Below are positions 1-64,000 of a stretch of DNA of 64,000 nucleotides, piece after piece. This DNA is from Clostridia bacterium. Lineage in GTDB: Bacteria > Bacillota > Clostridia > Oscillospirales > RGIG8002. The stretch is from positions 79,281-143,280 of the forward strand of contig JAFRVI010000004.1 in NCBI GenBank assembly GCA_017438525.1, read 5' to 3'. Each line of letters opens with the position of its first letter. The first letter of the stretch is position 1. The notes beneath the pieces were generated by a model. That model was given only the letters and a program-made list of their open reading frames with translations, was not told the origin of the DNA and searched no databases. Made by a program: the position numbers and the translations under genes.

Positions 1-1
1 C

Positions 2-127
2 GGCGAATCCGCATGGGATATTTCAAAGAAATACGGCGCTTCTTTCAGCGAAGTAATATCCGAAAACACGCTTGACGGCGATGAAATAACAACGGCTAAA
101 ATGCTTATTATTCCGTTGAAGAGGTGA
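2..127 (+). CDS. C-terminal fragment of a LysM-domain protein (5' end outside the window)
   Basis: An open frame enters from the window edge and stops at TGA 125-127. The translation ...AWDISKKYGASFSEVISENTLDGDEITTAKMLIIPLKR fits the LysM consensus (W.I..KYG.....l...N.l......G..L.IP). Confidence 0.45.
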   Translation, partial: GESAWDISKKYGASFSEVISENTLDGDEITTAKMLIIPLKR

Positions 128-141
128 AAGGAGTGAATAAG

Positions 142-1620
142 ATGATTAACACTAATATTTACGCCGATATTGCAAAGCGCACCTCGGGAGACGTTTACGT
201 AGGCGTCGTCGGACCGGTGAGAACGGGCAAATCCACTTTTATCAAAAAGTTTATGGAAAAGCTTGTCATCCCGAATATACCGGACGGCGTGAAAGCCGAA
301 AGGGCAACGGATGAACTTCCCCAAAGCTCCGCCGGCAGAACGATAATGACTACCGAGCCGAAATTCATACCGAACGAGGCGGTCGAGGTCGCGTTTGCCG
401 GCAATACGAGCGCAAGGGTAAGAATGGTCGACTGCGTGGGATTCGTTGTTCCGGGCGCCCTCGGCTACACTGAGGGCGATGCGCCGCGCATGGTCACGAC
501 CCCGTGGTTTGAGGAACAGATCCCGTTTGAACAGGCGGCTGAAATCGGAACAAAGAAGGTCATCAGCGATCACTCGACAATCGGTATCATGGTCACAACG
601 GACGGCACGATAGGGGAGTTGTCATACGACGACTACAGAGACGCGGAAGAACGCGTCGCGGCTGAATTGAAAGCGCTCGACAAGCCGTTCGTAATACTGC
701 TCAATTCGGCGTTTCCGAACGACCCCGATACGATCGCGCTTCGCAAGCAGCTTGAGGATAAATACGAAGTGCCGGTGCTTCTGATGAACGTCATCGAGCT
801 TCAGGAAGAGCAGATAAGAGATATAATAGAAAAGGTGCTTCTCGAGTTTCCCGTTAAAGAGATCGGCATATCTCTTCCGCGATGGGTTAATTCCTTACCT
901 GCGGATCATTGGCTTCGCGCCTCCGTGTATACGGATATAAAAGCGAATATGCTTTCGCTACGGAAGGTCAGGGAAGTGGCAAACGCCGTTGAAGCGTTAG
1001 CGAAAAACGAATATATTTCTCACGCCTCGGTCGTTTCAATAGACCTCGGCAGCGGCTCCGGTACCGTCGATCTCAAGATAGAGGATCGGCTCCTTTACAG
1101 AGTAATCAGCGAAAGCAGCGGAACGGAGATCGCCGACGAATCCGATCTCATCGAACTCGTTATGGAAACCTCGCGGCTGAAAAAAGAATACAGCAAATTC
1201 GAAAGCGCTCTGCGAGAAGTGGAATCGACCGGCTACGGTATCGTTAATCCGACAATTTCGGATATGCAGCTTGAACCGCCGGAAATCGTGAAGCAGGGTG
1301 GGAAATACGGCATCAGACTGAAGGCGTCCGCACCTTCGATACATATGATGAAAGCGAACGTCCGCACCGAAGTCGCTCCGATAGTCGGCTCTGAAAAACA
1401 GTCCGAAGAGCTTGTCAACTACCTTCTCTCCGAATACGAATCCGATCCCGAGAAAATCTGGGATTCGGATATTTTCGGCAAGTCGCTTCATGAGCTGGTG
1501 AATGAAGGCCTCAACAACAAGATATACCGCATGCCCTCGGACGCGCGTTTTAAGATCCAGGAAACTCTGCAGCGCGTAATAAACGACGGCTGCAACGGTC
1601 TGGTCTGCATAATTCTCTGA
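142..1620 (+). CDS. spoIVA: Stage IV sporulation protein A (spore-coat morphogenetic ATPase)
   Basis: Collinear over its full length with the SpoIVA I remember from Bacillus. Shared segments: DIAKRT.GDVY.GVVGPVRTGKSTFIKKFME (Walker A), TTEPKFIPNEA, VDCVG, DIFGKSLHELVNEG and the C-terminal GLVCIIL. ATG 142 sits 8 nt after an AAAGGAG RBS. The ORF-track start at 124 is an upstream GTG overlapping the preceding stop. Confidence 0.95.
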   Translation: MINTNIYADIAKRTSGDVYVGVVGPVRTGKSTFIKKFMEKLVIPNIPDGVKAERATDELPQSSAGRTIMTTEPKFIPNEAVEVAFAGNTSARVRMVDCVGFVVPGALGYTEGDAPRMVTTPWFEEQIPFEQAAEIGTKKVISDHSTIGIMVTTDGTIGELSYDDYRDAEERVAAELKALDKPFVILLNSAFPNDPDTIALRKQLEDKYEVPVLLMNVIELQEEQIRDIIEKVLLEFPVKEIGISLPRWVNSLPADHWLRASVYTDIKANMLSLRKVREVANAVEALAKNEYISHASVVSIDLGSGSGTVDLKIEDRLLYRVISESSGTEIADESDLIELVMETSRLKKEYSKFESALREVESTGYGIVNPTISDMQLEPPEIVKQGGKYGIRLKASAPSIHMMKANVRTEVAPIVGSEKQSEELVNYLLSEYESDPEKIWDSDIFGKSLHELVNEGLNNKIYRMPSDARFKIQETLQRVINDGCNGLVCIIL

Positions 1621-1634
1621 ATAATGCACCAAAA

Positions 1635-1668
1635 GGCGCGGAACAAAGCGTTCCGCGCCTTTAATATT
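1635..1668 (+). terminator. Rho-independent terminator after spoIVA
   Basis: Perfect 10-bp GC-rich stem GGCGCGGAAC (1635-1644) / GTTCCGCGCC (1650-1659) with a 5-nt loop, followed by TTTAATATT. Confidence 0.7.
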
Positions 1669-1695
1669 GACAAATTTATCTAATGATATTATAAT
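1667..1695 (+). promoter_or_regulatory. SigmaA-type promoter for the ABC exporter operon
   Basis: TTGACA (1667-1672), a 17-nt spacer, then TATAAT (1690-1695). Both hexamers match consensus perfectly, directly downstream of the spoIVA terminator. Confidence 0.6.
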
Positions 1696-1712
1696 ATGAC
1701 TATCAACCGAAA

Positions 1713-3536
1713 GTGACCCCGAGTGAAATGAAAAACAGAAATCTTAAAAACAAAAGCGTGCTCAGCCGTTTCATGAAAGGCGCGGCTGGCTTTTTTGCGC
1801 TTACAATAATCGCTTCTGTTATGGTCACTGTGCTTGACGCCATATTCCCTCAGGTGATAAGATACACCGTGGACACGCTTATCGGCGACGGACAGCCCAC
1901 CGCGATAACAGGATACTTCGCCTCGCTTTTAGGCGGACGCGAATATCTGCGTATGAACCTCTGGGTAATTGCGCTGGTTATCCTCGCAACAGCGCTTCTG
2001 ACGGCTTTTTTCCGTTATCTGACACGCGTCGCGACCGCCCGCGGATCCGAAACGCTGGCAGAGAATATGCGAAACACGCTGTTCATGCATATTCAGAAGT
2101 TGCCTTTCACATGGCATAACAAGAATCAAACCGGCGATATTATCCAGCGCTGCACGTCGGACGTCGACACATTCCGGAACTTCATTTCGGAACAGCTCGT
2201 CAATATGTTCCGTATCGTGTTCCTTATCATATTCTCTCTGTTTATGATGTTCTCGATGAACGTAACGCTTGCGCTTATAGCGACGGCGTTCGTACCCGTA
2301 GTTCTGTTTTATACAAACTATTTCCGCCATAGGATACGCAATAAGTTTACCGAAGTCGACGAGCAGGAGGGCGTCCTCTCCGCAATGGCGCAGGAGAATC
2401 TCACCGGCGTTCGTGTCGTTCGCGCGTTCGGCAGGGAAAAGTTCGAAAAAGACAAGTTCAATAAGCAGAACGAGAAGTACACGGGACTGTGGGTACAGCT
2501 CGGCAATATCCTCAGTTGGTTCTGGGGCATAGGCGACCTCATGAGCTGTCTTCAGGTCATGACGATCGTCTGTGTCGGAACGGTGTTTGCGGTAAACGGA
2601 ACGATAACCACCGGCGAGCTGATCGCGTTCATTTCCTACAACGGCATGCTCGTTTGGCCCGTGAGAGGTCTCGGAAGGATAATTTCCGAGATGAGCAAAG
2701 CGCGCGTTTCGATCGGCAGGTTGCGTTATATTCTCGATTCCGAAGAAGAAACCGACCGCCCCGGTGCCACAGAACCCGATATGCACGGGGATATCGTATT
2801 CGACAACGTGTCCTTCGGTTACTTTGAGGACAAGCCGGTCATCAAGAACGTCAGCTTTGAAATAAAGGCGGGAACTACCCTTGGTATACTCGGCGCGACC
2901 GGCTCCGGCAAATCAACGCTTATTCAGCTCCTCGACAGACTTTATCCGCTTCCCGAAGGCAGCGGGCGCATTACGATCGGCGGCGTAGATATCAATGATA
3001 TAAAAGCGTCGTGGCTGCGCAAAAACGTCGGACTCGTTCTTCAGGAGCCGTTCCTTTTCTCACGTTCCATAGGCGAGAACATCGCTTTGACGGACGCCGA
3101 AGCTTCGGAAGAGCGTATAGAACACGCCGCTTCGATAGCGAGCATAGCGGGCGACGTAGGCGAAATGACGCAGCGTTATGATACGATAGTAGGCGAGAGG
3201 GGAGTTACCCTTTCAGGCGGGCAAAAGCAGCGCGTGGCGATCGCCCGCACCATCATGCTCGACACGCCTATCATCGCATTCGACGATTCGCTTTCCGCCG
3301 TCGATACCGAAACCGACAAGAAAATCCGCGAAGCACTGCGCGATAAGACGAACGGTAAAACCGTTATTCTTATTTCGCACCGCATAGTTTCTCTTATGGA
3401 GGCGGATAAGATTCTCGTGCTCGAAAAGGGCGAGGCCGTACAATTCGGCACCCACGCCGAGCTGGTTGCGCAGGACGGCATCTACAAGCGCATATACGAC
3501 GCCCAATCGTCGATAACGGAGGAGGGGAGAGTATGA
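1713..3536 (+). CDS. ABC exporter fused permease/ATPase, chain 1 of a heterodimer (degenerate Walker B glutamate)
   Basis: N-terminal six-helix exporter TMD. NBD has Walker A GATGSGKST, signature LSGGQKQR and Walker B IIAFDDS, with Asp at the catalytic-Glu position (3285-3287). The start is ambiguous: GTG 1713 or ATG 1728. The stop overlaps the next start (ATGA). Confidence 0.88.
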   Translation: MTPSEMKNRNLKNKSVLSRFMKGAAGFFALTIIASVMVTVLDAIFPQVIRYTVDTLIGDGQPTAITGYFASLLGGREYLRMNLWVIALVILATALLTAFFRYLTRVATARGSETLAENMRNTLFMHIQKLPFTWHNKNQTGDIIQRCTSDVDTFRNFISEQLVNMFRIVFLIIFSLFMMFSMNVTLALIATAFVPVVLFYTNYFRHRIRNKFTEVDEQEGVLSAMAQENLTGVRVVRAFGREKFEKDKFNKQNEKYTGLWVQLGNILSWFWGIGDLMSCLQVMTIVCVGTVFAVNGTITTGELIAFISYNGMLVWPVRGLGRIISEMSKARVSIGRLRYILDSEEETDRPGATEPDMHGDIVFDNVSFGYFEDKPVIKNVSFEIKAGTTLGILGATGSGKSTLIQLLDRLYPLPEGSGRITIGGVDINDIKASWLRKNVGLVLQEPFLFSRSIGENIALTDAEASEERIEHAASIASIAGDVGEMTQRYDTIVGERGVTLSGGQKQRVAIARTIMLDTPIIAFDDSLSAVDTETDKKIREALRDKTNGKTVILISHRIVSLMEADKILVLEKGEAVQFGTHAELVAQDGIYKRIYDAQSSITEEGRV

Positions 3537-5374
3537 GCAAGGAGCAATCGACAAGCCCGTACGACGTAAAACTCCCGTTCTTCGGGCTGAAGAAGATTTT
3601 CCCGTACATATTGCGGCATAAACGACTGCTGATCACCGTCGCGGTCGCCATGGGAATTACGTCGTTGGTTGATATCGTGCTTCCGCTGTTCCAGCGCTAC
3701 GCGATAAACAATTACATAGCAAACGGCACGCTGAGCAGGATATGGATATTCATACTTGTATATCTTGCGGTCATACTTCTGCAGACGGCGACGACGGTAA
3801 TAATGCTCCGTAAGGCATGTACCGCCGAAATGCTTATCGGCCGCGACCTGAAGCGCGACGCATTTGACAAGCTTCAGACGCTCCCGTTTTCGTATTTCAA
3901 CCGCAACTCCGTCGGATATCTCCATTCAAGAGTTATGAGCGACACCGCGAGAATTGGTGAAACGCTGTCTTGGCATCTGGTCGACGGCGTATGGGCTGTA
4001 ATTTATATCGTCGGCTCATTTATAGTTATGTTTTCGCTTAACTGGAAACTTTCGCTTATTATCCTGGCCGTCGTGCCGGTAGTTACGCTTATAGCTGCCG
4101 TTTTCCAGCGCAAGCTCGTCTTCGCGAATCGAAAGGTAAGAGAAACCAACTCGCAGATCACCGGCAAATACAACGAGGGAATTACCGGCGCGAAGACCAC
4201 GAAATCGCTTGTTATCGAAGATAAGATGTTCGACGATTTCTCCGAAACGACGCGGGCAATGAACCGTATATCCACAAAAGCTGCGCGTTTCAGAGGGCTT
4301 TTCGTCGCGACTACTACGTTTTTCTGCATGTTCGCGATAGCTGTAGTCATGTGGTACGGCGGCAAGCTTTCTATTGAGCAGCTTATGGAGATCGGCACGC
4401 TTTCAGCGTTCGCTTCCTACGCGATCGGCCTCGTCGACCCGATACAGAATATCGCGCATATCATCGCCACTATGATAAATATGCAGGTCAACATCGAACG
4501 TGTGACGCGCCTTATCGAAACGGAACCGGAAATTGTCGATTCACAGGAAGTCATCGAGAAATACGGCGACGCATTCATGCCGAAGCGCGAGAATTGGGAG
4601 CCGCTGAAAGGCGACATCGAGTTTAAAGACGTTTCCTTCATGTATCCCGACGGCGACGAGTACGTACTCGAGAACTTCAACCTGAAAATCGACGCGGGAA
4701 CGACCGTCGCGATTGTCGGCGAAACGGGCGCGGGAAAAAGCACGATAGTAAACCTCGTATGCCGTTTTTACGAGCCGACGTCCGGACAGGTGCTGATCGA
4801 CGGGCGCGATTACCGCGAGCGTTCGCAGCTTTGGCTTCACAGCAATATCGGTTACGTGCTTCAGACGCCGCATCTGTTTTCGGGCAGCGTGCTGGATAAT
4901 CTTCGCTACGGCGATCCGGATGCCGATATGGAAACGATAAAAGCCGCCGTACGCAGCGTTCAGGCGGAAGAAATAATCGAGCGCATGGACAACGGATACG
5001 ACAGTGACGTCGGAGAGGGGGGAGACCTCCTTTCGACCGGCGAAAAACAGCTGATTTCCTTTGCCAGAGCGATAATCGCCGATCCGCGCATCCTGATACT
5101 CGACGAAGCGACTTCTTCGATCGATACGCTTACGGAACAGAAAATACAAAACGCGCTCGAAAAAGTCCTTGTCGGCAGAACGTCGTTTTTGATCGCTCAC
5201 AGACTTTCCACGATAAGACGGGCGGATATCATTCTCGTCGTAAAAGACGGCAAAATTATCGAAAGAGGCACCCACAAAGAACTGTTTGCGCAAAACGGGT
5301 ATTATCACAATCTTTATGCGCAGCAGTTTGATAAAGAAGCGGCCGAACAGATATTGAGAAACAATCTGAACTGA
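3533..5374 (+). CDS. ABC exporter fused permease/ATPase, chain 2 of a heterodimer (degenerate signature motif)
   Basis: Exporter-type TMD. Walker A is GETGAGKST and Walker B is the canonical ILILDEATS. The signature is degenerate, LSTGEKQL (5030-5044). A GGAGGGGAG RBS precedes the ATG, and the start overlaps the chain 1 stop. Confidence 0.88.
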   Translation: MSKEQSTSPYDVKLPFFGLKKIFPYILRHKRLLITVAVAMGITSLVDIVLPLFQRYAINNYIANGTLSRIWIFILVYLAVILLQTATTVIMLRKACTAEMLIGRDLKRDAFDKLQTLPFSYFNRNSVGYLHSRVMSDTARIGETLSWHLVDGVWAVIYIVGSFIVMFSLNWKLSLIILAVVPVVTLIAAVFQRKLVFANRKVRETNSQITGKYNEGITGAKTTKSLVIEDKMFDDFSETTRAMNRISTKAARFRGLFVATTTFFCMFAIAVVMWYGGKLSIEQLMEIGTLSAFASYAIGLVDPIQNIAHIIATMINMQVNIERVTRLIETEPEIVDSQEVIEKYGDAFMPKRENWEPLKGDIEFKDVSFMYPDGDEYVLENFNLKIDAGTTVAIVGETGAGKSTIVNLVCRFYEPTSGQVLIDGRDYRERSQLWLHSNIGYVLQTPHLFSGSVLDNLRYGDPDADMETIKAAVRSVQAEEIIERMDNGYDSDVGEGGDLLSTGEKQLISFARAIIADPRILILDEATSSIDTLTEQKIQNALEKVLVGRTSFLIAHRLSTIRRADIILVVKDGKIIERGTHKELFAQNGYYHNLYAQQFDKEAAEQILRNNLN

Positions 5375-5393
5375 TAATACTGATAATAAGAAA

Positions 5394-5425
5394 AACCGAT
5401 CCGGATAAACGGGTCGGTTTTTTTA
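5394..5425. terminator. Bidirectional rho-independent terminator
   Basis: 10-bp stem AACCGATCCG / CGGGTCGGTT (one G-U pair) with a 6-nt loop. It is flanked by an A-run on the 5' side and TTTTTTT on the 3' side. Confidence 0.75.
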
Positions 5426-5477
5426 TACGTAAATACGGAGGGAAGAGGTTTCAACCGCCTCCGAAAAAACATAAGCA

Positions 5478-5505
5478 ATTATACAAAATCAATATTTTGT
5501 ATAAT
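5478..5505. repeat. Perfect 12-bp-arm inverted repeat in an AT-rich spacer (function unknown)
   Basis: ATTATACAAAAT-caat-ATTTTGTATAAT read directly from the sequence. It lies between two convergent 3' ends. Confidence 0.9.
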
Positions 5506-5708
5506 ACGAGGTAGGTTTTCAGTGGTTATTAAGGTTTCATCTGCTTGATTGCGCATTTTTGCGCCTTCAAACGCCCGATTACATAATTTCTTATTGTTTG
5601 TATTATTATTTCTTTTATAAATCATATTTGTGTTTACTTAAATGAATTTTCAAATAAATAATCTATTAGTTCTGATATTTATATTACTCAATTTATTATT
5701 CGAAATCT

Positions 5709-7001
5709 TTATTCGTTTTTCCACGCTTTTATTTCAGCCGCGCACATACTTACAGCTTCACTTTCAACAGCTAATTGCTCGTATCCGTAAAACGCTGCTC
5801 CTGAGGCGTTTGCTTTCTCCCGAACGTACCGTAGTTGCTCCGAGACCTGCGTTATCCGGTCCCATCCCGGAGTCTCGGTCTCATTCAGTCTGTACGCGGC
5901 TATTCCCGGTATCAATTTGACGCCGGTTCCTTTAACGGTTTCAGACCACCATTCATACACGTTTTTGAATGGAGTTTTTTCACTTTCAAAGCTCCAGTAA
6001 ATCTGCGGACAAATATAATCGATATATCCGCCGTCGATCCACGCGGTCGCGTCCGCGAATAAATCATAATATCCTTCGGTAGACGCCTCGGTCGCGGATC
6101 CGCCGTTGGCGCCGTCGTCGTTAGCCCAAATCCCGAATGGCGAAATACCGAATTCGAGCTCTTGGTTGACAATTTTCAGAGAGGTATACAATCCTTTTAC
6201 AAGCTCGTTTACGCAGTCTCTGCGCCAGTTTTCGAGCGTTTTTTCGACGCCGTACCGCTCATACTGCGCCGAATCGTCAAATTCGAGCGTTTGCCCGTCC
6301 GAATCTATCGGATACGGATAGAAATAATCGTCCATATGTACGCCCGCAACGTCGTAATTCTCCGCTATTTCGACCGCGCCGTCGATTATCAGCTGCCTTA
6401 CCTCCGGAATCCCGGGGTTGAAATACAGCGCGCCTCCGTACCGGACAACCCATTCAGGATGCAACCGCGCGGGGTGATTTTCGCCGAGCGAATCAAGGTC
6501 GGTATTCGGATACTTTAGCGATCCGACGGTGACGCGGTAAGGGTTTATCCACGCGTGCACGCGAATATCCTTTTTCTTTGCTTCATTTATGAATAGTTCC
6601 AGCGGATCGCATCCGGGATCCTTTCCCTGAACGCCTGTCAGAACGTCGGACCACGGGAATATTTCGGATTTACAGAGCGAATCCGCGCTCGGACGAACCT
6701 GCAAATAGACGGTATTAAGCCCCAATGAAACGCATTTTTCGCATATTTCCGCGGCTTCCGACGCAAGCTCATCTGACGTCATATTATATTTGGTGGGATA
6801 ATTAAGATTATAGACTGAGGCGATCCATACCGCGAAGGTCTCCCCTTTTTCCCCTGCCCGTTCGGTCTCCCCTTCCGGTACGGAAAAAGAGGCGCTGTTA
6901 AACGCCTCTTTAACGGATTTTGAAGTAAACACATACGGAATAAGCGCCGACGCGACGCAGAACAACGCTATAACAAGAACAAGTACGCCGTTTCGCTTCA
7001 T
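5709..7001 (-). CDS. Glycoside-hydrolase-like family 10 (GHL10, YngK/YddW-type) secreted or membrane-anchored protein
   Basis: N-terminal hydrophobic anchor (MKRNGVLVLVIALFCVASALI). The motifs FAVWIASVYNLNYP..., LGLNTVYLQVRPSADS and VHAWINPYRV are typical of the GHL10 TIM-barrel family. I chose ATG 7001, because the ORF-track extension to 7118 overlaps the upstream gene. Confidence 0.78.
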   Translation of the reverse strand: MKRNGVLVLVIALFCVASALIPYVFTSKSVKEAFNSASFSVPEGETERAGEKGETFAVWIASVYNLNYPTKYNMTSDELASEAAEICEKCVSLGLNTVYLQVRPSADSLCKSEIFPWSDVLTGVQGKDPGCDPLELFINEAKKKDIRVHAWINPYRVTVGSLKYPNTDLDSLGENHPARLHPEWVVRYGGALYFNPGIPEVRQLIIDGAVEIAENYDVAGVHMDDYFYPYPIDSDGQTLEFDDSAQYERYGVEKTLENWRRDCVNELVKGLYTSLKIVNQELEFGISPFGIWANDDGANGGSATEASTEGYYDLFADATAWIDGGYIDYICPQIYWSFESEKTPFKNVYEWWSETVKGTGVKLIPGIAAYRLNETETPGWDRITQVSEQLRYVREKANASGAAFYGYEQLAVESEAVSMCAAEIKAWKNE

Positions 7002-7002
7002 A

Positions 7003-9297
7003 TCAATAGTAAGCTTCTCCGCTGTAATACTGATAAAGCATATTATAGTAATCGTCCATCGCCTTGTTGTAATTCGCGTGGATATCGGCGAACGGAACGT
7101 CCGCAGAGGCGGCCTCATACTGTTCCGCGAAGTTCGCTACCTCGGCGTCGGTTTCGCAGCCCATGAATCGCGCTGCCTGCTCAACGGTTCCGCTGTCAAG
7201 CAGCTTTCCGAGCGTCATTTCGAGGTCGATGGTTTCCGGCGTATACCCGTAAATCGCAATCATTTCGGGGAAACTGTCCACGCCGGTTTCTTCTGCTTCT
7301 TTAGCGAAGGTTTCTTTATAGAACGAAAGCTTTATCGCGTTATAGAAGTCGGAGTATGACGACCTTAAATTCACGTTGTCGTCAAGATGATAAGTCTCTT
7401 TAAACTCTGATAACGTAGTTCCGTCCTGCTGAAGCATCCACTGAACCGTGAATCTGCCGGCGGTAAGATACTGAGCGAGGTCTTTTTCATATACGCATTC
7501 GGTGCTCAGCTCGTAGAAATTCTTGACCGGCTGCCCCTTCGCCCCGTAAGAGCATTCATACCAGCTGCCGTACTGCGCTATATATGCGTTCCATTCGTCC
7601 GCGTTTGTGTTTATGTATTTGTAGTACTCGTCGTATATTTCAAAATAACGCTTGCTGATCGTCGCAAACTTATCGTCGGGAGAAGCTCCGAAATAAGCGG
7701 CGAAATCGCCGATTTTTTCCGGATCGAAGCCGAGGTATTCCGCGCTTACGCTGATCGGCGCAGCGTCAAGTACTTCCCCGAGCGACTTACCGAGCGTATC
7801 GTCGGAAGACAAGCCGAAGAAGCGGATTATCTCGTCGTATTCGTCTACGCTGTTTTCCTTGAAATACGCGAGCGTCATACCGTTGCTGAACTCGGCATAA
7901 GTCGATTTCTCGGTAACGGAATCGTTAAGATGATACTCCGCCTTGATCTCATCAAACGTCTTACCGGTCGCATCCATAAGCTGCTTCACGGAAAAACTCC
8001 CGTCTGAAGGCGCTTCGGGAGCGATTCTGACGGAGTCGTATATCGGCTCTTTCGCGGGACCGCCACGATCGATTTTTATGAAATTAAGCGCAAATACGCC
8101 GCCGAAGAAAACCACGAAGGTTATAAGCATTATGATGATGGGATGGGATTTTGCCTTGAAATACTTCGTCTGCAGAGCGCCTTTCTTCGGACACGCGGCT
8201 ACGCAACGCTGGCATGCTATACATTCGGCGAAATCCATCCTGCCGTTGACGGAAGCGACGTCGATGCCCATAGGACAAGCTTCGGAGCATTTCCCGCAGT
8301 TTACGCAGTAACTGTCTCCGGATTCATTACGGCCGTCCGTCTCCGGCTCGACATCATATTCCTGATAGTCTTCATCATCGAATGTCTCATCGCCTTCGTC
8401 ATATTCATCGTTACAATAGTCTATCTCAACGGCTTCTTCAGTATTTTCTCTTTCGTCGATCTCTTCAAGTTCTTCGGCCTCTTCGCTGTCTATCGGAGTG
8501 ACGGATTCATCGACGAGCGCGTCGGGCGCGGACTGAAGTGCGCAATCTTCGCATTCCGGCTTGACGTTGCGGAAAACGTGAAGTCCGCTTAAGCTGCCGA
8601 AAACAGCGTACAGCGCGCCGAGCGGGCAAGCGTACTTGCAGTAGAACCTCTGAAAGAAAAACGAACCCACGAGCGAAATAACAAGCACAACAAAGCTTGC
8701 GATATATCCGCCTACTATCAGGTTGTTGGAAAGTATGCTCTTGAAAGCGATCCACGGATCTATGTATGCAAAAGCATCCGAGCCCTGCGCTAGCCCGAGA
8801 AAACTGCGGAAGAACTCGATTCCGGTAAAATACGCAAGCAGGACGGAAAGCACAAGGAATACGTACTTCAGAGTGCGAAGGGCTTTATCGACCTTCGCGG
8901 GAATTGTCGGTCGTTTTTTAAGAACTTTCGCACCGAGGTTACCAATAAACTCCTGCAGCGCGCCGAAGGCGCAGAGAAATCCGCAGAAAACGCGGTTGAG
9001 CAGTATCGCCATCAAAATAAGAAACAGGAAAAACACGCTCGCCGAGGCAAAAGGATCAGAGAAGAATTCGAGCCCTGTTATCGTATTAAGAAATCTGCCG
9101 AACGCCTCAAACGGACAGAGCGCATGAAATGCGGGCACTTCGGCATAACGGTTTATGAACCCGTGTATCACCGCTTCTGCCACCATATAGCCGAGTATCG
9201 CTCCGAGCGACACGTAGCGCAGAACGGTAAATACTTTCATCGACTTCTGTTTTTTCATTGAGTTCACCTTTTCCTTACTGTTTGCAAACGCAGTCAT
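7003..9297 (-). CDS. Membrane polyferredoxin (NapH/MauN-like 4Fe-4S protein) with an acidic insert and a large duplicated C-terminal extracytoplasmic domain
   Basis: Multiple TM helices carry CGFLCAFG and CKYACPLG motifs. Two ferredoxin motifs are present: CVNCGKCSEACP and CIACQRCVAACP. A further TM follows, then about 355 aa containing an internal two-fold repeat. An alternative start is ATG 9258. Confidence 0.7.
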   Translation of the reverse strand: MTAFANSKEKVNSMKKQKSMKVFTVLRYVSLGAILGYMVAEAVIHGFINRYAEVPAFHALCPFEAFGRFLNTITGLEFFSDPFASASVFFLFLILMAILLNRVFCGFLCAFGALQEFIGNLGAKVLKKRPTIPAKVDKALRTLKYVFLVLSVLLAYFTGIEFFRSFLGLAQGSDAFAYIDPWIAFKSILSNNLIVGGYIASFVVLVISLVGSFFFQRFYCKYACPLGALYAVFGSLSGLHVFRNVKPECEDCALQSAPDALVDESVTPIDSEEAEELEEIDERENTEEAVEIDYCNDEYDEGDETFDDEDYQEYDVEPETDGRNESGDSYCVNCGKCSEACPMGIDVASVNGRMDFAECIACQRCVAACPKKGALQTKYFKAKSHPIIIMLITFVVFFGGVFALNFIKIDRGGPAKEPIYDSVRIAPEAPSDGSFSVKQLMDATGKTFDEIKAEYHLNDSVTEKSTYAEFSNGMTLAYFKENSVDEYDEIIRFFGLSSDDTLGKSLGEVLDAAPISVSAEYLGFDPEKIGDFAAYFGASPDDKFATISKRYFEIYDEYYKYINTNADEWNAYIAQYGSWYECSYGAKGQPVKNFYELSTECVYEKDLAQYLTAGRFTVQWMLQQDGTTLSEFKETYHLDDNVNLRSSYSDFYNAIKLSFYKETFAKEAEETGVDSFPEMIAIYGYTPETIDLEMTLGKLLDSGTVEQAARFMGCETDAEVANFAEQYEAASADVPFADIHANYNKAMDDYYNMLYQYYSGEAYY

Positions 9298-10997
9298 TTT
9301 ACCAGCTTATTGACAAAGCGTGTCATGAACGGCTTTTTAAGGAATCCGCCGACAATCGGCACGGTCGAAAGATCGCCTTTATCAACAGCCCTGAACTTCA
9401 AGGCAAAAATGAAATACGTCAATCCGCCGACAGCGACACACACCGCGGCAAGGACGGCGTTCGTGATATATGCATAGTTGCCTGTACGGATAAGGAGATA
9501 CCGAACGCCGTACATAATCCCGAAAACAACCGCGGCCATTACGGCGGTCGCCAAAAGCGGTCTCATCGAAAGCCCGGGAAGATTCAGTTTTATTCCCGTT
9601 CTGCGAACGACAGCGGCGTAATCAAGCGCCAGAACAAGCAGATAGCAAACGTACGTGCTGATGATGGCCCCCATAATATTAAGTTTAGTGGAAATCAATA
9701 GGTAGTTCAAAGCGAGCTTGACCGCAAGGCCGATTGTCATATTGATAGGCGCGGTTTTAAAATCTCCCGTTCCCTGCAGTATCGACGTCATGACCTGGAC
9801 GATGCTGACGATTATTATAGACCATACGCCCGAAATTATCAGAACATGAGGATCCGCGACTCCGGCGACCGGCGTGACACGGTTCCCCGGGAAAAGCAGA
9901 TAAATGATCGGATTTGCAAGTATCGCCAGACCGGCGCAGCAAGGCATCGTTATAAGGAACGACGCTCTTACGGAGTTTTTCATTTTGCGCTCAAGAAGGG
10001 ATTTGTCGTTCTTTGCGGCGACCTGTGAAATACCCGGAAGTATAGTCGCCGGAAGTGTTGCGGCAATGCCGAGGACTATGTTCGTCGTCTTATGGTACTG
10101 CGTTGAGAAAATACCGTAGATCGTGTTTCTCAAGTTTTCATCGGCAAATCCGGCGGCGACGAGGCGGCGCTTTATAAAACTGACGTCTATCAGATTAGCG
10201 AGATAGACCATCGCCGCGCCGAGCACTATCGGAATCGCGGTAGAGATGATTATCTTTACCAGCTTCATATTACTCTCTCTTAAGAGAGTTTTATTCTCGA
10301 TATAATCCTTGTTCGCTTCCGCCTTTATCGGCTTATAGTGCCTGCCGAGAACAAACAGAAGATACAGCGAACTGCCGAGCGCGCCGAGGAACGTTCCGAG
10401 CGCGCCGCCGCCCGCGCCGTAGACGAGCTGCATCCCGCGATCCATCCCCTGCCCTTTCGCGTATTCAATGAAGAGATACGCGAGAAGCGGCGTCGTAATT
10501 GCGTTGAGAATCTGCTCGATTATCTGCGAGACGCTCGTATAGGTCATATTCTTCTGCCCCTGGAAGAAACCGCGTATCGCTCCGGAGAAGGAGCTGAAGA
10601 GGATCGCGGGCGAAAGGAGCAGAATTGTCATCCAGGCGTCTTTTGTATCAAGTATCTTATCGGCGATAGGGCGGCAGAATACCGCCATAACACCGCCGCA
10701 AATCAGTCCGAGCAAAACAAGAAGACCTGCCGCAAACTTAAACGTACGCAGCGAATCAAAATAGCGTTTCTCGGCGTTGTATTTCGCGACCATACGTGAA
10801 ATAGCGACCGGAATTCCCATATACGTAATTTCGAAAAGGAGTGTGAATACCGTATATCCCGCGCTGTATATACCGTTGCCTACGTCGCCGAGGAATCTGG
10901 TAAGTATCGGGATATAGAGTATGCTCAAACTACGGCAAATCAGATTTGCCGTTGACATGAATGCGAATCCTTTTGCGGTGGACTGTTCTTTGATCAT
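9294..10997 (-). CDS. MOP-superfamily flippase (SpoVB / MurJ-like polysaccharide or lipid II flippase)
   Basis: About 14 predicted TM helices. The N-terminus FAFMSTANLICRSLSILYIPILTRFLG..GNGIYSAGYT is typical of SpoVB/MurJ-type proteins. ATG 10997 has an AAAGGA RBS. The stop overlaps the next start (ATGA at 9294-9297). Confidence 0.8.
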   Translation of the reverse strand: MIKEQSTAKGFAFMSTANLICRSLSILYIPILTRFLGDVGNGIYSAGYTVFTLLFEITYMGIPVAISRMVAKYNAEKRYFDSLRTFKFAAGLLVLLGLICGGVMAVFCRPIADKILDTKDAWMTILLLSPAILFSSFSGAIRGFFQGQKNMTYTSVSQIIEQILNAITTPLLAYLFIEYAKGQGMDRGMQLVYGAGGGALGTFLGALGSSLYLLFVLGRHYKPIKAEANKDYIENKTLLRESNMKLVKIIISTAIPIVLGAAMVYLANLIDVSFIKRRLVAAGFADENLRNTIYGIFSTQYHKTTNIVLGIAATLPATILPGISQVAAKNDKSLLERKMKNSVRASFLITMPCCAGLAILANPIIYLLFPGNRVTPVAGVADPHVLIISGVWSIIIVSIVQVMTSILQGTGDFKTAPINMTIGLAVKLALNYLLISTKLNIMGAIISTYVCYLLVLALDYAAVVRRTGIKLNLPGLSMRPLLATAVMAAVVFGIMYGVRYLLIRTGNYAYITNAVLAAVCVAVGGLTYFIFALKFRAVDKGDLSTVPIVGGFLKKPFMTRFVNKLVK

Positions 10998-11022
10998 AAG
11001 TATCCTTTTTCCGCGCTGCCGT

Positions 11023-11787
11023 TTATGAATTGCGCTTGTGGATCTCAAGAAGCCCGTAAAGCATCAGATCAGTATCGATGGCGATCTTGTTTCTGCAATG
11101 CGGGACAATGTATTTGCTCATACCGCCGGTAGCGACGACCGTGAAGGTGCGTTCTTTTTCTTCGGAAATGCGATCGATCATCCCGTCGATAAGCGACGCC
11201 GCTCCGAAAACGACTCCGGACTTCATGGAGTCGACCGTGTTTTTGCCTATCACGCTTGCCGGAGCTTCGACGTTTATATCGGGCAGCTGTGAGGTCCTTT
11301 CGGTGAGCGCGTCAAGGGACGTGCGCACTCCTGCAGTGATCACGCCGCCGAGGAATGTGCGCGTCTCGTCAACAACGGAGAAAGTCATGGCCGTGCCGAG
11401 ATCTATTATTATGACGGGGAGCTGATAACGCGAAACGGCGCCGGCGGCATTCGCGACCATGTCGCTGCCGAGCTGCGCGGGATTATCGATCATAATGTTT
11501 ATACCGGTTTTCAGTCCCGCGGCTACAACGACGGGCTTGCAGGACGCTATTTTTTCTACGGCTTCAACAAGTCTGTCGGTGAGTTTGGGGACAACGCTGG
11601 AAATCACGCATCCGTCTATTTCAGACGGGTCGATCCCGTCAAGACGGAACAGATCGTTGAGCAGCACCGAATACTCGTCTGCGAGCGCGTCCTTGCGCGT
11701 GAAAACGCGGGACGAAGAAATAAGCTTTTCCCCGTCGAATACGCCGAGAACTATGTTTGTATTACCTACGTCGATTGCAAGGAACAT
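11023..11787 (-). CDS. coaX: Type III pantothenate kinase
   Basis: MFLAIDVGNTN..., DLGTA.T and VATGG motifs of the CoaX/acetate-sugar-kinase fold. Size is about 254 aa. ATG 11787 is preferred over the TTG at 11793. Confidence 0.9.
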   Translation of the reverse strand: MFLAIDVGNTNIVLGVFDGEKLISSSRVFTRKDALADEYSVLLNDLFRLDGIDPSEIDGCVISSVVPKLTDRLVEAVEKIASCKPVVVAAGLKTGINIMIDNPAQLGSDMVANAAGAVSRYQLPVIIIDLGTAMTFSVVDETRTFLGGVITAGVRTSLDALTERTSQLPDINVEAPASVIGKNTVDSMKSGVVFGAASLIDGMIDRISEEKERTFTVVATGGMSKYIVPHCRNKIAIDTDLMLYGLLEIHKRNS

Positions 11788-11802
11788 TGTCAACTCACTT
11801 CC

Positions 11803-13164
11803 TCAATTCTGGTTGATAATCATTTTGGAAACAGCGTTTATGTCGCCCGCACCCATAATGATTATCATATCGTCAGGGCCGGCTTCGGAACGGAGGTAAT
11901 CGGCTATCTCGCCGAAACTTCCGCAGGAAAACGCTCCCGGAATCAGATCCGCAATGTCATCCGAAGAAATACCCGTCGTGTTCGTTTCACGAGCGGCGTA
12001 TATCGGCGCGAGGACGACAACGTCGGCGATGGAAAGCGCCTGCGCCATTTCTTCCTTGAACGCCTCGGTCCTTGTATATGTGTGCGGCTGAAAAACGCAT
12101 ATCACCCGATTCTTGCCGAACAGTTTAGCGGCTTTAAGCGTAACCGACATTTCGTGAGGGTGATGGGCGTAATCGTCATAAACGTCGGCGCCGTTGCAAG
12201 TTCCGACGTGTCTGAAGCGTCTGTCCGCGCCGGTAAAGTCATAAAGACCGCTGACTATCGAGCGCATATCAATACCGACAGTCCGCGCGAGCGCGATAGC
12301 GGCAAGAGCGTTCTCAACGTTGAAGACTCCTGGTACGGAAAGCTTGATTCTGCCGACGTTTTCGCCTCTTTCGATGAGATCGAAAGAAGGATGTCCGGCT
12401 TCAAACGCGATATGGTCGGCGTAATAATCTCCGCTGTGAAGCCCGAAGGTTATCGCTTCCCTGCCCGCTGAAGAAAGTGCCTTTGCGGCGTTTTCGTCAG
12501 AAGCGTTGATTATTACCGCGCCGGTTGTCTGTTCGATAAACTTCGAAAAAGACCTGATAACGTCGTCGATCGTCGGGAAGTAATCGGTGTGATCGTGCTC
12601 GACGTTTGTTATCACGGAATATTTCGGAGTAAGATTCAGAAACGAATCGACGTATTCGCACGCTTCGCACACGAACCAATCGCTGTCGGATGCGCGCGCG
12701 TTGCTGCCGATCGCGGGGATCACTCCGCCGGCACAAACACAGGGATCGAAGCCGGCCGCCAAAAGAATAAGCGATATCATAGAAGTTACCGTCGTCTTAC
12801 CGTGCGTACCGGCAACCGCGACGGATTCGGAAAACCCGCGCTGCACGCTGCCGAGAAGTTCCGCGCGCTCGGCGGTGCGGATCCCCTTTTCCTTCGCGGC
12901 GGCAAGCTCCGGATTGTCAGCTTTGACCGCGGCGGTGTAAACGAGCAGATCGCAGTCGTCGACAAATTCGGCACAGTTGCCCTTTTCAATTGTCACGCCG
13001 AGCGCCTCGAGCCGTTCGGTTATCGGAGACGTGTTGATATCCGAGCCGCTGATTCTGTATCCGCGTCGCTCGAGGATCTCGGCCAGCGCGCTCATCCCTA
13101 TTCCGCCGATACCGGTGAAATGGATAGAAGATACGCCTTCAAGAACGTTGTGTTTATTCTCCAT
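11803..13164 (-). CDS. murC: UDP-N-acetylmuramate--L-alanine ligase
   Basis: IHFTGIGGIGMSALAEIL..GY.ISGSD, GTHGKTTVTSM and DDYAHHP motifs. ATG 13164 with an AGGAAG RBS is preferred over the TTG at 13182. Confidence 0.93.
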   Translation of the reverse strand: MENKHNVLEGVSSIHFTGIGGIGMSALAEILERRGYRISGSDINTSPITERLEALGVTIEKGNCAEFVDDCDLLVYTAAVKADNPELAAAKEKGIRTAERAELLGSVQRGFSESVAVAGTHGKTTVTSMISLILLAAGFDPCVCAGGVIPAIGSNARASDSDWFVCEACEYVDSFLNLTPKYSVITNVEHDHTDYFPTIDDVIRSFSKFIEQTTGAVIINASDENAAKALSSAGREAITFGLHSGDYYADHIAFEAGHPSFDLIERGENVGRIKLSVPGVFNVENALAAIALARTVGIDMRSIVSGLYDFTGADRRFRHVGTCNGADVYDDYAHHPHEMSVTLKAAKLFGKNRVICVFQPHTYTRTEAFKEEMAQALSIADVVVLAPIYAARETNTTGISSDDIADLIPGAFSCGSFGEIADYLRSEAGPDDMIIIMGAGDINAVSKMIINQN

Positions 13165-13262
13165 CAGATTACTTCCTATCAAATCGGCATGCTGCCACTA
13201 ATTAGCATTTTATATATTATATTACATTTCTTCAAATAATTAAACCCCTAATTTCATTTTTC

Positions 13263-13291
13263 TTCAAATCTCTTGCAAAATGTGATATAAT
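13263..13291 (+). promoter_or_regulatory. Candidate sigmaA promoter upstream of cca
   Basis: TTCAAA (13263-13268), a 17-nt spacer, then TGaTATAAT (13283-13291, extended -10). It sits only about 8 nt before the first possible start codon, so the start and leader remain uncertain. Confidence 0.35.
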
Positions 13292-13298
13292 TCTCGCG

Positions 13299-14462
13299 GT
13301 GAGAGTTATGTTACCGATACCAAAACACGCGCTCGAAATAATAAAAACAATAAGAAACGCCGGATTTGAAGCATACGCGGTCGGCGGTTGTGTTCGCGAC
13401 GCGCTTCTCGGCAACACGGCCGCAGACGTAGACGTCACGACGTCCGCGTCGTCGGAGGTAATACTGTCGCTCTTCCCCGATTCGATGCTTACCGGCGGCA
13501 GATTCATGACGGTCACCGTGCTTTACGCGGGCGGAAAGGCGGAGATCACGCCGTACAGAAGCGAAAGCGGATATTCGGATTCGCGCCGCCCCGACAACGT
13601 TACAGAGGCATCCGGACTCACCGAGGACCTGAAGCGCCGAGATTTCACGATAAACGCTCTGTGCTTCGACGGCGAAAAAGTGATCGACCTGCTCGGAGGT
13701 ATATCCGATTTGGAATCGCGGATAATTCGCTGCGTAGGCGATCCGGAGAGGAGATTCGACGAAGACGCGCTGCGAATTATGCGTGCGTTCAGGTTCTCCG
13801 CCGAGCTCGGATTCGAGATCGAGCCCGAAACCATGCGCGCCGCGCTCGCTGCCTCGGAAAAACTCAAAAGAATAAGCGTAGAAAGAATACGCGACGAGCT
13901 TATCAAAACCTTGCTTTCGCCGTCACCTGAACGAATCTCCCCACTGCTTGAAACAAGCGCGTTATCTTTCCTCGGTATAAACAATTCGCCGCAGATTGCA
14001 AATCTCAAATCGCTGGTGATAAACGAAACGGCACGCCTCGCCGCCTTCTTTGATATCTGCGGACGCGGCGCCGCTAATACGATGAAGCTCCCAACGCGTC
14101 AAAAGCGCGTTATAAACGGTGTTTTCTCTGTTCTCGATTCCCTGCCGCCGCCGGCAGAAAACGCCGTAAAACGAGCGATAAGCCGTTCCTCGCCGGAAAC
14201 TTTTGAAATCGCCGCGGAGATCGCCGAAAAGCTATATGATAACGCCGGCGACTACTTATCGATACTACGCCGGATAACCGAAAGCGGCGAACCCTACCGC
14301 GTTTCCGACCTCGCCGTCAACGGCTCGGACCTTATCGAGTCGGGCATTCGCGAAACCGACGTCGGACGCACGCTTGAACGGCTGCTTGAAACCGTGATCG
14401 ACCATCCGGAGCTGAACACGCGCGAAACGCTGTTAAACATTATCCGCAAAAGGAACAAATAG
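13299..14462 (+). CDS. cca: CCA-adding tRNA nucleotidyltransferase / poly(A) polymerase family protein
   Basis: The N-terminus G..AY.VGGCVRD.LLG....DVDVTT (polymerase-beta nucleotidyltransferase motif), plus RRDFTINAL and the downstream RNA-binding region. The start is either GTG 13299 or ATG 13308. Confidence 0.85.
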   Translation: MRVMLPIPKHALEIIKTIRNAGFEAYAVGGCVRDALLGNTAADVDVTTSASSEVILSLFPDSMLTGGRFMTVTVLYAGGKAEITPYRSESGYSDSRRPDNVTEASGLTEDLKRRDFTINALCFDGEKVIDLLGGISDLESRIIRCVGDPERRFDEDALRIMRAFRFSAELGFEIEPETMRAALAASEKLKRISVERIRDELIKTLLSPSPERISPLLETSALSFLGINNSPQIANLKSLVINETARLAAFFDICGRGAANTMKLPTRQKRVINGVFSVLDSLPPPAENAVKRAISRSSPETFEIAAEIAEKLYDNAGDYLSILRRITESGEPYRVSDLAVNGSDLIESGIRETDVGRTLERLLETVIDHPELNTRETLLNIIRKRNK

Positions 14463-14512
14463 TGCCGCAAACCTCCCCGCTCTTTCATAGAATGAGTTGA
14501 GGAGGTTATTTT

Positions 14513-15286
14513 ATGGATAAAACGATCAGTTTCGCGCTTATCGGAAACGATCCGCGTCTGTACTGGTGCGCCGAACGGCTTCGCGCGCGAGGAATCCGCG
14601 CCGCGCAATACCCCAACGGCGATGTACCGGAAACGTGCTGCTTCATTTTCGCGCCGCCTTTTACGGCCGCAAAACTAACGAATACGAATTTCGCCAAGAA
14701 AGGCGCAACGGTATTCGCCGGCGCTGCGGACGATGAGGCGAAAAAGCTTGTCACTTCACGCGGAGCCGTACTGATAGACTACTGCGAATGCGAATTCTTC
14801 GCATCCGAAAACGCGCAGCTTACCGCCGAAGCGGCGATCACCGTCTATATCGGCGCTGCCGCAACGTCGCTGAAAGGAGCCCGTTCGCTCGTATGCGGCT
14901 TCGGAAGGATCGGCAAAGCGCTCGCGTTTCTGCTTAAAGCGCACGGCTCTGACGTCACCGTTTCGGCACGGAGAATTACGGACATAGAGCTTATCCGCGC
15001 TTACGGCTGCGCGCCGATCGAAACGACGGGCATACGCGGTGATTATGATGTCATATTCAACACGGTACCCGCGCATATTTTCACGCGAGACGCGCTTGAC
15101 AGAACCTCAACCGACTGTTATATAGAGCTTGCGTCAGCGCCTTACGGCATGGAAGATCCGCGCGCATGGGGCGCAGGCGCGAAAATTATCAAAGCTTCGG
15201 GACTGCCCGGAAAGGTTCTGCCTGTTTCCGCTGGCAAGCTTATTGCAGACACGGTATGCACGCTATTGAAGGAGGCGCGAATATAA
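14513..15286 (+). CDS. dpaA: Dipicolinate synthase subunit A
   Basis: Collinear with the SpoVFA I remember: IALIG.D.R start, a Rossmann GFGRIGKALA segment, and a C-terminal LAS.P.G......GAK.IKASGLPGKV.P..AG segment. A GAGGAGG RBS is present. The subunit B gene lies directly downstream. Confidence 0.85.
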   Translation: MDKTISFALIGNDPRLYWCAERLRARGIRAAQYPNGDVPETCCFIFAPPFTAAKLTNTNFAKKGATVFAGAADDEAKKLVTSRGAVLIDYCECEFFASENAQLTAEAAITVYIGAAATSLKGARSLVCGFGRIGKALAFLLKAHGSDVTVSARRITDIELIRAYGCAPIETTGIRGDYDVIFNTVPAHIFTRDALDRTSTDCYIELASAPYGMEDPRAWGAGAKIIKASGLPGKVLPVSAGKLIADTVCTLLKEARI

Positions 15287-15319
15287 TGGTAACAAACGTA
15301 TACCGAAAGGAAATCCGAT

Positions 15320-15895
15320 ATGGAAATAATACGCGTCGGATTCGCGATGTGCGGCTCCTTTTGCATGCTTAAAAAAACACTTGAGCAGCTGCCGCTTTTG
15401 ACCGGATCCGGATTTGATATAACTCCGATAATGTCGGAAACAGCGTACGGAACGGACACGCGATTCGGCGCCGCGGAAGAATTCAGAAAAGCGCTTTCCG
15501 AAATAACGGGCAAAGATATAATCCGCTCTGTACCGCAAGCCGAACCCATCGGACCGAAAAAGCTGCTCGATCTGCTTATAATCGCGCCGTGCACCGGAAA
15601 CACGCTCGGCAAACTCGCGGGAGGAATAACCGACACGGCGGTAACGATGGCGGCAAAGGCGCATCTGAGAAACAGGCGTCCGCTGCTGATTGCGGTGTCG
15701 ACGAACGACGGGCTATCCTCTTCCGCCAAAAACATCGGTACTCTGCTGAACGTTAAAAACGTATACTTCGTACCCATCAAGCAGGACGATCCCGAAAACA
15801 AAGAAAACTCGCTCGTCGCGGATATGAGTCTGCTGCTCCCCGCTTCCCTGGCGGCGCTTGAAGGAAAACAGCTTCAGCCGCTGCTGCTGTCATAA
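15320..15895 (+). CDS. dpaB: Dipicolinate synthase subunit B (flavoprotein)
   Basis: GFAMCGSFC... and IAPCTGNTLGKLAGGITDTAVTMAAKAHLRN.RP motifs of the SpoVFB/flavoprotein family. Confidence 0.9.
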   Translation: MEIIRVGFAMCGSFCMLKKTLEQLPLLTGSGFDITPIMSETAYGTDTRFGAAEEFRKALSEITGKDIIRSVPQAEPIGPKKLLDLLIIAPCTGNTLGKLAGGITDTAVTMAAKAHLRNRRPLLIAVSTNDGLSSSAKNIGTLLNVKNVYFVPIKQDDPENKENSLVADMSLLLPASLAALEGKQLQPLLLS

Positions 15896-15898
15896 CGC

Positions 15899-15928
15899 AA
15901 AACCGGACCGCTTCCGCGGCCCGGTTTC
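15899..15928. terminator. Bidirectional terminator between convergent dpaB and the AAA+ gene
   Basis: Stem AAACCGGACCGC / GCGGCCCGGTTT (one A-C mismatch) with a 4-nt loop, flanked by an A-run on the 5' side and TTT on the 3' side. Confidence 0.55.
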
Positions 15929-15932
15929 ATTA

Positions 15933-17870
15933 TCAGAAGCCAATCCGTTTTTTCTGTTCGAGCTTCTCGCTGAACTCTTTCTCCGAGCTTGCCGCGATAA
16001 AGTCGTCGCGTGAAAGCGTTATCTTGTTCACTCCCGCGTGAGATGCGCGGAGCGCGGCCTTCGACCACGTTCGTTCGTAGAGATTGCGAACGAAGCGGGC
16101 GTTCGCGAATTCGCGCGATGAAAGCAGCTCGTCCGAAAGCGAGAGGAAATAGTCGTGCGCGTCCTTCTCGAATTCCGGCGTGAAATCGAAATGCTTCCGC
16201 ACCATAAGCATAAATATTTCAAACAACTGCTCCCGCGTGTAATTCTCAAACGTAAGCGCATAAGGCATACGGCTGCGCAGACCGGCGTTGCCCTTCATCA
16301 GCGTTTCCATATCGTCGGTATAACCCGCCATTATGACAAGCATATCGTCTCTGTGGTTCTCCATTTCGGAGATCAGCGTCGTCAGGGCCTCCTTGCCGTA
16401 ATCGTTGGTATGAGTGTCATCCTGATACAGCGCGTACGCCTCGTCTATAAACAGCACGGAGCCGTAGGAATCACGGCATACGGCCGCCGTTCTCGCGGCA
16501 GTCTGACCGACGTATTCGGCGCAGAGCGAGCGTGCCGTGTATTCCATGAACGCGCCTTTTCTCAGCAGGCCTTCCTCGCGGAATATCTGACCAATAATGC
16601 GTGCGACTGTGGTCTTGCCCGTTCCGGGCGCGCCGAGAAAGCGCATATGTATACAAGGCCTGTCAAGTCGCTCGTCCGCAGCGGCAAGCTTCACCTGCGA
16701 AACGATTTCTTTAACTCGCTCGGTGATCTTCTCCATGCCGATCAGCTCGGAAAGCTGTTCATAGCCGCTCTTATCCGTCTTTTTGACGGCGGCAAAGCCG
16801 TAAACGTCGGCGGGAGAAATAGTCGAGCCGGCGGCGGTTTCTCCGTTCGCTTCATTAAGCGAATCGTGCGCGGCCTTTTGAAGGACAGCTTCCTGCGCTA
16901 TCTTTTCAACGGTCTTGAAACCGTAAAATCGTCCGTCGCGTTTCTCCTCTCTCACTCTGTCGAAAAACGTTTCGGCAAGCGAGTCGTCGATCGTGTAGCC
17001 GTACTTTGTAATGACGTCGTAAAAGCATTCCATCAGCACCGCGTCATGAAGCGGCGGTATCTGAACGACCCTGAACGAAGCGACGTCGGAAAGTATTGCC
17101 GCAACGTCATCCAACGCCTTCTTCTCCAAAAACGGGACGCGGAATACGAACACGAATTCATTCTGCAGCTCATGCAGCTTTTTAACGAAATCCCTCAGCT
17201 CGTCGAGTTTGTCATCGCCGAGAAAGTAGCTTATATCAACACCTATAACGTTATAGATGTTATCTTTCAATATGTTCTTAAGATCCTTTGCCGTATCGTA
17301 CGCGGTGCACATTCCGTTTTCCGTTTCTCCGCCGATACGGTATTCGGCGTAATTTGCGCGTTTCTTATCGGGATCGTCATAAACGCTCATACGGTTAAGA
17401 TAATCGCCGAATGAAGAGAGCAGAGTCGTAAAACCGCATCCGGAATCGATCGCAAAAAGATAGTTCTGCCTGCGAAGGGCTTCAAGCGCGCCTTTCTCGC
17501 GAAGAATCGCTATCTGCGCGGTCAGCTCGGTCGTCATCTGCTGATAAGGGAGAACGCCGTAGTATCCTTTATAGATCGCAGCCATAAGGTCGGCGGCGTC
17601 GTCTCCGGTATCCGGAGTTATCAAAAAACTCATATCGCCGGCGTTTTCGGGGCATTGCTCCTTCCAGACGTACGAAAGCGCTTCGAGGCATTCTTTTCGC
17701 GATTCGGCTTCAACGCGCAGTACGCAGAAGGTGTATCGGAGAAGAAGCCGCTCAACCGTCATCTTTTCCTGCAGCGCCGAATAATAGAGGTCTAGCTGTT
17801 TTTGCCCTTTCATTATGCAGTCTAAAGCAAACGAATAAGTCAAGGAAGCGCGGACAATATACTTACTCAT
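15933..17870 (-). CDS. AAA+ ATPase of the SpoVK/CbxX type with a long N-terminal region
   Basis: The C-terminal module has Walker A GAPGTGKTTVARIIG, Walker B VLFIDEAY, and ...VIMAGY then LRSRMPY, matching the CbxX/SpoVK pattern. The N-terminal ~400 aa include a degenerate P-loop-like segment, FAIDSGCGFTT. Confidence 0.8.
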   Translation of the reverse strand: MSKYIVRASLTYSFALDCIMKGQKQLDLYYSALQEKMTVERLLLRYTFCVLRVEAESRKECLEALSYVWKEQCPENAGDMSFLITPDTGDDAADLMAAIYKGYYGVLPYQQMTTELTAQIAILREKGALEALRRQNYLFAIDSGCGFTTLLSSFGDYLNRMSVYDDPDKKRANYAEYRIGGETENGMCTAYDTAKDLKNILKDNIYNVIGVDISYFLGDDKLDELRDFVKKLHELQNEFVFVFRVPFLEKKALDDVAAILSDVASFRVVQIPPLHDAVLMECFYDVITKYGYTIDDSLAETFFDRVREEKRDGRFYGFKTVEKIAQEAVLQKAAHDSLNEANGETAAGSTISPADVYGFAAVKKTDKSGYEQLSELIGMEKITERVKEIVSQVKLAAADERLDRPCIHMRFLGAPGTGKTTVARIIGQIFREEGLLRKGAFMEYTARSLCAEYVGQTAARTAAVCRDSYGSVLFIDEAYALYQDDTHTNDYGKEALTTLISEMENHRDDMLVIMAGYTDDMETLMKGNAGLRSRMPYALTFENYTREQLFEIFMLMVRKHFDFTPEFEKDAHDYFLSLSDELLSSREFANARFVRNLYERTWSKAALRASHAGVNKITLSRDDFIAASSEKEFSEKLEQKKRIGF

Positions 17871-18092
17871 ACCGTTCCCCTTTCGGATTCGATAACTGTA
17901 TTATAATTTTATCATCTTTTGCGTGATAATACAAGGTGTTTTTGCAGACAAGAAATGTCCGGTATTCATATTCCATCTCAAATAGATGTGCCTTGATTCT
18001 CGCTTGCGCAACGCGCCCCCGGCGCGTTGCTGCCGATCCGCTGAAGGCGGATCGGAGCTCGTTTCAAGTCCCACCGGAACACGATATATACA

Positions 18093-18120
18093 AATATACC
18101 GCCCGAAAGGGCGGTATATT
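18093..18120. terminator. Bidirectional terminator hairpin downstream of tRNA-Pro
   Basis: Perfect 12-bp stem AATATACCGCCC / GGGCGGTATATT with a GAAA loop. Tails are U-rich on both strands. Confidence 0.6.
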
Positions 18121-18124
18121 TGTA

Positions 18125-18201
18125 TGGTCGGAGTGACGGGACTTGAACCCACGGCCTCTTGGTCCCGAACCAAGCGCTCTACCAAACTGAGCTACACCCC
18201 G
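18125..18201 (-). tRNA. tRNA-Pro (anticodon CGG), CCA encoded
   Basis: The reverse complement is CGGGGTGTAGCTCAGTTTGGTAGAGCGCTTGGTTCGGGACCAAGAGGCCGTGGGTTCAAGTCCCGTCACTCCGACCA. It folds as a cloverleaf with a 7-bp acceptor, GCTC/GAGC D-stem, CTTGG/CCAAG anticodon stem, TTCGGGA loop (anticodon CGG) and a TTCAAGT T-loop. Confidence 0.93.
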
Positions 18202-18230
18202 ATCGACCGTTGCGCGACGCAACAGTTGAT

Positions 18231-18259
18231 ATTATGACAAATTTAAAGCAAAAAGTCAA
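18231..18259 (-). promoter_or_regulatory. SigmaA-type promoter for tRNA-Pro
   Basis: The minus strand reads TTGACT (18259-18254), a 17-nt spacer, then TGtCATAAT (-10 at 18236-18231). This is about 30 nt upstream of the mature tRNA 5' end. Confidence 0.55.
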
Positions 18260-18268
18260 GTGATTTTT

Positions 18269-19291
18269 CTATTTTTTCGAAAAAGCGTACACGGTTTCGG
18301 ATTTCCACTCCTCGCCGCTCTTTAACACGGCGGACGGGAACTGCGGTTTATTCGGCGCGTCCGGAAATCCCTGGGTTTCAAGGCAGAACGCCTGACGGCG
18401 GAAATACGGCGCTCCGCTCTTCCCCGTTCCCTCGCTTTCGCCGAGGAAATTCGAGGTGTAAAGCTGCATCCCGGGACGATCCGTGCGGCACTCCATGCAT
18501 ATGCCGCTCTTTTCGGAAAAGGCGCACGCGGCAGCGCGCATGCCCTCCCCGTCGATAACGAAGTTGTGGTCGAAGCCCGCGCCGATTCGGATTTGCGGAT
18601 CGTCCGCGTCTATTCCGTCGCCGATCCTCTTGAATTCTCTGAAATCAAACGGCGTGCCTTCAACGTTCATAAAGCTGCCGTCCGGGACGCACAGATCGTT
18701 CAACGGCGTTATTTCGGACGCGTTGATTTTAAGATACTGACCGAGCGCGTCGCCTTCGCCGTCGAGATTGAAATAACTGTGATTCGTCAGACTTATGACG
18801 GTGTCTTTATCGGAAACGGCGGAGTATTTAATGCGCAGCCCGCCGCCGGAAAGCGTGAAAGCGACCGAAACGCGCAGCTCTCCGGGGTATCCCATATCCC
18901 CGTCCGGCGAAACGTGCGTAAAAATCACCGCCGGCTCAACGCCGTCCGTCGCTTCATAACTCCATATCGCTCTGTCGAATCCGACATCGCCGCCGTGCAG
19001 ATGCACCTTTCCGGAGTTTCTGCCGACGTCGTATTCAACGCCGTTCAGCGTGAATCTGCCGGCATCTATGCGGTTGGCGAAACGGCCCACGGTCGCCCCC
19101 TGATACGCGGTGCATTTTTCATATCCCGCGGCGTCGTCATAACCGAGCACAACGTCGACGCCGCCGAAAACGACAGACTGAACGCGCGCGCCGTAATCGA
19201 GCAGCGTTACGTTCAGAATTCCGTTGTCGAGCGTAATCGCCGTGACGTTCACGCCGTCGCTGAGTTTTCCGAAATCTCTTACATTTATCAT
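18269..19291 (-). CDS. galM: Aldose 1-epimerase (galactose mutarotase)
   Basis: GATVGRFANRI, HLHGG and the downstream F.LETQ..PD motifs of the mutarotase family. Size is 340 aa. Confidence 0.9.
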   Translation of the reverse strand: MINVRDFGKLSDGVNVTAITLDNGILNVTLLDYGARVQSVVFGGVDVVLGYDDAAGYEKCTAYQGATVGRFANRIDAGRFTLNGVEYDVGRNSGKVHLHGGDVGFDRAIWSYEATDGVEPAVIFTHVSPDGDMGYPGELRVSVAFTLSGGGLRIKYSAVSDKDTVISLTNHSYFNLDGEGDALGQYLKINASEITPLNDLCVPDGSFMNVEGTPFDFREFKRIGDGIDADDPQIRIGAGFDHNFVIDGEGMRAAACAFSEKSGICMECRTDRPGMQLYTSNFLGESEGTGKSGAPYFRRQAFCLETQGFPDAPNKPQFPSAVLKSGEEWKSETVYAFSKK

Positions 19292-19379
19292 ATCGCATCT
19301 CCGTGATCGTATTATAATGATATGTTACATTAAAACCGCGCTCGTTTCAAGTGTTTTTTGATACTTGCGGCGATAATTC

Positions 19380-19408
19380 TTGATGTTAAGTCAAAAACGT
19401 GGTATAAT
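19380..19408 (+). promoter_or_regulatory. SigmaA-type promoter for the CDF transporter gene
   Basis: TTGATG (19380-19385), a 17-nt spacer, then TGgTATAAT (-10 at 19403-19408). It sits 22 nt upstream of the ATG, which is preceded by GGAGG. Confidence 0.5.
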
Positions 19409-19429
19409 CGCTTTTACGGAGGCGAAAGT

Positions 19430-20599
19430 ATGACTGCATTACTTTCCAGATTATTCATTAAAGACAGAAAAAACGTGACTTCCCCGAATGTCAGAGGAGC
19501 ATACGGCATGCTTTTCGGCGCGGTCGGGATATTTCTCAATATAATCCTTTTCGGATTCAAGCTCGCCGCGGGAATGATAAGCGGATCTATCGCGATAACG
19601 GCGGACGCGCTGAATAATATAGCGGACAGCGGCTCTTCGGCGGTAACCCTTATCGGATTCAAGCTCGCCGGCAAGAAGCCCGACCCGACCCATCCTTTCG
19701 GCCACGGAAGAATAGAGTATATCTCCGGCCTCATAGTCGCGATGGCGATACTGCTGATGGGATTCGAGCTCGGCATCTCGTCGGTGCAGAAGATATTCAA
19801 CCCCACCGCAATCGATTTCAGCGCGATGATCGTCGTCATCCTCGCCGTTTCCGTCGCCGTCAAGTTCGGAATGTTCCTCGACGGTCTTCATATCGCCAAG
19901 CTGATCGACTCCCCCGCTATCAGGGCTACCGCAAAAGACAGCATCAGCGACGCTGTAACGACTACCGTCGTCCTGATCAGTACGATCCTTTCGCGCTTCA
20001 CGGACTTCAACGCGGACGCCTGGGGCGGCTGCATAGTCGCGCTGTTCATCCTCTATTCCGGATTCGGCGCCGCGAAGGATACTATTAGTCCGCTGCTGGG
20101 ACAAAAGCCGGACGAAGAGTTCGTTAAGCGCATAAACGAAATCGTTTCATCAAATCCCGCCGTCCTCGGCGTCCACGACCTTATCGTTCACGACTACGGT
20201 CCCGGCCGGCTTATCGTTTCTCTTCACGCCGAAGTATCCGCCTCCGCGGATATGCTCGAAACGCACGACCACATCGACAACATCGAGCGTGAGCTCGCGG
20301 AAAAACTCGGCTGCCACGCGGTGATCCATATGGATCCGATAGTGACGGAAGACGAAACCGTCGCGGTAACGCGCGAGAAGGTCGCGGCGCTCCTGAAAGA
20401 GCATATAGACGAGCGCCTGACTCTCCACGATTTCCGCATGGTCGTCGGCCCGACGCACACAAATCTGATTTTTGACGTCGTCGTGCCGTTCGACATCAAG
20501 ACCGGCGACGGAGAACTCGAGCGCGAGATCGGCGTTTTGGTAAAAACGCTCGACGAAAACTACTTCGCCGTCGTTGATTTCGACAGAGCGTATGCGTGA
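19430..20599 (+). CDS. Cation diffusion facilitator (CDF) family metal efflux transporter
   Basis: Six TM helices with ...ADALNNIADS... and HPFGHGR.EY motifs, plus a C-terminal cytoplasmic domain (HDL.VHDYGPG). ATG 19430 has a GGAGG RBS. The ORF-track start at 19358 lies upstream of the promoter. Confidence 0.9.
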   Translation: MTALLSRLFIKDRKNVTSPNVRGAYGMLFGAVGIFLNIILFGFKLAAGMISGSIAITADALNNIADSGSSAVTLIGFKLAGKKPDPTHPFGHGRIEYISGLIVAMAILLMGFELGISSVQKIFNPTAIDFSAMIVVILAVSVAVKFGMFLDGLHIAKLIDSPAIRATAKDSISDAVTTTVVLISTILSRFTDFNADAWGGCIVALFILYSGFGAAKDTISPLLGQKPDEEFVKRINEIVSSNPAVLGVHDLIVHDYGPGRLIVSLHAEVSASADMLETHDHIDNIERELAEKLGCHAVIHMDPIVTEDETVAVTREKVAALLKEHIDERLTLHDFRMVVGPTHTNLIFDVVVPFDIKTGDGELEREIGVLVKTLDENYFAVVDFDRAYA

Positions 20600-20606
20600 G
20601 GCGGAT

Positions 20607-20795
20607 ATGGAGGATAAAGCAAAACGCATCGCCGGGCGCTTCACCGCCATCGCCCGCGAAGGCGGTATCGAAAAAGCGGTAGAATATTACGAGCGTGAAG
20701 CGGTATTCGACGATATAGAAATTCCGGCGCGGACCGAATCACGCGAGCGTTGCACTCCGCCGATGAACGAACTGTACAAAGGTATAAAAGACTGA
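20607..20795 (+). CDS. Small hypothetical protein (62 aa)
   Basis: The ORF follows the CDF gene with a GAGGCGG RBS-like sequence before ATG 20607. No recognisable motif is present. It is supported only by position and the downstream terminator. Confidence 0.3.
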   Translation: MEDKAKRIAGRFTAIAREGGIEKAVEYYEREAVFDDIEIPARTESRERCTPPMNELYKGIKD

Positions 20796-20810
20796 ATATA
20801 TAAAGAAAAG

Positions 20811-20844
20811 AAAACGCCCGAAGGGATCATCCTTCGGGCGTTTG
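20811..20844. terminator. Bidirectional rho-independent terminator closing the 31-kb minus-strand block
   Basis: Perfect 10-bp stem CGCCCGAAGG (20815-20824) / CCTTCGGGCG (20831-20840), flanked by an A-rich run on the 5' side and TTT on the 3' side. Confidence 0.72.
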
Positions 20845-20860
20845 ATTATGTTATCGCGAA

Positions 20861-23230
20861 TTACGCAAGGCCGCACTCGAAGCGGAGCGCGATAAGCGCG
20901 TCGGCCACGTCTACCCTGCCGTCGCCGTTCAGGTCGCCGTTTTCAACGGCTGCGAGTCCCGCAGCCGCGCGGAGTATTCCCAGCGCGGAAGGCAAGGCGG
21001 CCTTCGCCGACTTCGCGCTCGCGCTTGAAAGAAGATCGACGCCCTCGATACGGATAACCGCACCGATTGAAGCGTTAATGAACTCCAGCTTGAGTTGAGT
21101 TATTTCTCCTTCCGGAATCGCGAAGCAATACTCGCCGCTCGTTATCAGCGCGCGTTCAACCGTCACGGAGCTGTCTCCGCCGGCGGTAGTGAAGGTCGTC
21201 TTTACGGCAAAGTCGCCCGCGGTGAAATCCGGATATATCGATGCGAGTCTGAAACATATCGCGCCGTAAGTACCGGCGATTTCAGGCAGGTTATCAAACG
21301 TAACCGACGCATCGGCGGAACCGCAGTAGACGTCAAGAACTCCATCGTTCAACGCTACGGCCGCGGAAGAAACGCCGAAAGAGTCCGCGTTGGCCGCAAC
21401 AAGACCGAATTCTTCAGCGGACAGAGGTATACGCACGAGCGAGTCTATCTTACTAAGCAGGTCAAGTTTCGCGGTATATCTGTCGGCCCTTGTAACAGCC
21501 GCCTTGAAAGTTTCAAACGACGTTTCAAACGCCGAGAAGCTTGCGGCGGTGTACTCATAGGCGTCCTTGCCGGAAGCGAGCCCGAGGACCTCGTAATAAT
21601 TCATTCCCTCATCAACTTTATAAGCATGTATGAAGTCAAGCTTGATCGTGGATTTCGCAGTGCATCCTTCCGTTGAGAACTTGAAAGTATCCAGGCCGAC
21701 CGCGTTCTCTGCTGTTATCGCGGGTTCAAAATCCGAATACGGAAGAAGGATTTCGCCGTATTCGTTCTTCATATCCTCCGTGACGGTGATCGAAGCGGAG
21801 AAATCGGTTCCCTTGCCGACGGTAAGCTCGAAGGAGTTGTCGCCGAGGCCCGATCCGATGAGCACAAATCCGTCGTAAGCGGAAAGATCGGCGCTGCCGC
21901 CGTTCTTAAGCTTGAACGGAGTCGCGAGAGGAGCGGTGACGGTGAGTGCGAAGCCGACCCTTGCGTTTGCCATAACGACCAGCGAGCCCTTAGAGCACAT
22001 AGCGGTTACCGCGGAGTTGTTCGCGGACGTGGTTTCAAGCGTGACGCCGGAAACGTGGCTGTTCTTCTTGATATTTGTGAACGACCAGGAAGAGAAAGAG
22101 TTCAACTCGTCAACGATATAATCGTCAGCGAAGGACATCGGAGCGGAATCAAGCGCGAAATCATGAACGCCCACAGAGGTCGCAATAAACTTAGGTACGT
22201 CCGTGCTTCTGTGTTCGCCTGTGAGCGCGGAAGCGTTCTTACCGTAGGTATAAAGCGCGGTATTCAAAGCGCTGGTGCCGTATCTCTTGAAGCATGAGTT
22301 GGTGGTGTTGCCTGAATTCGGCCTGTCGTTGAGCTTCAGCTCACCGGCTTCGGCGTCGCCGGCTACGACGAGAAGCGTATCGGGATGCTCGTCGACGTAC
22401 GCTTTGGCGAGTCCGACGACTTCGTCAAACTTAACGAGTTCTTCAACCATCTTAGTCATGTTTCTCTCAAAGCAGTACTTATCAATAAGTCCGCCTTCGG
22501 CAACGAGGAAGAATCCGTTTTCATTTTCAAGCAGTTCCGTTGCTTTTGAGAACATAGCGGAAAGCGTCGGCACCTGATATCCCGTGTCGAACGAATAGTT
22601 GCTGAACGCTCCGAGGATCTTCTTGTCAAGCGTGAGCTCGGCAAGTCTTCCGGGAGAAGTTACGTAGTTATATCCCGCGGCTTTGATTTCGGCTCTGTAA
22701 TTATCAAAGTACTTCGAGCCGCCGCCGAGGAAAAGATCGATCCCGCTGGCAATCTCCTGACGGGCTATCCCGTAGAGATCGGATTTCAGAGGATTATGCA
22801 CGGCGAAAGCGGCGGGAGTTGCATCGTTCAGGTACTTGTCGGTTATAACGCCTATCTTCTTGCCCGCTTCGCGCAGAGCTTCGGTAATAAGCCGCACCGA
22901 GTTACCCTCATGATCGATGCCGAGGTTGTAATTCAGCGTCCTCTTGCCGGTGGAAAGCGCAGTCGCGGCAGCAGCCGGATCTGCAATCGCGTTATCGGAG
23001 TTCGTCGTTTCCAGCGTGCCGGTGTAGGTCAAATCCAGCAGATTGAGCTGTCTGCCGGTCTTGATCTTAGCCGCGGTAACGTGCGCCGGACTTACGCCGC
23101 TGGCGATAAGCAGAATGACGTTCTTTGCCGTGAGGTCGGTCTGGGGCGCTTCGGCGCCGACGCCTATACCCGCAAACAGCGAAAGAACGAGCACGAGCGC
23201 AATGATGAACGATGCTGATCTTTTAAGCAT
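20861..23230 (-). CDS. Secreted alkaline-phosphatase-fold protein with degenerate active site, unassigned central region and a C-terminal single dockerin-like segment
   Basis: Signal peptide is present. The N-terminal ~330 aa are collinear with PhoA-type alkaline phosphatase (NVILLI..G, DPAAAATALSTGKRT, NDATPAAF, FFLVAEGGLIDK, LLVVAGDAE), but key catalytic residues are substituted. The C-terminus is NGDLNGDGRVDVADALIALR. A GGAGG RBS precedes the start. Confidence 0.72.
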   Translation of the reverse strand: MLKRSASFIIALVLVLSLFAGIGVGAEAPQTDLTAKNVILLIASGVSPAHVTAAKIKTGRQLNLLDLTYTGTLETTNSDNAIADPAAAATALSTGKRTLNYNLGIDHEGNSVRLITEALREAGKKIGVITDKYLNDATPAAFAVHNPLKSDLYGIARQEIASGIDLFLGGGSKYFDNYRAEIKAAGYNYVTSPGRLAELTLDKKILGAFSNYSFDTGYQVPTLSAMFSKATELLENENGFFLVAEGGLIDKYCFERNMTKMVEELVKFDEVVGLAKAYVDEHPDTLLVVAGDAEAGELKLNDRPNSGNTTNSCFKRYGTSALNTALYTYGKNASALTGEHRSTDVPKFIATSVGVHDFALDSAPMSFADDYIVDELNSFSSWSFTNIKKNSHVSGVTLETTSANNSAVTAMCSKGSLVVMANARVGFALTVTAPLATPFKLKNGGSADLSAYDGFVLIGSGLGDNSFELTVGKGTDFSASITVTEDMKNEYGEILLPYSDFEPAITAENAVGLDTFKFSTEGCTAKSTIKLDFIHAYKVDEGMNYYEVLGLASGKDAYEYTAASFSAFETSFETFKAAVTRADRYTAKLDLLSKIDSLVRIPLSAEEFGLVAANADSFGVSSAAVALNDGVLDVYCGSADASVTFDNLPEIAGTYGAICFRLASIYPDFTAGDFAVKTTFTTAGGDSSVTVERALITSGEYCFAIPEGEITQLKLEFINASIGAVIRIEGVDLLSSASAKSAKAALPSALGILRAAAGLAAVENGDLNGDGRVDVADALIALRFECGLA

Positions 23231-24083
23231 TTTCTTTTCCTCCTTGGATACTTGCTGCGTTAATTGTGTTTTTTAATAACATAACCCTCGTCATGGGGCC
23301 TACGCCGCCAGGGACGGGTGTGATACACGACGCTTTTGCGGCGCAGGAGTCGAACTCGCAATCGCCGCGGAGCTTGCCGTCGGCGCATCTGTTGATGCCA
23401 ACGTCGATAACGACTGCCCCTTCTTTCACCATATCTCCGGTCACGAATCCGGGCTTGCCGACAGCGCAGACGAGAACGTCGGCGCCGCGCGTTATCTCCG
23501 CGAGATTTTTCGTGCGCGAATGGCACACGGTAACCGTGCCGTTCGCCTGCATAAGCAGCATTGCCATCGGCTTGCCGACGATGTTGCTGCGTCCGATCAC
23601 GACGCAGTTTTTGCCTTCAACCGATATACCGGAGAGCTTTATAAGTTCCATACACCCGGCAGGAGTACACGGAACGAACGAATAGTCGCCGGTCATTATC
23701 CGGCCGACGTTGTAATACGAGAACGCGTCAACGTCCTTTTCCGGAGCTATAAGCTGAGTTATCTCCGAATCGTCGAGACCTTCGGGAAGCGGAAGCTGAA
23801 CGAGTATTCCGTGAACCGACGCGTCGTTATTCAGCGACCGTATTATACCCGCCAGCTCTTCCCTGCCGGTATCCGCGGAGAGCGTTATGCTCTGTGAAAC
23901 TATACCGACTTCTTCGCAATCACGCTTTTTATTGCGAACGTAAACCTGCGACGCGGGATCGTCCCCGACAAGGATTACCGCGAGCTTCGGATACACGCCT
24001 TCGCTCTGCAGCGCGGAAACCTGCTTCTTGATTTCCTCTTTCAGTTTTGCGGCAAGCGCCTTGCCGTCAAGAATCGTTGCCAC
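23223..24083 (-). CDS. folD: Bifunctional methylenetetrahydrofolate dehydrogenase / methenyl-THF cyclohydrolase
   Basis: ILDGKALA...LAVILVGDDPASQVYVRNK, LP.P and GRSNIVGKPMA..L motifs. GTG start at 24083 with a GGAGGA RBS. It overlaps the lgt stop by 1 nt. Confidence 0.93.
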   Translation of the reverse strand: MATILDGKALAAKLKEEIKKQVSALQSEGVYPKLAVILVGDDPASQVYVRNKKRDCEEVGIVSQSITLSADTGREELAGIIRSLNNDASVHGILVQLPLPEGLDDSEITQLIAPEKDVDAFSYYNVGRIMTGDYSFVPCTPAGCMELIKLSGISVEGKNCVVIGRSNIVGKPMAMLLMQANGTVTVCHSRTKNLAEITRGADVLVCAVGKPGFVTGDMVKEGAVVIDVGINRCADGKLRGDCEFDSCAAKASCITPVPGGVGPMTRVMLLKNTINAASIQGGKENA

Positions 24084-25006
24084 TATTCAGCGTCCTCCGT
24101 AGGTATGTCAATAATCAGACTGTCGTCATCTTCCTGAGACAGCGACTTGCCGCGTTTGCCCCGCTTGCTTTTGATTCTGAACACTATTATCAGCACAACG
24201 GCCGTTACAAAAGTCACCGCGGCGACAACCTGCGAAATGCGGATGTTCGCAAAAAGAATCAGGCTGTCCGTACGCAGACCTTCTACGAACATACGCTCAA
24301 AGCCGTACCACGCGCAGTAAGCAAGCGCGACCTCGCCGTCAAACTTCTTGAACTTTTTATAGAACAGCCAAAGCACAAGCACTCCGATGAGACACCAGAG
24401 CGACTCGTAAAGAAACGTCGGATGCACGGGCTTCGACGAATCGAGCAGTATGCCGAATCTGTCTTTGATATCCGCGGCTTCGCTGCGGATATTCTCCGCG
24501 ACGATATTGCCGGTCATGCCCCACGGCAGACCGGTGTTGACACCGAACGCCTCCTGATTGAAGAAGTTGCCCCAGCGGCCGATGCCCTGCCCTATGAGCA
24601 ACGCGGGAGCCGCTATATCGGCGAGCTTCAGGAACGGCTGCTTCTTGACGCGGCAATATACGAACGACGCGAGGACGGCGAGGATAACTCCTCCGTAGAT
24701 TGCGAGTCCGCCTTTCCAAATGTAAAGAATGCTTATCGGGTCTTTTATATACTGATCCAGACGGAACAGAACGTAATATAAACGCGCTCCGATAAGACCG
24801 AACACCATTGCGATGATTGCAAGATCGATAAATATATCGCTCTTAAATCCCTGTTTCTTACCTTGAACGAGCACGTAAACGATCGCGAGCGCAAACCCGA
24901 GCATAATGCAGAGGGCGTACCACTTGATTTCAACCGAACCGATCTTAAAAGCGGTAGGCGAAACGTTTATCGTAATTCCGAGCCCTGGAAAGCTTACATA
25001 ATCCAT
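24083..25006 (-). CDS. lgt: Prolipoprotein diacylglyceryl transferase
   Basis: GLAIYGGVI, GRWGNFFNQEAFG and the HPTFLYESLW signature of Lgt. ATG 25006 has a GGAGGAG RBS. Confidence 0.92.
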   Translation of the reverse strand: MDYVSFPGLGITINVSPTAFKIGSVEIKWYALCIMLGFALAIVYVLVQGKKQGFKSDIFIDLAIIAMVFGLIGARLYYVLFRLDQYIKDPISILYIWKGGLAIYGGVILAVLASFVYCRVKKQPFLKLADIAAPALLIGQGIGRWGNFFNQEAFGVNTGLPWGMTGNIVAENIRSEAADIKDRFGILLDSSKPVHPTFLYESLWCLIGVLVLWLFYKKFKKFDGEVALAYCAWYGFERMFVEGLRTDSLILFANIRISQVVAAVTFVTAVVLIIVFRIKSKRGKRGKSLSQEDDDSLIIDIPTEDAE

Positions 25007-25036
25007 TATAACTCCTCCGGAGAAAAATATCAACTA

Positions 25037-26107
25037 CTAAAAAGTATCAATGAGTTTCGCGACGTAGCGCATAATGATCAGTACGTCCGAAACGGTAACG
25101 ACGCCGTCAAGATCGACGTCGGCGGCTTTACGCTGATTGGCGGTCGGCTTTTTGATACCGAGCGAATAGCGGAGCGCGAGCAGCGCGTCTTCGATATCGG
25201 TCTCGCCGTCCTTGTTCGGATCGCCGAGCGTATAGGTGGGCTTCACGACAGGGAGCTTGATATCCGCAATAAGCGGCCAGTGATCCGACGCCGCTCTGAT
25301 TGCCTCATCCCTGACCTGCGCGGTATGCAGACAGGTGGCTTCAACGCTGCAGAAGATATGGTCAACGCAGCCGCTGATGGGGTTCGGATCGGCATCAAAC
25401 AGAACGTTGCTGTTAGCGATATTCTGATACGGTACCTCGTCGATCGTGGCATTCATATCGCCGGTTGAAATAAACGGGCACTTGTTTTTACTGAGCCAGC
25501 TCTGCGCCTTTTTGATCAGCTCGCCCGCCTGAATGGTTCTCTGCGGAGTATTGTCGCCGCCGGAACCTTCCCAGCCGGAATTGAGGTGAGTCGAGCTTAC
25601 CGCGAACTTTCTGCCGTCGGTCTTGCTCTCGAACAGAGCTATACACATATGGCGCATCTGTATGGCGTTGGATACCGAATACTTATAAAGCTCGGTCTTG
25701 ACGACGTTGTATTTTGTCTTATCATACAAAAGCAGAGAGCAGTTTTCATCGTCCCCCTCTCTTTCGAGATCAGGATAGATAAATTCATACTTATCGCCGA
25801 GCAGTTCGCGGATACCCTCGTGCCAAAGCTTTGAGCACTCTTGCAGACCGACTACGTCCGGTTTGTAATAATTGACAAAATCGGCGAATAACTGCGGACG
25901 TGTGCCAATATTCCACGGGCTCCAGCTGAAGTCTTCCTTTGCGACGAGCACGTTATACGAAATGATTCGTATATCCGCCCCTTCGGCCAGCTGCTCGGGA
26001 TACGTCCCGACGTAGCCGTCGGCGGAAGCGGAAATCGCCGCAGCCGCGGGAAAAGCGGTCAGCAGCAGCGTCAGCGAAAGCAATACTGCAATGATTCTTC
26101 TTTTCAT
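25037..26107 (-). CDS. Secreted EEP (endonuclease/exonuclease/phosphatase) family enzyme with C-terminal dockerin (EEP copy 1)
   Basis: Signal peptide is present. EEP motifs are IISYNVL, GLQEC, STGDMN and SDHWPL. A two-segment dockerin, DPNKDGETDIEDALLALR ... DVDLDGVVTVSDVLIIMR, lies at 25040-25228. Confidence 0.8.
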   Translation of the reverse strand: MKRRIIAVLLSLTLLLTAFPAAAAISASADGYVGTYPEQLAEGADIRIISYNVLVAKEDFSWSPWNIGTRPQLFADFVNYYKPDVVGLQECSKLWHEGIRELLGDKYEFIYPDLEREGDDENCSLLLYDKTKYNVVKTELYKYSVSNAIQMRHMCIALFESKTDGRKFAVSSTHLNSGWEGSGGDNTPQRTIQAGELIKKAQSWLSKNKCPFISTGDMNATIDEVPYQNIANSNVLFDADPNPISGCVDHIFCSVEATCLHTAQVRDEAIRAASDHWPLIADIKLPVVKPTYTLGDPNKDGETDIEDALLALRYSLGIKKPTANQRKAADVDLDGVVTVSDVLIIMRYVAKLIDTF

Positions 26108-26144
26108 AGCGATACCTCCTGAAGAAAAAGAAGATAAGTATTTA

Positions 26145-29100
26145 TCAATCGTTCAGACCGGCGGCTTTGCGGAGTATCCGCAGAGCGTCGGAAACCGTTA
26201 TTTCTCCGTCGCCGTCAAGATCGGCGGCGAGACTCTGATAACCCTCCGGCTCTGCAAGCCCTACGGAAATGCGCAGCGCGGCAAGCGCGTCTGCGACGGT
26301 TATCTCCCCATCTTCGTCAAGATCCCCCATCGTGTAAGGAGGAGGCGTAGTGTCGACGACGATAAACCTAACGGTAGTTGAATACTCGTCGTATCCGTTC
26401 ACGACCTTGAGTTCATATTCGCCGGGCTCGGTCACATCGGCTTCTCCGTAGCGGCGCTCGCCGTTGAGATACGCGATATGCCCACAGTTCCAGGACGCGT
26501 GCACCTGATCGGTGTAAAGGTCGTAAATCGCTCCGTTCTCGACGCCGGTAATAACGGGAGCTCCGAGCGGTACGAATTCGAACTTGGTCGGATTGTTTTC
26601 GGCAAACGTCTGCGCATACGAACCCTCAACGCCGTAGAGCTTGACGATCTTTCTGTTTCCGCCGAAAAGCGTTCCGCTTATAGATGTGACGCTCTCGGGG
26701 ATATATACGGATTCCATAAGGTACTGTGTGCCGAGGTTGGCGCTTACGCTCGTCGTGCCTTCTCTTACGATAAGCTCTCTCGCGCGGTAGTTTCCGTTAA
26801 GCGCGGTGGAAGAAAAGGACGTTCCGTTCCCTACCGTCACGGTGCCGACGCCGGTGTTGCGGAACGCGTAAGTATTGACCGAAGTACCGTCAGGAATATC
26901 CGCGGCGCCGAGCAGTCTGCAGTCGTTGAAAGCGTACTGCCCTATCGTTTTAAGCGATGACGGGAACTCTATTTCGCGCAGCGAGCTGCACGCCTGGAAG
27001 GCGTACTGGTCGATCTTAGTAAGCGTATCAGGCAGCTTAACGGTCATATGATGCACGGTTCGGCCGTAGCCGGCAAAAGCGTACTGCCCGATAACCGTGA
27101 CGGGATATCCTTCTATTTCGTTCGGAATGACGACGTCGCGCAAACCGGAGATACAGTCGGTTATCGTGACCTGCTCGTTATTGATAGAATACATAAACTC
27201 ATCGGTCGCTGTTTTCGTCCCGTCGACAGTAAAGTCGGCCGCAGCGAACGACTTTCCCCGCTCCTCGTCAACAAGCTGCACGCGGTAGCTGCCGCCTTCG
27301 GGAATACGAACCCTGATAAAGCGGGTTAACTTCAGATAATTTGCGTCCGCTTCAAGTGAAAGCAGATTATCCTTATCAAGAGGAATTATCACTTCCGTAT
27401 CGTCGTCAAGGTTCTTCACCCTGACGGACGGATGCTCGTAATAAGGCGAGTTGACGGTTTCAAGATATACGTAGCCGTTACGGTTTATGGTAACGGTATC
27501 CGAGAACTCGTGACCGTCCGCCGAAACCCTGATGAAATCGTAAATAACCGTAGGCCTCGGACCGATCGCGGTCATCATTTTGTCTATCATGTGAGGCGTC
27601 GCGTACTTCATGTAGGCAACCTTCGAGGCGATCCTGTAATACGGCGAAGAGGGACTGAGCCGCGCGACCGCCGCCTGCAGAGCGGATTTGTCATACTCCT
27701 TCGGAAGCGCCCACTTCTGCAGCGAATGCGGATAGGTGCGCTCACCGAAGAAAACGTATGAGCTGTCGGGCGTGAATTTGATGCGCGAAACGATATACCC
27801 CTCGAGGTTGGCGTCGGTCTCTCCCGCTTTCAGCGTTTCGAGATACGTGCCGTCGGACGCAAAGAGCTTTGCGCCGCCGTCGTAAGACGCGACGACTATA
27901 TATTTGCCGTTCGGCGAATACGCGGCTTCTCTGATAACGTTGCCGAAGCCGCCGAGCAGCGAAACTAGTTCACCGCTTTCAACGTCGAACAAGCGGGCGG
28001 CGCCATAGGTGGACGTGCAGAGTATATTCTTATCGTCGGGCGAAAACTCGAGGCGTCTTACCGAACCGGTGTTGACGTTGTTGAGTTTCTTTATAAGCGT
28101 CTTGCTCTCGACGTCCCAAAGGCAGACGACTCCGTTATCGTCCGAGGTGGCGAGAAGGCGTCCGTCCGATGAGAAATCCGCGCCGCGGATCGCTCTGACG
28201 TGGCCTTCGGCAAGGTGAGCGTATTCGGTCCAGTCGGCAACGTTGTAGACAAAAGTACCGTTGCTCGTCGTCGTAACCGCGACTTTTGAACCGTCGTCTG
28301 TGATCGCTATGAAGCGCGGGTCGCTGCCAACGTCGATTTCCTGCAGTTTGGCGCCGGTGGTCGCGTTAAAAACGCGGAACTTCCATTTCCCGGTGCCGTT
28401 TGAATACTTCTGGGAGCCGCCGTTAAATCCGCCCACTATCAAGGCGCTGCTGTCTTTAGTGAATACCACGCTCTCCTGAATGACCGCGCCGTTGTATATC
28501 CTGCGCGGCGCCTTTGTGTAATCGGAGGTATCGAAAACCGCGATATTCCCCTGCGTGGATGCGACCGCAAGCTTGCTGCCGTCGGGAGAATAAAGAACGC
28601 GCAGCGCTCTGTCGAATCCGGTGGAAAGCACGTGCTTCGTCACGTTCGTGACCGGATCCATGATATAGACCTTCTTCATGTGGTCGGCGGAAGCGATCTC
28701 GGTGCCGTCGGGCTTGACGTCCGTCGGGAAGTTTATATCCCAGTAATCGTTGACGGCGACTGCGTTGAGACCGGTGGAATAGTTTACGCTTTCATCGGTC
28801 GTGTAGTCCTCGGTGCCGTCGGTCAGCTCGCCCGCTTCAAGGAAGCAGCGGACGTAGTCGACGTCGATGACGTATTCTTTCTCGGCGCCCCAGGATTCGT
28901 CGACCGTATTGCCCCATGAATCTGATGTCCTTGCGCGCGGTGTGTTATTGAAAACAATATATCTGGCGGTATCGCCGAAGGCAAACTTCTTTCCTTCACT
29001 GTTATAAAGAAGCGAATTGTACTGCATTCCGTCGAAGTAGTACCTGATCATATCGCGGTCCATTTCAAGACCGTAGGTGTGGTAATCGTCGCTCAGGTAC

Positions 29101-30854
29101 TTCTCGCCGTATCCGTTGATATTCATATATATAACCTTGGCCCAGTCCTTTTTGCCCTCGTCATCCGTCCAGTGGACGGTGCCGATGACCGTGCCGTTTT
29201 TGGCTATATCATCTTCGACGACCATTTCCATTATGTCGACTTCGCCGGCGCCCATATTCATCATATCGGTCGGCATAAGCCAGAACGCCGGGAACTGACC
29301 AGTGCCGTACGCCAGCTTTGCGCGGATCTCGATCTTGCCGTAGCCGAACGCAAACTTGCCGCTGGTGTTCATATACGTTCCGGACATTTCATAAGCGTCG
29401 TATCTGCCGTATCTGCCCTTGAAATGCATATTGCCGTCGGAAACGTCGATAAGGTCGTCGTCATCCGGATAAATCGCGCCGTCGGAATAACCGTCGTTCA
29501 CGTTCCACTTGGTGCGGTCGAGCGAGTTGCCGTCAAACTCGTCGCTCCAGCTCTGAACGTATTCTTCTTCAACGACTTTATACAGATAGAACTTTTTATA
29601 CGTCGAACTGGTAGTGGCTTTAACGGTTTCACCCGAAACGGTTAACCTTCCGACATTGCGTACCTGAATAGTCGCCTTTCCACCCGTAATGCTGATAGAC
29701 CACTCTTGGCGCGTGTTATTGAGGTTCGGTTCTTTCGCCTCGATACTTGTGCCGGATTCCGAAATCGTAAGCACGTTTGTGCTCGATTTATTGATTATCC
29801 TAAACGCACCGTTGCCGGAGGGAGACATTGAAAGCTGCCACATCTGCGTGCGGTCGCCTTCCCTGTTTTCTTCAAGCGAGTATTTGAGCGAACTGTCTTC
29901 GATCGCGAGAGTATTGTCTCCCCATCTGATAGCCGTTTCAGGAACGGGAGGCCCGAGTGTTATCGCTTTACCCGAGGAAGACTCAATGATTTTATAGTAT
30001 GCGTTATTGACTATCTGACTGCGGGCGGTGATCTGCGTCTCGGAATAAGCGGTCGCCGCGCTGCTTTCGAGTATCTCATTATAAGCGTTCAGATCCGCAA
30101 CCGAAAACGACGTACCGTTCGACTCTATACGGATATAGTTCATGCTGCCGTCCTTCGCGAGCGGCGAATCGCCTGCTGCAGTAAAGATTTCAAACGGGAT
30201 ATAGATATAACCGAATCCCCATACAACAATATCAGAGGCGGTGTAAGTATAGTTATCCTCGGCCGAACGCAGTCCTATTGTAAAGCTGAAAACGTTGCCG
30301 TCATTCGGCGCGAGCCACAGTTTCAGACCATCCGCCTTCGACATATCAAGGCCGAACGGAGACTGACCGGCGACGCCGCTTCTCGACGCGCCGTTGGAAA
30401 GGACGGTCCCGTTTTCATCTCCACTCACCGAGACGGAAAACTCAACGCCTTCCGGCTTATGCTCTTTGTCGAGAACGGGAGCCGAGGAGGACTCGTTCAT
30501 CGAGGCAAGATCCTCGGACGTCCAGCCGTTGAAGCCGTTAAGCTGAATAAGCTCGACGTCATGCATCGGCTCGAGCATATTCTCGGCGTTTTTGACCTCG
30601 TTAAATGCGGCTTCGCGTTCTTCGTCGGTCGCAAGGTCGTTATACGCCGCAAAAGTAGCTTCCCATCTCTCGATGCGGTCGGCGAGGTATTTTCTCGACT
30701 GCTCGCTGTAACCTTTATAAAGAAGGGATCTGGCGTAAGCATATTCGTCGATCGCTTCCGGCTCGTCAGCGCCGACGGTCACCGCCGCCGAAAACGGCAG
30801 CATAGAAAGCGCGAAAGCAAGCGTAAGCAGTATGGCGATGAGTCTTCTTTTCAT
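26145..30854 (-). CDS. Giant secreted multidomain protein, paralogue 1 of 4: ricin-type lectin + GH16 + WD40/PD40 propeller + BspA-type LRR + dockerin
   Basis: 1,569 aa. Signal peptide MKRRLIAILLTLAFALSMLPFSA. Two QxW motifs (QMWQLS, QEWSIS). GH16 elements WSDEFDG...GKIEIRAKL...FPAFWLMP...GEVDIMEM. Propeller repeats YSPDGSKLAVAS, FSSDGRLLATSDDNGVVCLWDV and FSPDDKNIL...ARLFDV. LRR elements IEGYPVTVIGQYAF and LPDTLTKIDQYAFQACSSLREIEFP. The dockerin is at the C-terminus. A GGAGG RBS precedes the start. Confidence 0.85.
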   Translation of the reverse strand: MKRRLIAILLTLAFALSMLPFSAAVTVGADEPEAIDEYAYARSLLYKGYSEQSRKYLADRIERWEATFAAYNDLATDEEREAAFNEVKNAENMLEPMHDVELIQLNGFNGWTSEDLASMNESSSAPVLDKEHKPEGVEFSVSVSGDENGTVLSNGASRSGVAGQSPFGLDMSKADGLKLWLAPNDGNVFSFTIGLRSAEDNYTYTASDIVVWGFGYIYIPFEIFTAAGDSPLAKDGSMNYIRIESNGTSFSVADLNAYNEILESSAATAYSETQITARSQIVNNAYYKIIESSSGKAITLGPPVPETAIRWGDNTLAIEDSSLKYSLEENREGDRTQMWQLSMSPSGNGAFRIINKSSTNVLTISESGTSIEAKEPNLNNTRQEWSISITGGKATIQVRNVGRLTVSGETVKATTSSTYKKFYLYKVVEEEYVQSWSDEFDGNSLDRTKWNVNDGYSDGAIYPDDDDLIDVSDGNMHFKGRYGRYDAYEMSGTYMNTSGKFAFGYGKIEIRAKLAYGTGQFPAFWLMPTDMMNMGAGEVDIMEMVVEDDIAKNGTVIGTVHWTDDEGKKDWAKVIYMNINGYGEKYLSDDYHTYGLEMDRDMIRYYFDGMQYNSLLYNSEGKKFAFGDTARYIVFNNTPRARTSDSWGNTVDESWGAEKEYVIDVDYVRCFLEAGELTDGTEDYTTDESVNYSTGLNAVAVNDYWDINFPTDVKPDGTEIASADHMKKVYIMDPVTNVTKHVLSTGFDRALRVLYSPDGSKLAVASTQGNIAVFDTSDYTKAPRRIYNGAVIQESVVFTKDSSALIVGGFNGGSQKYSNGTGKWKFRVFNATTGAKLQEIDVGSDPRFIAITDDGSKVAVTTTSNGTFVYNVADWTEYAHLAEGHVRAIRGADFSSDGRLLATSDDNGVVCLWDVESKTLIKKLNNVNTGSVRRLEFSPDDKNILCTSTYGAARLFDVESGELVSLLGGFGNVIREAAYSPNGKYIVVASYDGGAKLFASDGTYLETLKAGETDANLEGYIVSRIKFTPDSSYVFFGERTYPHSLQKWALPKEYDKSALQAAVARLSPSSPYYRIASKVAYMKYATPHMIDKMMTAIGPRPTVIYDFIRVSADGHEFSDTVTINRNGYVYLETVNSPYYEHPSVRVKNLDDDTEVIIPLDKDNLLSLEADANYLKLTRFIRVRIPEGGSYRVQLVDEERGKSFAAADFTVDGTKTATDEFMYSINNEQVTITDCISGLRDVVIPNEIEGYPVTVIGQYAFAGYGRTVHHMTVKLPDTLTKIDQYAFQACSSLREIEFPSSLKTIGQYAFNDCRLLGAADIPDGTSVNTYAFRNTGVGTVTVGNGTSFSSTALNGNYRARELIVREGTTSVSANLGTQYLMESVYIPESVTSISGTLFGGNRKIVKLYGVEGSYAQTFAENNPTKFEFVPLGAPVITGVENGAIYDLYTDQVHASWNCGHIAYLNGERRYGEADVTEPGEYELKVVNGYDEYSTTVRFIVVDTTPPPYTMGDLDEDGEITVADALAALRISVGLAEPEGYQSLAADLDGDGEITVSDALRILRKAAGLND
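26148..26333 (-). other. Dockerin module of paralogue 1
   Basis: Two EF-hand-like segments: GDLDEDGEITVADALAALR and ADLDGDGEITVSDALRILR. Confidence 0.8.
26625..27197 (-). other. BspA-type leucine-rich repeat (LRR_5-like) region of paralogue 1 (residues ~1220-1410)
   Basis: Repeating (I/L)P..(V/L)..I...AF..C..L..(I/V) units, for example LPDTLTKIDQYAFQACSSLREIEFPSSLKTIGQYAFNDCRLL. Confidence 0.75.
27705..28757 (-). other. WD40/PD40-type beta-propeller region of paralogue 1 (residues ~700-1050)
   Basis: Seven to eight ~40-45-aa repeats, each with an SPDG/SSDG/TDDG turn followed by a hydrophobic strand and x(F/W)(D/N)V endings. Confidence 0.7.
28839..29567 (-). other. GH16 catalytic module of paralogue 1 (residues ~430-672)
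   Basis: WSDEFDG start. ExDxxE catalytic motif EVDIME is encoded at 29226-29243. The module ends ...YVIDVDYVRCF. Confidence 0.8.
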
Positions 30855-30912
30855 AGTTTACCTCCGTTTCTTTTGCGGAAAAGACGAAGTAATAATTTGA
30901 GTTGATTGACGA

Positions 30913-33900
30913 TTATTGTTCAAAGGGAGCGTCAATCTTCGCGGCGACGCGAAGGATGCGGAGCACGTCGGAAACTGTCACTTCGCCGTCTTTGTCGACG
31001 TCGGCGGCCTCCGCCTGATAGCCCTCCGGCTCGACGATCCCGAGTGCTATGCGGAGCGCCGTGAGCGCGTCGGTAACCGTGACTTCTCCGTCGTCGTCAA
31101 CATCACCAATAGTGTACGGAGGAGGCGTCGTATCGACGACCGTGAAGGTCACGGTCGTTTTATACTCGTCGTAGCCGTTTATAACTTCGAGCGTGTATTC
31201 GCCGGGCTCGGTCACGTCGGCGTGTCTGTAGCACGCTTCGCCGTTGAGGTATCCGATGTGTCCGTTTTCCCACGTCGCTGAAACGGGCGCTTCATAGAGG
31301 TCGTAGGTCGCGCCGTCTTCGACTCCGTGAACGATGGGAGCGCCTATCGGAACAAATATAAACTTTGTCGGATACGACTCGGCGTAAGTCTGCGCATAGC
31401 TTCCCTCGACGCCGTAGATCTTGGCAAGGTATTTTGTGTGCAGATCGCTTACGTTATTGTCTACAAAACTGTAAATACCGCCGCTTATGGAAGTTACGCT
31501 CTCGGGAATATAAACAGCTTCGAGAAGATACTGAGAAGAAATATTGAGCGAGAGACTTTGTATTCCGTCAGCAACGATTATTTCTCTTACGCGCGACATA
31601 CCGGAAAGAGCGCCGCTTGCGATACCCGATCCGGAGTTGAGCTTTATAGTTCCGACGCCGGCGTTGTTAAAAGCGTTGGAACTGACGGTCGTGCCGGCGG
31701 GAATATCAACGACGCTGAGCAGTCTGCATCTGCTGAAAGCGTACTGTTCTATCTTTTCAAGTCCTGCGGGGAACTTTATCTCGCGCAGAGACCAGCAGTT
31801 ATAGAATGCGTAACTGCCGATAACCTTAAGCGTGTCGGGAAGCGTAACGGCCATATGCATAACGTTGGTTCCGTAGCCGTCGAAAGCATAAGAACCGATC
31901 TTGGTGACCGGGTACCCCTCTATCTCACTCGGAACAACGACGTTGCGCCTTCCGGAGATGCACTTCGTTATCGTGACCTCTCCGTCCTTTATAGAATAGA
32001 GGAATCCTTCCGCGGCGGTAGCGTCACCGTTGACGGCAGCGCTTGCCTTCGGGAACGCCTTGTTGGAATCAAGGCCGACAAGTTCGAACTCGAATACGCC
32101 TGCTTCCGCCATCTTGACCTTGAAATCGTAACGGCAATACGCCTCAATTTCGTCGTTTTCATTATAATCCATAAAGAATCCGGCGTCGTCCGCGGGAATA
32201 AGCTCGCTTGTGCCGTCATCGGTATTCGTAATCTTAAGCGCGAGATCCGCGTATTCCGGAGACGCTCCTGCAGTAACGTAGACGAACGCGTTTTTATTGA
32301 CGGTAACGCTCGGCGGCGTCGTGTATCTGTCGGGAGAAACGCTGATGAATTCGTCGGTCTTCGCCGTTCCGCCGATGCCGGTATACGCCTTGTAGATCAT
32401 CTGCGGAGTAGCATACTTCAAGCCGGCAATCTTCGCGGCGTAAGCGTATTCGGGCGTGGTCTTGTCCGCGCAGTTGCTCATGGCAAGCTTAAGCTGCGTT
32501 TTGTCGTACTGCTTAGGAAGATCCCACTTCTGCACCGCGTACGGATCGGTACGAGTGGTGAACATAACGTAATCGTCCTTATACGGCGAAAACTTGATGC
32601 GGGAAAGAATGAAACCCTCGCCGTTCTCGTCGGTCTCTCCCGCTTTCAGCGTTTCGAGATATGTGCCGTCTGCGGCGAAAAGCTTCGCGCCGCCGTCATA
32701 GGAAGCGACGGCGATATATTTGCCTTCCGTCGAATAGGTCGCCTCGCGGATGACATTGCCGAAGCCGCCGAGCAGCGAGATAAGCTCTCCGCTCTCGACC
32801 TCAAACAGACGCGCGGCGCCGTAGGTCGCGGTCGCGAGGACGTTCTTATCGTCCGGCGAGAAGACTACGCGCCTTACCGAGCCGGAGTTGACGTTGTTGA
32901 GCTTCTTGTTGAGCGAAAGATCGGAAACGTTCCAGACGTTTATGACGCCCTTGTCGTCGGAAGTCACGAGCAGGCTGCCGTCCGAAGAAAAGTCGGCGCC
33001 GCGGATCGCTCCGTCGTGGCCTTCGGTTATATGGCCGTATTCGCTCCAGTCGGAAACGTTATAGATGAACGTGCCGTTGCTTGTTGTAGTTACCGCTACT
33101 TTAGAACCGTCGTCGGAGAGCGCTATGAAGCGCGGATCGCTGCCGACGTCTATATCCTGAAGCTTCGCGCCGCTCGAGGCGTCAAAGACGCGGAAATGCC
33201 ACTTTTCAGTTTTGCCGCCGGTCTGCGGATTCTGATACGCCTGCGAGCCGCCGTTGTAACCGCCGACTATCAGGTATTTACTGTCCGGCGTAAACAGAAC
33301 GTTCTCTTGAATAACGGCGCCGTTATAGATTCTGACCGGCGTGTTATCGTAATTGGAAGTATCATAAATCTGTATGCATCCCTGCGTATTTGCGACAGCG
33401 AGTTTCGTGGCATCCGGCGAATACAGAACGCGGAAGGATCTGGTGTACTTAGACATCGCAGAAGCAAGGTTGATGTATTTGAGTGTTTCTCCGGTATACG
33501 GATCGAATATGTAGAGATTTGAGAAATGATCCGCCGCGGCGCCTTCGTTGCCGTAGCAGTTGATATCCATCGGCATATTGATATCCCACGCGTCGTTGGT
33601 GGCAACGGCCTCTATGCCGGATGAATAGTTGACGCTGTCGTCAGTCGTGAAGTCGACGGTATTATCGCTCATTTCACCGGCTTCAAGATAGCATCTGACG
33701 TAGTCTATCTGGGTTTCGTATTTATCCTCGAGACCCCACGCTTCTCTGACGATGCTTGCGCCGTCGCCTTTGGTGGAGTTATTTATGATGATATATCTTG
33801 CGATATCTCCGAAGGCGAATTCCTTGCCTTCGCTGTTTATCACGAGCGAATTGTACTGCATCCCGTCAAAGTAGAATCTTATCTGATCGCGATCCATCTC

Positions 33901-35691
33901 CACGCCATAGGTGTGGAATTCATCGCTGAGATACTTTTCTCCGTAACCGTAGATACCCATATAATGGACTTTTGACCAGTGAGTATATCCGTCGTCGGTA
34001 GTCCAGTGTATCGTGCCGATCTGCGTGCCGTTTTCCCTGATATCATCCGTGACGACGATCTCCATAATATCGATCTCGCCGCCGCCCATATTCATCATAT
34101 CGGTCGGCATCATCCAGAACGCTGGGAACTGACCGTTGCCGTAAGCAAGCTTTGCGCGTATCTCGACCTTGCCGTAACTCAAAGCGAACCTGCCGCTGGT
34201 GCTCATATAAGTGCCCTGCATTTCAAAAGCGCCGTATCTGTCAGGTGTGACGGTCATATTCAGCATACCGTCCGAAACCTTGAGCTGCTCGTCGTCATCG
34301 GTGTGCATAGTTGAAACTGTTCCGCCGAACCAGAAGCCGTCATCAACGGACCACTTATTGCGGTCGAGCTCATCGCCGTCGAATTCGTCGCTCCAGCTCT
34401 GAACGTATTCGGTTTCCACCGTCTCATAAAGCTCAAACTTTTTGTACGCGGACCCTGTTGTTGCCTTTACGGTGTCCCCGGCGGTGGTAAGCTTGCCGAC
34501 GTTACGCACTTGTATAGTAGCTTTGCCGCCGGAAATGCTTATTGACCACTCTTGAAGGGTATTGTTGAGATTCGGCTCTTTCGCTTCAATGCTGCCTCCG
34601 GATCCGGAGATGGTGAGCGTGTTCGTACTCGACTTATTGATAAACCTGAAGGTTCCGTTGCCGGACGGAGACGGCGAAAGCTGCCACATCTGAGTGCGGT
34701 CGCCTTCCCTGTTTTCCTGAAGGGAATACTTGAGATTACTGTCTTCAATGGCAAGAGTATTATCCCATCTTATCGCAGTTTCAGCGACCTCCGGTCCGAG
34801 CGTAATGGCCTTGCCGCTCGTGGGCTCGATTATTTTATAATAAGCGTTGTTGTTGATCTGATTGCGTGAAACGACCTTCGTTTCGGAATAAGCCGTGCGG
34901 GTGCTGCCTTCGATGATCTCATTGTAGGCGTTGAGATCCGCAAATCTGAAAGAGTCAACGCCTACTGCACGGATAGACAGCATATTCAAACTGCCGTCCT
35001 TGATAATGCTATCGCCTTTGAAGCAGTCAAAAGGAACGTGGATATATCCGGTTTCCGCAACGTAAACATCTTCTGCCGTTGAAAAACTGACGCCGTCGTA
35101 GGAAAGGTATCCGAGCACAATAGTCAGTGTCGCGGGCGCATCGACAGAAACCCAAAGCTTCAATCCGTCCGCCTTAGTCATATCCTTCCCGAATGGCGAA
35201 GCCGTGTGCATGGCGTTAATATCGGGCGTTTCATTCGAGAAGAAGGCGCTGCCGTCACTTCCGGGAACAGATATCGAGAAAGCGGCTTCTGCAGGTTTAT
35301 TTACAGCGTCAATGACCGGGACGCCGCTGCAAGCCGTCATCATAGAAAGCGCTGCTTCGTCCCAGACATCGATCCCGTCGAGCGCAATCTGCTCATAGGC
35401 ATACATCTGCGCAAGCGAATCGACCGCAAAGCGAAGCGCTTCACTCGCGGCGGCAACGTCGTCTTCAGTCGCATAATCGTTATATACGACTGCTTCCGCA
35501 CGCTGCACACGGTCGGCAAGATATTTGCGCGACTGCTCGCCGTAGCCCTTGTAGATAAGCGCTTTTGCGCTCATCACCTGCTCCTGAAGCTCCGAAGTGT
35601 CAATAGCTTTAGCTGAAATGACGCCCGAAAGAGTCGCAAGTGACATAAGAAGGGTTAGAGTAAGGATAATCGCTATAAGCTTTCTTTTCAT
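30913..35691 (-). CDS. Giant secreted multidomain protein, paralogue 2 of 4 (same architecture)
   Basis: Collinear with paralogue 1. GH16 motif EIDIME is at 34060-34077 and the dockerin at 30916-31110. ATG 35691 with a GGAGGG RBS is preferred over the TTG at 35709. Confidence 0.85.
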   Translation of the reverse strand: MKRKLIAIILTLTLLMSLATLSGVISAKAIDTSELQEQVMSAKALIYKGYGEQSRKYLADRVQRAEAVVYNDYATEDDVAAASEALRFAVDSLAQMYAYEQIALDGIDVWDEAALSMMTACSGVPVIDAVNKPAEAAFSISVPGSDGSAFFSNETPDINAMHTASPFGKDMTKADGLKLWVSVDAPATLTIVLGYLSYDGVSFSTAEDVYVAETGYIHVPFDCFKGDSIIKDGSLNMLSIRAVGVDSFRFADLNAYNEIIEGSTRTAYSETKVVSRNQINNNAYYKIIEPTSGKAITLGPEVAETAIRWDNTLAIEDSNLKYSLQENREGDRTQMWQLSPSPSGNGTFRFINKSSTNTLTISGSGGSIEAKEPNLNNTLQEWSISISGGKATIQVRNVGKLTTAGDTVKATTGSAYKKFELYETVETEYVQSWSDEFDGDELDRNKWSVDDGFWFGGTVSTMHTDDDEQLKVSDGMLNMTVTPDRYGAFEMQGTYMSTSGRFALSYGKVEIRAKLAYGNGQFPAFWMMPTDMMNMGGGEIDIMEIVVTDDIRENGTQIGTIHWTTDDGYTHWSKVHYMGIYGYGEKYLSDEFHTYGVEMDRDQIRFYFDGMQYNSLVINSEGKEFAFGDIARYIIINNSTKGDGASIVREAWGLEDKYETQIDYVRCYLEAGEMSDNTVDFTTDDSVNYSSGIEAVATNDAWDINMPMDINCYGNEGAAADHFSNLYIFDPYTGETLKYINLASAMSKYTRSFRVLYSPDATKLAVANTQGCIQIYDTSNYDNTPVRIYNGAVIQENVLFTPDSKYLIVGGYNGGSQAYQNPQTGGKTEKWHFRVFDASSGAKLQDIDVGSDPRFIALSDDGSKVAVTTTSNGTFIYNVSDWSEYGHITEGHDGAIRGADFSSDGSLLVTSDDKGVINVWNVSDLSLNKKLNNVNSGSVRRVVFSPDDKNVLATATYGAARLFEVESGELISLLGGFGNVIREATYSTEGKYIAVASYDGGAKLFAADGTYLETLKAGETDENGEGFILSRIKFSPYKDDYVMFTTRTDPYAVQKWDLPKQYDKTQLKLAMSNCADKTTPEYAYAAKIAGLKYATPQMIYKAYTGIGGTAKTDEFISVSPDRYTTPPSVTVNKNAFVYVTAGASPEYADLALKITNTDDGTSELIPADDAGFFMDYNENDEIEAYCRYDFKVKMAEAGVFEFELVGLDSNKAFPKASAAVNGDATAAEGFLYSIKDGEVTITKCISGRRNVVVPSEIEGYPVTKIGSYAFDGYGTNVMHMAVTLPDTLKVIGSYAFYNCWSLREIKFPAGLEKIEQYAFSRCRLLSVVDIPAGTTVSSNAFNNAGVGTIKLNSGSGIASGALSGMSRVREIIVADGIQSLSLNISSQYLLEAVYIPESVTSISGGIYSFVDNNVSDLHTKYLAKIYGVEGSYAQTYAESYPTKFIFVPIGAPIVHGVEDGATYDLYEAPVSATWENGHIGYLNGEACYRHADVTEPGEYTLEVINGYDEYKTTVTFTVVDTTPPPYTIGDVDDDGEVTVTDALTALRIALGIVEPEGYQAEAADVDKDGEVTVSDVLRILRVAAKIDAPFEQ

Positions 35692-35750
35692 AATCGTCCC
35701 TCCGTTCAAAGCGTTGAGAATAATTAAATGATAGTACTTAATTATAGGGT

Positions 35751-38700
35751 TTATCTGTTTGCTATGCCCGCGGCAATTCGCAGAATCCTCAAAGCGTCGG
35801 AAACTGTCACGGCACCGTCGCCGTCAACGTCGGCAACGGCGAGCGCATCTCCTTCCGGTTGATCGGCAAGACCGACAGCCATACGGAGTGCGGCAAGAGC
35901 GTCCGCAACGGTAACTTCATCGTCGCCGTCTATGTCACCGATGAGCACGTAGGCGATTATCGTGACGTCAAAGGTGTCGGTGAATCCGTTATAGGTAACA
36001 GTCAGTGTCTGCGATCCTACGACGGTGTTATCAAAGCCATCGACCATTTCAGCCGTGAGATCGACTTCTTCGGATGAACCGTTATCGTAAGTGACCGTTA
36101 CCTTTCCGCCGGACAGGTCGAGCTCTTCCCTGCCCTCAACGTATTCTACCTTTTCGGGCGCGGTAACTTCGATGCCGGTGATCTGCGGCATTGCGGTCAA
36201 TTTGAAATCGCCGATGAGCGGATAGTGATCGGACGTTCCCTGGAGGTCAGCGTCGGTCACGCGCGCGGTGAAAAGGCATTCGGTGCCTACGGTGTGGAAG
36301 ATGTGGTCGACAACGCCGGGATCCGGATGATCGTCGGCGTCGACAAATACTCCGCTGTTCACGATAGTATTATAAGGAATATCGCCGGCCGGGCAGTTCA
36401 TATCACCGGTGGAAATGAAGGGGCAGTTCCACCGGTTGATATATTCTCTCGCCTTAACGACGAGCTCACCCGCCTGAATGTTTCTTTGCTCGGTGTGATC
36501 GTCGTCGTCCCAGCCCGGATCGAGGTGCGTAGAGCTGACTATGAATCTTCTGCCGTCGCTGATGCGCTCGAAAACGCCGATGTCGATAAGGCGGAATCTC
36601 GGGCTGTTGCCTATCGTGTAGGAATAGACTTCGCTCGCGATAACGCGGAGCTTGGTCTTGTCATATATAATCGGGCTGCAGTTCATACCTGCCTGACCGC
36701 CGAAATCGGGGTTGAGGAACTCGTAGGTATCGCTGAGCAGACGGTTGATGCCCTCGTGCCACTTCTCGGAGCATTCCTGCAGACCGACGACGTCGGGCTT
36801 GTAGTAATCGATAAACGCCTTGAACTTCTCAGGTCTTTCGCCGATCACCCAGGGGCTCCAACTGAAGTCTTCCTGTGCAACGAGCACATTGAAAGATACT
36901 ATTCTGATATCGGCGCCTTCAACGAGCTGCTCGGGGTATTCGCCGAAATAACCGCTGCCGTCTCTGTGAATGATCTCAACGTCGTCGATATATATGGCGC
37001 TGCCGTCGGGGGAGCTGCCCGCGGAGAAGTTGACGTACCAGTCGGAATAGTCGCCGCTGTTGAATGCGATGGCATAGCGTCTCCATTCGTCAGTCAACGC
37101 TATCGAATTGGAACAAAGCTTCTCCTTGTCGCCGAAAACGTAGCTGTGATACTGCTTCGTTCCGCCGGCTTCGGAGTCCCACTTCGCCCAGAAGATCAAG
37201 ATGTATTCGGTGTTCTTTGTGAGAATCAGACCGGTCTGCTTGGCAACGCTCTGATAGTAGCTGCTGCCCATTAGGCGAAGCGAATGTCCGCCTTCGTGAG
37301 CAACGTCGCTGAGAGCGGTCGTGCCGCCGGTGGTCCAGGGAGAGTATCCGTTCTCTTCAAATCCGCCGTTTCTAATAAGTATCTCGTCGGGCTTCTCTTC
37401 AAGTACGACGTCATCGATTATCATACCGGCTCCGTCGGGCGAGCTGGAGGCGGAGAAGTTGATATAGCAGGAAGTAACGTCGCCGCTGTTAAATGAAATT
37501 GTGTGGAAAGTCCACTCAGAAGGTATCGCTATGTACTCGCTCACGATCTTGGTTCCGCCCGCGTCATAAACTCCGGCGTGGTATCCCTTCGAGCCCTGGG
37601 CGGTCTGATCGCCCTTCGCCCAGAAGGAAAGGATATAATCGGTGTTCGGCTTTATGGTGATGCCGCTCTGCCTTGCGGCTTTAGCATATGAACCCGTAGC
37701 GAGAAGGCAAAGCGCCTTTTCGCCCGAATGAGCGTCCACGGTGACTGCGGTGTTCTCGTAAAGCGTCCAGGGGTCTACGGTCGCGGCTTCAAAGTTGCCG
37801 TTCTTAACAAGCGTTGTGTCTGCAGAAACTTCCATAGCAAAATCATCAACTACCACGGCGCTGCCGTCGGGCGAGCTGCCGGCTGAAAAATGGATGTAAC
37901 ACTCGGTAAAGTCACCGCTGTTGAATCTGACGGTATAGAGTGTCCAATCATTAGTGATATCTATCGTCTTGTCGGTAAACTTGTTATCCTGTCCGGAGCT
38001 TCCGCCGAAAACGTAGGCGTGATATGGCTTTGCTCCGGTGCTGGTCTCGGCGGCTTTTGCCCAGAAGGTGTAAACATAATCGGTATTCGGCTCAATCTTC
38101 AATCCCATCTGCCTGGCAACCTTCGCATAATAAGATGAGCCGGAGAGGATCAGCGCCTTGCTTCCGGTATGAGCGTCGGAAGTTATCGCGCTGCCGTTGA
38201 AGATTTCCCACGGGTCGATGGCGGCGTTCTCAAAACCGCCGTTTTTGATTATAGCTGCATCGACAACGACCTTCTCTTCCATAAACAGATCATCGATGAC
38301 GATAGCAGTGCCGTCCGGCGAGCTGCCGGTCGAGAAATTGATATAGCAGGAAGTAAAATCTCCGCTGTTGAACTCAATGGTATACTGCCTCCATTCAGCA
38401 GTGGGAGAGAAAGAATTATCAGCAAGCTTGTTGCTGCTGTTGCCGAAAACGTAGGCGTGGTAGCCCTTCGTACCGGTGTTGTCGGAAGCCGCCTTCGCCC
38501 AGAAAGTGAATGTGTAGTCCGTATTTGCATTAAGGGCGATGCCTTCTTGCCTTGCAACCTTTGTGTAGTTGCCGGATCCGGCAGGCACCTTCAGGCAGAG
38601 CGCTTTGCTTCCCTCGTGCGCTTCGGTAGTGAGCGCGGTTTCGGAATAAATGAGCCACGGATCGATGGTGGCGTTCTCAAAACCGCCGTTCTTAATCATC

Positions 38701-39698
38701 GCGTCGTCAACGACGACCTTCTCTTCCATAAACAGATCGTCTATGATAAGCGCGGTGCCGTCGGGCGAGCTGCCGGTCGAGAAGTTTATGAAGCAGGAAG
38801 TGAAATCGCCGCTGTTGAACTCAATGGTGTACTGCATCCACTCGGTAGTTACGGCGATGGAGTTCTGCGCAAGTCTGTTGCTGCTGTCGCCGAAAACGTA
38901 GGCGTGATAGCCCTTCGTTCCGGTGTTGTCGGAAGCCGCCTTCGCCCAGAAGGTGAAAACGTAGTCCTTATTCGCCTCGATAGCTATGCCGTTCTGTCTG
39001 GCGACCTTGGTGTAGTTCGCGGAGCCGGCGGGAGCTTTAAGGCAGAGCGCCTTGGCGCCCTCGTGCGCTTCCGCAGTGAGCGCGGTTTCGGAATAAACGA
39101 GCCACGGATCGATGGTGGCGTTCTCGAAGCCGCCGTTCTTGATCATGGCGGTGTCGGGATCCTCGACCTTCTGCATAACGAGGTCGTCAATAACGGCGAT
39201 ACCGCCGTCCGGCGCGCTGGGAGTGGATATATTGATATAGCACTCGGTAAAATCGCCGCTGTTGAAATCGACCGTGTATTCTCTCCAATCGGAGGTAAGG
39301 CCGAAATAAACGGTTCCTATCTTGGTAGCGCCGCTTTTATCCATAATATACATATGGAAACCCTTGGAAGCGCCCTGGGCGGAATTCGACGCGACCTTCG
39401 CCCAGAAGGTAAAGGTGTAATCCTTATTCGCCTCAAGAGCGATACCGGTCTGTCTGGCTACCTTTTCGTATTTGTTTGAGCCGAAAAGACTCAACGCGTT
39501 GCTGCCGGTATGCGCTTCGGTAGACAGCGTCGTGCCGGAATAGATGAGCCATCCGTCCGTGCCGTCTTCAAAACCGCCGTTGACGATAAGGTTATCGCCG
39601 GTGGTCTTCGCCGCCGCAGGCAGCGACACGGCGCAAAGCGTTGCGATCATAGTGAACGCAATAAGCGCCGCAAGGATTCTTTTGATGCCGGTTTTCAT
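35751..39698 (-). CDS. Secreted protein: six tandem CBM4/9-like modules + EEP catalytic domain (copy 2) + Ig-like (Big_3-like) module + dockerin
   Basis: 1,315 aa with a signal peptide. It carries six ~145-150-aa units, each starting (I/V)(K/R/V)NGGFE...W and ending SSPDG....IDD. EEP motifs are VSFNVL, GLQEC, STGDMN and SDHYPL (36198-36947). The Ig-like module is ITGIEVTAPEKVEYVEG..LDLSGGKVTVTY (35955-36185). The dockerin is at 35754-35945. Confidence 0.85.
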   Translation of the reverse strand: MKTGIKRILAALIAFTMIATLCAVSLPAAAKTTGDNLIVNGGFEDGTDGWLIYSGTTLSTEAHTGSNALSLFGSNKYEKVARQTGIALEANKDYTFTFWAKVASNSAQGASKGFHMYIMDKSGATKIGTVYFGLTSDWREYTVDFNSGDFTECYINISTPSAPDGGIAVIDDLVMQKVEDPDTAMIKNGGFENATIDPWLVYSETALTAEAHEGAKALCLKAPAGSANYTKVARQNGIAIEANKDYVFTFWAKAASDNTGTKGYHAYVFGDSSNRLAQNSIAVTTEWMQYTIEFNSGDFTSCFINFSTGSSPDGTALIIDDLFMEEKVVVDDAMIKNGGFENATIDPWLIYSETALTTEAHEGSKALCLKVPAGSGNYTKVARQEGIALNANTDYTFTFWAKAASDNTGTKGYHAYVFGNSSNKLADNSFSPTAEWRQYTIEFNSGDFTSCYINFSTGSSPDGTAIVIDDLFMEEKVVVDAAIIKNGGFENAAIDPWEIFNGSAITSDAHTGSKALILSGSSYYAKVARQMGLKIEPNTDYVYTFWAKAAETSTGAKPYHAYVFGGSSGQDNKFTDKTIDITNDWTLYTVRFNSGDFTECYIHFSAGSSPDGSAVVVDDFAMEVSADTTLVKNGNFEAATVDPWTLYENTAVTVDAHSGEKALCLLATGSYAKAARQSGITIKPNTDYILSFWAKGDQTAQGSKGYHAGVYDAGGTKIVSEYIAIPSEWTFHTISFNSGDVTSCYINFSASSSPDGAGMIIDDVVLEEKPDEILIRNGGFEENGYSPWTTGGTTALSDVAHEGGHSLRLMGSSYYQSVAKQTGLILTKNTEYILIFWAKWDSEAGGTKQYHSYVFGDKEKLCSNSIALTDEWRRYAIAFNSGDYSDWYVNFSAGSSPDGSAIYIDDVEIIHRDGSGYFGEYPEQLVEGADIRIVSFNVLVAQEDFSWSPWVIGERPEKFKAFIDYYKPDVVGLQECSEKWHEGINRLLSDTYEFLNPDFGGQAGMNCSPIIYDKTKLRVIASEVYSYTIGNSPRFRLIDIGVFERISDGRRFIVSSTHLDPGWDDDDHTEQRNIQAGELVVKAREYINRWNCPFISTGDMNCPAGDIPYNTIVNSGVFVDADDHPDPGVVDHIFHTVGTECLFTARVTDADLQGTSDHYPLIGDFKLTAMPQITGIEVTAPEKVEYVEGREELDLSGGKVTVTYDNGSSEEVDLTAEMVDGFDNTVVGSQTLTVTYNGFTDTFDVTIIAYVLIGDIDGDDEVTVADALAALRMAVGLADQPEGDALAVADVDGDGAVTVSDALRILRIAAGIANR
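36960..39602 (-). repeat. Six tandem in-frame coding repeats (~430-450 bp each) encoding CBM4/9-like modules
   Basis: Repeat boundaries from the translation: residues 33-182, 183-331, 332-480, 481-627, 628-770 and 771-913. Units 2 and 3 are nearly identical at protein level and share long identical DNA stretches. Confidence 0.9.
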
Positions 39699-39752
39699 GT
39701 TTTTGCCTCCTGAAAATATATTTAATTATTTTACTCGCAATATAAGCAGCCG

Positions 39753-40586
39753 TTATTCCAAATTGAAATCGGCGTATAAAGGAAGGTGGTCCGAAGCGCC
39801 TTTGACGCTCTCGTCGTCGCCGAGCGTGACGCCGAGCGATTTCGCGCCGGAGGTGTGAAAGATGTGATCGACGACGTGCGGAAGCGGAGCGGCATCGGCG
39901 TCGCTGAAAACTCCGTTTTCCGTCAGAGCTTTGTATTCGGGCTTATCCGGCGTTATGTTCATATCGCCGGTGGAGATATACGGGCAACCGTATTCCTCAA
40001 CGAAACGCTTTGCGACCCCGATGAGCTCATCGATCTGCACGAGGCGTTCGGCGGTCCTGTCGCCCGGGTACTCCGAATCGAGATGCGTGCTCGAAACGGC
40101 AAAACGCTTACCGTCGGATATACGCTCGAAAACGCCGACGTCGATAAGACGCATACGCTCGTTGTTTGAAACGGAATAGATATACTGTTCGCTCGCAATA
40201 AGGCGGAGTTTTTTCACGTCGAACATCAAACCGGTGCAGCTGCCGTCCGTAATGTCGCCGAAGTCCGGCTCTACGAAATCGTATTCTTCTTTAAGCTGTT
40301 TTCTGAACGCCGAATACCAGCCGCGGCTTGCCTCCTGGATGCCGATAACGTCCGGTCTGACGCGCAGGATATACTCGACCGCGCCGCTCGGACGATCGCC
40401 CAAAGGGGTGCCCCAATCGTAGTCGTCGTTGTCTACGAGCAGGTTATAAGACATAACCCGCAAAACCGCGTTTTCCGACTCCGGATTTGGTTTTTTCCCT
40501 GTTAAAAAACACGTCATTATTCCGAATCCCAACAAAAGCAGAATTACTATAGTCAACACGATATGGTTGACAAACGGCTTTTTCAT
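39753..40586 (-). CDS. Membrane-anchored EEP family enzyme (copy 3, N-terminal TM helix, no dockerin)
   Basis: N-terminal TM segment IVLTIVILLLLGFGIMTCFL. EEP motifs are MSYNLL, GIQEA, STGDMN and SDHLPL. The central segment RLIDVGVFERISDGKRFAVSSTHLD is nearly identical to copy 2. Confidence 0.8.
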   Translation of the reverse strand: MKKPFVNHIVLTIVILLLLGFGIMTCFLTGKKPNPESENAVLRVMSYNLLVDNDDYDWGTPLGDRPSGAVEYILRVRPDVIGIQEASRGWYSAFRKQLKEEYDFVEPDFGDITDGSCTGLMFDVKKLRLIASEQYIYSVSNNERMRLIDVGVFERISDGKRFAVSSTHLDSEYPGDRTAERLVQIDELIGVAKRFVEEYGCPYISTGDMNITPDKPEYKALTENGVFSDADAAPLPHVVDHIFHTSGAKSLGVTLGDDESVKGASDHLPLYADFNLE

Positions 40587-40594
40587 AGGCGTTA

Positions 40595-41716
40595 TTACTT
40601 CTTCGAGTAGAGATAGAGCAAACCGGCCGCAAGAGCAAGACCGATAAGGACCGCGATAGCGACACGCAGCGCGGATACCGGCGACTTTCCGCCGACCTTT
40701 CCGGTTTCGCCGTTGACCATGAATTGAAATATCTTCTCTTTAAATTTGAACGAAGAAAGCCATACGGGCAGCAACAGGTATTTATACTTAATATCGAAAT
40801 ACTTAGTCGCCATTCTGACGTTGTTGACGTGATCGGCGTGGTGCGCTCTGCGGACTTGATCAGTAATATCGGATTCAAGGCGGGAGGAAATGAAACCTTT
40901 TCCCTTCTCCCACGCGTCGTTGAGCCCGATGGAATAGCGCTCGGAAATGAATCCCGCTATGTATTCGGGCTTGTACTTCTTATTATTCGCGGTATCATAC
41001 GGCTCGATCGAACGAAGCGTCGCCTCGTTATAACGCGTGGTGCCGCAGACGGCCTGATCGTCTATGAAGCAGGAATAATGCCCGGAGGTGTTGTACCACG
41101 TCGTGGTTGTGTGAGTATTTCCGTTGCTGTCTGTGTATGTGTGGTCAATGCCGTAGCGGGCGGTATAGTCCGTCTCGGTCTGTGAATCGAACGTCCAGTA
41201 AGGCAGATAAACGCCTTTGAAAGATTCGGGTCGGGCGCTCTGCTTCGCTTTTGACGGGCAGAAAAGCTTTTTCTTGATCCACGCGGTGAATCTTTCGCCT
41301 GCGGTCTTCGCGTCGATCCTGAAGGGGCAAACGCCGCCCGGGGCAAGCGTGTTGACCGCGGCCTCCTCCATAACCTGATTCGAGCCGCAGTAGGGGCATA
41401 CGTCAGCTATCTGCAGCGCGTCGTAAATCGATTCGCCGCCGCAGGATTTGCAGATGACGGTCTTCTTCTCGACGCCCCAGTCGCAGTTTCCCCTTTCGGC
41501 CGCCGAGTAGAAATCCTGCTCCATGCAGCGTTCCTCGTTCGACTCATGAGGCGGTATCGCCTGCTGATGCCCGCAGTACGGACAAAGCAGTCCGCCGGAA
41601 ACCGGATCGAAATCCATAACGCCGCCGCAGGACGGACACTTCTTGTCCGTCTCTTCCCTCGTTGTCGTTTGCTGGATCACTTCGACTTCATTGTTGTACT
41701 CGTTAACGTCGCTCAC
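40595..41716 (-). CDS. Tail-anchored protein with two N-terminal zinc ribbons (function unknown)
   Basis: CPSCGG...CPYCG and CKSCGG...CPYCG motifs. A single C-terminal TM helix (AIAVLIGLALAAGLLYLY) lies 3 residues from the end. I prefer GTG 41716, 8 nt after GGAGG. The ORF-track start is the TTG at 41743. Confidence 0.65.
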   Translation of the reverse strand: MSDVNEYNNEVEVIQQTTTREETDKKCPSCGGVMDFDPVSGGLLCPYCGHQQAIPPHESNEERCMEQDFYSAAERGNCDWGVEKKTVICKSCGGESIYDALQIADVCPYCGSNQVMEEAAVNTLAPGGVCPFRIDAKTAGERFTAWIKKKLFCPSKAKQSARPESFKGVYLPYWTFDSQTETDYTARYGIDHTYTDSNGNTHTTTTWYNTSGHYSCFIDDQAVCGTTRYNEATLRSIEPYDTANNKKYKPEYIAGFISERYSIGLNDAWEKGKGFISSRLESDITDQVRRAHHADHVNNVRMATKYFDIKYKYLLLPVWLSSFKFKEKIFQFMVNGETGKVGGKSPVSALRVAIAVLIGLALAAGLLYLYSKK

Positions 41717-41757
41717 TTGGTGTTCCTCCAGACTATTTTTCAAATATTATTTATAAA

Positions 41758-44700
41758 TCAGAGACCTATCGCTTTCCTGAGAACCGCAAGGGCGTCTGCT
41801 ACCGTGATCTCTCCGTCTCCGTCGAGATCTATGGCAGCCGTCACTTTTTCACTCGGAGCGTAAAGTCTCGCCGCGGCGCGCAGCGTAAGCAGAGCGTCGG
41901 ATACGGTGATTTCTCCGTCTCCGTCAGCGTCGCCCGGAACGGGCGTGGTATCAACCACGGTAAAGCTCACCTCTGTGGTGAACTCGTCGTAGCCGTTGAC
42001 GACTTTGAGCGTGTATTCGCCGGGCTGAGTGATCGGCTTTCCCGCGTCGTAATACTCGCCGTTCAGGTATGCGACGTGACCGTCGTCCCACGTTGCGCTC
42101 ACGGCTCCGTCGTAAAGGTCGTATGTCTCCCCGTCTTCGACGCCGCTTATCACCGGAGCGGCGAGCGGGACGAATACAAGTTTGTCGCTCGTCGCCGCGT
42201 ATGTTTCGGCGGCGGTGCCGGGATAGCCGTAAACCTTGACGGTGTAATACGGTCCGCGCAGGCAGTTTGCGTTGACGGTCGTCGCGCTTCTCGGGATATA
42301 AACGCGCTCAAGCAGAAACGCCAGATTCGAAACGTTTGCGTTGATCGTTTTCACGCCCTCGGCGAAGATGTAGCATCTGTTGCCTATCGACGACGGGAAG
42401 GTGTTTCCCGGCACCGTAGTCAATCCGCCGCCGATCTTGACGTATCTCGCTCCGCGGACGTAATGGAAAGCGTTCGAAGAGAGGGTTGTGACGCTGTCGG
42501 GTATTTCGACGCATGCGAGACTGAGGCAGCGCTGGAACGCATACTGCCCGATGTATTCAAGGCCTTCCGGCAGCTCGAGCTCCTCAAGCGAAGCGCACTC
42601 GCTGAACGAATAGTTGCCTATGCGTTTAAGTGTTGCCGGCAGACGGAGCTTCATATGGCGTACTGTCCTGCCGTAGTTCGCGAAAGCGTAGTCGGCGATC
42701 TTCGTCACGGGATAGCCGTCTATGTAATCCGGTATATACAGATACTCGGCTCCGGACTTACAGGAGTTAATCGTGACGGTATCGTCGGAGTTTACGGTGT
42801 AGAGGAAATCGCGCGTCGTGGCGTTCTCATCAACCGAAACGGTAACAGCGGAGGAAACTTCGCCGGTGTCAGCGTTTACGAGGCGAATGCGGTAGTTCCC
42901 CGCCTTCTCGATATAAGTGCGCATGAGCACGCTTTCATAAGGCGCGTCGATAAGCTCACCGCCCATCTTAATTTGACCGGCGGGTATCCTTACGCTGCTC
43001 TCTTCGGCGGTGTTTAGTATCTCGACGAAAACGTTATCCGCAAGGATCGAAACGTCGGCTTTGACGTAGATCCAGCCGTCGCGGAAAACGTTCGCAGAAG
43101 CGGCGTAGTCCGCGGCGTCGGCGGAAACCGAGACCGCGCGGAACGTCGCGGCCGCGCTTTCGCCGGTAAGGTCGGCGACCGCCATCGAAACCATCGTGCT
43201 CGTGGCGTATTTCAGAGAACAGACCTTTTGCGCGTTCTCGAGCTTTTCATCCTGCTCCTCGTATTCGTCTATCGCCGCTTTCAGCGCGGACTTGTCAACG
43301 TTTTTGGGCAGCTCCCAGCGGTTCACGCAGCACGGGAGCGAAATCTCGGTGCAAAGCACGTATTTGCTGTCCGGGGTAAAGCATATCGCGGACGAAACGT
43401 GACCTTCGGACTGGAGATCGTTTTTCTGAAGCAGAGTGCTGATATACGTTCCGTCGGCGGCGAAAAGCTTGAGCGTATGGTCGAACGAGGAAACGACAAT
43501 GTATTTGCCGTCCGGCGAATATGCCGCCTCGTTGATTATGCCGTCGAATCCGCCGAGAAGCGAAACGCATCTGCCGCTTTCAACGCTGTAAACGCGGGCG
43601 GCGGTGTCGTTGCTGTTTGTGACGATATATCTGCCGTCCGGCGAGAACGAGAGGGTTCTGACCGAGCTTTCGTTGACGGTGTCGAGGCGGCTTACCGCGA
43701 CTTTGTCGGCTACATTCCAGAAAACGACCTCTCCGGCTTCATCCGCAGTTGCGAGCAAAGTCCCGTCCGGAGAGAACCTGCAGCGGTTGATCGTATTTAT
43801 GTGCTCGGTCGTGAAGCGAGCGTATTCGCTCCAATCTCCGGTATTAAAAATGAATATTCCGGCGCTGGTGGTCGTCGCCGCAAGCTTTGTCCCGTCGGGC
43901 GAAAGGTCGATCGAAAGCGGATCGCTTTCGACGAAGAGCTCGTGCTCCTTCGCGCCGCTCACCGCGTTGAATACACGGAGATAGTGCGGCTCGGTAACGG
44001 AACTGTTTATCGGGTTTTTCAGCGCCTGCGCGCCGCCATTGAAGCCGCCGGTTATGATATGCTGACCGTCGGCAGTGAAGCAAAGCGAATACTGCATAGT
44101 CGCGCCGTTGTGTATTTTCACAGGCGACTTTGAAAAATCAGAAGTGTCATATATGATAACCGAACCGGTCATGGTCGCCGCGGCGACCTTGCTTCCGTCG
44201 GGCGAATACGCGACCGAGAGGAAGGCGTTATACTTTTCAGTTGAAACGGTATCGAGCAGCTCGTTTGTGCGCGGATCGTAGACGCAGAGGAAGCCGGCCT
44301 GGTCGGCCATTACCGCCTGCGTTCCGTCCGGCGAGATCGCCATCGGGAAGTTATACATAAAGCTATTGTAGTTTCTTCCCATGTATTCGACGGCGCTCGC
44401 TTTCTGCACGGAGTGATCCGTCGTGAAATCGGGCGTACTGTCGGTAAACTGCTCCTCGCGGACGGAAACGCGGACGTAATCGACAACCATTTCCCTGTCG
44501 TAATACTCATACTGCGGATATACGACGCAGTAGTCGTCGCCCTGTATACCGCCGGAGGAAAGGATGATATACCTCGGCACGTCGCCGTAAGCGAACCTGA
44601 TGCCGTCGTTGACAAGATTGAGCGTAACGATAAGCGCGCCGTCGAAGTACATCCTAACCTGATCGGTATCGATTTCTACGGCGTAATCATGATAATCCTC

Positions 44701-46500
44701 ATCGAGCGAAACTTTGTTTTCCGAATAGATATACAGCGGTTTCGCCCAGTTTTTCTTTCCGCTCGCGTCGCTCCAGTGGAACGTCGCTATCTGCTGACCG
44801 TAAAGGTCGTCGCCGTATTTTACGTAATCTTTGTGCTGAACAGGCATTTCCATAAGGTCGATCTCGGAGCGCGCCATATTCATCGAATCGACCGGCATAA
44901 GCCAGATCGCAGGCCACATTCCCATGCCCTTCGGCATTTTCGCTCGGATCTCGAATCTGCCGTAGGTCATCGCGTATTTGCCGTTCGTCTTCAGGTGCGG
45001 CGCTTTGGACTGGTAGCCGTTATAATCGCCGGCGTAAGTGCGGAGTATGAGGTTGCCGTCCTCGAGAAATGCGGTGTCGTCGGAATCGACGTAGAGCGCG
45101 CTGTTGCCGCCGCCGAAGAAGAACCCGCTGTCCGCCTGCCAGATGGATCTGTCAAGCGTTTCGCCGTCGAATTCGTCGCTCCAGGTGCTGACATAATCTC
45201 CGTCGTGTACTTTGCAGATTATAAACTTCTTATATGCCGATCCGTTCGTTGCTTTCAGCGTAGTGCCGGTATACGTCAGCTTGCCGACGCTTCTGACCTG
45301 TATTGTGAACTCTCCCTTCGCGGCGGAAAGCGCGAATTCCTCGTAAATATCGTTATAGTCGACCTTGTCGAAAGAGACCGATGCGGCGGAAGGTATTCTC
45401 ATCGCGCACGCGCTGGCCTTGTTGATTATTCTGAACGTTCCGTTCCCGGAGGGATCCGGCGAAAGCTGCCAGAGCTGAGTAAGCAGACCTTCTTCAGCCG
45501 GCTCGATACTGAAAGACATACTTTCATCTTTCGTATTTATAGCGCCTTCCCAAAGAAGCGCCGTCTCATCCGGAACCGGACCGAGCGTGAGCGCTTTGGG
45601 AGAATCGGTTCCGTAGGAATCAACGGTATAAATCTTGTAATAAGCGTTGTCCTCTATCGCGCCCCTTGAAGTTATTTTTTCTTCGGAATAGGGCTTGCGG
45701 TTTGAAACGTCGACGATTTCGCGGTAGGCGCAAAGTCCGGCGATACGAAGCACGGAGGCGCCCTCGCACTCGACGCGAATACTGTTCATTAGGCCGTTGG
45801 TTTCGATCTCAGCGCCGTCGTCGAACGGAACGAAGAAGTAATACGGAACGGTGATATATCCTTCACCCTCAACGGGAATATCCGAAACGGCGAGCGAATA
45901 ACCGCCGGATGCTGAAACCTTGCCGACGGTAAGCGCGAGGGTTGAAGGCGCGTCAACGCTCACCCAGAGGCGTAAGCCGTCAGTATCGGAGGCGTCCATG
46001 CCGAAGGGGGAAACGCCGGCAATCCCGCCGGGAATAGAGTTATCGTAAACGAGAACGCCGTCGCCGGATATTTCGACCGACTGCGCCGCGCCTTCCGGCT
46101 TATGCTCCGCGTCGAGACGAAGCGCGCCGACCGAGGAAGACATCTGAGCGATATCGGCGTCTGTCAGCGTGTCAAACGAAAGCTGCCTGACGTCCTCTCT
46201 GCCCTTCATGGGCGCGAGCAGTTCGATTCCGGAGGAAAGCTCGGAGATGAGCGCGGCAAGCTCATCTTCCGCGGCAAACCGATTATACAACGCCGCTTCT
46301 GCGCGAAGATATCTGTCGTAAAGATATTTCTCCGTCTGCTCGCTGTTGTCTTTAAAAAGCAGCGGGCGTACGGACTCCATCACGACGGAAAGCTGCTGAC
46401 GCAGTTGATCCGACGGCGCGTCCGCGGAAATCACCGCGGACGGAAGCAGCGATATCGCAAACGCGAATATCACGATGGCGGTAATGGCTCTTTTAATCAT
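41758..46500 (-). CDS. Giant secreted multidomain protein, paralogue 3 of 4 (same architecture)
   Basis: 1,580 aa, collinear with the other three. GH16 motif EIDLME is at 44848-44865 and the dockerin at 41761-41937. A GGAGG RBS precedes the start. Confidence 0.85.
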   Translation of the reverse strand: MIKRAITAIVIFAFAISLLPSAVISADAPSDQLRQQLSVVMESVRPLLFKDNSEQTEKYLYDRYLRAEAALYNRFAAEDELAALISELSSGIELLAPMKGREDVRQLSFDTLTDADIAQMSSSVGALRLDAEHKPEGAAQSVEISGDGVLVYDNSIPGGIAGVSPFGMDASDTDGLRLWVSVDAPSTLALTVGKVSASGGYSLAVSDIPVEGEGYITVPYYFFVPFDDGAEIETNGLMNSIRVECEGASVLRIAGLCAYREIVDVSNRKPYSEEKITSRGAIEDNAYYKIYTVDSYGTDSPKALTLGPVPDETALLWEGAINTKDESMSFSIEPAEEGLLTQLWQLSPDPSGNGTFRIINKASACAMRIPSAASVSFDKVDYNDIYEEFALSAAKGEFTIQVRSVGKLTYTGTTLKATNGSAYKKFIICKVHDGDYVSTWSDEFDGETLDRSIWQADSGFFFGGGNSALYVDSDDTAFLEDGNLILRTYAGDYNGYQSKAPHLKTNGKYAMTYGRFEIRAKMPKGMGMWPAIWLMPVDSMNMARSEIDLMEMPVQHKDYVKYGDDLYGQQIATFHWSDASGKKNWAKPLYIYSENKVSLDEDYHDYAVEIDTDQVRMYFDGALIVTLNLVNDGIRFAYGDVPRYIILSSGGIQGDDYCVVYPQYEYYDREMVVDYVRVSVREEQFTDSTPDFTTDHSVQKASAVEYMGRNYNSFMYNFPMAISPDGTQAVMADQAGFLCVYDPRTNELLDTVSTEKYNAFLSVAYSPDGSKVAAATMTGSVIIYDTSDFSKSPVKIHNGATMQYSLCFTADGQHIITGGFNGGAQALKNPINSSVTEPHYLRVFNAVSGAKEHELFVESDPLSIDLSPDGTKLAATTTSAGIFIFNTGDWSEYARFTTEHINTINRCRFSPDGTLLATADEAGEVVFWNVADKVAVSRLDTVNESSVRTLSFSPDGRYIVTNSNDTAARVYSVESGRCVSLLGGFDGIINEAAYSPDGKYIVVSSFDHTLKLFAADGTYISTLLQKNDLQSEGHVSSAICFTPDSKYVLCTEISLPCCVNRWELPKNVDKSALKAAIDEYEEQDEKLENAQKVCSLKYATSTMVSMAVADLTGESAAATFRAVSVSADAADYAASANVFRDGWIYVKADVSILADNVFVEILNTAEESSVRIPAGQIKMGGELIDAPYESVLMRTYIEKAGNYRIRLVNADTGEVSSAVTVSVDENATTRDFLYTVNSDDTVTINSCKSGAEYLYIPDYIDGYPVTKIADYAFANYGRTVRHMKLRLPATLKRIGNYSFSECASLEELELPEGLEYIGQYAFQRCLSLACVEIPDSVTTLSSNAFHYVRGARYVKIGGGLTTVPGNTFPSSIGNRCYIFAEGVKTINANVSNLAFLLERVYIPRSATTVNANCLRGPYYTVKVYGYPGTAAETYAATSDKLVFVPLAAPVISGVEDGETYDLYDGAVSATWDDGHVAYLNGEYYDAGKPITQPGEYTLKVVNGYDEFTTEVSFTVVDTTPVPGDADGDGEITVSDALLTLRAAARLYAPSEKVTAAIDLDGDGEITVADALAVLRKAIGL

Positions 46501-46554
46501 ATTGTCCTCCGTTCCGAACGCATAGCGTTCATTTATCTGTCAAACGGTTTCAAC

Positions 46555-49500
46555 TCAATCAAGACCGACGGCGATCCTCAAAACCGCCAGGGCGTCGGCA
46601 ACGGTTATTTCTCCGTCGCCGTCAAGATCAATGGCGGCTATCACTTTCTCCGCGGGAGCGTAAAGCCGCGCCGCGGCGCGGAGCGTAAGCAGCGCGTCGG
46701 AAACGGTAATGACTCCGTCGCCGTCGGCGTCGCCCCTGAGCGGAGTGGTATCGACAACGGTAAAGCTGACTTCGGTCGTGAACTCATCATATCCGTTGAC
46801 GACCTTCAGCGTATATTCGCCGGGCTCGGTAATCGGTCTGCCGGCGTAGTAGGTCTTTCCGTTCAGATACGCAATATGACCGTCATCCCAGGACGCCGCG
46901 ACAGATCCGTCATAAAGGTCGTAGGTCTTCCCTTCCTCAACGCCGGTGATCGCCGGAGCCGCAAGCGGCACGAACTCAAAGCGCGCGTCCGAAGCGGCGA
47001 ATGTTTCCGCGTAGGTCCCGGGATATCCGTAAAGCTTTACGGTACCGAGCATATTCGATATGAAATTTCTGTTCATATTCGTCATACTGCGCGGAACGTA
47101 CACTCTTTTTATAAGTCTGGCGTTGGACGAAATATACCCCTGAACGGTCTGCACTCCCTCATCAAAGATGAAGCAGCGGTTGCTGACCGTCATATAGAAA
47201 GTATTGCCCGAAACGTTTTTAAGACCGCTTCCGATCTTTATATACGACGTGCCGCGGGCGTAATAGAAAGCGTTGTATCCGAGCGTTCGGACGCTCGACG
47301 GAACGTCGATGTGCGCCAGCGACAGGCATCTGCCGAACGCGTATGTTCCTATCGATTCAAGTCCGTTCGGGAGATCGAGCTCCTCAAGCGAGGTGCATTC
47401 GTAGAAGGCGTATGCGCCGATGGTTTTCAAAGTCGACGGGAGACGGAGCTTCATGTGCAGCACGGTCTGGCCGTAGTTCTGGAACGCGTAGTCGCCTATC
47501 GCGGTCACGGGATAACCATCGATATAGTCGGGAATATAAACCGATTCGGTTCCGCACTTGGCGCCGGTTATCGTGACCTCGCCGCCGGATACCGTGTAGA
47601 AGAAATCGCGGGTAGTCGCAACATCGCTCACGCTGACGGACGCGCTCACGGAAACTTCGCCGTCGGAATCAACGAAATATACCGTGTATTCGCCTTCGGT
47701 GATATGCGTTCTCAAAAGAAGTCTGACGTAACCGTCGCCCGCGTCGTCATACGAAATCTTGAATTGATCGACGGGCATTTCGACCGGAAGCTCGCCGTTC
47801 TTTTTGATAACGACAGAGGGCTCGCACGCGCGCGAAACCTCGGCGCTTATATAAAGCCAACCGCCGCGGTATATCGAAGCGGATTCCGCGAAGGATTCGC
47901 CGTCCGCCGAAACGGATACGGTTCTGAAAGAAGCCGGAAGCGCGGTACCGGTCAGCGCGGCGGCCGCTGAAGCGACCGACTTCGCGGAAGCGTGCTTCAT
48001 AGCGTAGACCGCTTTCGCGTTCTCAAGCTCGGGCGACTGCCCGGAGCAGGCATCGATCGCGGCCTTGAGGACGGATTTGTCGACCGCCTGAGGCAGCTCC
48101 CATCTGTTGACGCAGGACGGGAAAGAATAACTCGACGTATAAACGTATTTACCGTCGGGAGTGAAGCATATCTTAGACGCGATGTGACCGTAATTGGATT
48201 GGCCGCCGGGAATCAGAGTGCTTACGTAAGTCCCGTCCGCATAGAAAAGCTTCATCGTCCTGTCAAGCGAAGCCGCGGCGATGAATCTGCCGTCCGGCGA
48301 ATACGCGACCTCGTGGATCTGTCCGGAAAAGCCGCCGAGCAGCGATACGCAGCGTCCGCTTTCAACGCCGTAAACGCGGGCGGCGCTGTCGGTGCAGGTG
48401 GTAACTATGTATTTTCCGTCCGGAGACCAGGCGAATTTCCTGACCGAGCTTTCGTTGACGGTATCGAGTCTGCGCACGGCGTTTTTACCGGCAACGCTCC
48501 AGATAACGACTTCGCCCGCTTCGTCAGAGGTCGCAAGCAGCGAACCGTCCGGAGAAAAGCGGCAGAACTGCACGGTGTTCACGTGTTCGGTCGTGAAGTG
48601 AGCGTATTCGCTCCAGTCGTCGACGTTGAAAACAAACACGCCGGCGCTCGTGGTGGTAACCGCAAGTTTGCTTCCGTCCGGCGAAAGATCGGCGGAGAGC
48701 GGGTCGCTTTCAACGAATATCTCATTTTCAAGCGCGCCGGTAGAAGCGTTGAAAACTCTGATATAATGCGCTTTAGTAACCGAGCTGTTATTGGGGTTCT
48801 GCAACGCCTGCGCACCTCCGTTAAAGCCGCCGGCGATCAGATGTTCGCCGTCTTTTGTGAAGGCGAGACAGTAATGCATAGTAGCGCCGTTGTTGATCCT
48901 GACGGGCGCTTTTAAGAAATCGGAAGTATCGTATATTACCGCGCAGCCGTTCATAGTGCCGGCCGCGAACTTTTTGCCGTCCGGAGAATACGCGGCGCTG
49001 ATAAACGCCCTGTAGTTTATCGTGGTGGGCACCGTCCGAAGGACCTCGCCCGTGCGCGGATCGAAAACGCAGAGTATGCCGGACTGATCCGCCATTATCC
49101 CCTGCGTTCCGTCCTGAGAAATATCCATCGGGAAGCTGGACATAAAGAAGTTGGAATCCCTGCCGAGATACTCGACGCCCTGCGACGTAACGGTGGAATA
49201 CTCGGAAGTGAAATCCGGCGTATCGTCTGTTCCCTGCTCGGAGCGGATATAGGCGCGGACGTAATCGACGCGGAGTTCCTTGTCGCCGTAATATCTGTCG
49301 GGATCAAGGACGGCGCTGCTGATTCCTTCGATGCCGCCGGAGGAAAGAATGATATACCTCGCGACGTCGCCGTACGCGAATTTCTTTCCGTCGTCGTCGA
49401 GATTGAGCGACATACACAGCGCACCGTCGAAATACATACGCACCTGATCGGTATCCAGCTCAACCGTATAAGTGTGATAATCGTTCGCGAGATCCTCGAA

Positions 49501-51243
49501 ATTCTCGGCGTATATATCTACGCGTTTATCAAGGTATTCAGTCCCGGCCGGATTCGTCCAGTGCAGAGTTCCGATCTGCCTGGCGTAGAGCTTGTCGCCC
49601 TGGCTGTCGTATTCGTCGGCGGTGACGGGCATTTCCATAAGGTCTATCTCGGAACGAGCCATATTCATCGAGTCGACCGGCATCATCCAGAGCGCGGGCC
49701 ACATACCGAATCCCTTCGGCATCTTGGCGCGTATCTCTACGCGTCCGTAACTTATAGCGTACTTGCCGCTGGAAAGAATATGCGGAGCGACGGACTCGTA
49801 GCCGTTATGATCTCTGTTGAGCGTTCTCAGGACGAGATCGCCGTCTTCAACGAAGGCGGTCTCTTCTGAATCGATATAAAGCGCGGTGTTTTTTCCGCCG
49901 AAGAAGAATCCTGTGTCGGCGCGCCAGATGTTAGAGTCGAGCTTGTCGCCGTCGAACTCATCGCCCCACGTCTGTACGTACCCGCCGTCGTTGACCTTGC
50001 AGACGACAAACTTCTTAAAGGAGTTGGAAGCCGTGCCTTTGACCGTCGTACCCGCGTAAGTAAGCTTCGCAACGCCGCGCACCTGTATGGTGAATTCGCC
50101 TCTTGAAACGGTGAGACCGAATTCCTGCGTCGTATCGTTATAATCGATCGTGTCATATGTAAGCACCGTCGCGGCGTTACCCATCGTCATGGCGTAGGCG
50201 GTGGCTTTGTTGATTATCCTGTAAGTCGAATTACCCGACGGGTCCGGCGTAAACTGCCAGAGCTGCGCCGGATCGCCCTCCGCCGCGGGTTCAAGCGTGA
50301 AAGCGTAGTTGTTCTGCTGGAGGGTTATTGTTACCGCTTTCGGATCATCGGTGCCGTAGGAATCAACGGAGTAGATTTTATAATAAGCGTTATCGACGAT
50401 TCCGCCTCTGGTCGTGATGCGTTCTTCGGAATATGGCGTTTTTCCGGAAATGTCGACGGTCTCGCGATAAGCGTGGAGATCCGCGATATAAAGCGTATCC
50501 GCGCCCTCACATGCGATGCGGATATAGTTCATCAGCCCGTCGGTCTCGATCCGAGCGCCGTCCGTGTCGGGAACGAACATATAATACGGGATCGTTATAT
50601 ACCCTTCGCAGTCAACAGGAATACCTGAAGCGGTAAGCGAATAGCAGCCGGCCTCGGCGCGCTTGCCTACGGTCAGAGAAACAATTGCGGGCGCGTCGGC
50701 GGATATCCAAATACGAAGTCCGTCCGTATCGAACATATCCATACCGAACGGAGAGGCACCGGAAACGCCGCCTTCAACGGAGTTGTCGTATACGATGCCG
50801 CCGTCGGAAACGATCTTAAGCGACTGCCTCGCGGCTTCCGGTTTATTCACGGCGTCAACGCTGACGACGCCGACGCTGTTTGCCATAAGCGCGATATCAT
50901 CGGCAGTGATATAATCGAACGACATAAGCCGGACGCGCTCACTGCCCTTCATCGGCGCGAGGAAGTCGACTCCGTTACACACGTCTTCCAGAAGCCCGTA
51001 AAGCGTTTCCGCGTCGGCGCTACCTTCAAACAGCGCCGCCTCCGCGCGAAGAATCCGGTCATAAAGATACTTCTCGGTCTGCTCGCTGTTGTCTTTATAA
51101 AGCAGCGAATGCGCGAACTCAATCGCTTCCGAAAGCTGCGCACGGAGCGCGTCGGTATCACCTTCGGCGTGTATCCACGCGGAAGGAAACAGCGAAGCCA
51201 GCATGGCGATTATTATAAGCGCGGTAATCGTCTTTTTAACCAT
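46555..51243 (-). CDS. Giant secreted multidomain protein, paralogue 4 of 4 (same architecture)
   Basis: Collinear with paralogue 3. GH16 motif EIDLME is at 49633-49650 and the dockerin at 46558-46737. ATG 51243 (GGGGTGA RBS) is preferred over the GTG at 51252. Confidence 0.85.
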   Translation of the reverse strand: MVKKTITALIIIAMLASLFPSAWIHAEGDTDALRAQLSEAIEFAHSLLYKDNSEQTEKYLYDRILRAEAALFEGSADAETLYGLLEDVCNGVDFLAPMKGSERVRLMSFDYITADDIALMANSVGVVSVDAVNKPEAARQSLKIVSDGGIVYDNSVEGGVSGASPFGMDMFDTDGLRIWISADAPAIVSLTVGKRAEAGCYSLTASGIPVDCEGYITIPYYMFVPDTDGARIETDGLMNYIRIACEGADTLYIADLHAYRETVDISGKTPYSEERITTRGGIVDNAYYKIYSVDSYGTDDPKAVTITLQQNNYAFTLEPAAEGDPAQLWQFTPDPSGNSTYRIINKATAYAMTMGNAATVLTYDTIDYNDTTQEFGLTVSRGEFTIQVRGVAKLTYAGTTVKGTASNSFKKFVVCKVNDGGYVQTWGDEFDGDKLDSNIWRADTGFFFGGKNTALYIDSEETAFVEDGDLVLRTLNRDHNGYESVAPHILSSGKYAISYGRVEIRAKMPKGFGMWPALWMMPVDSMNMARSEIDLMEMPVTADEYDSQGDKLYARQIGTLHWTNPAGTEYLDKRVDIYAENFEDLANDYHTYTVELDTDQVRMYFDGALCMSLNLDDDGKKFAYGDVARYIILSSGGIEGISSAVLDPDRYYGDKELRVDYVRAYIRSEQGTDDTPDFTSEYSTVTSQGVEYLGRDSNFFMSSFPMDISQDGTQGIMADQSGILCVFDPRTGEVLRTVPTTINYRAFISAAYSPDGKKFAAGTMNGCAVIYDTSDFLKAPVRINNGATMHYCLAFTKDGEHLIAGGFNGGAQALQNPNNSSVTKAHYIRVFNASTGALENEIFVESDPLSADLSPDGSKLAVTTTSAGVFVFNVDDWSEYAHFTTEHVNTVQFCRFSPDGSLLATSDEAGEVVIWSVAGKNAVRRLDTVNESSVRKFAWSPDGKYIVTTCTDSAARVYGVESGRCVSLLGGFSGQIHEVAYSPDGRFIAAASLDRTMKLFYADGTYVSTLIPGGQSNYGHIASKICFTPDGKYVYTSSYSFPSCVNRWELPQAVDKSVLKAAIDACSGQSPELENAKAVYAMKHASAKSVASAAAALTGTALPASFRTVSVSADGESFAESASIYRGGWLYISAEVSRACEPSVVIKKNGELPVEMPVDQFKISYDDAGDGYVRLLLRTHITEGEYTVYFVDSDGEVSVSASVSVSDVATTRDFFYTVSGGEVTITGAKCGTESVYIPDYIDGYPVTAIGDYAFQNYGQTVLHMKLRLPSTLKTIGAYAFYECTSLEELDLPNGLESIGTYAFGRCLSLAHIDVPSSVRTLGYNAFYYARGTSYIKIGSGLKNVSGNTFYMTVSNRCFIFDEGVQTVQGYISSNARLIKRVYVPRSMTNMNRNFISNMLGTVKLYGYPGTYAETFAASDARFEFVPLAAPAITGVEEGKTYDLYDGSVAASWDDGHIAYLNGKTYYAGRPITEPGEYTLKVVNGYDEFTTEVSFTVVDTTPLRGDADGDGVITVSDALLTLRAAARLYAPAEKVIAAIDLDGDGEITVADALAVLRIAVGLD

Positions 51244-51299
51244 ATCAGTCACCCCGTTAAATCAGTCTTTCAATCCGTTCGGTTAAAGCGGAAAAAGAA

Positions 51300-52043
51300 T
51301 CACTCGCATCTGCCGTAAATATCGCACGCTTTATGTATGCAGTCGCGGAGGATGGCGAATTCCTCATCTGAAATATTATCCGGCTTGAAGGTCGAATCGT
51401 AAATCGAACCGCCGGTCACGACCTCAAAGAAGACGCCTCCAGCGAGATACTGCCCTTTAGCGTTTGCGTGGAAGCCGTCCTCGCAGAGAGTATCGCCGAT
51501 AGCGCTCGCTCTGGCAAGCTGAAACGCTTCGCCCGACGGAACTATATGCTTCGCGCCGATCGCTTCGGCCGCGCGGAAGTACGCTTCTTTTACACACTTG
51601 AACATATACTCCTGATCGCAGTTGAAATCAGGGAAATGCTCGTGTGTTGAATCGTGCTGATACGCCCAGGTCTGATGTATCATTATCTCCGCGTTCGGGA
51701 CGCGTTTGTGAACGTAGTTGTAAACGTAATCGAGATACGGCTGGTAGGTATCGAAGTTACCGGCAAGTCCGCTGACCTGCTGAAGAGAAATATGAGTCCA
51801 GTCGTCGCTCTCAAGAGCGGTATTTATATCACAGGAACCGTTGCTTCTTCTGCGAGTATGCTCATAACCGTATACCTCCGCGCCGGTCTCGAAAAAGTTC
51901 TTATGCATCTGCAGACTGCATCCGCCGTAGCACAGATCGCCGACCTTGAGCTTCATCGGGCTGCCGTCCGCGATGCTCTGCAGATATGTGTAAGCGTTCC
52001 ATGAAAAGCTGTTTCCGATCATCAGGAGTTTTCTTTCTTCCAT
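51300..52043 (-). CDS. Cytoplasmic SGNH/GDSL-like hydrolase-fold protein (DUF4886-like)
   Basis: No signal peptide. The block I-like motif is LLMIGNSFS at the N-terminus and the block V-like motif is DGFHAN near the C-terminus. Size is 247 aa. Confidence 0.6.
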   Translation of the reverse strand: MEERKLLMIGNSFSWNAYTYLQSIADGSPMKLKVGDLCYGGCSLQMHKNFFETGAEVYGYEHTRRRSNGSCDINTALESDDWTHISLQQVSGLAGNFDTYQPYLDYVYNYVHKRVPNAEIMIHQTWAYQHDSTHEHFPDFNCDQEYMFKCVKEAYFRAAEAIGAKHIVPSGEAFQLARASAIGDTLCEDGFHANAKGQYLAGGVFFEVVTGGSIYDSTFKPDNISDEEFAILRDCIHKACDIYGRCE

Positions 52044-52097
52044 AGGTTTTGACCTCGATTCCGAAAATTGCGTATAATATACCCTTATACATTGTTG

Positions 52098-52126
52098 ATT
52101 ATATCACAAGGCACGAGCATAATCAA
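52098..52126 (-). promoter_or_regulatory. SigmaA-type promoter at the head of the 31-kb minus-strand block
   Basis: The minus strand reads TTGATT (52126-52121), a 17-nt spacer, then TGaTATAAT (-10 at 52103-52098). It is about 55 nt upstream of ATG 52043, in a 178-bp AT-rich gap. Confidence 0.45.
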
Positions 52127-52221
52127 GTATATATTCGTATATTTTTTAATATACAAGCGCAAAAATTTCGGCGGCGAGCTCGCAAAAACCGCGCGTTCGC
52201 CGTCGATACGATCATTTATTG

Positions 52222-55200
52222 TCAATACTCAACTTCGACGTGTTTTTCTCCTCCGTCGAGGCGGATGAAATCGACCTCGACCCCGTCGATAACAATTCGT
52301 TTTACACCCGTGTTCCTTGCAAGAATCACGACTTCGGTCCCTTCCAGCTTCGCTTTCACCTCAAAATCCCGCCACGAGTCCGGAACGCGAGGCGAAATAT
52401 AAAGCTTATCGCCGCGCTTTTTCAACCCGAGCATCTCCTCTATGACAGCGCGGTAATACCACGCAGCCGCGCCGGTGTAGATCGTCCAGCCGCCTCTGCC
52501 TTCACGATGCGGCGCGGTGTAAATATCCGCGGCCAGAAAATACGGTTCGGTCTTATATCGCGGCTCGAACGAATGCGTTATCGGCCCGATCATCTCGAGA
52601 ATGTCCGACCCGTCGTTACGCTTCCCGAGTCTGAACGCCGCCATTGCGAGCCACACGGCCGCATGAGTGTACTGTCCGCCGTTTTCTCTGATTCCTGCGG
52701 GATAACGCTTGATATATCCGACTTCTTTCCTCGTATTGCGGAATGGAGGATCAAAAAGACGGACCATGTTTTCGTCTTTATCGACCAGGCGTTTGATTGC
52801 CGTTTCAACGGCGATCGCGGAACGCTTTTCGTCAAGTCCCGCAAAAACGGCAAAGCTCTGCGGAAGACTGTCTATGCGGCATTCGGCGCAATCTTCGCTT
52901 CCGAGTTTCGCGCCGTCGTCATGATAGCCGCGTATATACCTATCGCTTTCCCAGCAGTTTTCCGACGCGGCCTTCAGAGACGCGCTCCTTTTGCGCAGCG
53001 TTTCGGCGAACGGGGCGTCACCGAATGCGCCGGCTATCGCCGCGAATCTCTCCATTACGACGGCGGCGAACATAGTAAGCCAAACGCTTTCTCCCTTCCC
53101 CTTTACGCCGACCTTGTTCATACCGTCGTTCCAATCCCCGGAGCCGAACAGCAGTAATCCGTGACGCCCGACACGGTATCCTCTCTCAAGCGCGCGTTTA
53201 CAGTGCTCATACAAACTTCCCGCTCCGGACACAACCGGAGAAATATATCTCTCTGACTCGTTGGGCGAAAGATTGTCACCTTTAATAAAGTTTACGATTT
53301 TGCTTAATATTTCAGCGTCATCAGTCACGGAAACGTATTCGGAAACCGCATAAGGAAGCCAGAAAAGATCGTCCGAGCAGCGCGTTCTCACTCCCTTGAA
53401 TCCACCCGCTTCCTTCGGAAGTTTATGCCACCAGTGCAGCACGTCGCCCTCCTCAAACTGCGCGGACGCCGCCTTGAGAATATGCGCTTTCGCAAGCTGC
53501 GGATCGGAGTACAACAGCGCGCAGACATCCTGAAGCTGATCGCGGAAACCGTAAGCGCCGGAGTTTTGCGAAAAGCCCGTTCTGCCGTAGACGCGCGATA
53601 TCTTCGTCTGATAAGGCAAATAGAAGTTTATAAGCCGGTCAAGGTTTTCCGACGGCGTTCGTATCTCGAACGCCGTATCGCCTCCCGACGCTCGCTTTTC
53701 ACTTTCCTGCTTCCGCTCCGCAAAAAGAAGATGCGGATACGCGGCCGCGAGTTTGCCTCCGGCGGCGGAGAGGTAAAACCACACCGTCGCGCCTTCCCCC
53801 GCTTTCAGCCGAAGCGCCGTTACCGCGGCGGCGCACGCGCGTTCCTCAATACCGCTTTTCGTGTCCCAGCGGCCGGAATAGAAGCTGTCTTTGCCGGTCA
53901 CGAAGCATACGTCCGCCGAACACGAAAGGCAAGCGACAGTCCCTTGCCACTCGTCATTATACGGATTCTCCGCAAAGAGCGCGCCGCCGCGCTCGTGAAC
54001 CTTCGCCATACTCTGCGCGCAATCGTTCGGGAACGGCTCCGCGCAGTACGCGAGCTTCAGATCGACCGCATCGGAAGAACGGTTGCGAAGCGTCACGCGA
54101 ATGATCTTCACGGGCAGCTTATCATGAACGGCGACGCGCGTCCGCGCTTCCAGCTTTCCGTTCACGACGCAATACTCGGCGAATCCCTTTCCGAAGCGAG
54201 CCAGACTTCCGCGTATCAGGTCGCGGTATTCTCCGCCGTACTCGGCGATGAGCCGTTCTCCTGTGTTGTCGCTCATATAGTCGTTGCTCCACGGAGTGAT
54301 CTGATTCAGCCGAGAATTGAGATAATACGTGAAACCAAGCGACGAGTCGGACACAAGCGTTCCAAACGACTTGTTGGCAAGCGGAAAGCACCACGGAAGA
54401 GGACTGCTGCTCTTTTGAGGGCACGCGGTAAACGCGTCCTTTTCAAACCATCCGCCCGGGACTGAGCTCTCTATCTTTTCCGTTTCCGTCAGGGGCTCGC
54501 CCGTAATGACGGAAATACCCCTTCCGCGCGGTTCCGGAGCTTCCTCTTCCGTCCCGCAGACCTCACAGTAGACGCTCGCCGCTTTAAGCATCCTCGCCTT
54601 TTCAAATCCGACCTTCTTTTCGTCAATGAGATACACGTTTTTGCAATCCGGCGCAGCGGCCTCTTCAAGAAGCAAACGGAGACCGCCGTCATACGCTCCG
54701 CCCTCACCGTAAATAAAGCAAAGGTCGTATTTCGCGCCCTTGATCGCCGCGGCTTTGTGCGCCTTCAGATGCGTCCGCACGCGGCCGATATCCTCTTCCC
54801 CAGAAACGACGCAGGTAACTATAGGTTCGTCGCCCGAAACCGACATGCTCCATAAATCCTTCCTGCCGAGCGCGTTCAACCTCGCGGCTTCCGCGGCAGC
54901 ACGCGTTTTCGGCATATCGAAAAAGACTCTCGGCAGGATCGTGTTGAGCAGGCGGTTTTCATCCGCGCCGCAGTCAATCGAAGCCGACATGTTTCCTGCC
55001 GCTTCCCAGGAGGATTTCATCATATTATGAATCCCCTCCTTTTTTATAAGGCGGAATCGCGAGAGAGCTTCTTCCCTGCTTCTGCCGGCGCATTGGATGA
55101 ATACGAACGTCTCGTTTTCGCCACCGCGTAAAGCGAACCTCGTCCTGAACGCTGCGCAAGGTATTACCGGCGTGCCGTCGGCGCAGGAAAACTCCGAAGA

Positions 55201-58200
55201 AAACGCCTCACCGAGCGAGAATATCCCGACGCCCTTTTTCAAGACGGCGCTTCTGTCGGTTTCAAAGGCAAACTCACGGTCGCCGGCAAATCCGAACGCC
55301 GCGCACGCCTCCTCCTCGACGTCTCCGCGCCGCCACACAAGCAGACACTTCTCCGCCTCTCGATATTCGCACATGATGAAAAGGTCGGAAAAAGCCGGAT
55401 GCGCCGAATGCCGGCGGTGCTCGCGAAGCACCGGTTCCGCGTATATCATCAGCTCCCCGTCCTTTTTACGCCTGTCGGTATTGCCGACTTTTATCACGCG
55501 GATTTCCGCGGGTATCCTTCCGTGTACGTTTACGCTCATGGCGGCTTCGAGCCCATCGTGAACGGCGGTGAAAACCGCCGAAGCGGACGTGAACTCCGCG
55601 CGGCGCGACACGCCGTCGCGTATCGGATCTGCGGTGATCGCGAACGGCGTATTTCCGCTTTCGCGCAGCACAACGTACACGCCGGACGGAGTCAACCTCA
55701 GGTCGCGCTTTCGAACGGTCATATCTATACCGCCCCACTTCGAAAAACCGCTTCCGCCGTCGGTTATAACGGTGGAAAATTCGCCGTTGGAAAGCAGCAG
55801 CGCGCGCGGACGGGACGGATCGGTCTCCGAACATATCATCCCTTCTTCGGGCCGCTTTTTCAATTTATATTTCGCATCCACGCTCACACCCTTATATAGT
55901 GAAACGCCGTCATATATCGCTTCCTCGAGCAGCTTTTGCGCGGTGCGCATATCGGCGTCGCGCATAAATCGCTTCTGCATAACGTTTCCGAGAAGGCAGT
56001 TCGCCACGGAAACAAGCGACATACCTGTATGATGCGCCATATAACTCTTGACTATCGAGAAGCCGCCGCCCGTTCTCGAAGCAGTGAAGTCGACCGCCTC
56101 ATACAGTCCGAATTCTCCGTTCATCCCCATATTGACGAGCCGCTTAAGGTTCGCTATCGAATCCGCAGGCGAAAACGCAAGCGTGAGAAACGTTGAATAC
56201 GGCGAGATAACGAGTTCTTCGTCAAGCCCGCGTTTCAGGCCAAGCTTCTGCACGCCGAACGCTTTGTACTGGTAATTCTGCCCCATATCGAACGAATAAA
56301 AACCGCTTTCGGAAACTCCCCAGGGCAGCTTCAGCGCGGCGGTGCGCTTTTTCTGGCAGTAAAGCGCGTAACGCAGCGCTTCGTCGGTAAGCGAATCCGA
56401 AACGACCGGCAGCAGCAGATGCGGCATAAAGTATTCGAACATCGTTCCCGTCCAGGATAAAGGACCGACGTATCCGTCCGCGCCGGCGAAAAGTCTGCCG
56501 AGCATTCCCCAGTGGCGTTTATCCGCGACCTTTTTGGCTATCGCGTAATAGCTCGTCATACGCGCTTCGCTCATCAGTATGTCGTACATATTGTTTCCGA
56601 ACGCGCCGTCGGCGGCGTCATAGCCGATATAGAAGAGCTTGCGGCGTTGGTTGTAAAGTTTCGAGATATCCGCCTCGGCCGTCAGCTTTTCGCACAGCGC
56701 GGCGACTCCGCCGAGCTCGGAACATTCCCAGAGGTAGTCTTTCACGCCCTCCTTCAGCGCGGTAAGGCAGCATAACAGATTTCCGCTGTCGACGGTGGAA
56801 ACGTATTCCGGACGCAGCGGTTCGGCGGTCTTGATGTCGTACCAGTTATATAGATTTCCGTGCCATTTCGGGATACTTTTCAGCGTTTCAAGCGTCGCGG
56901 AAGCGCGGCGGCAAAGCTCGATACTGTCAATAAAACCGAGGTCTCTCGCCGCGAGCACACACAGAAGATAGAGCCCTATATTTGTCGGCGAAGTCCGCAT
57001 AGCAACGCGGTACGGCGAATACTGCACGTTATCCGGCGGCAGATAATTCGTCTCTTCGGTCACGTACTTGTCGAAAAAGCGCCACATTGCCGCGGCAAAA
57101 GAATACAACAGCTCCTCGTCTTCCTCGTCGATGTCCCGTCCTTTGCTGATCGCCGGACGGGATATTTCGCAAAAAACCGCCGGCGCGATCATCCAGAGCG
57201 CACCGAGAACGGCGAGCGGCAGCCGTCCGGAAAGCAGCGAAGCGACGCCGAGCACCGCGGTAAAGCGAAAATAGAGATAATAGTCGATTATTCCGTTACG
57301 TTTGCCGGTCTCGGCTTCCGCGGCGGTCAGCCATTCAAGCAGATTTTTGTGGGAAACCGTCATGCGCCAGAGCGACTTGGACAACTCACAGAACGAAACC
57401 GCCGCGAGCTGCGGAAGCATCATAACGTTAAGCGTTATCCTGGCGCAGCCGGCAAGAAACGCGGGTATCCCGCGCGTAATATACCTGCGGAATGCTATCC
57501 GCGGTTTAAACAGTCCGCGCACCGCCGCGACAGCGTCGCCGGCGGAAACCGAAACAAGCGCAAGAGCAAGCAGCGGTATCCTCAGCGGCGCGGATACAAA
57601 AACGCATACTCCGACAGCAATGAAAACCGACAGAGGCGTAATACCGCGCCTTATATTGTCAAACAGCTTGAATCTGTCCGACAGCCCGAACTCATTGCGG
57701 ACCCTCTCTCCGCCTTCGTTCTTACGATGCTTCTTCAAAAAGAACGCGTTCTGGAAATCACCTCTTATCCAGCGTGACTGTCGCGTCAGCCACGATTTAA
57801 CGGTCGTCGGGAACCCGTCCGACAGCTCAGTGCCGGAAACGGTGCACGCCCGCAAAACGCCGCCCTCGATAACGTCGTGACTCAGCACCTTGTTATTCGG
57901 GAATGCTCCGTCGACGACTGCGTAATACGCTTTAACGTCGATCAATCCTTTGCCCGTAAACAATCCGTCGCCGAAAAGATCTCTGTAAAGATCCGCGCCC
58001 GAGCCGCCATAGCTGTGCATCCCGCCCATTCCGGCGAAGACTCGCGAAAACAAACTGCGCGACGACGATTCGATATCAGTAGTCAACCTTGGTACCGCGA
58101 TCCCGAATCCGTTTATCACACGATTGTCAACTACTTCCGCCTTGTTGAGTGGATGCTCCAAAACCGCCGTCAGTTCGGCTGCGGCGTTGATGGAAAGCGA

Positions 58201-59625
58201 AGTGTCCGCATCCAGTGTAAGCAAATAATCGCTTCCGACTACACCTTTCAGGTCTCCGGTCAGCGAAGCGAAATCACATACGCCGGTATTGATATAGCGC
58301 ACGAATTCCGTAATAGCTCCGCGTTTGCGTTCGCGCCCCATATATTTGCCTTCTCCGCCGGAAAAAGTACGCTTTCGCACCGCGGCGAAGAAACCGCCGC
58401 CGAACTCGTTGTTGAGTTTGCGGATTTCATTCTCGAGCACAGAGAGAAGATGTGTATCCTCCGGACGCGTCGCCGTCGCGCTTTCCTTAAAATCCGCGAG
58501 AAGCCCGCATCTGAGCACGCCTCCGGAAAGCCGCACCCGAAGCAGATTCTTCGCAAGCTTTTTAACTTGATCCGCGGACGTAATAAGGCACGATACCGCG
58601 ACCGTCGTTCTGACGTCGCGCGTGATTCTCTCCGGATCGAGCGAGCACACATAGCGGCGTTTTACAAATGACGACGTTACGTTATCCTGCACCGCACACC
58701 AGATAGCCCAAAGCGGAACGGGCAACAGCAGGGTGACGGCCGCGTTTTTCGTCAGTAATGCGAGAATCGTGAGAATAACAAAAGGCGCAGCACAGTATAG
58801 CGCGACATATACTTTCGCGCCGACGCCGCCGCGCTTCGGGATTAGGTACAGCCCGACGTGTTTTTCGCGTTTTCCGCCTGAAGCGGATTCGGCCTTTTTC
58901 AGCGCATTCTCCGCGAATTCCGCCTCGCTTATTCCCTCGCGCCGCGCGCCAAGCGCCACGCAAGCGCGGTAATACTTCTTCGTATCATCGCTCATATCCG
59001 CATATATACCTGCAGGATCGCGTTTCAACAGTGCGTCCGAAACGCTCAACCTTTCTATGCATTCGGACATATCCGCGCCTGACATCACGCGGAGAGTCCC
59101 GACACATCCCGATATCAGCTCCGCGCTGCCGCCGTCCGAAGAAGCAATCGCCGCACATTCCTTCGCGATCGCTTCCGTCACCGCGGCGGAAAGCATATCG
59201 CGAAACACGGAAAGCTCCGCGTTTGAAAGTATATACTTCGTCTGGACGCCCGACAAAAACTCCTCTATCTCGCCGGGTCCGGCCTTCCCCGCGGCGCGAA
59301 GCAGCGAGGCGGCAATGTGATACACAACCGGCAGTCCGTCTATTCCGGTCGGAAGCGGATCGGTGTTTTTCAAACCGGCGGCGGCCGACCTGCCTTCCCT
59401 GTCGATTAGATAATAGTTATCACAAAGCCATTCGCGCGCTGCTCCGTTTTTTGTCGCAGGAAGCGAGCCGAGTAAGGCCTTTCTGTAAGTCGCGCCTATC
59501 AGCTTCAGCCGCGAAAGCGTAAGTCGCCGCAGCGCAGCGGCGTTTGTATTTCGGCACGCGGAACTTGTGATATCCAACCCCGACCCCGCAAGGAACAGTT
59601 TGTTTTCTTTCATTTTATTTGACAT
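52222..59625 (-). CDS. Cyclic beta-1,2-glucan synthase-like giant membrane protein (GT84-type glycosyltransferase + central alpha/alpha-barrel region + C-terminal GH94-type phosphorylase)
   Basis: 2,467 aa. The N-terminal EWLCDNYYLI motif is present. There are six TM helices in a 2+4 arrangement. GT motifs are LTLDADT, LSHDVIEGG and RQSRWIRGD (about 57736-58623). The C-terminal third has GDWNDGMN (53125-53139) and GGWTIYTGAAAWYYRAV, typical of GH94 phosphorylases. Confidence 0.8.
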   Translation of the reverse strand: MSNKMKENKLFLAGSGLDITSSACRNTNAAALRRLTLSRLKLIGATYRKALLGSLPATKNGAAREWLCDNYYLIDREGRSAAAGLKNTDPLPTGIDGLPVVYHIAASLLRAAGKAGPGEIEEFLSGVQTKYILSNAELSVFRDMLSAAVTEAIAKECAAIASSDGGSAELISGCVGTLRVMSGADMSECIERLSVSDALLKRDPAGIYADMSDDTKKYYRACVALGARREGISEAEFAENALKKAESASGGKREKHVGLYLIPKRGGVGAKVYVALYCAAPFVILTILALLTKNAAVTLLLPVPLWAIWCAVQDNVTSSFVKRRYVCSLDPERITRDVRTTVAVSCLITSADQVKKLAKNLLRVRLSGGVLRCGLLADFKESATATRPEDTHLLSVLENEIRKLNNEFGGGFFAAVRKRTFSGGEGKYMGRERKRGAITEFVRYINTGVCDFASLTGDLKGVVGSDYLLTLDADTSLSINAAAELTAVLEHPLNKAEVVDNRVINGFGIAVPRLTTDIESSSRSLFSRVFAGMGGMHSYGGSGADLYRDLFGDGLFTGKGLIDVKAYYAVVDGAFPNNKVLSHDVIEGGVLRACTVSGTELSDGFPTTVKSWLTRQSRWIRGDFQNAFFLKKHRKNEGGERVRNEFGLSDRFKLFDNIRRGITPLSVFIAVGVCVFVSAPLRIPLLALALVSVSAGDAVAAVRGLFKPRIAFRRYITRGIPAFLAGCARITLNVMMLPQLAAVSFCELSKSLWRMTVSHKNLLEWLTAAEAETGKRNGIIDYYLYFRFTAVLGVASLLSGRLPLAVLGALWMIAPAVFCEISRPAISKGRDIDEEDEELLYSFAAAMWRFFDKYVTEETNYLPPDNVQYSPYRVAMRTSPTNIGLYLLCVLAARDLGFIDSIELCRRASATLETLKSIPKWHGNLYNWYDIKTAEPLRPEYVSTVDSGNLLCCLTALKEGVKDYLWECSELGGVAALCEKLTAEADISKLYNQRRKLFYIGYDAADGAFGNNMYDILMSEARMTSYYAIAKKVADKRHWGMLGRLFAGADGYVGPLSWTGTMFEYFMPHLLLPVVSDSLTDEALRYALYCQKKRTAALKLPWGVSESGFYSFDMGQNYQYKAFGVQKLGLKRGLDEELVISPYSTFLTLAFSPADSIANLKRLVNMGMNGEFGLYEAVDFTASRTGGGFSIVKSYMAHHTGMSLVSVANCLLGNVMQKRFMRDADMRTAQKLLEEAIYDGVSLYKGVSVDAKYKLKKRPEEGMICSETDPSRPRALLLSNGEFSTVITDGGSGFSKWGGIDMTVRKRDLRLTPSGVYVVLRESGNTPFAITADPIRDGVSRRAEFTSASAVFTAVHDGLEAAMSVNVHGRIPAEIRVIKVGNTDRRKKDGELMIYAEPVLREHRRHSAHPAFSDLFIMCEYREAEKCLLVWRRGDVEEEACAAFGFAGDREFAFETDRSAVLKKGVGIFSLGEAFSSEFSCADGTPVIPCAAFRTRFALRGGENETFVFIQCAGRSREEALSRFRLIKKEGIHNMMKSSWEAAGNMSASIDCGADENRLLNTILPRVFFDMPKTRAAAEAARLNALGRKDLWSMSVSGDEPIVTCVVSGEEDIGRVRTHLKAHKAAAIKGAKYDLCFIYGEGGAYDGGLRLLLEEAAAPDCKNVYLIDEKKVGFEKARMLKAASVYCEVCGTEEEAPEPRGRGISVITGEPLTETEKIESSVPGGWFEKDAFTACPQKSSSPLPWCFPLANKSFGTLVSDSSLGFTYYLNSRLNQITPWSNDYMSDNTGERLIAEYGGEYRDLIRGSLARFGKGFAEYCVVNGKLEARTRVAVHDKLPVKIIRVTLRNRSSDAVDLKLAYCAEPFPNDCAQSMAKVHERGGALFAENPYNDEWQGTVACLSCSADVCFVTGKDSFYSGRWDTKSGIEERACAAAVTALRLKAGEGATVWFYLSAAGGKLAAAYPHLLFAERKQESEKRASGGDTAFEIRTPSENLDRLINFYLPYQTKISRVYGRTGFSQNSGAYGFRDQLQDVCALLYSDPQLAKAHILKAASAQFEEGDVLHWWHKLPKEAGGFKGVRTRCSDDLFWLPYAVSEYVSVTDDAEILSKIVNFIKGDNLSPNESERYISPVVSGAGSLYEHCKRALERGYRVGRHGLLLFGSGDWNDGMNKVGVKGKGESVWLTMFAAVVMERFAAIAGAFGDAPFAETLRKRSASLKAASENCWESDRYIRGYHDDGAKLGSEDCAECRIDSLPQSFAVFAGLDEKRSAIAVETAIKRLVDKDENMVRLFDPPFRNTRKEVGYIKRYPAGIRENGGQYTHAAVWLAMAAFRLGKRNDGSDILEMIGPITHSFEPRYKTEPYFLAADIYTAPHREGRGGWTIYTGAAAWYYRAVIEEMLGLKKRGDKLYISPRVPDSWRDFEVKAKLEGTEVVILARNTGVKRIVIDGVEVDFIRLDGGEKHVEVEY

Positions 59626-59714
59626 AACACGCTCCGGGATAATTTAGTACGCATTACGCTTATTTTGCTACGTTTTTACGGAATAATACCGACATGTATG
59701 CTAAGATATTTATG

Positions 59715-59743
59715 TTGACATATTACCTCGAAATGTGTATAAT
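59715..59743 (+). promoter_or_regulatory. Consensus sigmaA promoter for the alpha-oxoamine synthase/SDR operon
   Basis: TTGACA (59715-59720), a 17-nt spacer, then TATAAT (59738-59743). Both hexamers are perfect. A GGAGG RBS lies at about 59760 and the ATG at 59772. Confidence 0.62.
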
Positions 59744-59771
59744 TACCGTATAAATATTTGGAGGTCATACT

Positions 59772-60956
59772 ATGCCGTTATTCAAAAAGTGCAGGGATTT
59801 CCATCTTGTAAAAGATATCAAAGCGATGGGGATTTATCCATATTTCCACGAACTTGAATCAAAGCAGGACATCGAGGTAATGATGGAGGGCAAGCGCCGC
59901 ATAATGCTCGGCTCCAATAACTACCTCGGTCTCACCGTTCATCCCGAAGTCATAGAAGCCGGCGTAAAAGCGCTCGAGAAGTACGGCTCCGGCTGCTCCG
60001 GCTCGCGCTTCCTCAACGGCACGCTCGACCTGCACAATCAACTTGAGCACGAACTCGCTGAATTCGTCGGCAAGGAAGAGTGCGTGACATTCTCCACCGG
60101 CTTCCAGTCAAACCTCGGCATTATTTCCGCGATTGCCGGCAAAGGCGACTACATATTCAACGACCGCGAGAATCACGCGAGCATTTACGACGCCTGCAAG
60201 CTCAGCTACGCCGAAACGATCCGCTACAAGCACAACGATATGGCAAGTCTCGAGAAGAAGCTGAGTGAGGTCCCGCTCGAAGCCGGGAAACTCATCGTCA
60301 CCGACGGCGTTTTCAGCATGAGCGGCGACATGTGCAAGCTTCCCGAGATCGTCGCGCTCGCCGAGAAGTATAAGGCGCGCGTCATGGTCGACGACGCCCA
60401 CGGACTCGGAGTCCTCGGCGAAGGCGGACGCGGCACGGCAAGCTATTTCGGACTCACCGACAAGGTCGATATCATAATGGGCACGTTCAGCAAATCGCTG
60501 GCGAGTCTCGGCGGCTATATGGCGGCGAGCAGCGAGGTCTGCGAATTCGTCAGACACAGCTCCCGTCCGTTCATATTCAGCGCCTCCATCCCGCCCGCGT
60601 GCTGCGCGACCGCGATAAAGGCGCTTGAGATTATGAAACGCGAACCCGAACGCGTCGAACGTCTCGGAGATCTCGCGGAATACCTGCGCGACGGGATGAA
60701 GAAGCGCGGTCTCGCTATCCGCGACACCGACAACAAGCGCGTCCCGATCGTCCCCTTTTACACCTACGAACAGGTGCGCACGCTTACCATCGGCAAGATC
60801 CTTTTTGACGAAGGCGTTTACGTCAACCCCGTTCTGCCGCCGGCGACGACTCCTACGGAGTGCCTGCTTCGCACGAGTCTGATGGCGACGCACAACGAGG
60901 AGATAATCGACGAAGCCCTCGATATCATCAAGAGAGTGGTTGAAGAGAATGCCTGA
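59772..60956 (+). CDS. PLP-dependent alpha-oxoamine synthase, serine-palmitoyltransferase-like (BioF/KBL/SPT family)
   Basis: GIYPYFHELES, NNYLGL, GSGCSGSRFLNGT, DDAHG and GTFSKSLASLGGY motifs. The PLP lysine codon is at 60492-60494. Size is 394 aa. Confidence 0.8.
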   Translation: MPLFKKCRDFHLVKDIKAMGIYPYFHELESKQDIEVMMEGKRRIMLGSNNYLGLTVHPEVIEAGVKALEKYGSGCSGSRFLNGTLDLHNQLEHELAEFVGKEECVTFSTGFQSNLGIISAIAGKGDYIFNDRENHASIYDACKLSYAETIRYKHNDMASLEKKLSEVPLEAGKLIVTDGVFSMSGDMCKLPEIVALAEKYKARVMVDDAHGLGVLGEGGRGTASYFGLTDKVDIIMGTFSKSLASLGGYMAASSEVCEFVRHSSRPFIFSASIPPACCATAIKALEIMKREPERVERLGDLAEYLRDGMKKRGLAIRDTDNKRVPIVPFYTYEQVRTLTIGKILFDEGVYVNPVLPPATTPTECLLRTSLMATHNEEIIDEALDIIKRVVEENA

Positions 60957-61755
60957 CGTAAAGGTCGTTGCAATAACCGGCGCTTCAAGCGGGATAGGCC
61001 TTTGCGCCGCGAAGATGTTCGCGGACCGCGGTTACAAGGTCTATTGCCTCAGCCGCACCGCGCCGAAGGATGAACGCATAAAGCATATACCCGCCGACGT
61101 TTCCGACGAAAGCGCCGTCATCGCCGCGTTCGAACGCATAAAGAGCGAAACCGGGCGGCTCGACGTCCTCGTCAACAACGCCGGATTCGGCATTTCCGGA
61201 GCGACCGAGCTGACCGACACCGCCGCGGCGAAGCGGCAGTTTGACGTCAACTTCTTCGGGCAGTTCATCTGTGCGAAGCACGCTGCTCCCATGCTCCGCG
61301 AAACGAAGGGCGCGATTGTCAACGTCAGCTCCGCTGCGGCGATATTCTCAATTCCATATCAGGCGTTCTACTCCGCATCCAAATCCGCGATAAACTCGCT
61401 CACCCTCGCGATGAGAAGCGAGCTGAAGCCCTTCGGCGTCCGCGTCAGCGCCGTCATGCCAGGCGACGTCCGCACCGGCTTCACGGCCGCGAGGATAAAG
61501 GACGACGGCGAGAAGTCGCTCTATTCGGACACGATAAAGGCGTCCGTGGCGGTTATGGAGAAGGACGAGATAAACGGCATGCCGCCGGAAAAAGTCGCGA
61601 AAATCATCGTTAAACTCGCCGAGAAGCGCAGACCGAAGCCACTGACCGTCGCGGGCGGAAAATACAAGCTCTTCGCGGCGCTCAACAAGCTCCTGCCGAC
61701 CGGGCTCGTAAATTCCATAGTCGGCTCGATGTATATCAAAAAAGAAAAGAAATAA
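60949..61755 (+). CDS. Classical short-chain dehydrogenase/reductase (SDR)
   Basis: ITGASSGIG (TGxxxGxG), NNAG, and S...YSASK catalytic motifs. ATG 60949 overlaps the upstream stop by 8 nt. The ORF-track start is the TTG at 60940. Confidence 0.85.
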   Translation: MPDVKVVAITGASSGIGLCAAKMFADRGYKVYCLSRTAPKDERIKHIPADVSDESAVIAAFERIKSETGRLDVLVNNAGFGISGATELTDTAAAKRQFDVNFFGQFICAKHAAPMLRETKGAIVNVSSAAAIFSIPYQAFYSASKSAINSLTLAMRSELKPFGVRVSAVMPGDVRTGFTAARIKDDGEKSLYSDTIKASVAVMEKDEINGMPPEKVAKIIVKLAEKRRPKPLTVAGGKYKLFAALNKLLPTGLVNSIVGSMYIKKEKK

Positions 61756-61763
61756 ATGGAATC

Positions 61764-61788
61764 GGAGACCGCAAGGTCTCTGATTTTC
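61764..61788 (+). terminator. Weak candidate terminator after the SDR gene
   Basis: Stem GGAGACC / GGTCTCT around a GCAA loop, followed by GATTTTC. The stem is short and the T-tract is interrupted. Confidence 0.3.
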
Positions 61789-61806
61789 ATAAACGCGAGG
61801 TGCGAA

Positions 61807-64000
61807 ATGCCGCTTACGATCTTATCAACGACATGTGAATACGCAAAAGAAACTCTCGGCATCGGAAATCCGAATCCGGTCGTCGGCTGGAAGCTTTCGG
61901 GCGGCGAAGGAGCGCGCCAGACCGCCTACCGCGTCGAAGTTTTCGACGAGGACGGCGGGGCGGTCTGGGATTCCGGAAAGATCGCTTCCGACGCGCAGTT
62001 CGGTATCGGAATCAGGCCCGAGCGTCCGCTTCGCCCGATGAGCGAATACTCCTTCACCGTGACGGTGTGGGACGAAAACGACGCGCAGTCGCCCTCCGTT
62101 TCATCAAGCTTTGTCACAGGCTTCTTCAAGTCCCACCAATGGCGCGGCGACTGGCTGAGAATATGGCATTACGGTTCCGTTCACTTTTTCAGGCGCGAGT
62201 TTACGCTCGGCAGCGCGTCCGATATACGCTATGCTTACGCGTTTATCGGCGCGTTCGGCGACAAGGGCAATTCCTGCGTGCCGTTTATCAACGGCGAACG
62301 CATCGGCGACCTGCCGCTCTTCCCCGGCGCGAGCGAATACTTTACCGCGCAGTACGTCTGCCGCGACGTAAAGCCGTTGCTGAAAGAAGGCACGAACGCA
62401 GTCGGCCTTATGCTCGCGCGGACGTCGTCGATAATTATCAAAATCAAGTATAACGACGGTTCGGAAGTCTTCGTCGACTGCCGCCGGTCAGAGTGGAAAT
62501 CAAAGACCGGAGGCGGCTACAGGCTCGGATACGACGAGAGCATGCAGCACGGCAAATTCGAGGAGTTCGACGCGCGCGAGGCGTTCCACGGCTGGGCCGA
62601 AGCCGGATTCGACGATTCCGGCTGGGAGCCCGCGGGCGAGACGAACCCGATAATCGACCTCGCTCCGCTATTTCTTCGTCCGCAGCTTTGCGCGGTCAAA
62701 AGCGGCGAAGAGTTATCGCCAGCGGCGATAACGGATCGCGGCGGCGTAAAGCTTGTCGATTTCGGAACTAACCTCGCCGGCTTCGTCAGCGTCCGCATGA
62801 AAGGCAAGCCGGGCGAAACCGTCACGCTCCGCTTCGCGGAAAAGCTCGGTGAAGACGGCGCTCCCGTCTTCCCAGACTGGCGCGGCGCGTATAACAAATA
62901 CACCTTCGCGACGGACGGCGTTGAGGAATACGCCCCATGCTTTATGTACACCGGCTTCCGCTGCGTCTGCGTTTACGGCGACGCGGAAATCGTTTCCGTA
63001 ACCGCGCGTCCGATACACAGCGACATGCTCGGCGACTCGCGCTTCGAATGCTCCGACGGTGAGATCAACGCGATATGCGAAGCGGCGCGGAAAAGCTTCC
63101 TTTCCAACCTCGTAAACATACCGACGGACTGTCCCGAACGCGAACGCCGCGGCTGGACCGCCGACGCTTACGCCGTTTGCGAGGCGGAGTGCGTGAGCTT
63201 TGACGCTCACGTCTTCTACTCGCAATGGCTCGAAAGCATGCACGACAGCCAGCGCGGGAACGGGTGGATACCCGTCGAGCTTCCGATGCCGACGGACGAC
63301 TGTATCGATGTCAACTGGCCCGCAGCGGCGGTGTTCATCCCTTATACGCTTTACCGGCAGTACGCGGACGCGCGGCTCGTAAGGCGGTTCATGCCGATGA
63401 TGAAGGCGTGGGTGTCGCTGCTCGAAGAGATCTGCGACGGGAATTATGAAATTGCCGAAAGCTATATGAGCTATAAAGACTGGATCGCCGCGGAACCGGC
63501 AAGCCCGCGCTTCCTCTCTTCCGTATACTTTTTCAGATGCGCCGATCTGCTCGCGGAGCTTGCCGAAGCCGTCGGCGAGCGCGCCGACGCGGAATACTTC
63601 TCCGCGCTCGCGCAAAGGATACGCGCAGCGATCAATAAGCGTTATCTTGCCGTCAGCGGCGCGGAAGCGTATTACGATAACGGCAGCCAAAGCGCAAACG
63701 CACACGCGCTCTGTTTCGGCGTCTGCCCCGATGAATTGCGCTCCGCGGTCACCGAAAGTCTCGTAAGCGACGTAGAGAGAAACCGGACCTCCACCTGCGG
63801 ATTCATGGGAACAGCGTGCATACTCGAGGCCCTTTCCGAAAACGGCAGGAGCGACGCCGCATACCGGCTGATAAAAAACCGCAATCAGGGCGGCTGGCTT
63901 TATCTCATCGAAAGCTGCGGCGCGACGACCTTCCCCGAACACTTCAACGGCGGCGGTTCGCAGAACCACGCCTTCCTCGGAAGCGCGCCCGCGCTGTGGG
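61807..64000 (+). CDS. GH78 alpha-L-rhamnosidase (3' end outside the window)
   Basis: This frame is not in the ORF track because it has no stop in the window. My translation from ATG 61807 reads MPLTILSTTCEYAKETLGIGNPNPVVGWKLSGGEGARQTAYRVEVFDEDGGAVWDSGKIASD...YSFTVTVWDEND, matching the GH78 N-terminal domain pattern. Downstream it has IPTDCPERERRGWTADAY. There is no signal peptide. Confidence 0.8.
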   Translation, partial: MPLTILSTTCEYAKETLGIGNPNPVVGWKLSGGEGARQTAYRVEVFDEDGGAVWDSGKIASDAQFGIGIRPERPLRPMSEYSFTVTVWDENDAQSPSVSSSFVTGFFKSHQWRGDWLRIWHYGSVHFFRREFTLGSASDIRYAYAFIGAFGDKGNSCVPFINGERIGDLPLFPGASEYFTAQYVCRDVKPLLKEGTNAVGLMLARTSSIIIKIKYNDGSEVFVDCRRSEWKSKTGGGYRLGYDESMQHGKFEEFDAREAFHGWAEAGFDDSGWEPAGETNPIIDLAPLFLRPQLCAVKSGEELSPAAITDRGGVKLVDFGTNLAGFVSVRMKGKPGETVTLRFAEKLGEDGAPVFPDWRGAYNKYTFATDGVEEYAPCFMYTGFRCVCVYGDAEIVSVTARPIHSDMLGDSRFECSDGEINAICEAARKSFLSNLVNIPTDCPERERRGWTADAYAVCEAECVSFDAHVFYSQWLESMHDSQRGNGWIPVELPMPTDDCIDVNWPAAAVFIPYTLYRQYADARLVRRFMPMMKAWVSLLEEICDGNYEIAESYMSYKDWIAAEPASPRFLSSVYFFRCADLLAELAEAVGERADAEYFSALAQRIRAAINKRYLAVSGAEAYYDNGSQSANAHALCFGVCPDELRSAVTESLVSDVERNRTSTCGFMGTACILEALSENGRSDAAYRLIKNRNQGGWLYLIESCGATTFPEHFNGGGSQNHAFLGSAPALW

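Follow-up and report, generated by a model that had tools for sequence, protein, structure and literature searches.

The window analysed here, the whole stretch of 64,000 nt, carries two overlapping genes on its forward strand, placed between a consensus promoter and a terminator-like hairpin. The first encodes an alpha-oxoamine synthase (AOS) resembling serine palmitoyltransferase (SPT, EC 2.3.1.50) and the second a classical SDR. The features are as follows.

59715..59720, + strand: -35 box TTGACA, with the -10 box and a 17-nt spacer a 12/12 consensus match
59738..59743, + strand: -10 box TATAAT, part of the same 12/12 TTGACA-17-TATAAT match
59760..59764, + strand: Shine-Dalgarno sequence GGAGG, 7 nt 5' of the ATG, read directly from the sequence
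59772..60956, + strand: SPT-like PLP-dependent alpha-oxoamine synthase, 394 aa (profiles, PDB, active-site columns, tree, dN/dS)
60949..60956, + strand: 8-nt overlap ATGCCTGA, with the SDR start codon within the end of the SPT gene (sequence)
60949..61755, + strand: classical SDR, 268 aa, putative KdsR-like 3-keto reductase (NF049977 best model, linkage, r=0.80)
61756..61790, + strand: terminator-like hairpin with U-run directly after the SDR stop (-19.7 kcal/mol)

Transcription signals and selection

The arrangement agrees in coordinates and motifs with the first-pass annotation, which had described a 394-aa AOS overlapping a classical SDR by 8 nt, and the TTGACA-17-TATAAT promoter it had placed in front of the pair was confirmed as a 12/12 match. 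This exact pattern was found twice in the 64-kb window and in none of 100 shuffles. The promoter is also 12/12, and unchanged in position, in the two congeners L001 and L029, and nucleotide homology of the window to L001 begins exactly at the -35 box (59715). The predicted operon leader is only ~28 nt; an Rfam search of the window gave one tRNA only and no regulatory leader for the operon, and the same search of eight related loci gave no match. At the other end the hairpin has a z of -5.2, with 0 of 200 shuffles folding as well. The 8-nt overlap is likewise present in L001, L029 and L083-L090, and ATGCCTGA is predicted to couple translation of the SPT gene and the SDR. Judged from the promoter and RBS, strong expression of the pair is plausible. 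Promoter, spt, kdsR and terminator together are predicted to constitute a self-contained two-gene operon. Operon and flanks are equal in GC content, hence the operon is not a recent insertion. The host is a spore-forming, monoderm rumen Clostridium.

Measured against two congeners, the AOS has a dN/dS of 0.016-0.025 and the SDR one of 0.05-0.10, whereas the neighbouring GH94 protein reaches only 69-71% identity. Both proteins are under strong purifying selection, and both ORFs are real genes.

Family and active site of the synthase

The synthase carries the motifs GIYPYFHELE (residues 20-29), GSGCSGSRFLNGT (72-84) and GTFSKSLASLGGY (237-249) within a PF00155 domain (6.7e-57). Its best NCBIfam model is NF047600, SPT of the CFB/Bacteroidota type, at 551.2 bits, a margin of about 150 bits or more over every other AOS profile (beta-proteobacterial SPT 402, KBL 382, BioF 377, ALAS 252 and CqsA 213 bits), though below the equivalog cut-off of 640 bits. 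On the same model the SPT of S. multivorum (SmSPT) scores 728, a Prevotellaceae sequence 692, and Flavobacteriales and Cloacimonadota sequences 637 and 620 bits, while the Firmicutes clade to which the synthase belongs spans 514-551 bits (514-524 for members other than the window). Among solved structures, Sphingobacterium SPT (3a2b/8guh) was the best PDB match (1e-127, 430 bits), followed by Sphingomonas SPT (~306), KBL (249-278), SulA (238), CapB (229), BioF (~195) and CqsA (127 bits).

The homologues of the synthase number in the thousands, with identities up to 95%, and are publicly annotated as '8-amino-7-oxononanoate synthase' (BioF) or as generic aminotransferases. Together with the E-values near 1e-113 that the KBL and BioF profiles still reach, this annotation would fit a housekeeping AOS, either a KBL acting with a dehydrogenase in threonine degradation or a BioF of biotin synthesis, next to an unrelated SDR. 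We consider this most improbable. Both profiles stay under their own cut-offs (KBL: NF005394 382 vs 460, TIGR01822 309 vs 493; BioF: TIGR00858 376.8 vs 426.45) and lie ~170 bits below SPT. The substrate loop, GSRFLNGT, matches neither that of KBL (SVRFICGT) nor that of BioF (GGSGHVSG), and Ala rather than Asn or Thr occupies position 271. Neither window nor flanks gave any bio or tdh genes. Threonine dehydrogenases of the SDR type, moreover, belong to the extended SDRs (~320 aa) and not to the classical ones.

To this the tree adds a separation with high support. It was built by NJ with 100 bootstraps, KBL and BioF being represented by their E. coli sequences; SulA, CapB, ALAS and CqsA were judged outside it by profile and PDB scores, SulA and CapB also by Lys281. 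The Firmicutes clade holding the synthase has 100% support, joins the group of SmSPT and a Prevotellaceae sequence at 99% and alpha-proteobacterial SPT at 94%, and is sister to the SmSPT-containing group and not nested in it. Both E. coli sequences, KBL and BioF, are placed outside the SPT grouping (94-100% support). The first-pass annotation had judged the enzyme closer to SPT than to KBL or BioF and proposed a phylogeny as a check; profiles, solved-structure ranking, active-site comparison and the bootstrapped tree all bear this out, the synthase grouping with proven SPTs and outside KBL and BioF (94-99% bootstrap).

Turning to the active site, the catalytic residues are Lys241 (codon 60492-60494), His135, Asp207 and His210, aligned with Lys244, His138, Asp210 and His213 of SmSPT. 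They provide the Schiff-base Lys, the PLP-stacking His, the Asp at N1 and the His at O3' that define fold-type I PLP enzymes. The S. multivorum SPT residues that contact PLP or serine have been listed (PMC10196870), and in SmSPT numbering Asn52, Gly80, Ser81, His138, Ser185, Asp210, Ala212, His213, Thr241, Ser243, Lys244, Phe272, Ser273 and Ala274 are kept. By this alignment all PLP and serine contact residues of SmSPT are conserved; Met271 is replaced by Ile, at a position where contact is by main chain only. The serine and carboxylate contacts correspond to N49, G77, S78, S240, A271 and R367 of the synthase, and the acyl-pocket residues Tyr27, Phe28, Phe83 and Leu84 (SmSPT numbering) are conserved as well. 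From profiles, structures, residues and tree, the synthase is classified as an SPT-type enzyme, not a KBL, BioF or cysteate acyltransferase.

The last of these deserves comment, as the first-pass annotation had left capnine-type lipids open as the product. A SulA/CapB-type cysteate acyltransferase followed by a 3-ketocapnine reductase has the identical fold and the same two-step logic of condensing and then reducing, and the ketocapnine reductases, too, belong to the classical SDRs (PMC11211663). Even so, we give a route to capnine-type sulfonolipids next to no weight: the Lys281 that defines SulA is Ala271 in the window synthase and in all clade members, similarity to SulA (7u7h, 238 bits) and CapB (28eh, 229 bits) is much lower than to SPT (430 bits), and no cysteate synthase gene was found in the vicinity of the pair (window and flanks).

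A less distant alternative concerns the substrates. Two changes beside the active site, Asn50 and Ser76, are specific to the clade and invariant in it, and they stand next to the substrate side chain; SmSPT Ala79, which aligns with Ser76, has been equated with Cys133 of human SPTLC1 (PMC10196870). As SPT recognises serine largely through water molecules, the sequence alone is compatible with another small amino acid. An enzyme of SPT fold might then accept a small amino acid other than serine (glycine, alanine or threonine, for example), a shorter or modified acyl chain, or both, and with the reductase yield a non-canonical amino-alcohol lipid or signal such as a 1-deoxy base. The separate clade, the scores under the SPT equivalog cut-off, the monoderm hosts without known sphingolipids and the lack of linked ceramide-synthesis genes in window and flanks would agree with this. 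We nevertheless find it unlikely, since all direct and water-network contact residues are the ones found in SmSPT, as are the aromatics of the acyl pocket, and positions 50 and 76 vary among proven serine-using SPTs too (Ser or Asn at 50; Ala, Asn or Thr at 76), Sphingomonas having Asn at the first and Asn or Thr at the second. A PGDH-like gene located after the pair in some relatives, described below, speaks against it as well.

With the Bacteroidota SPTs (S. multivorum 3a2b/8guh, Bacteroides BT_0870; NF047600) the synthase shares 50% full-length identity and the format of a soluble homodimer-type AOS of ~395 aa. They agree in their catalytic, PLP-binding, serine-contact and acyl-pocket residues, Ala stands at the SulA-Lys position in both, and the hydrophobic core of the N-terminus is retained (F10, V13, Y22, Y24, F25). 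It differs from them in belonging to a separate Clostridia/Izemoplasmatales clade with Asn50 and Ser76 in place of Ser53 and Ala79, in its operon linkage to a reductase, and in its spore-forming monoderm host.

The putative reductase and the gene neighbourhood

The SDR has the motifs TGASSGIG (10-17), NNAG (76-79) and YSASK (141-145), a PF00106 domain (2.4e-47) and the catalytic tetrad Asn101, Ser128, Tyr141 and Lys145; TGxxxGxG, NNAG and Asn-Ser-Tyr-Lys are together the marks of a classical SDR. Among 228 SDR models the best was NF049977 KdsR, at 226.7 bits over the full length. KdsR was also the top model for 6/6 family members, the window and five other sub-clades, at 225-306 bits, all under the equivalog cut-off of 400 bits and only 20-46 bits ahead of PRK06179, a generic SDR model. 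A PDB search with the SDR returned only generic SDRs, none of them scoring above 100 bits, with no KDSR structure and no close solved structure among them. By SDR cofactor rules, Arg36 after beta-2 suggests an NADPH type. The family has motifs of its own: IPxQxFYSASK, MPGDxxTGFT and MExDExNGM.

The reference for NF049977 is BT_0972 of B. thetaiotaomicron, a 3-ketodihydrosphingosine reductase, KdsR (PMC9278070), whose in vivo role is debated (PMC11087976). It is likewise a classical SDR of ~267 aa with GxxxGxG, YxxxK and a basic NADPH-type residue after beta-2. This resemblance would imply the eukaryote-like order, with reduction first and acylation later. In contrast to the window SDR, with its predicted translational coupling to spt, BT_0972 is unlinked to BT_0870.

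The SDR directly adjoins spt in 50 of 58 related loci. In two of the 50 (L038 and L053) it is divergently oriented to spt, hence the linkage survives rearrangement. Six loci are without an SDR beside spt (L014, L018, L030, L031, L040 and L056, the last of which ends inside spt), and in L034 the adjoining SDR is non-orthologous. Among the ~20 Bacteroidota, Cloacimonadota and Flavobacteriales spt loci that were examined, none has an adjoining SDR. Pairwise identities of synthase and SDR correlate (r=0.80), that is, the two proteins co-evolve. Adjacency, overlap and co-evolution indicate that the SDR is functionally linked to the SPT; with KdsR as top model in the sub-clades tested, the first-pass reading of the SDR as the following ketoreductase is supported.

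Besides the SDR, no conserved neighbours of spt were found in the related loci. Lineage-specific neighbours do occur. In the most widespread relatives a long-chain-fatty-acid--CoA ligase-like gene directly follows the pair; this gene of the close relatives is absent from the 64-kb window. PlsC-type acyltransferases adjoin spt in six loci, and a PGDH-like dehydrogenase comes after the SDR in three Christensenellaceae-type loci. These neighbours fit lipid chemistry. Ceramide synthase, bCerS, CerR and head-group genes were not found in the window (Pfam), nor conserved in the flanks (<=10 kb); no N-acyltransferase was found in the window, and a motif scan of small ORFs in the window and in related loci gave no dedicated ACP of the kind known from Caulobacter or Sphingomonas. 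Two Exo_endo_phos proteins of the window were considered as sphingomyelinases and rejected, having weak PDB matches to TDP2/nocturnin, plus dockerin modules.

Pairs of an AOS and a reductase also occur in signal and natural-product pathways, and the operon has a strong promoter of its own, so one might think of a CqsA-like autoinducer synthase or a secondary-metabolite starter enzyme with its tailoring reductase. The chances of this seem very slim to us: the CqsA profile reaches 213 bits and the CqsA structures 127 bits, the pair has no PKS, NRPS or other tailoring genes beside it in window or flanks, and the very strong purifying selection and the vertical-looking spread across orders fit core metabolism.

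Proposed pathway and distribution

We infer the substrates, product and physiological role of the pair from homology, profile match and linkage. In our reading the two genes probably encode the first two steps of sphingoid-base synthesis, in the order of eukaryotes and Bacteroides. By homology, the PLP enzyme would form an external aldimine with L-serine and carry out a decarboxylative condensation with a long-chain acyl-ACP or acyl-CoA, giving 3-ketodihydrosphingosine. The coupled cytoplasmic NADPH-type SDR would then reduce the 3-keto group to give sphinganine, as its best profile match and conserved linkage suggest. A consensus sigma-A promoter and a strong RBS would drive both genes, and the overlap would couple the synthesis of the two proteins. 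Later steps would lie outside the operon, and the base could stay free, become an N-acylated ceramide or gain a head group.

The Caulobacter-type ceramide pathway (Spt, ACP, acyl-ACP synthetase, bCerS and CerR) likewise starts with Spt. In Caulobacter an acyl-activating gene lies beside the cluster, and an AMP-binding gene of this acyl-activating kind is found beside the pair in some relatives of the window. Unlike in Caulobacter, no ACP, bCerS or periplasmic CerR-type reductase was found near the window pair, and its reductase, a cytoplasmic SDR of the classical type, is predicted to precede N-acylation, not follow it.

It is debated whether the reduction of 3-ketosphinganine in bacteria precedes or follows N-acylation (PMC11087976). 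If these Firmicutes do make long-chain bases, the operon provides a genomic argument in this debate, and its conservation would be independent genomic evidence for a reduce-first, eukaryote-order pathway (SPT then KDSR) in bacteria.

The spt-SDR pair is not peculiar to the window genome; uncultured Clostridia of gut and rumen carry it widely, as do Izemoplasmatales, and all carriers seen are uncultured MAGs. The first-pass annotation had called such lipids untypical of Clostridia. The literature searched agrees, in that it gave no report of SPT or sphingolipids for Clostridia or Christensenellales. We hold it to be an even call that a large radiation of Clostridia from gut and rumen, nearly all of them uncultured and carrying the labels Christensenellaceae, Oscillospiraceae and Acutalibacteraceae, makes sphingoid bases or sphingolipids de novo by a dedicated spt-kdsR operon, along with wall-less Izemoplasmatales. 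Sphingolipids have reportedly been known from Acholeplasma axanthum since the 1970s.

Gut bacterial sphingolipids are treated as a Bacteroidota trait, and research on them addresses how they modulate host immunity and the ceramide pools of the host. These gut and rumen Firmicutes may supply sphingoid lipids without having been recognised as a source, and if so Bacteroidota would not be the sole commensal source of sphingolipids in animal guts. Because the homologues are annotated as generic aminotransferases or BioF, counts of annotated SPT genes miss the Firmicutes pair, and a 'sphingolipid-producing capacity' of metagenomes derived from annotated SPT genes alone would then overlook these bacteria. 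It would also raise the question of the role of sphingolipids in bacteria without an outer membrane and, for Izemoplasmatales, without a cell wall.

The pair is not a rare one: in the index of a public assembly collection, one close relative of the synthase was found in 2298 blocks and another in 954. The names of some of the indexed assemblies suggest that they come from human-gut cohorts.

The operon and its surroundings

The synthase gene (spt) and the coupled reductase gene are arranged as the first-pass annotation had described, and rereading the sequence we found the open reading frame with its cited motifs, the perfect promoter and an 8-nt overlap, ATGCCTGA, between the SDR start and the upstream synthase stop.

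Features in the window
1713-3536 and 3533-5374, plus strand: tandem ABC exporter genes
18128-18201, minus strand: tRNA gene, the sole Rfam match in the window
52222-59625, minus strand: GH94-type gene (2467 aa) with glucoamylase-like, GH94 supersandwich and GH94 catalytic domains, divergent from the spt operon
59715 to 59743: promoter, TTGACA-17 nt-TATAAT, 12/12 consensus match
7 nt 5' of the synthase ATG: GGAGG
59772-60956, plus strand: synthase (394 aa)
60949 (ATG) to 61755, plus strand: classical SDR, starting inside the end of the synthase gene
61756-61790: hairpin after the SDR stop, -19.7 kcal/mol, z = -5.2

Promoter, two reading frames and hairpin being found, we read the unit as promoter, gene 1, gene 2 and terminator. 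Exact TTGACA-N17-TATAAT sequences occur twice in the 64-kb window as against none in 100 shuffles, and near-consensus promoters (11-12 of 12) lie 5' of the synthase gene in many relatives. The second perfect copy, at 1667-1695 (+), is located 18 nt 5' of the first ABC exporter gene.

The operon has the GC content of its flanks and lies between a GH78 rhamnosidase gene and the divergent GH94-type gene, whose product is reminiscent of cyclic beta-1,2-glucan synthase. Compared with the two congeners, nucleotide homology starts at the -35 box (59715) for L001 and 9 nt earlier, at 59706, for L029. From there it extends over the whole operon and enters the GH78 gene, whereas intergenic DNA upstream of the promoter has diverged and shows no blastn-detectable similarity to either. 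The neighbouring GH94 protein is syntenic in both congeners with only 69-71% aa identity, against 95-98% for SPT. Selection acts on both genes, with a dN/dS of 0.016-0.025 in the synthase and of 0.05-0.10 in the SDR (dS 0.6-1.4, window versus both congeners).

Assignment of the synthase

The first-pass annotation judged the synthase closer to SPT than to KBL or BioF, and profiles, structure ranking, active-site residues and tree all agree. The best NCBIfam model was the Bacteroidota-type SPT NF047600 (551 bits), followed by beta-proteobacterial SPT (402), KBL (382), BioF (377), ALAS (252) and CqsA (213); the CqsA-like signal or natural-product enzyme that the last of these would imply is very unlikely. 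Among solved structures Sphingobacterium multivorum SPT (SmSPT) ranked top (1e-127, 430 bits), then Sphingomonas SPTs (about 306), with KBLs (249-278), SulA (238), CapB (229) and BioF (about 195) lower.

In a neighbour-joining tree (81 sequences, 100 bootstraps, SulA, ALAS and CqsA sequences left out), where reference SPTs were read off the structure-search alignments and are slightly truncated, the synthase falls inside a 54-member clade with 100% support. This clade joins a group with SmSPT, Prevotellaceae, Flavobacteriales and Cloacimonadota at 99%, and the alpha-proteobacterial SPTs join next (94%). E. coli KBL and BioF lie outside this grouping. The substrate loop reads GSRFLNGT in the window synthase versus SVRFICGT in E. 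coli KBL and GGSGHVSG in E. coli BioF, and position 271 is Ala versus Asn and Thr, respectively. With profiles, motifs, tree and the gene context in the window and flanks all opposed, we consider a KBL or BioF identity extremely improbable.

As active-site map we used the residues of the SmSPT-serine complex described by Ikushiro et al. (PMC10196870). The Schiff-base Lys (K241) is kept along with His135, Ser182, Asp207, Ala209, His210, Thr238, Ser240, Phe269, Ser270, Ala271, Asn49, Gly77 and Ser78, as are the acyl-pocket residues Tyr24, Phe25, Phe80 and Leu81; Met271 of SmSPT is replaced by Ile, where the contact is main chain only. Lys281 is the single residue telling the cysteate acyltransferase SulA from SPT (PMC9304779), and as Ala271 holds this position in the window synthase and across the whole clade, a SulA or CapB function is hardly conceivable. 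Because serine recognition is largely water-mediated, an enzyme that takes another amino acid, or acyl chains of another length, carries somewhat more weight, though we find it unlikely.

It should be noted that the synthase does not reach the NF047600 equivalog cut-off of 640, while SmSPT scores 728, Prevotellaceae 692, Flavobacteriales 637, Cloacimonadota 620 and other members of the Firmicutes clade 514-524; hence we regard it as part of a distinct sister clade rather than a member of the curated family. Asn50 and Ser76 are clade-invariant and differ from Bacteroidota SPTs, at positions variable among proven SPTs.

The SDR and the proposed pathway

The best of 228 SDR models was NF049977 (3-ketodihydrosphingosine reductase KdsR, 226.7 bits, full length), built around Bacteroides BT_0972, with PRK06179 as runner-up (196 bits); NF049977 was also top for SDRs of five other sub-clades (225-306 bits). 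A search of solved structures with the SDR gave none close. Both the classical motifs and the catalytic tetrad are present in the protein, and beta-2 is followed by Arg36, which by the usual SDR cofactor rules points to an NADPH-type enzyme.

Gene context was read from the window and flanks of up to 10 kb. Among the 58 loci of the 61-98% identity group, 50 have the orthologous SDR directly beside the synthase (divergently in 2 of these). No locus of lower identity has it in this place, and conservation extends to no further neighbour. Pairwise identities of synthase and SDR correlate (r=0.80). The ketoreductase role proposed by the first-pass annotation is favoured by the top model and the linkage; all SDRs scored fall below the 400-bit NF049977 cut-off. 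Three Acutalibacteraceae loci of the clade (L014, L018, L031) have spt without an adjacent SDR, and in L034 a non-orthologous SDR lies downstream, so certain lineages may encode the reductase away from spt or use another enzyme for this step.

Gene layout, family placement, conserved residues, linkage and selection are shown here; for the substrates, the product, the acyl donor and what becomes of the base we rely on inference, and the pair probably makes 3-ketosphinganine and then sphinganine. The PLP enzyme would condense serine with a long-chain acyl thioester to 3-ketosphinganine, which the coupled NADPH-type SDR would reduce to sphinganine in the cytoplasm. This proposed order is the same as in eukaryotes and Bacteroides and differs from that of Caulobacter, where acylation comes first and periplasmic reduction after (PMC11087976; PMC10865984).

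Carriers, neighbouring genes and host

Carriers were sought in one genome per prokaryotic species. This gave 206 relatives, from which we retained 80, and every carrier seen is a MAG. The nearest are goat and buffalo rumen Clostridia (95-98% protein identity), congeners rather than the same species as DNA identity is only 78-83%. The 61-78% tier holds MAGs labelled Christensenellaceae, Oscillospiraceae, Acutalibacteraceae, Clostridium sp. CAG:138, Peptococcaceae and Izemoplasmatales, plus six Paludibacteraceae or Bacteroidales MAGs; Cloacimonadota, Flavobacteriales and others follow at about 52%. Public annotation calls these genes generic aminotransferase or BioF. The enzymes are of known kinds; new are a clade that stands well apart and is carried by monoderm Firmicutes and the wall-less Izemoplasmatales, the spt-kdsR operon linkage and the breadth of the pair across gut and rumen metagenomes. 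Our literature search turned up no account of Clostridia with SPT or sphingolipids; an earlier mention is possible, the primary distribution paper lying outside the search.

The six rumen loci labelled Paludibacteraceae/Bacteroidales (L032, L041, L043, L045, L047, L050) have the Firmicutes-type spt-SDR pair. Their spt genes form a subclade (100%) nested among those of Clostridia, where it groups with a Clostridiales MAG at 91%. Shine-Dalgarno motifs are nearly missing from their contigs (0-1 of 6-13 ORFs), which is what one expects of genuine Bacteroidota. It looks like the pair moved from Firmicutes into this phylum, whose sphingolipids are already known. PlsC-type acyltransferases adjoin spt in six loci. 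In five of the rumen loci (all except L032) a PlsC-type acyltransferase and a HAD hydrolase are found just upstream of spt, and this acyltransferase is a candidate N-acyltransferase. Four Clostridia loci, L016 (3130-4467, -), L025, L026 and L055, encode a 444-aa protein at a distance of about 1 to 4 kb from spt; with its HxxxDG motif and weak alcohol-acetyltransferase match (PF07247; no NCBIfam match) it is possibly another acyltransferase partner. In three loci of Christensenellaceae type, the gene 3' of the SDR encodes a PGDH-like dehydrogenase.

Two relatives are the most widespread, with 2298 and 954 indexed assembly-collection blocks. Both share the 8-nt overlap, and the gene that comes next is long-chain-fatty-acid--CoA ligase-like; it is absent from the 64-kb window. 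Widespread relatives also have spt leaders of 80-120 nt (L002:7890-8003, L087:9890-10003, L003:3680-3766) with a GC-rich hairpin and U-run just 5' of the RBS (-26 to -31 kcal/mol, z = -1.5 to -2.4). The hairpin matches no Rfam family and may be an attenuator; the window leader, about 28 nt, does not have it.

SpoIVA and dockerin-bearing proteins are encoded in the window, and hence we take the host to be a spore-forming, fibre-degrading Clostridium. Five giant ORFs stand in a row at 26145-51252 (-; 1315-1598 aa). A DUF4886 protein is encoded close by, as are two Exo_endo_phos proteins, of which one has a dockerin (25037-26107); considered as sphingomyelinases, the latter two showed no affinity to these. 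The two giant ORFs scanned carry CBM4_9 repeats, GH16, BspA-type LRR, a WD40-like propeller, a ricin lectin domain and Big_3, and the region looks like a cellulosome-style surface arsenal.
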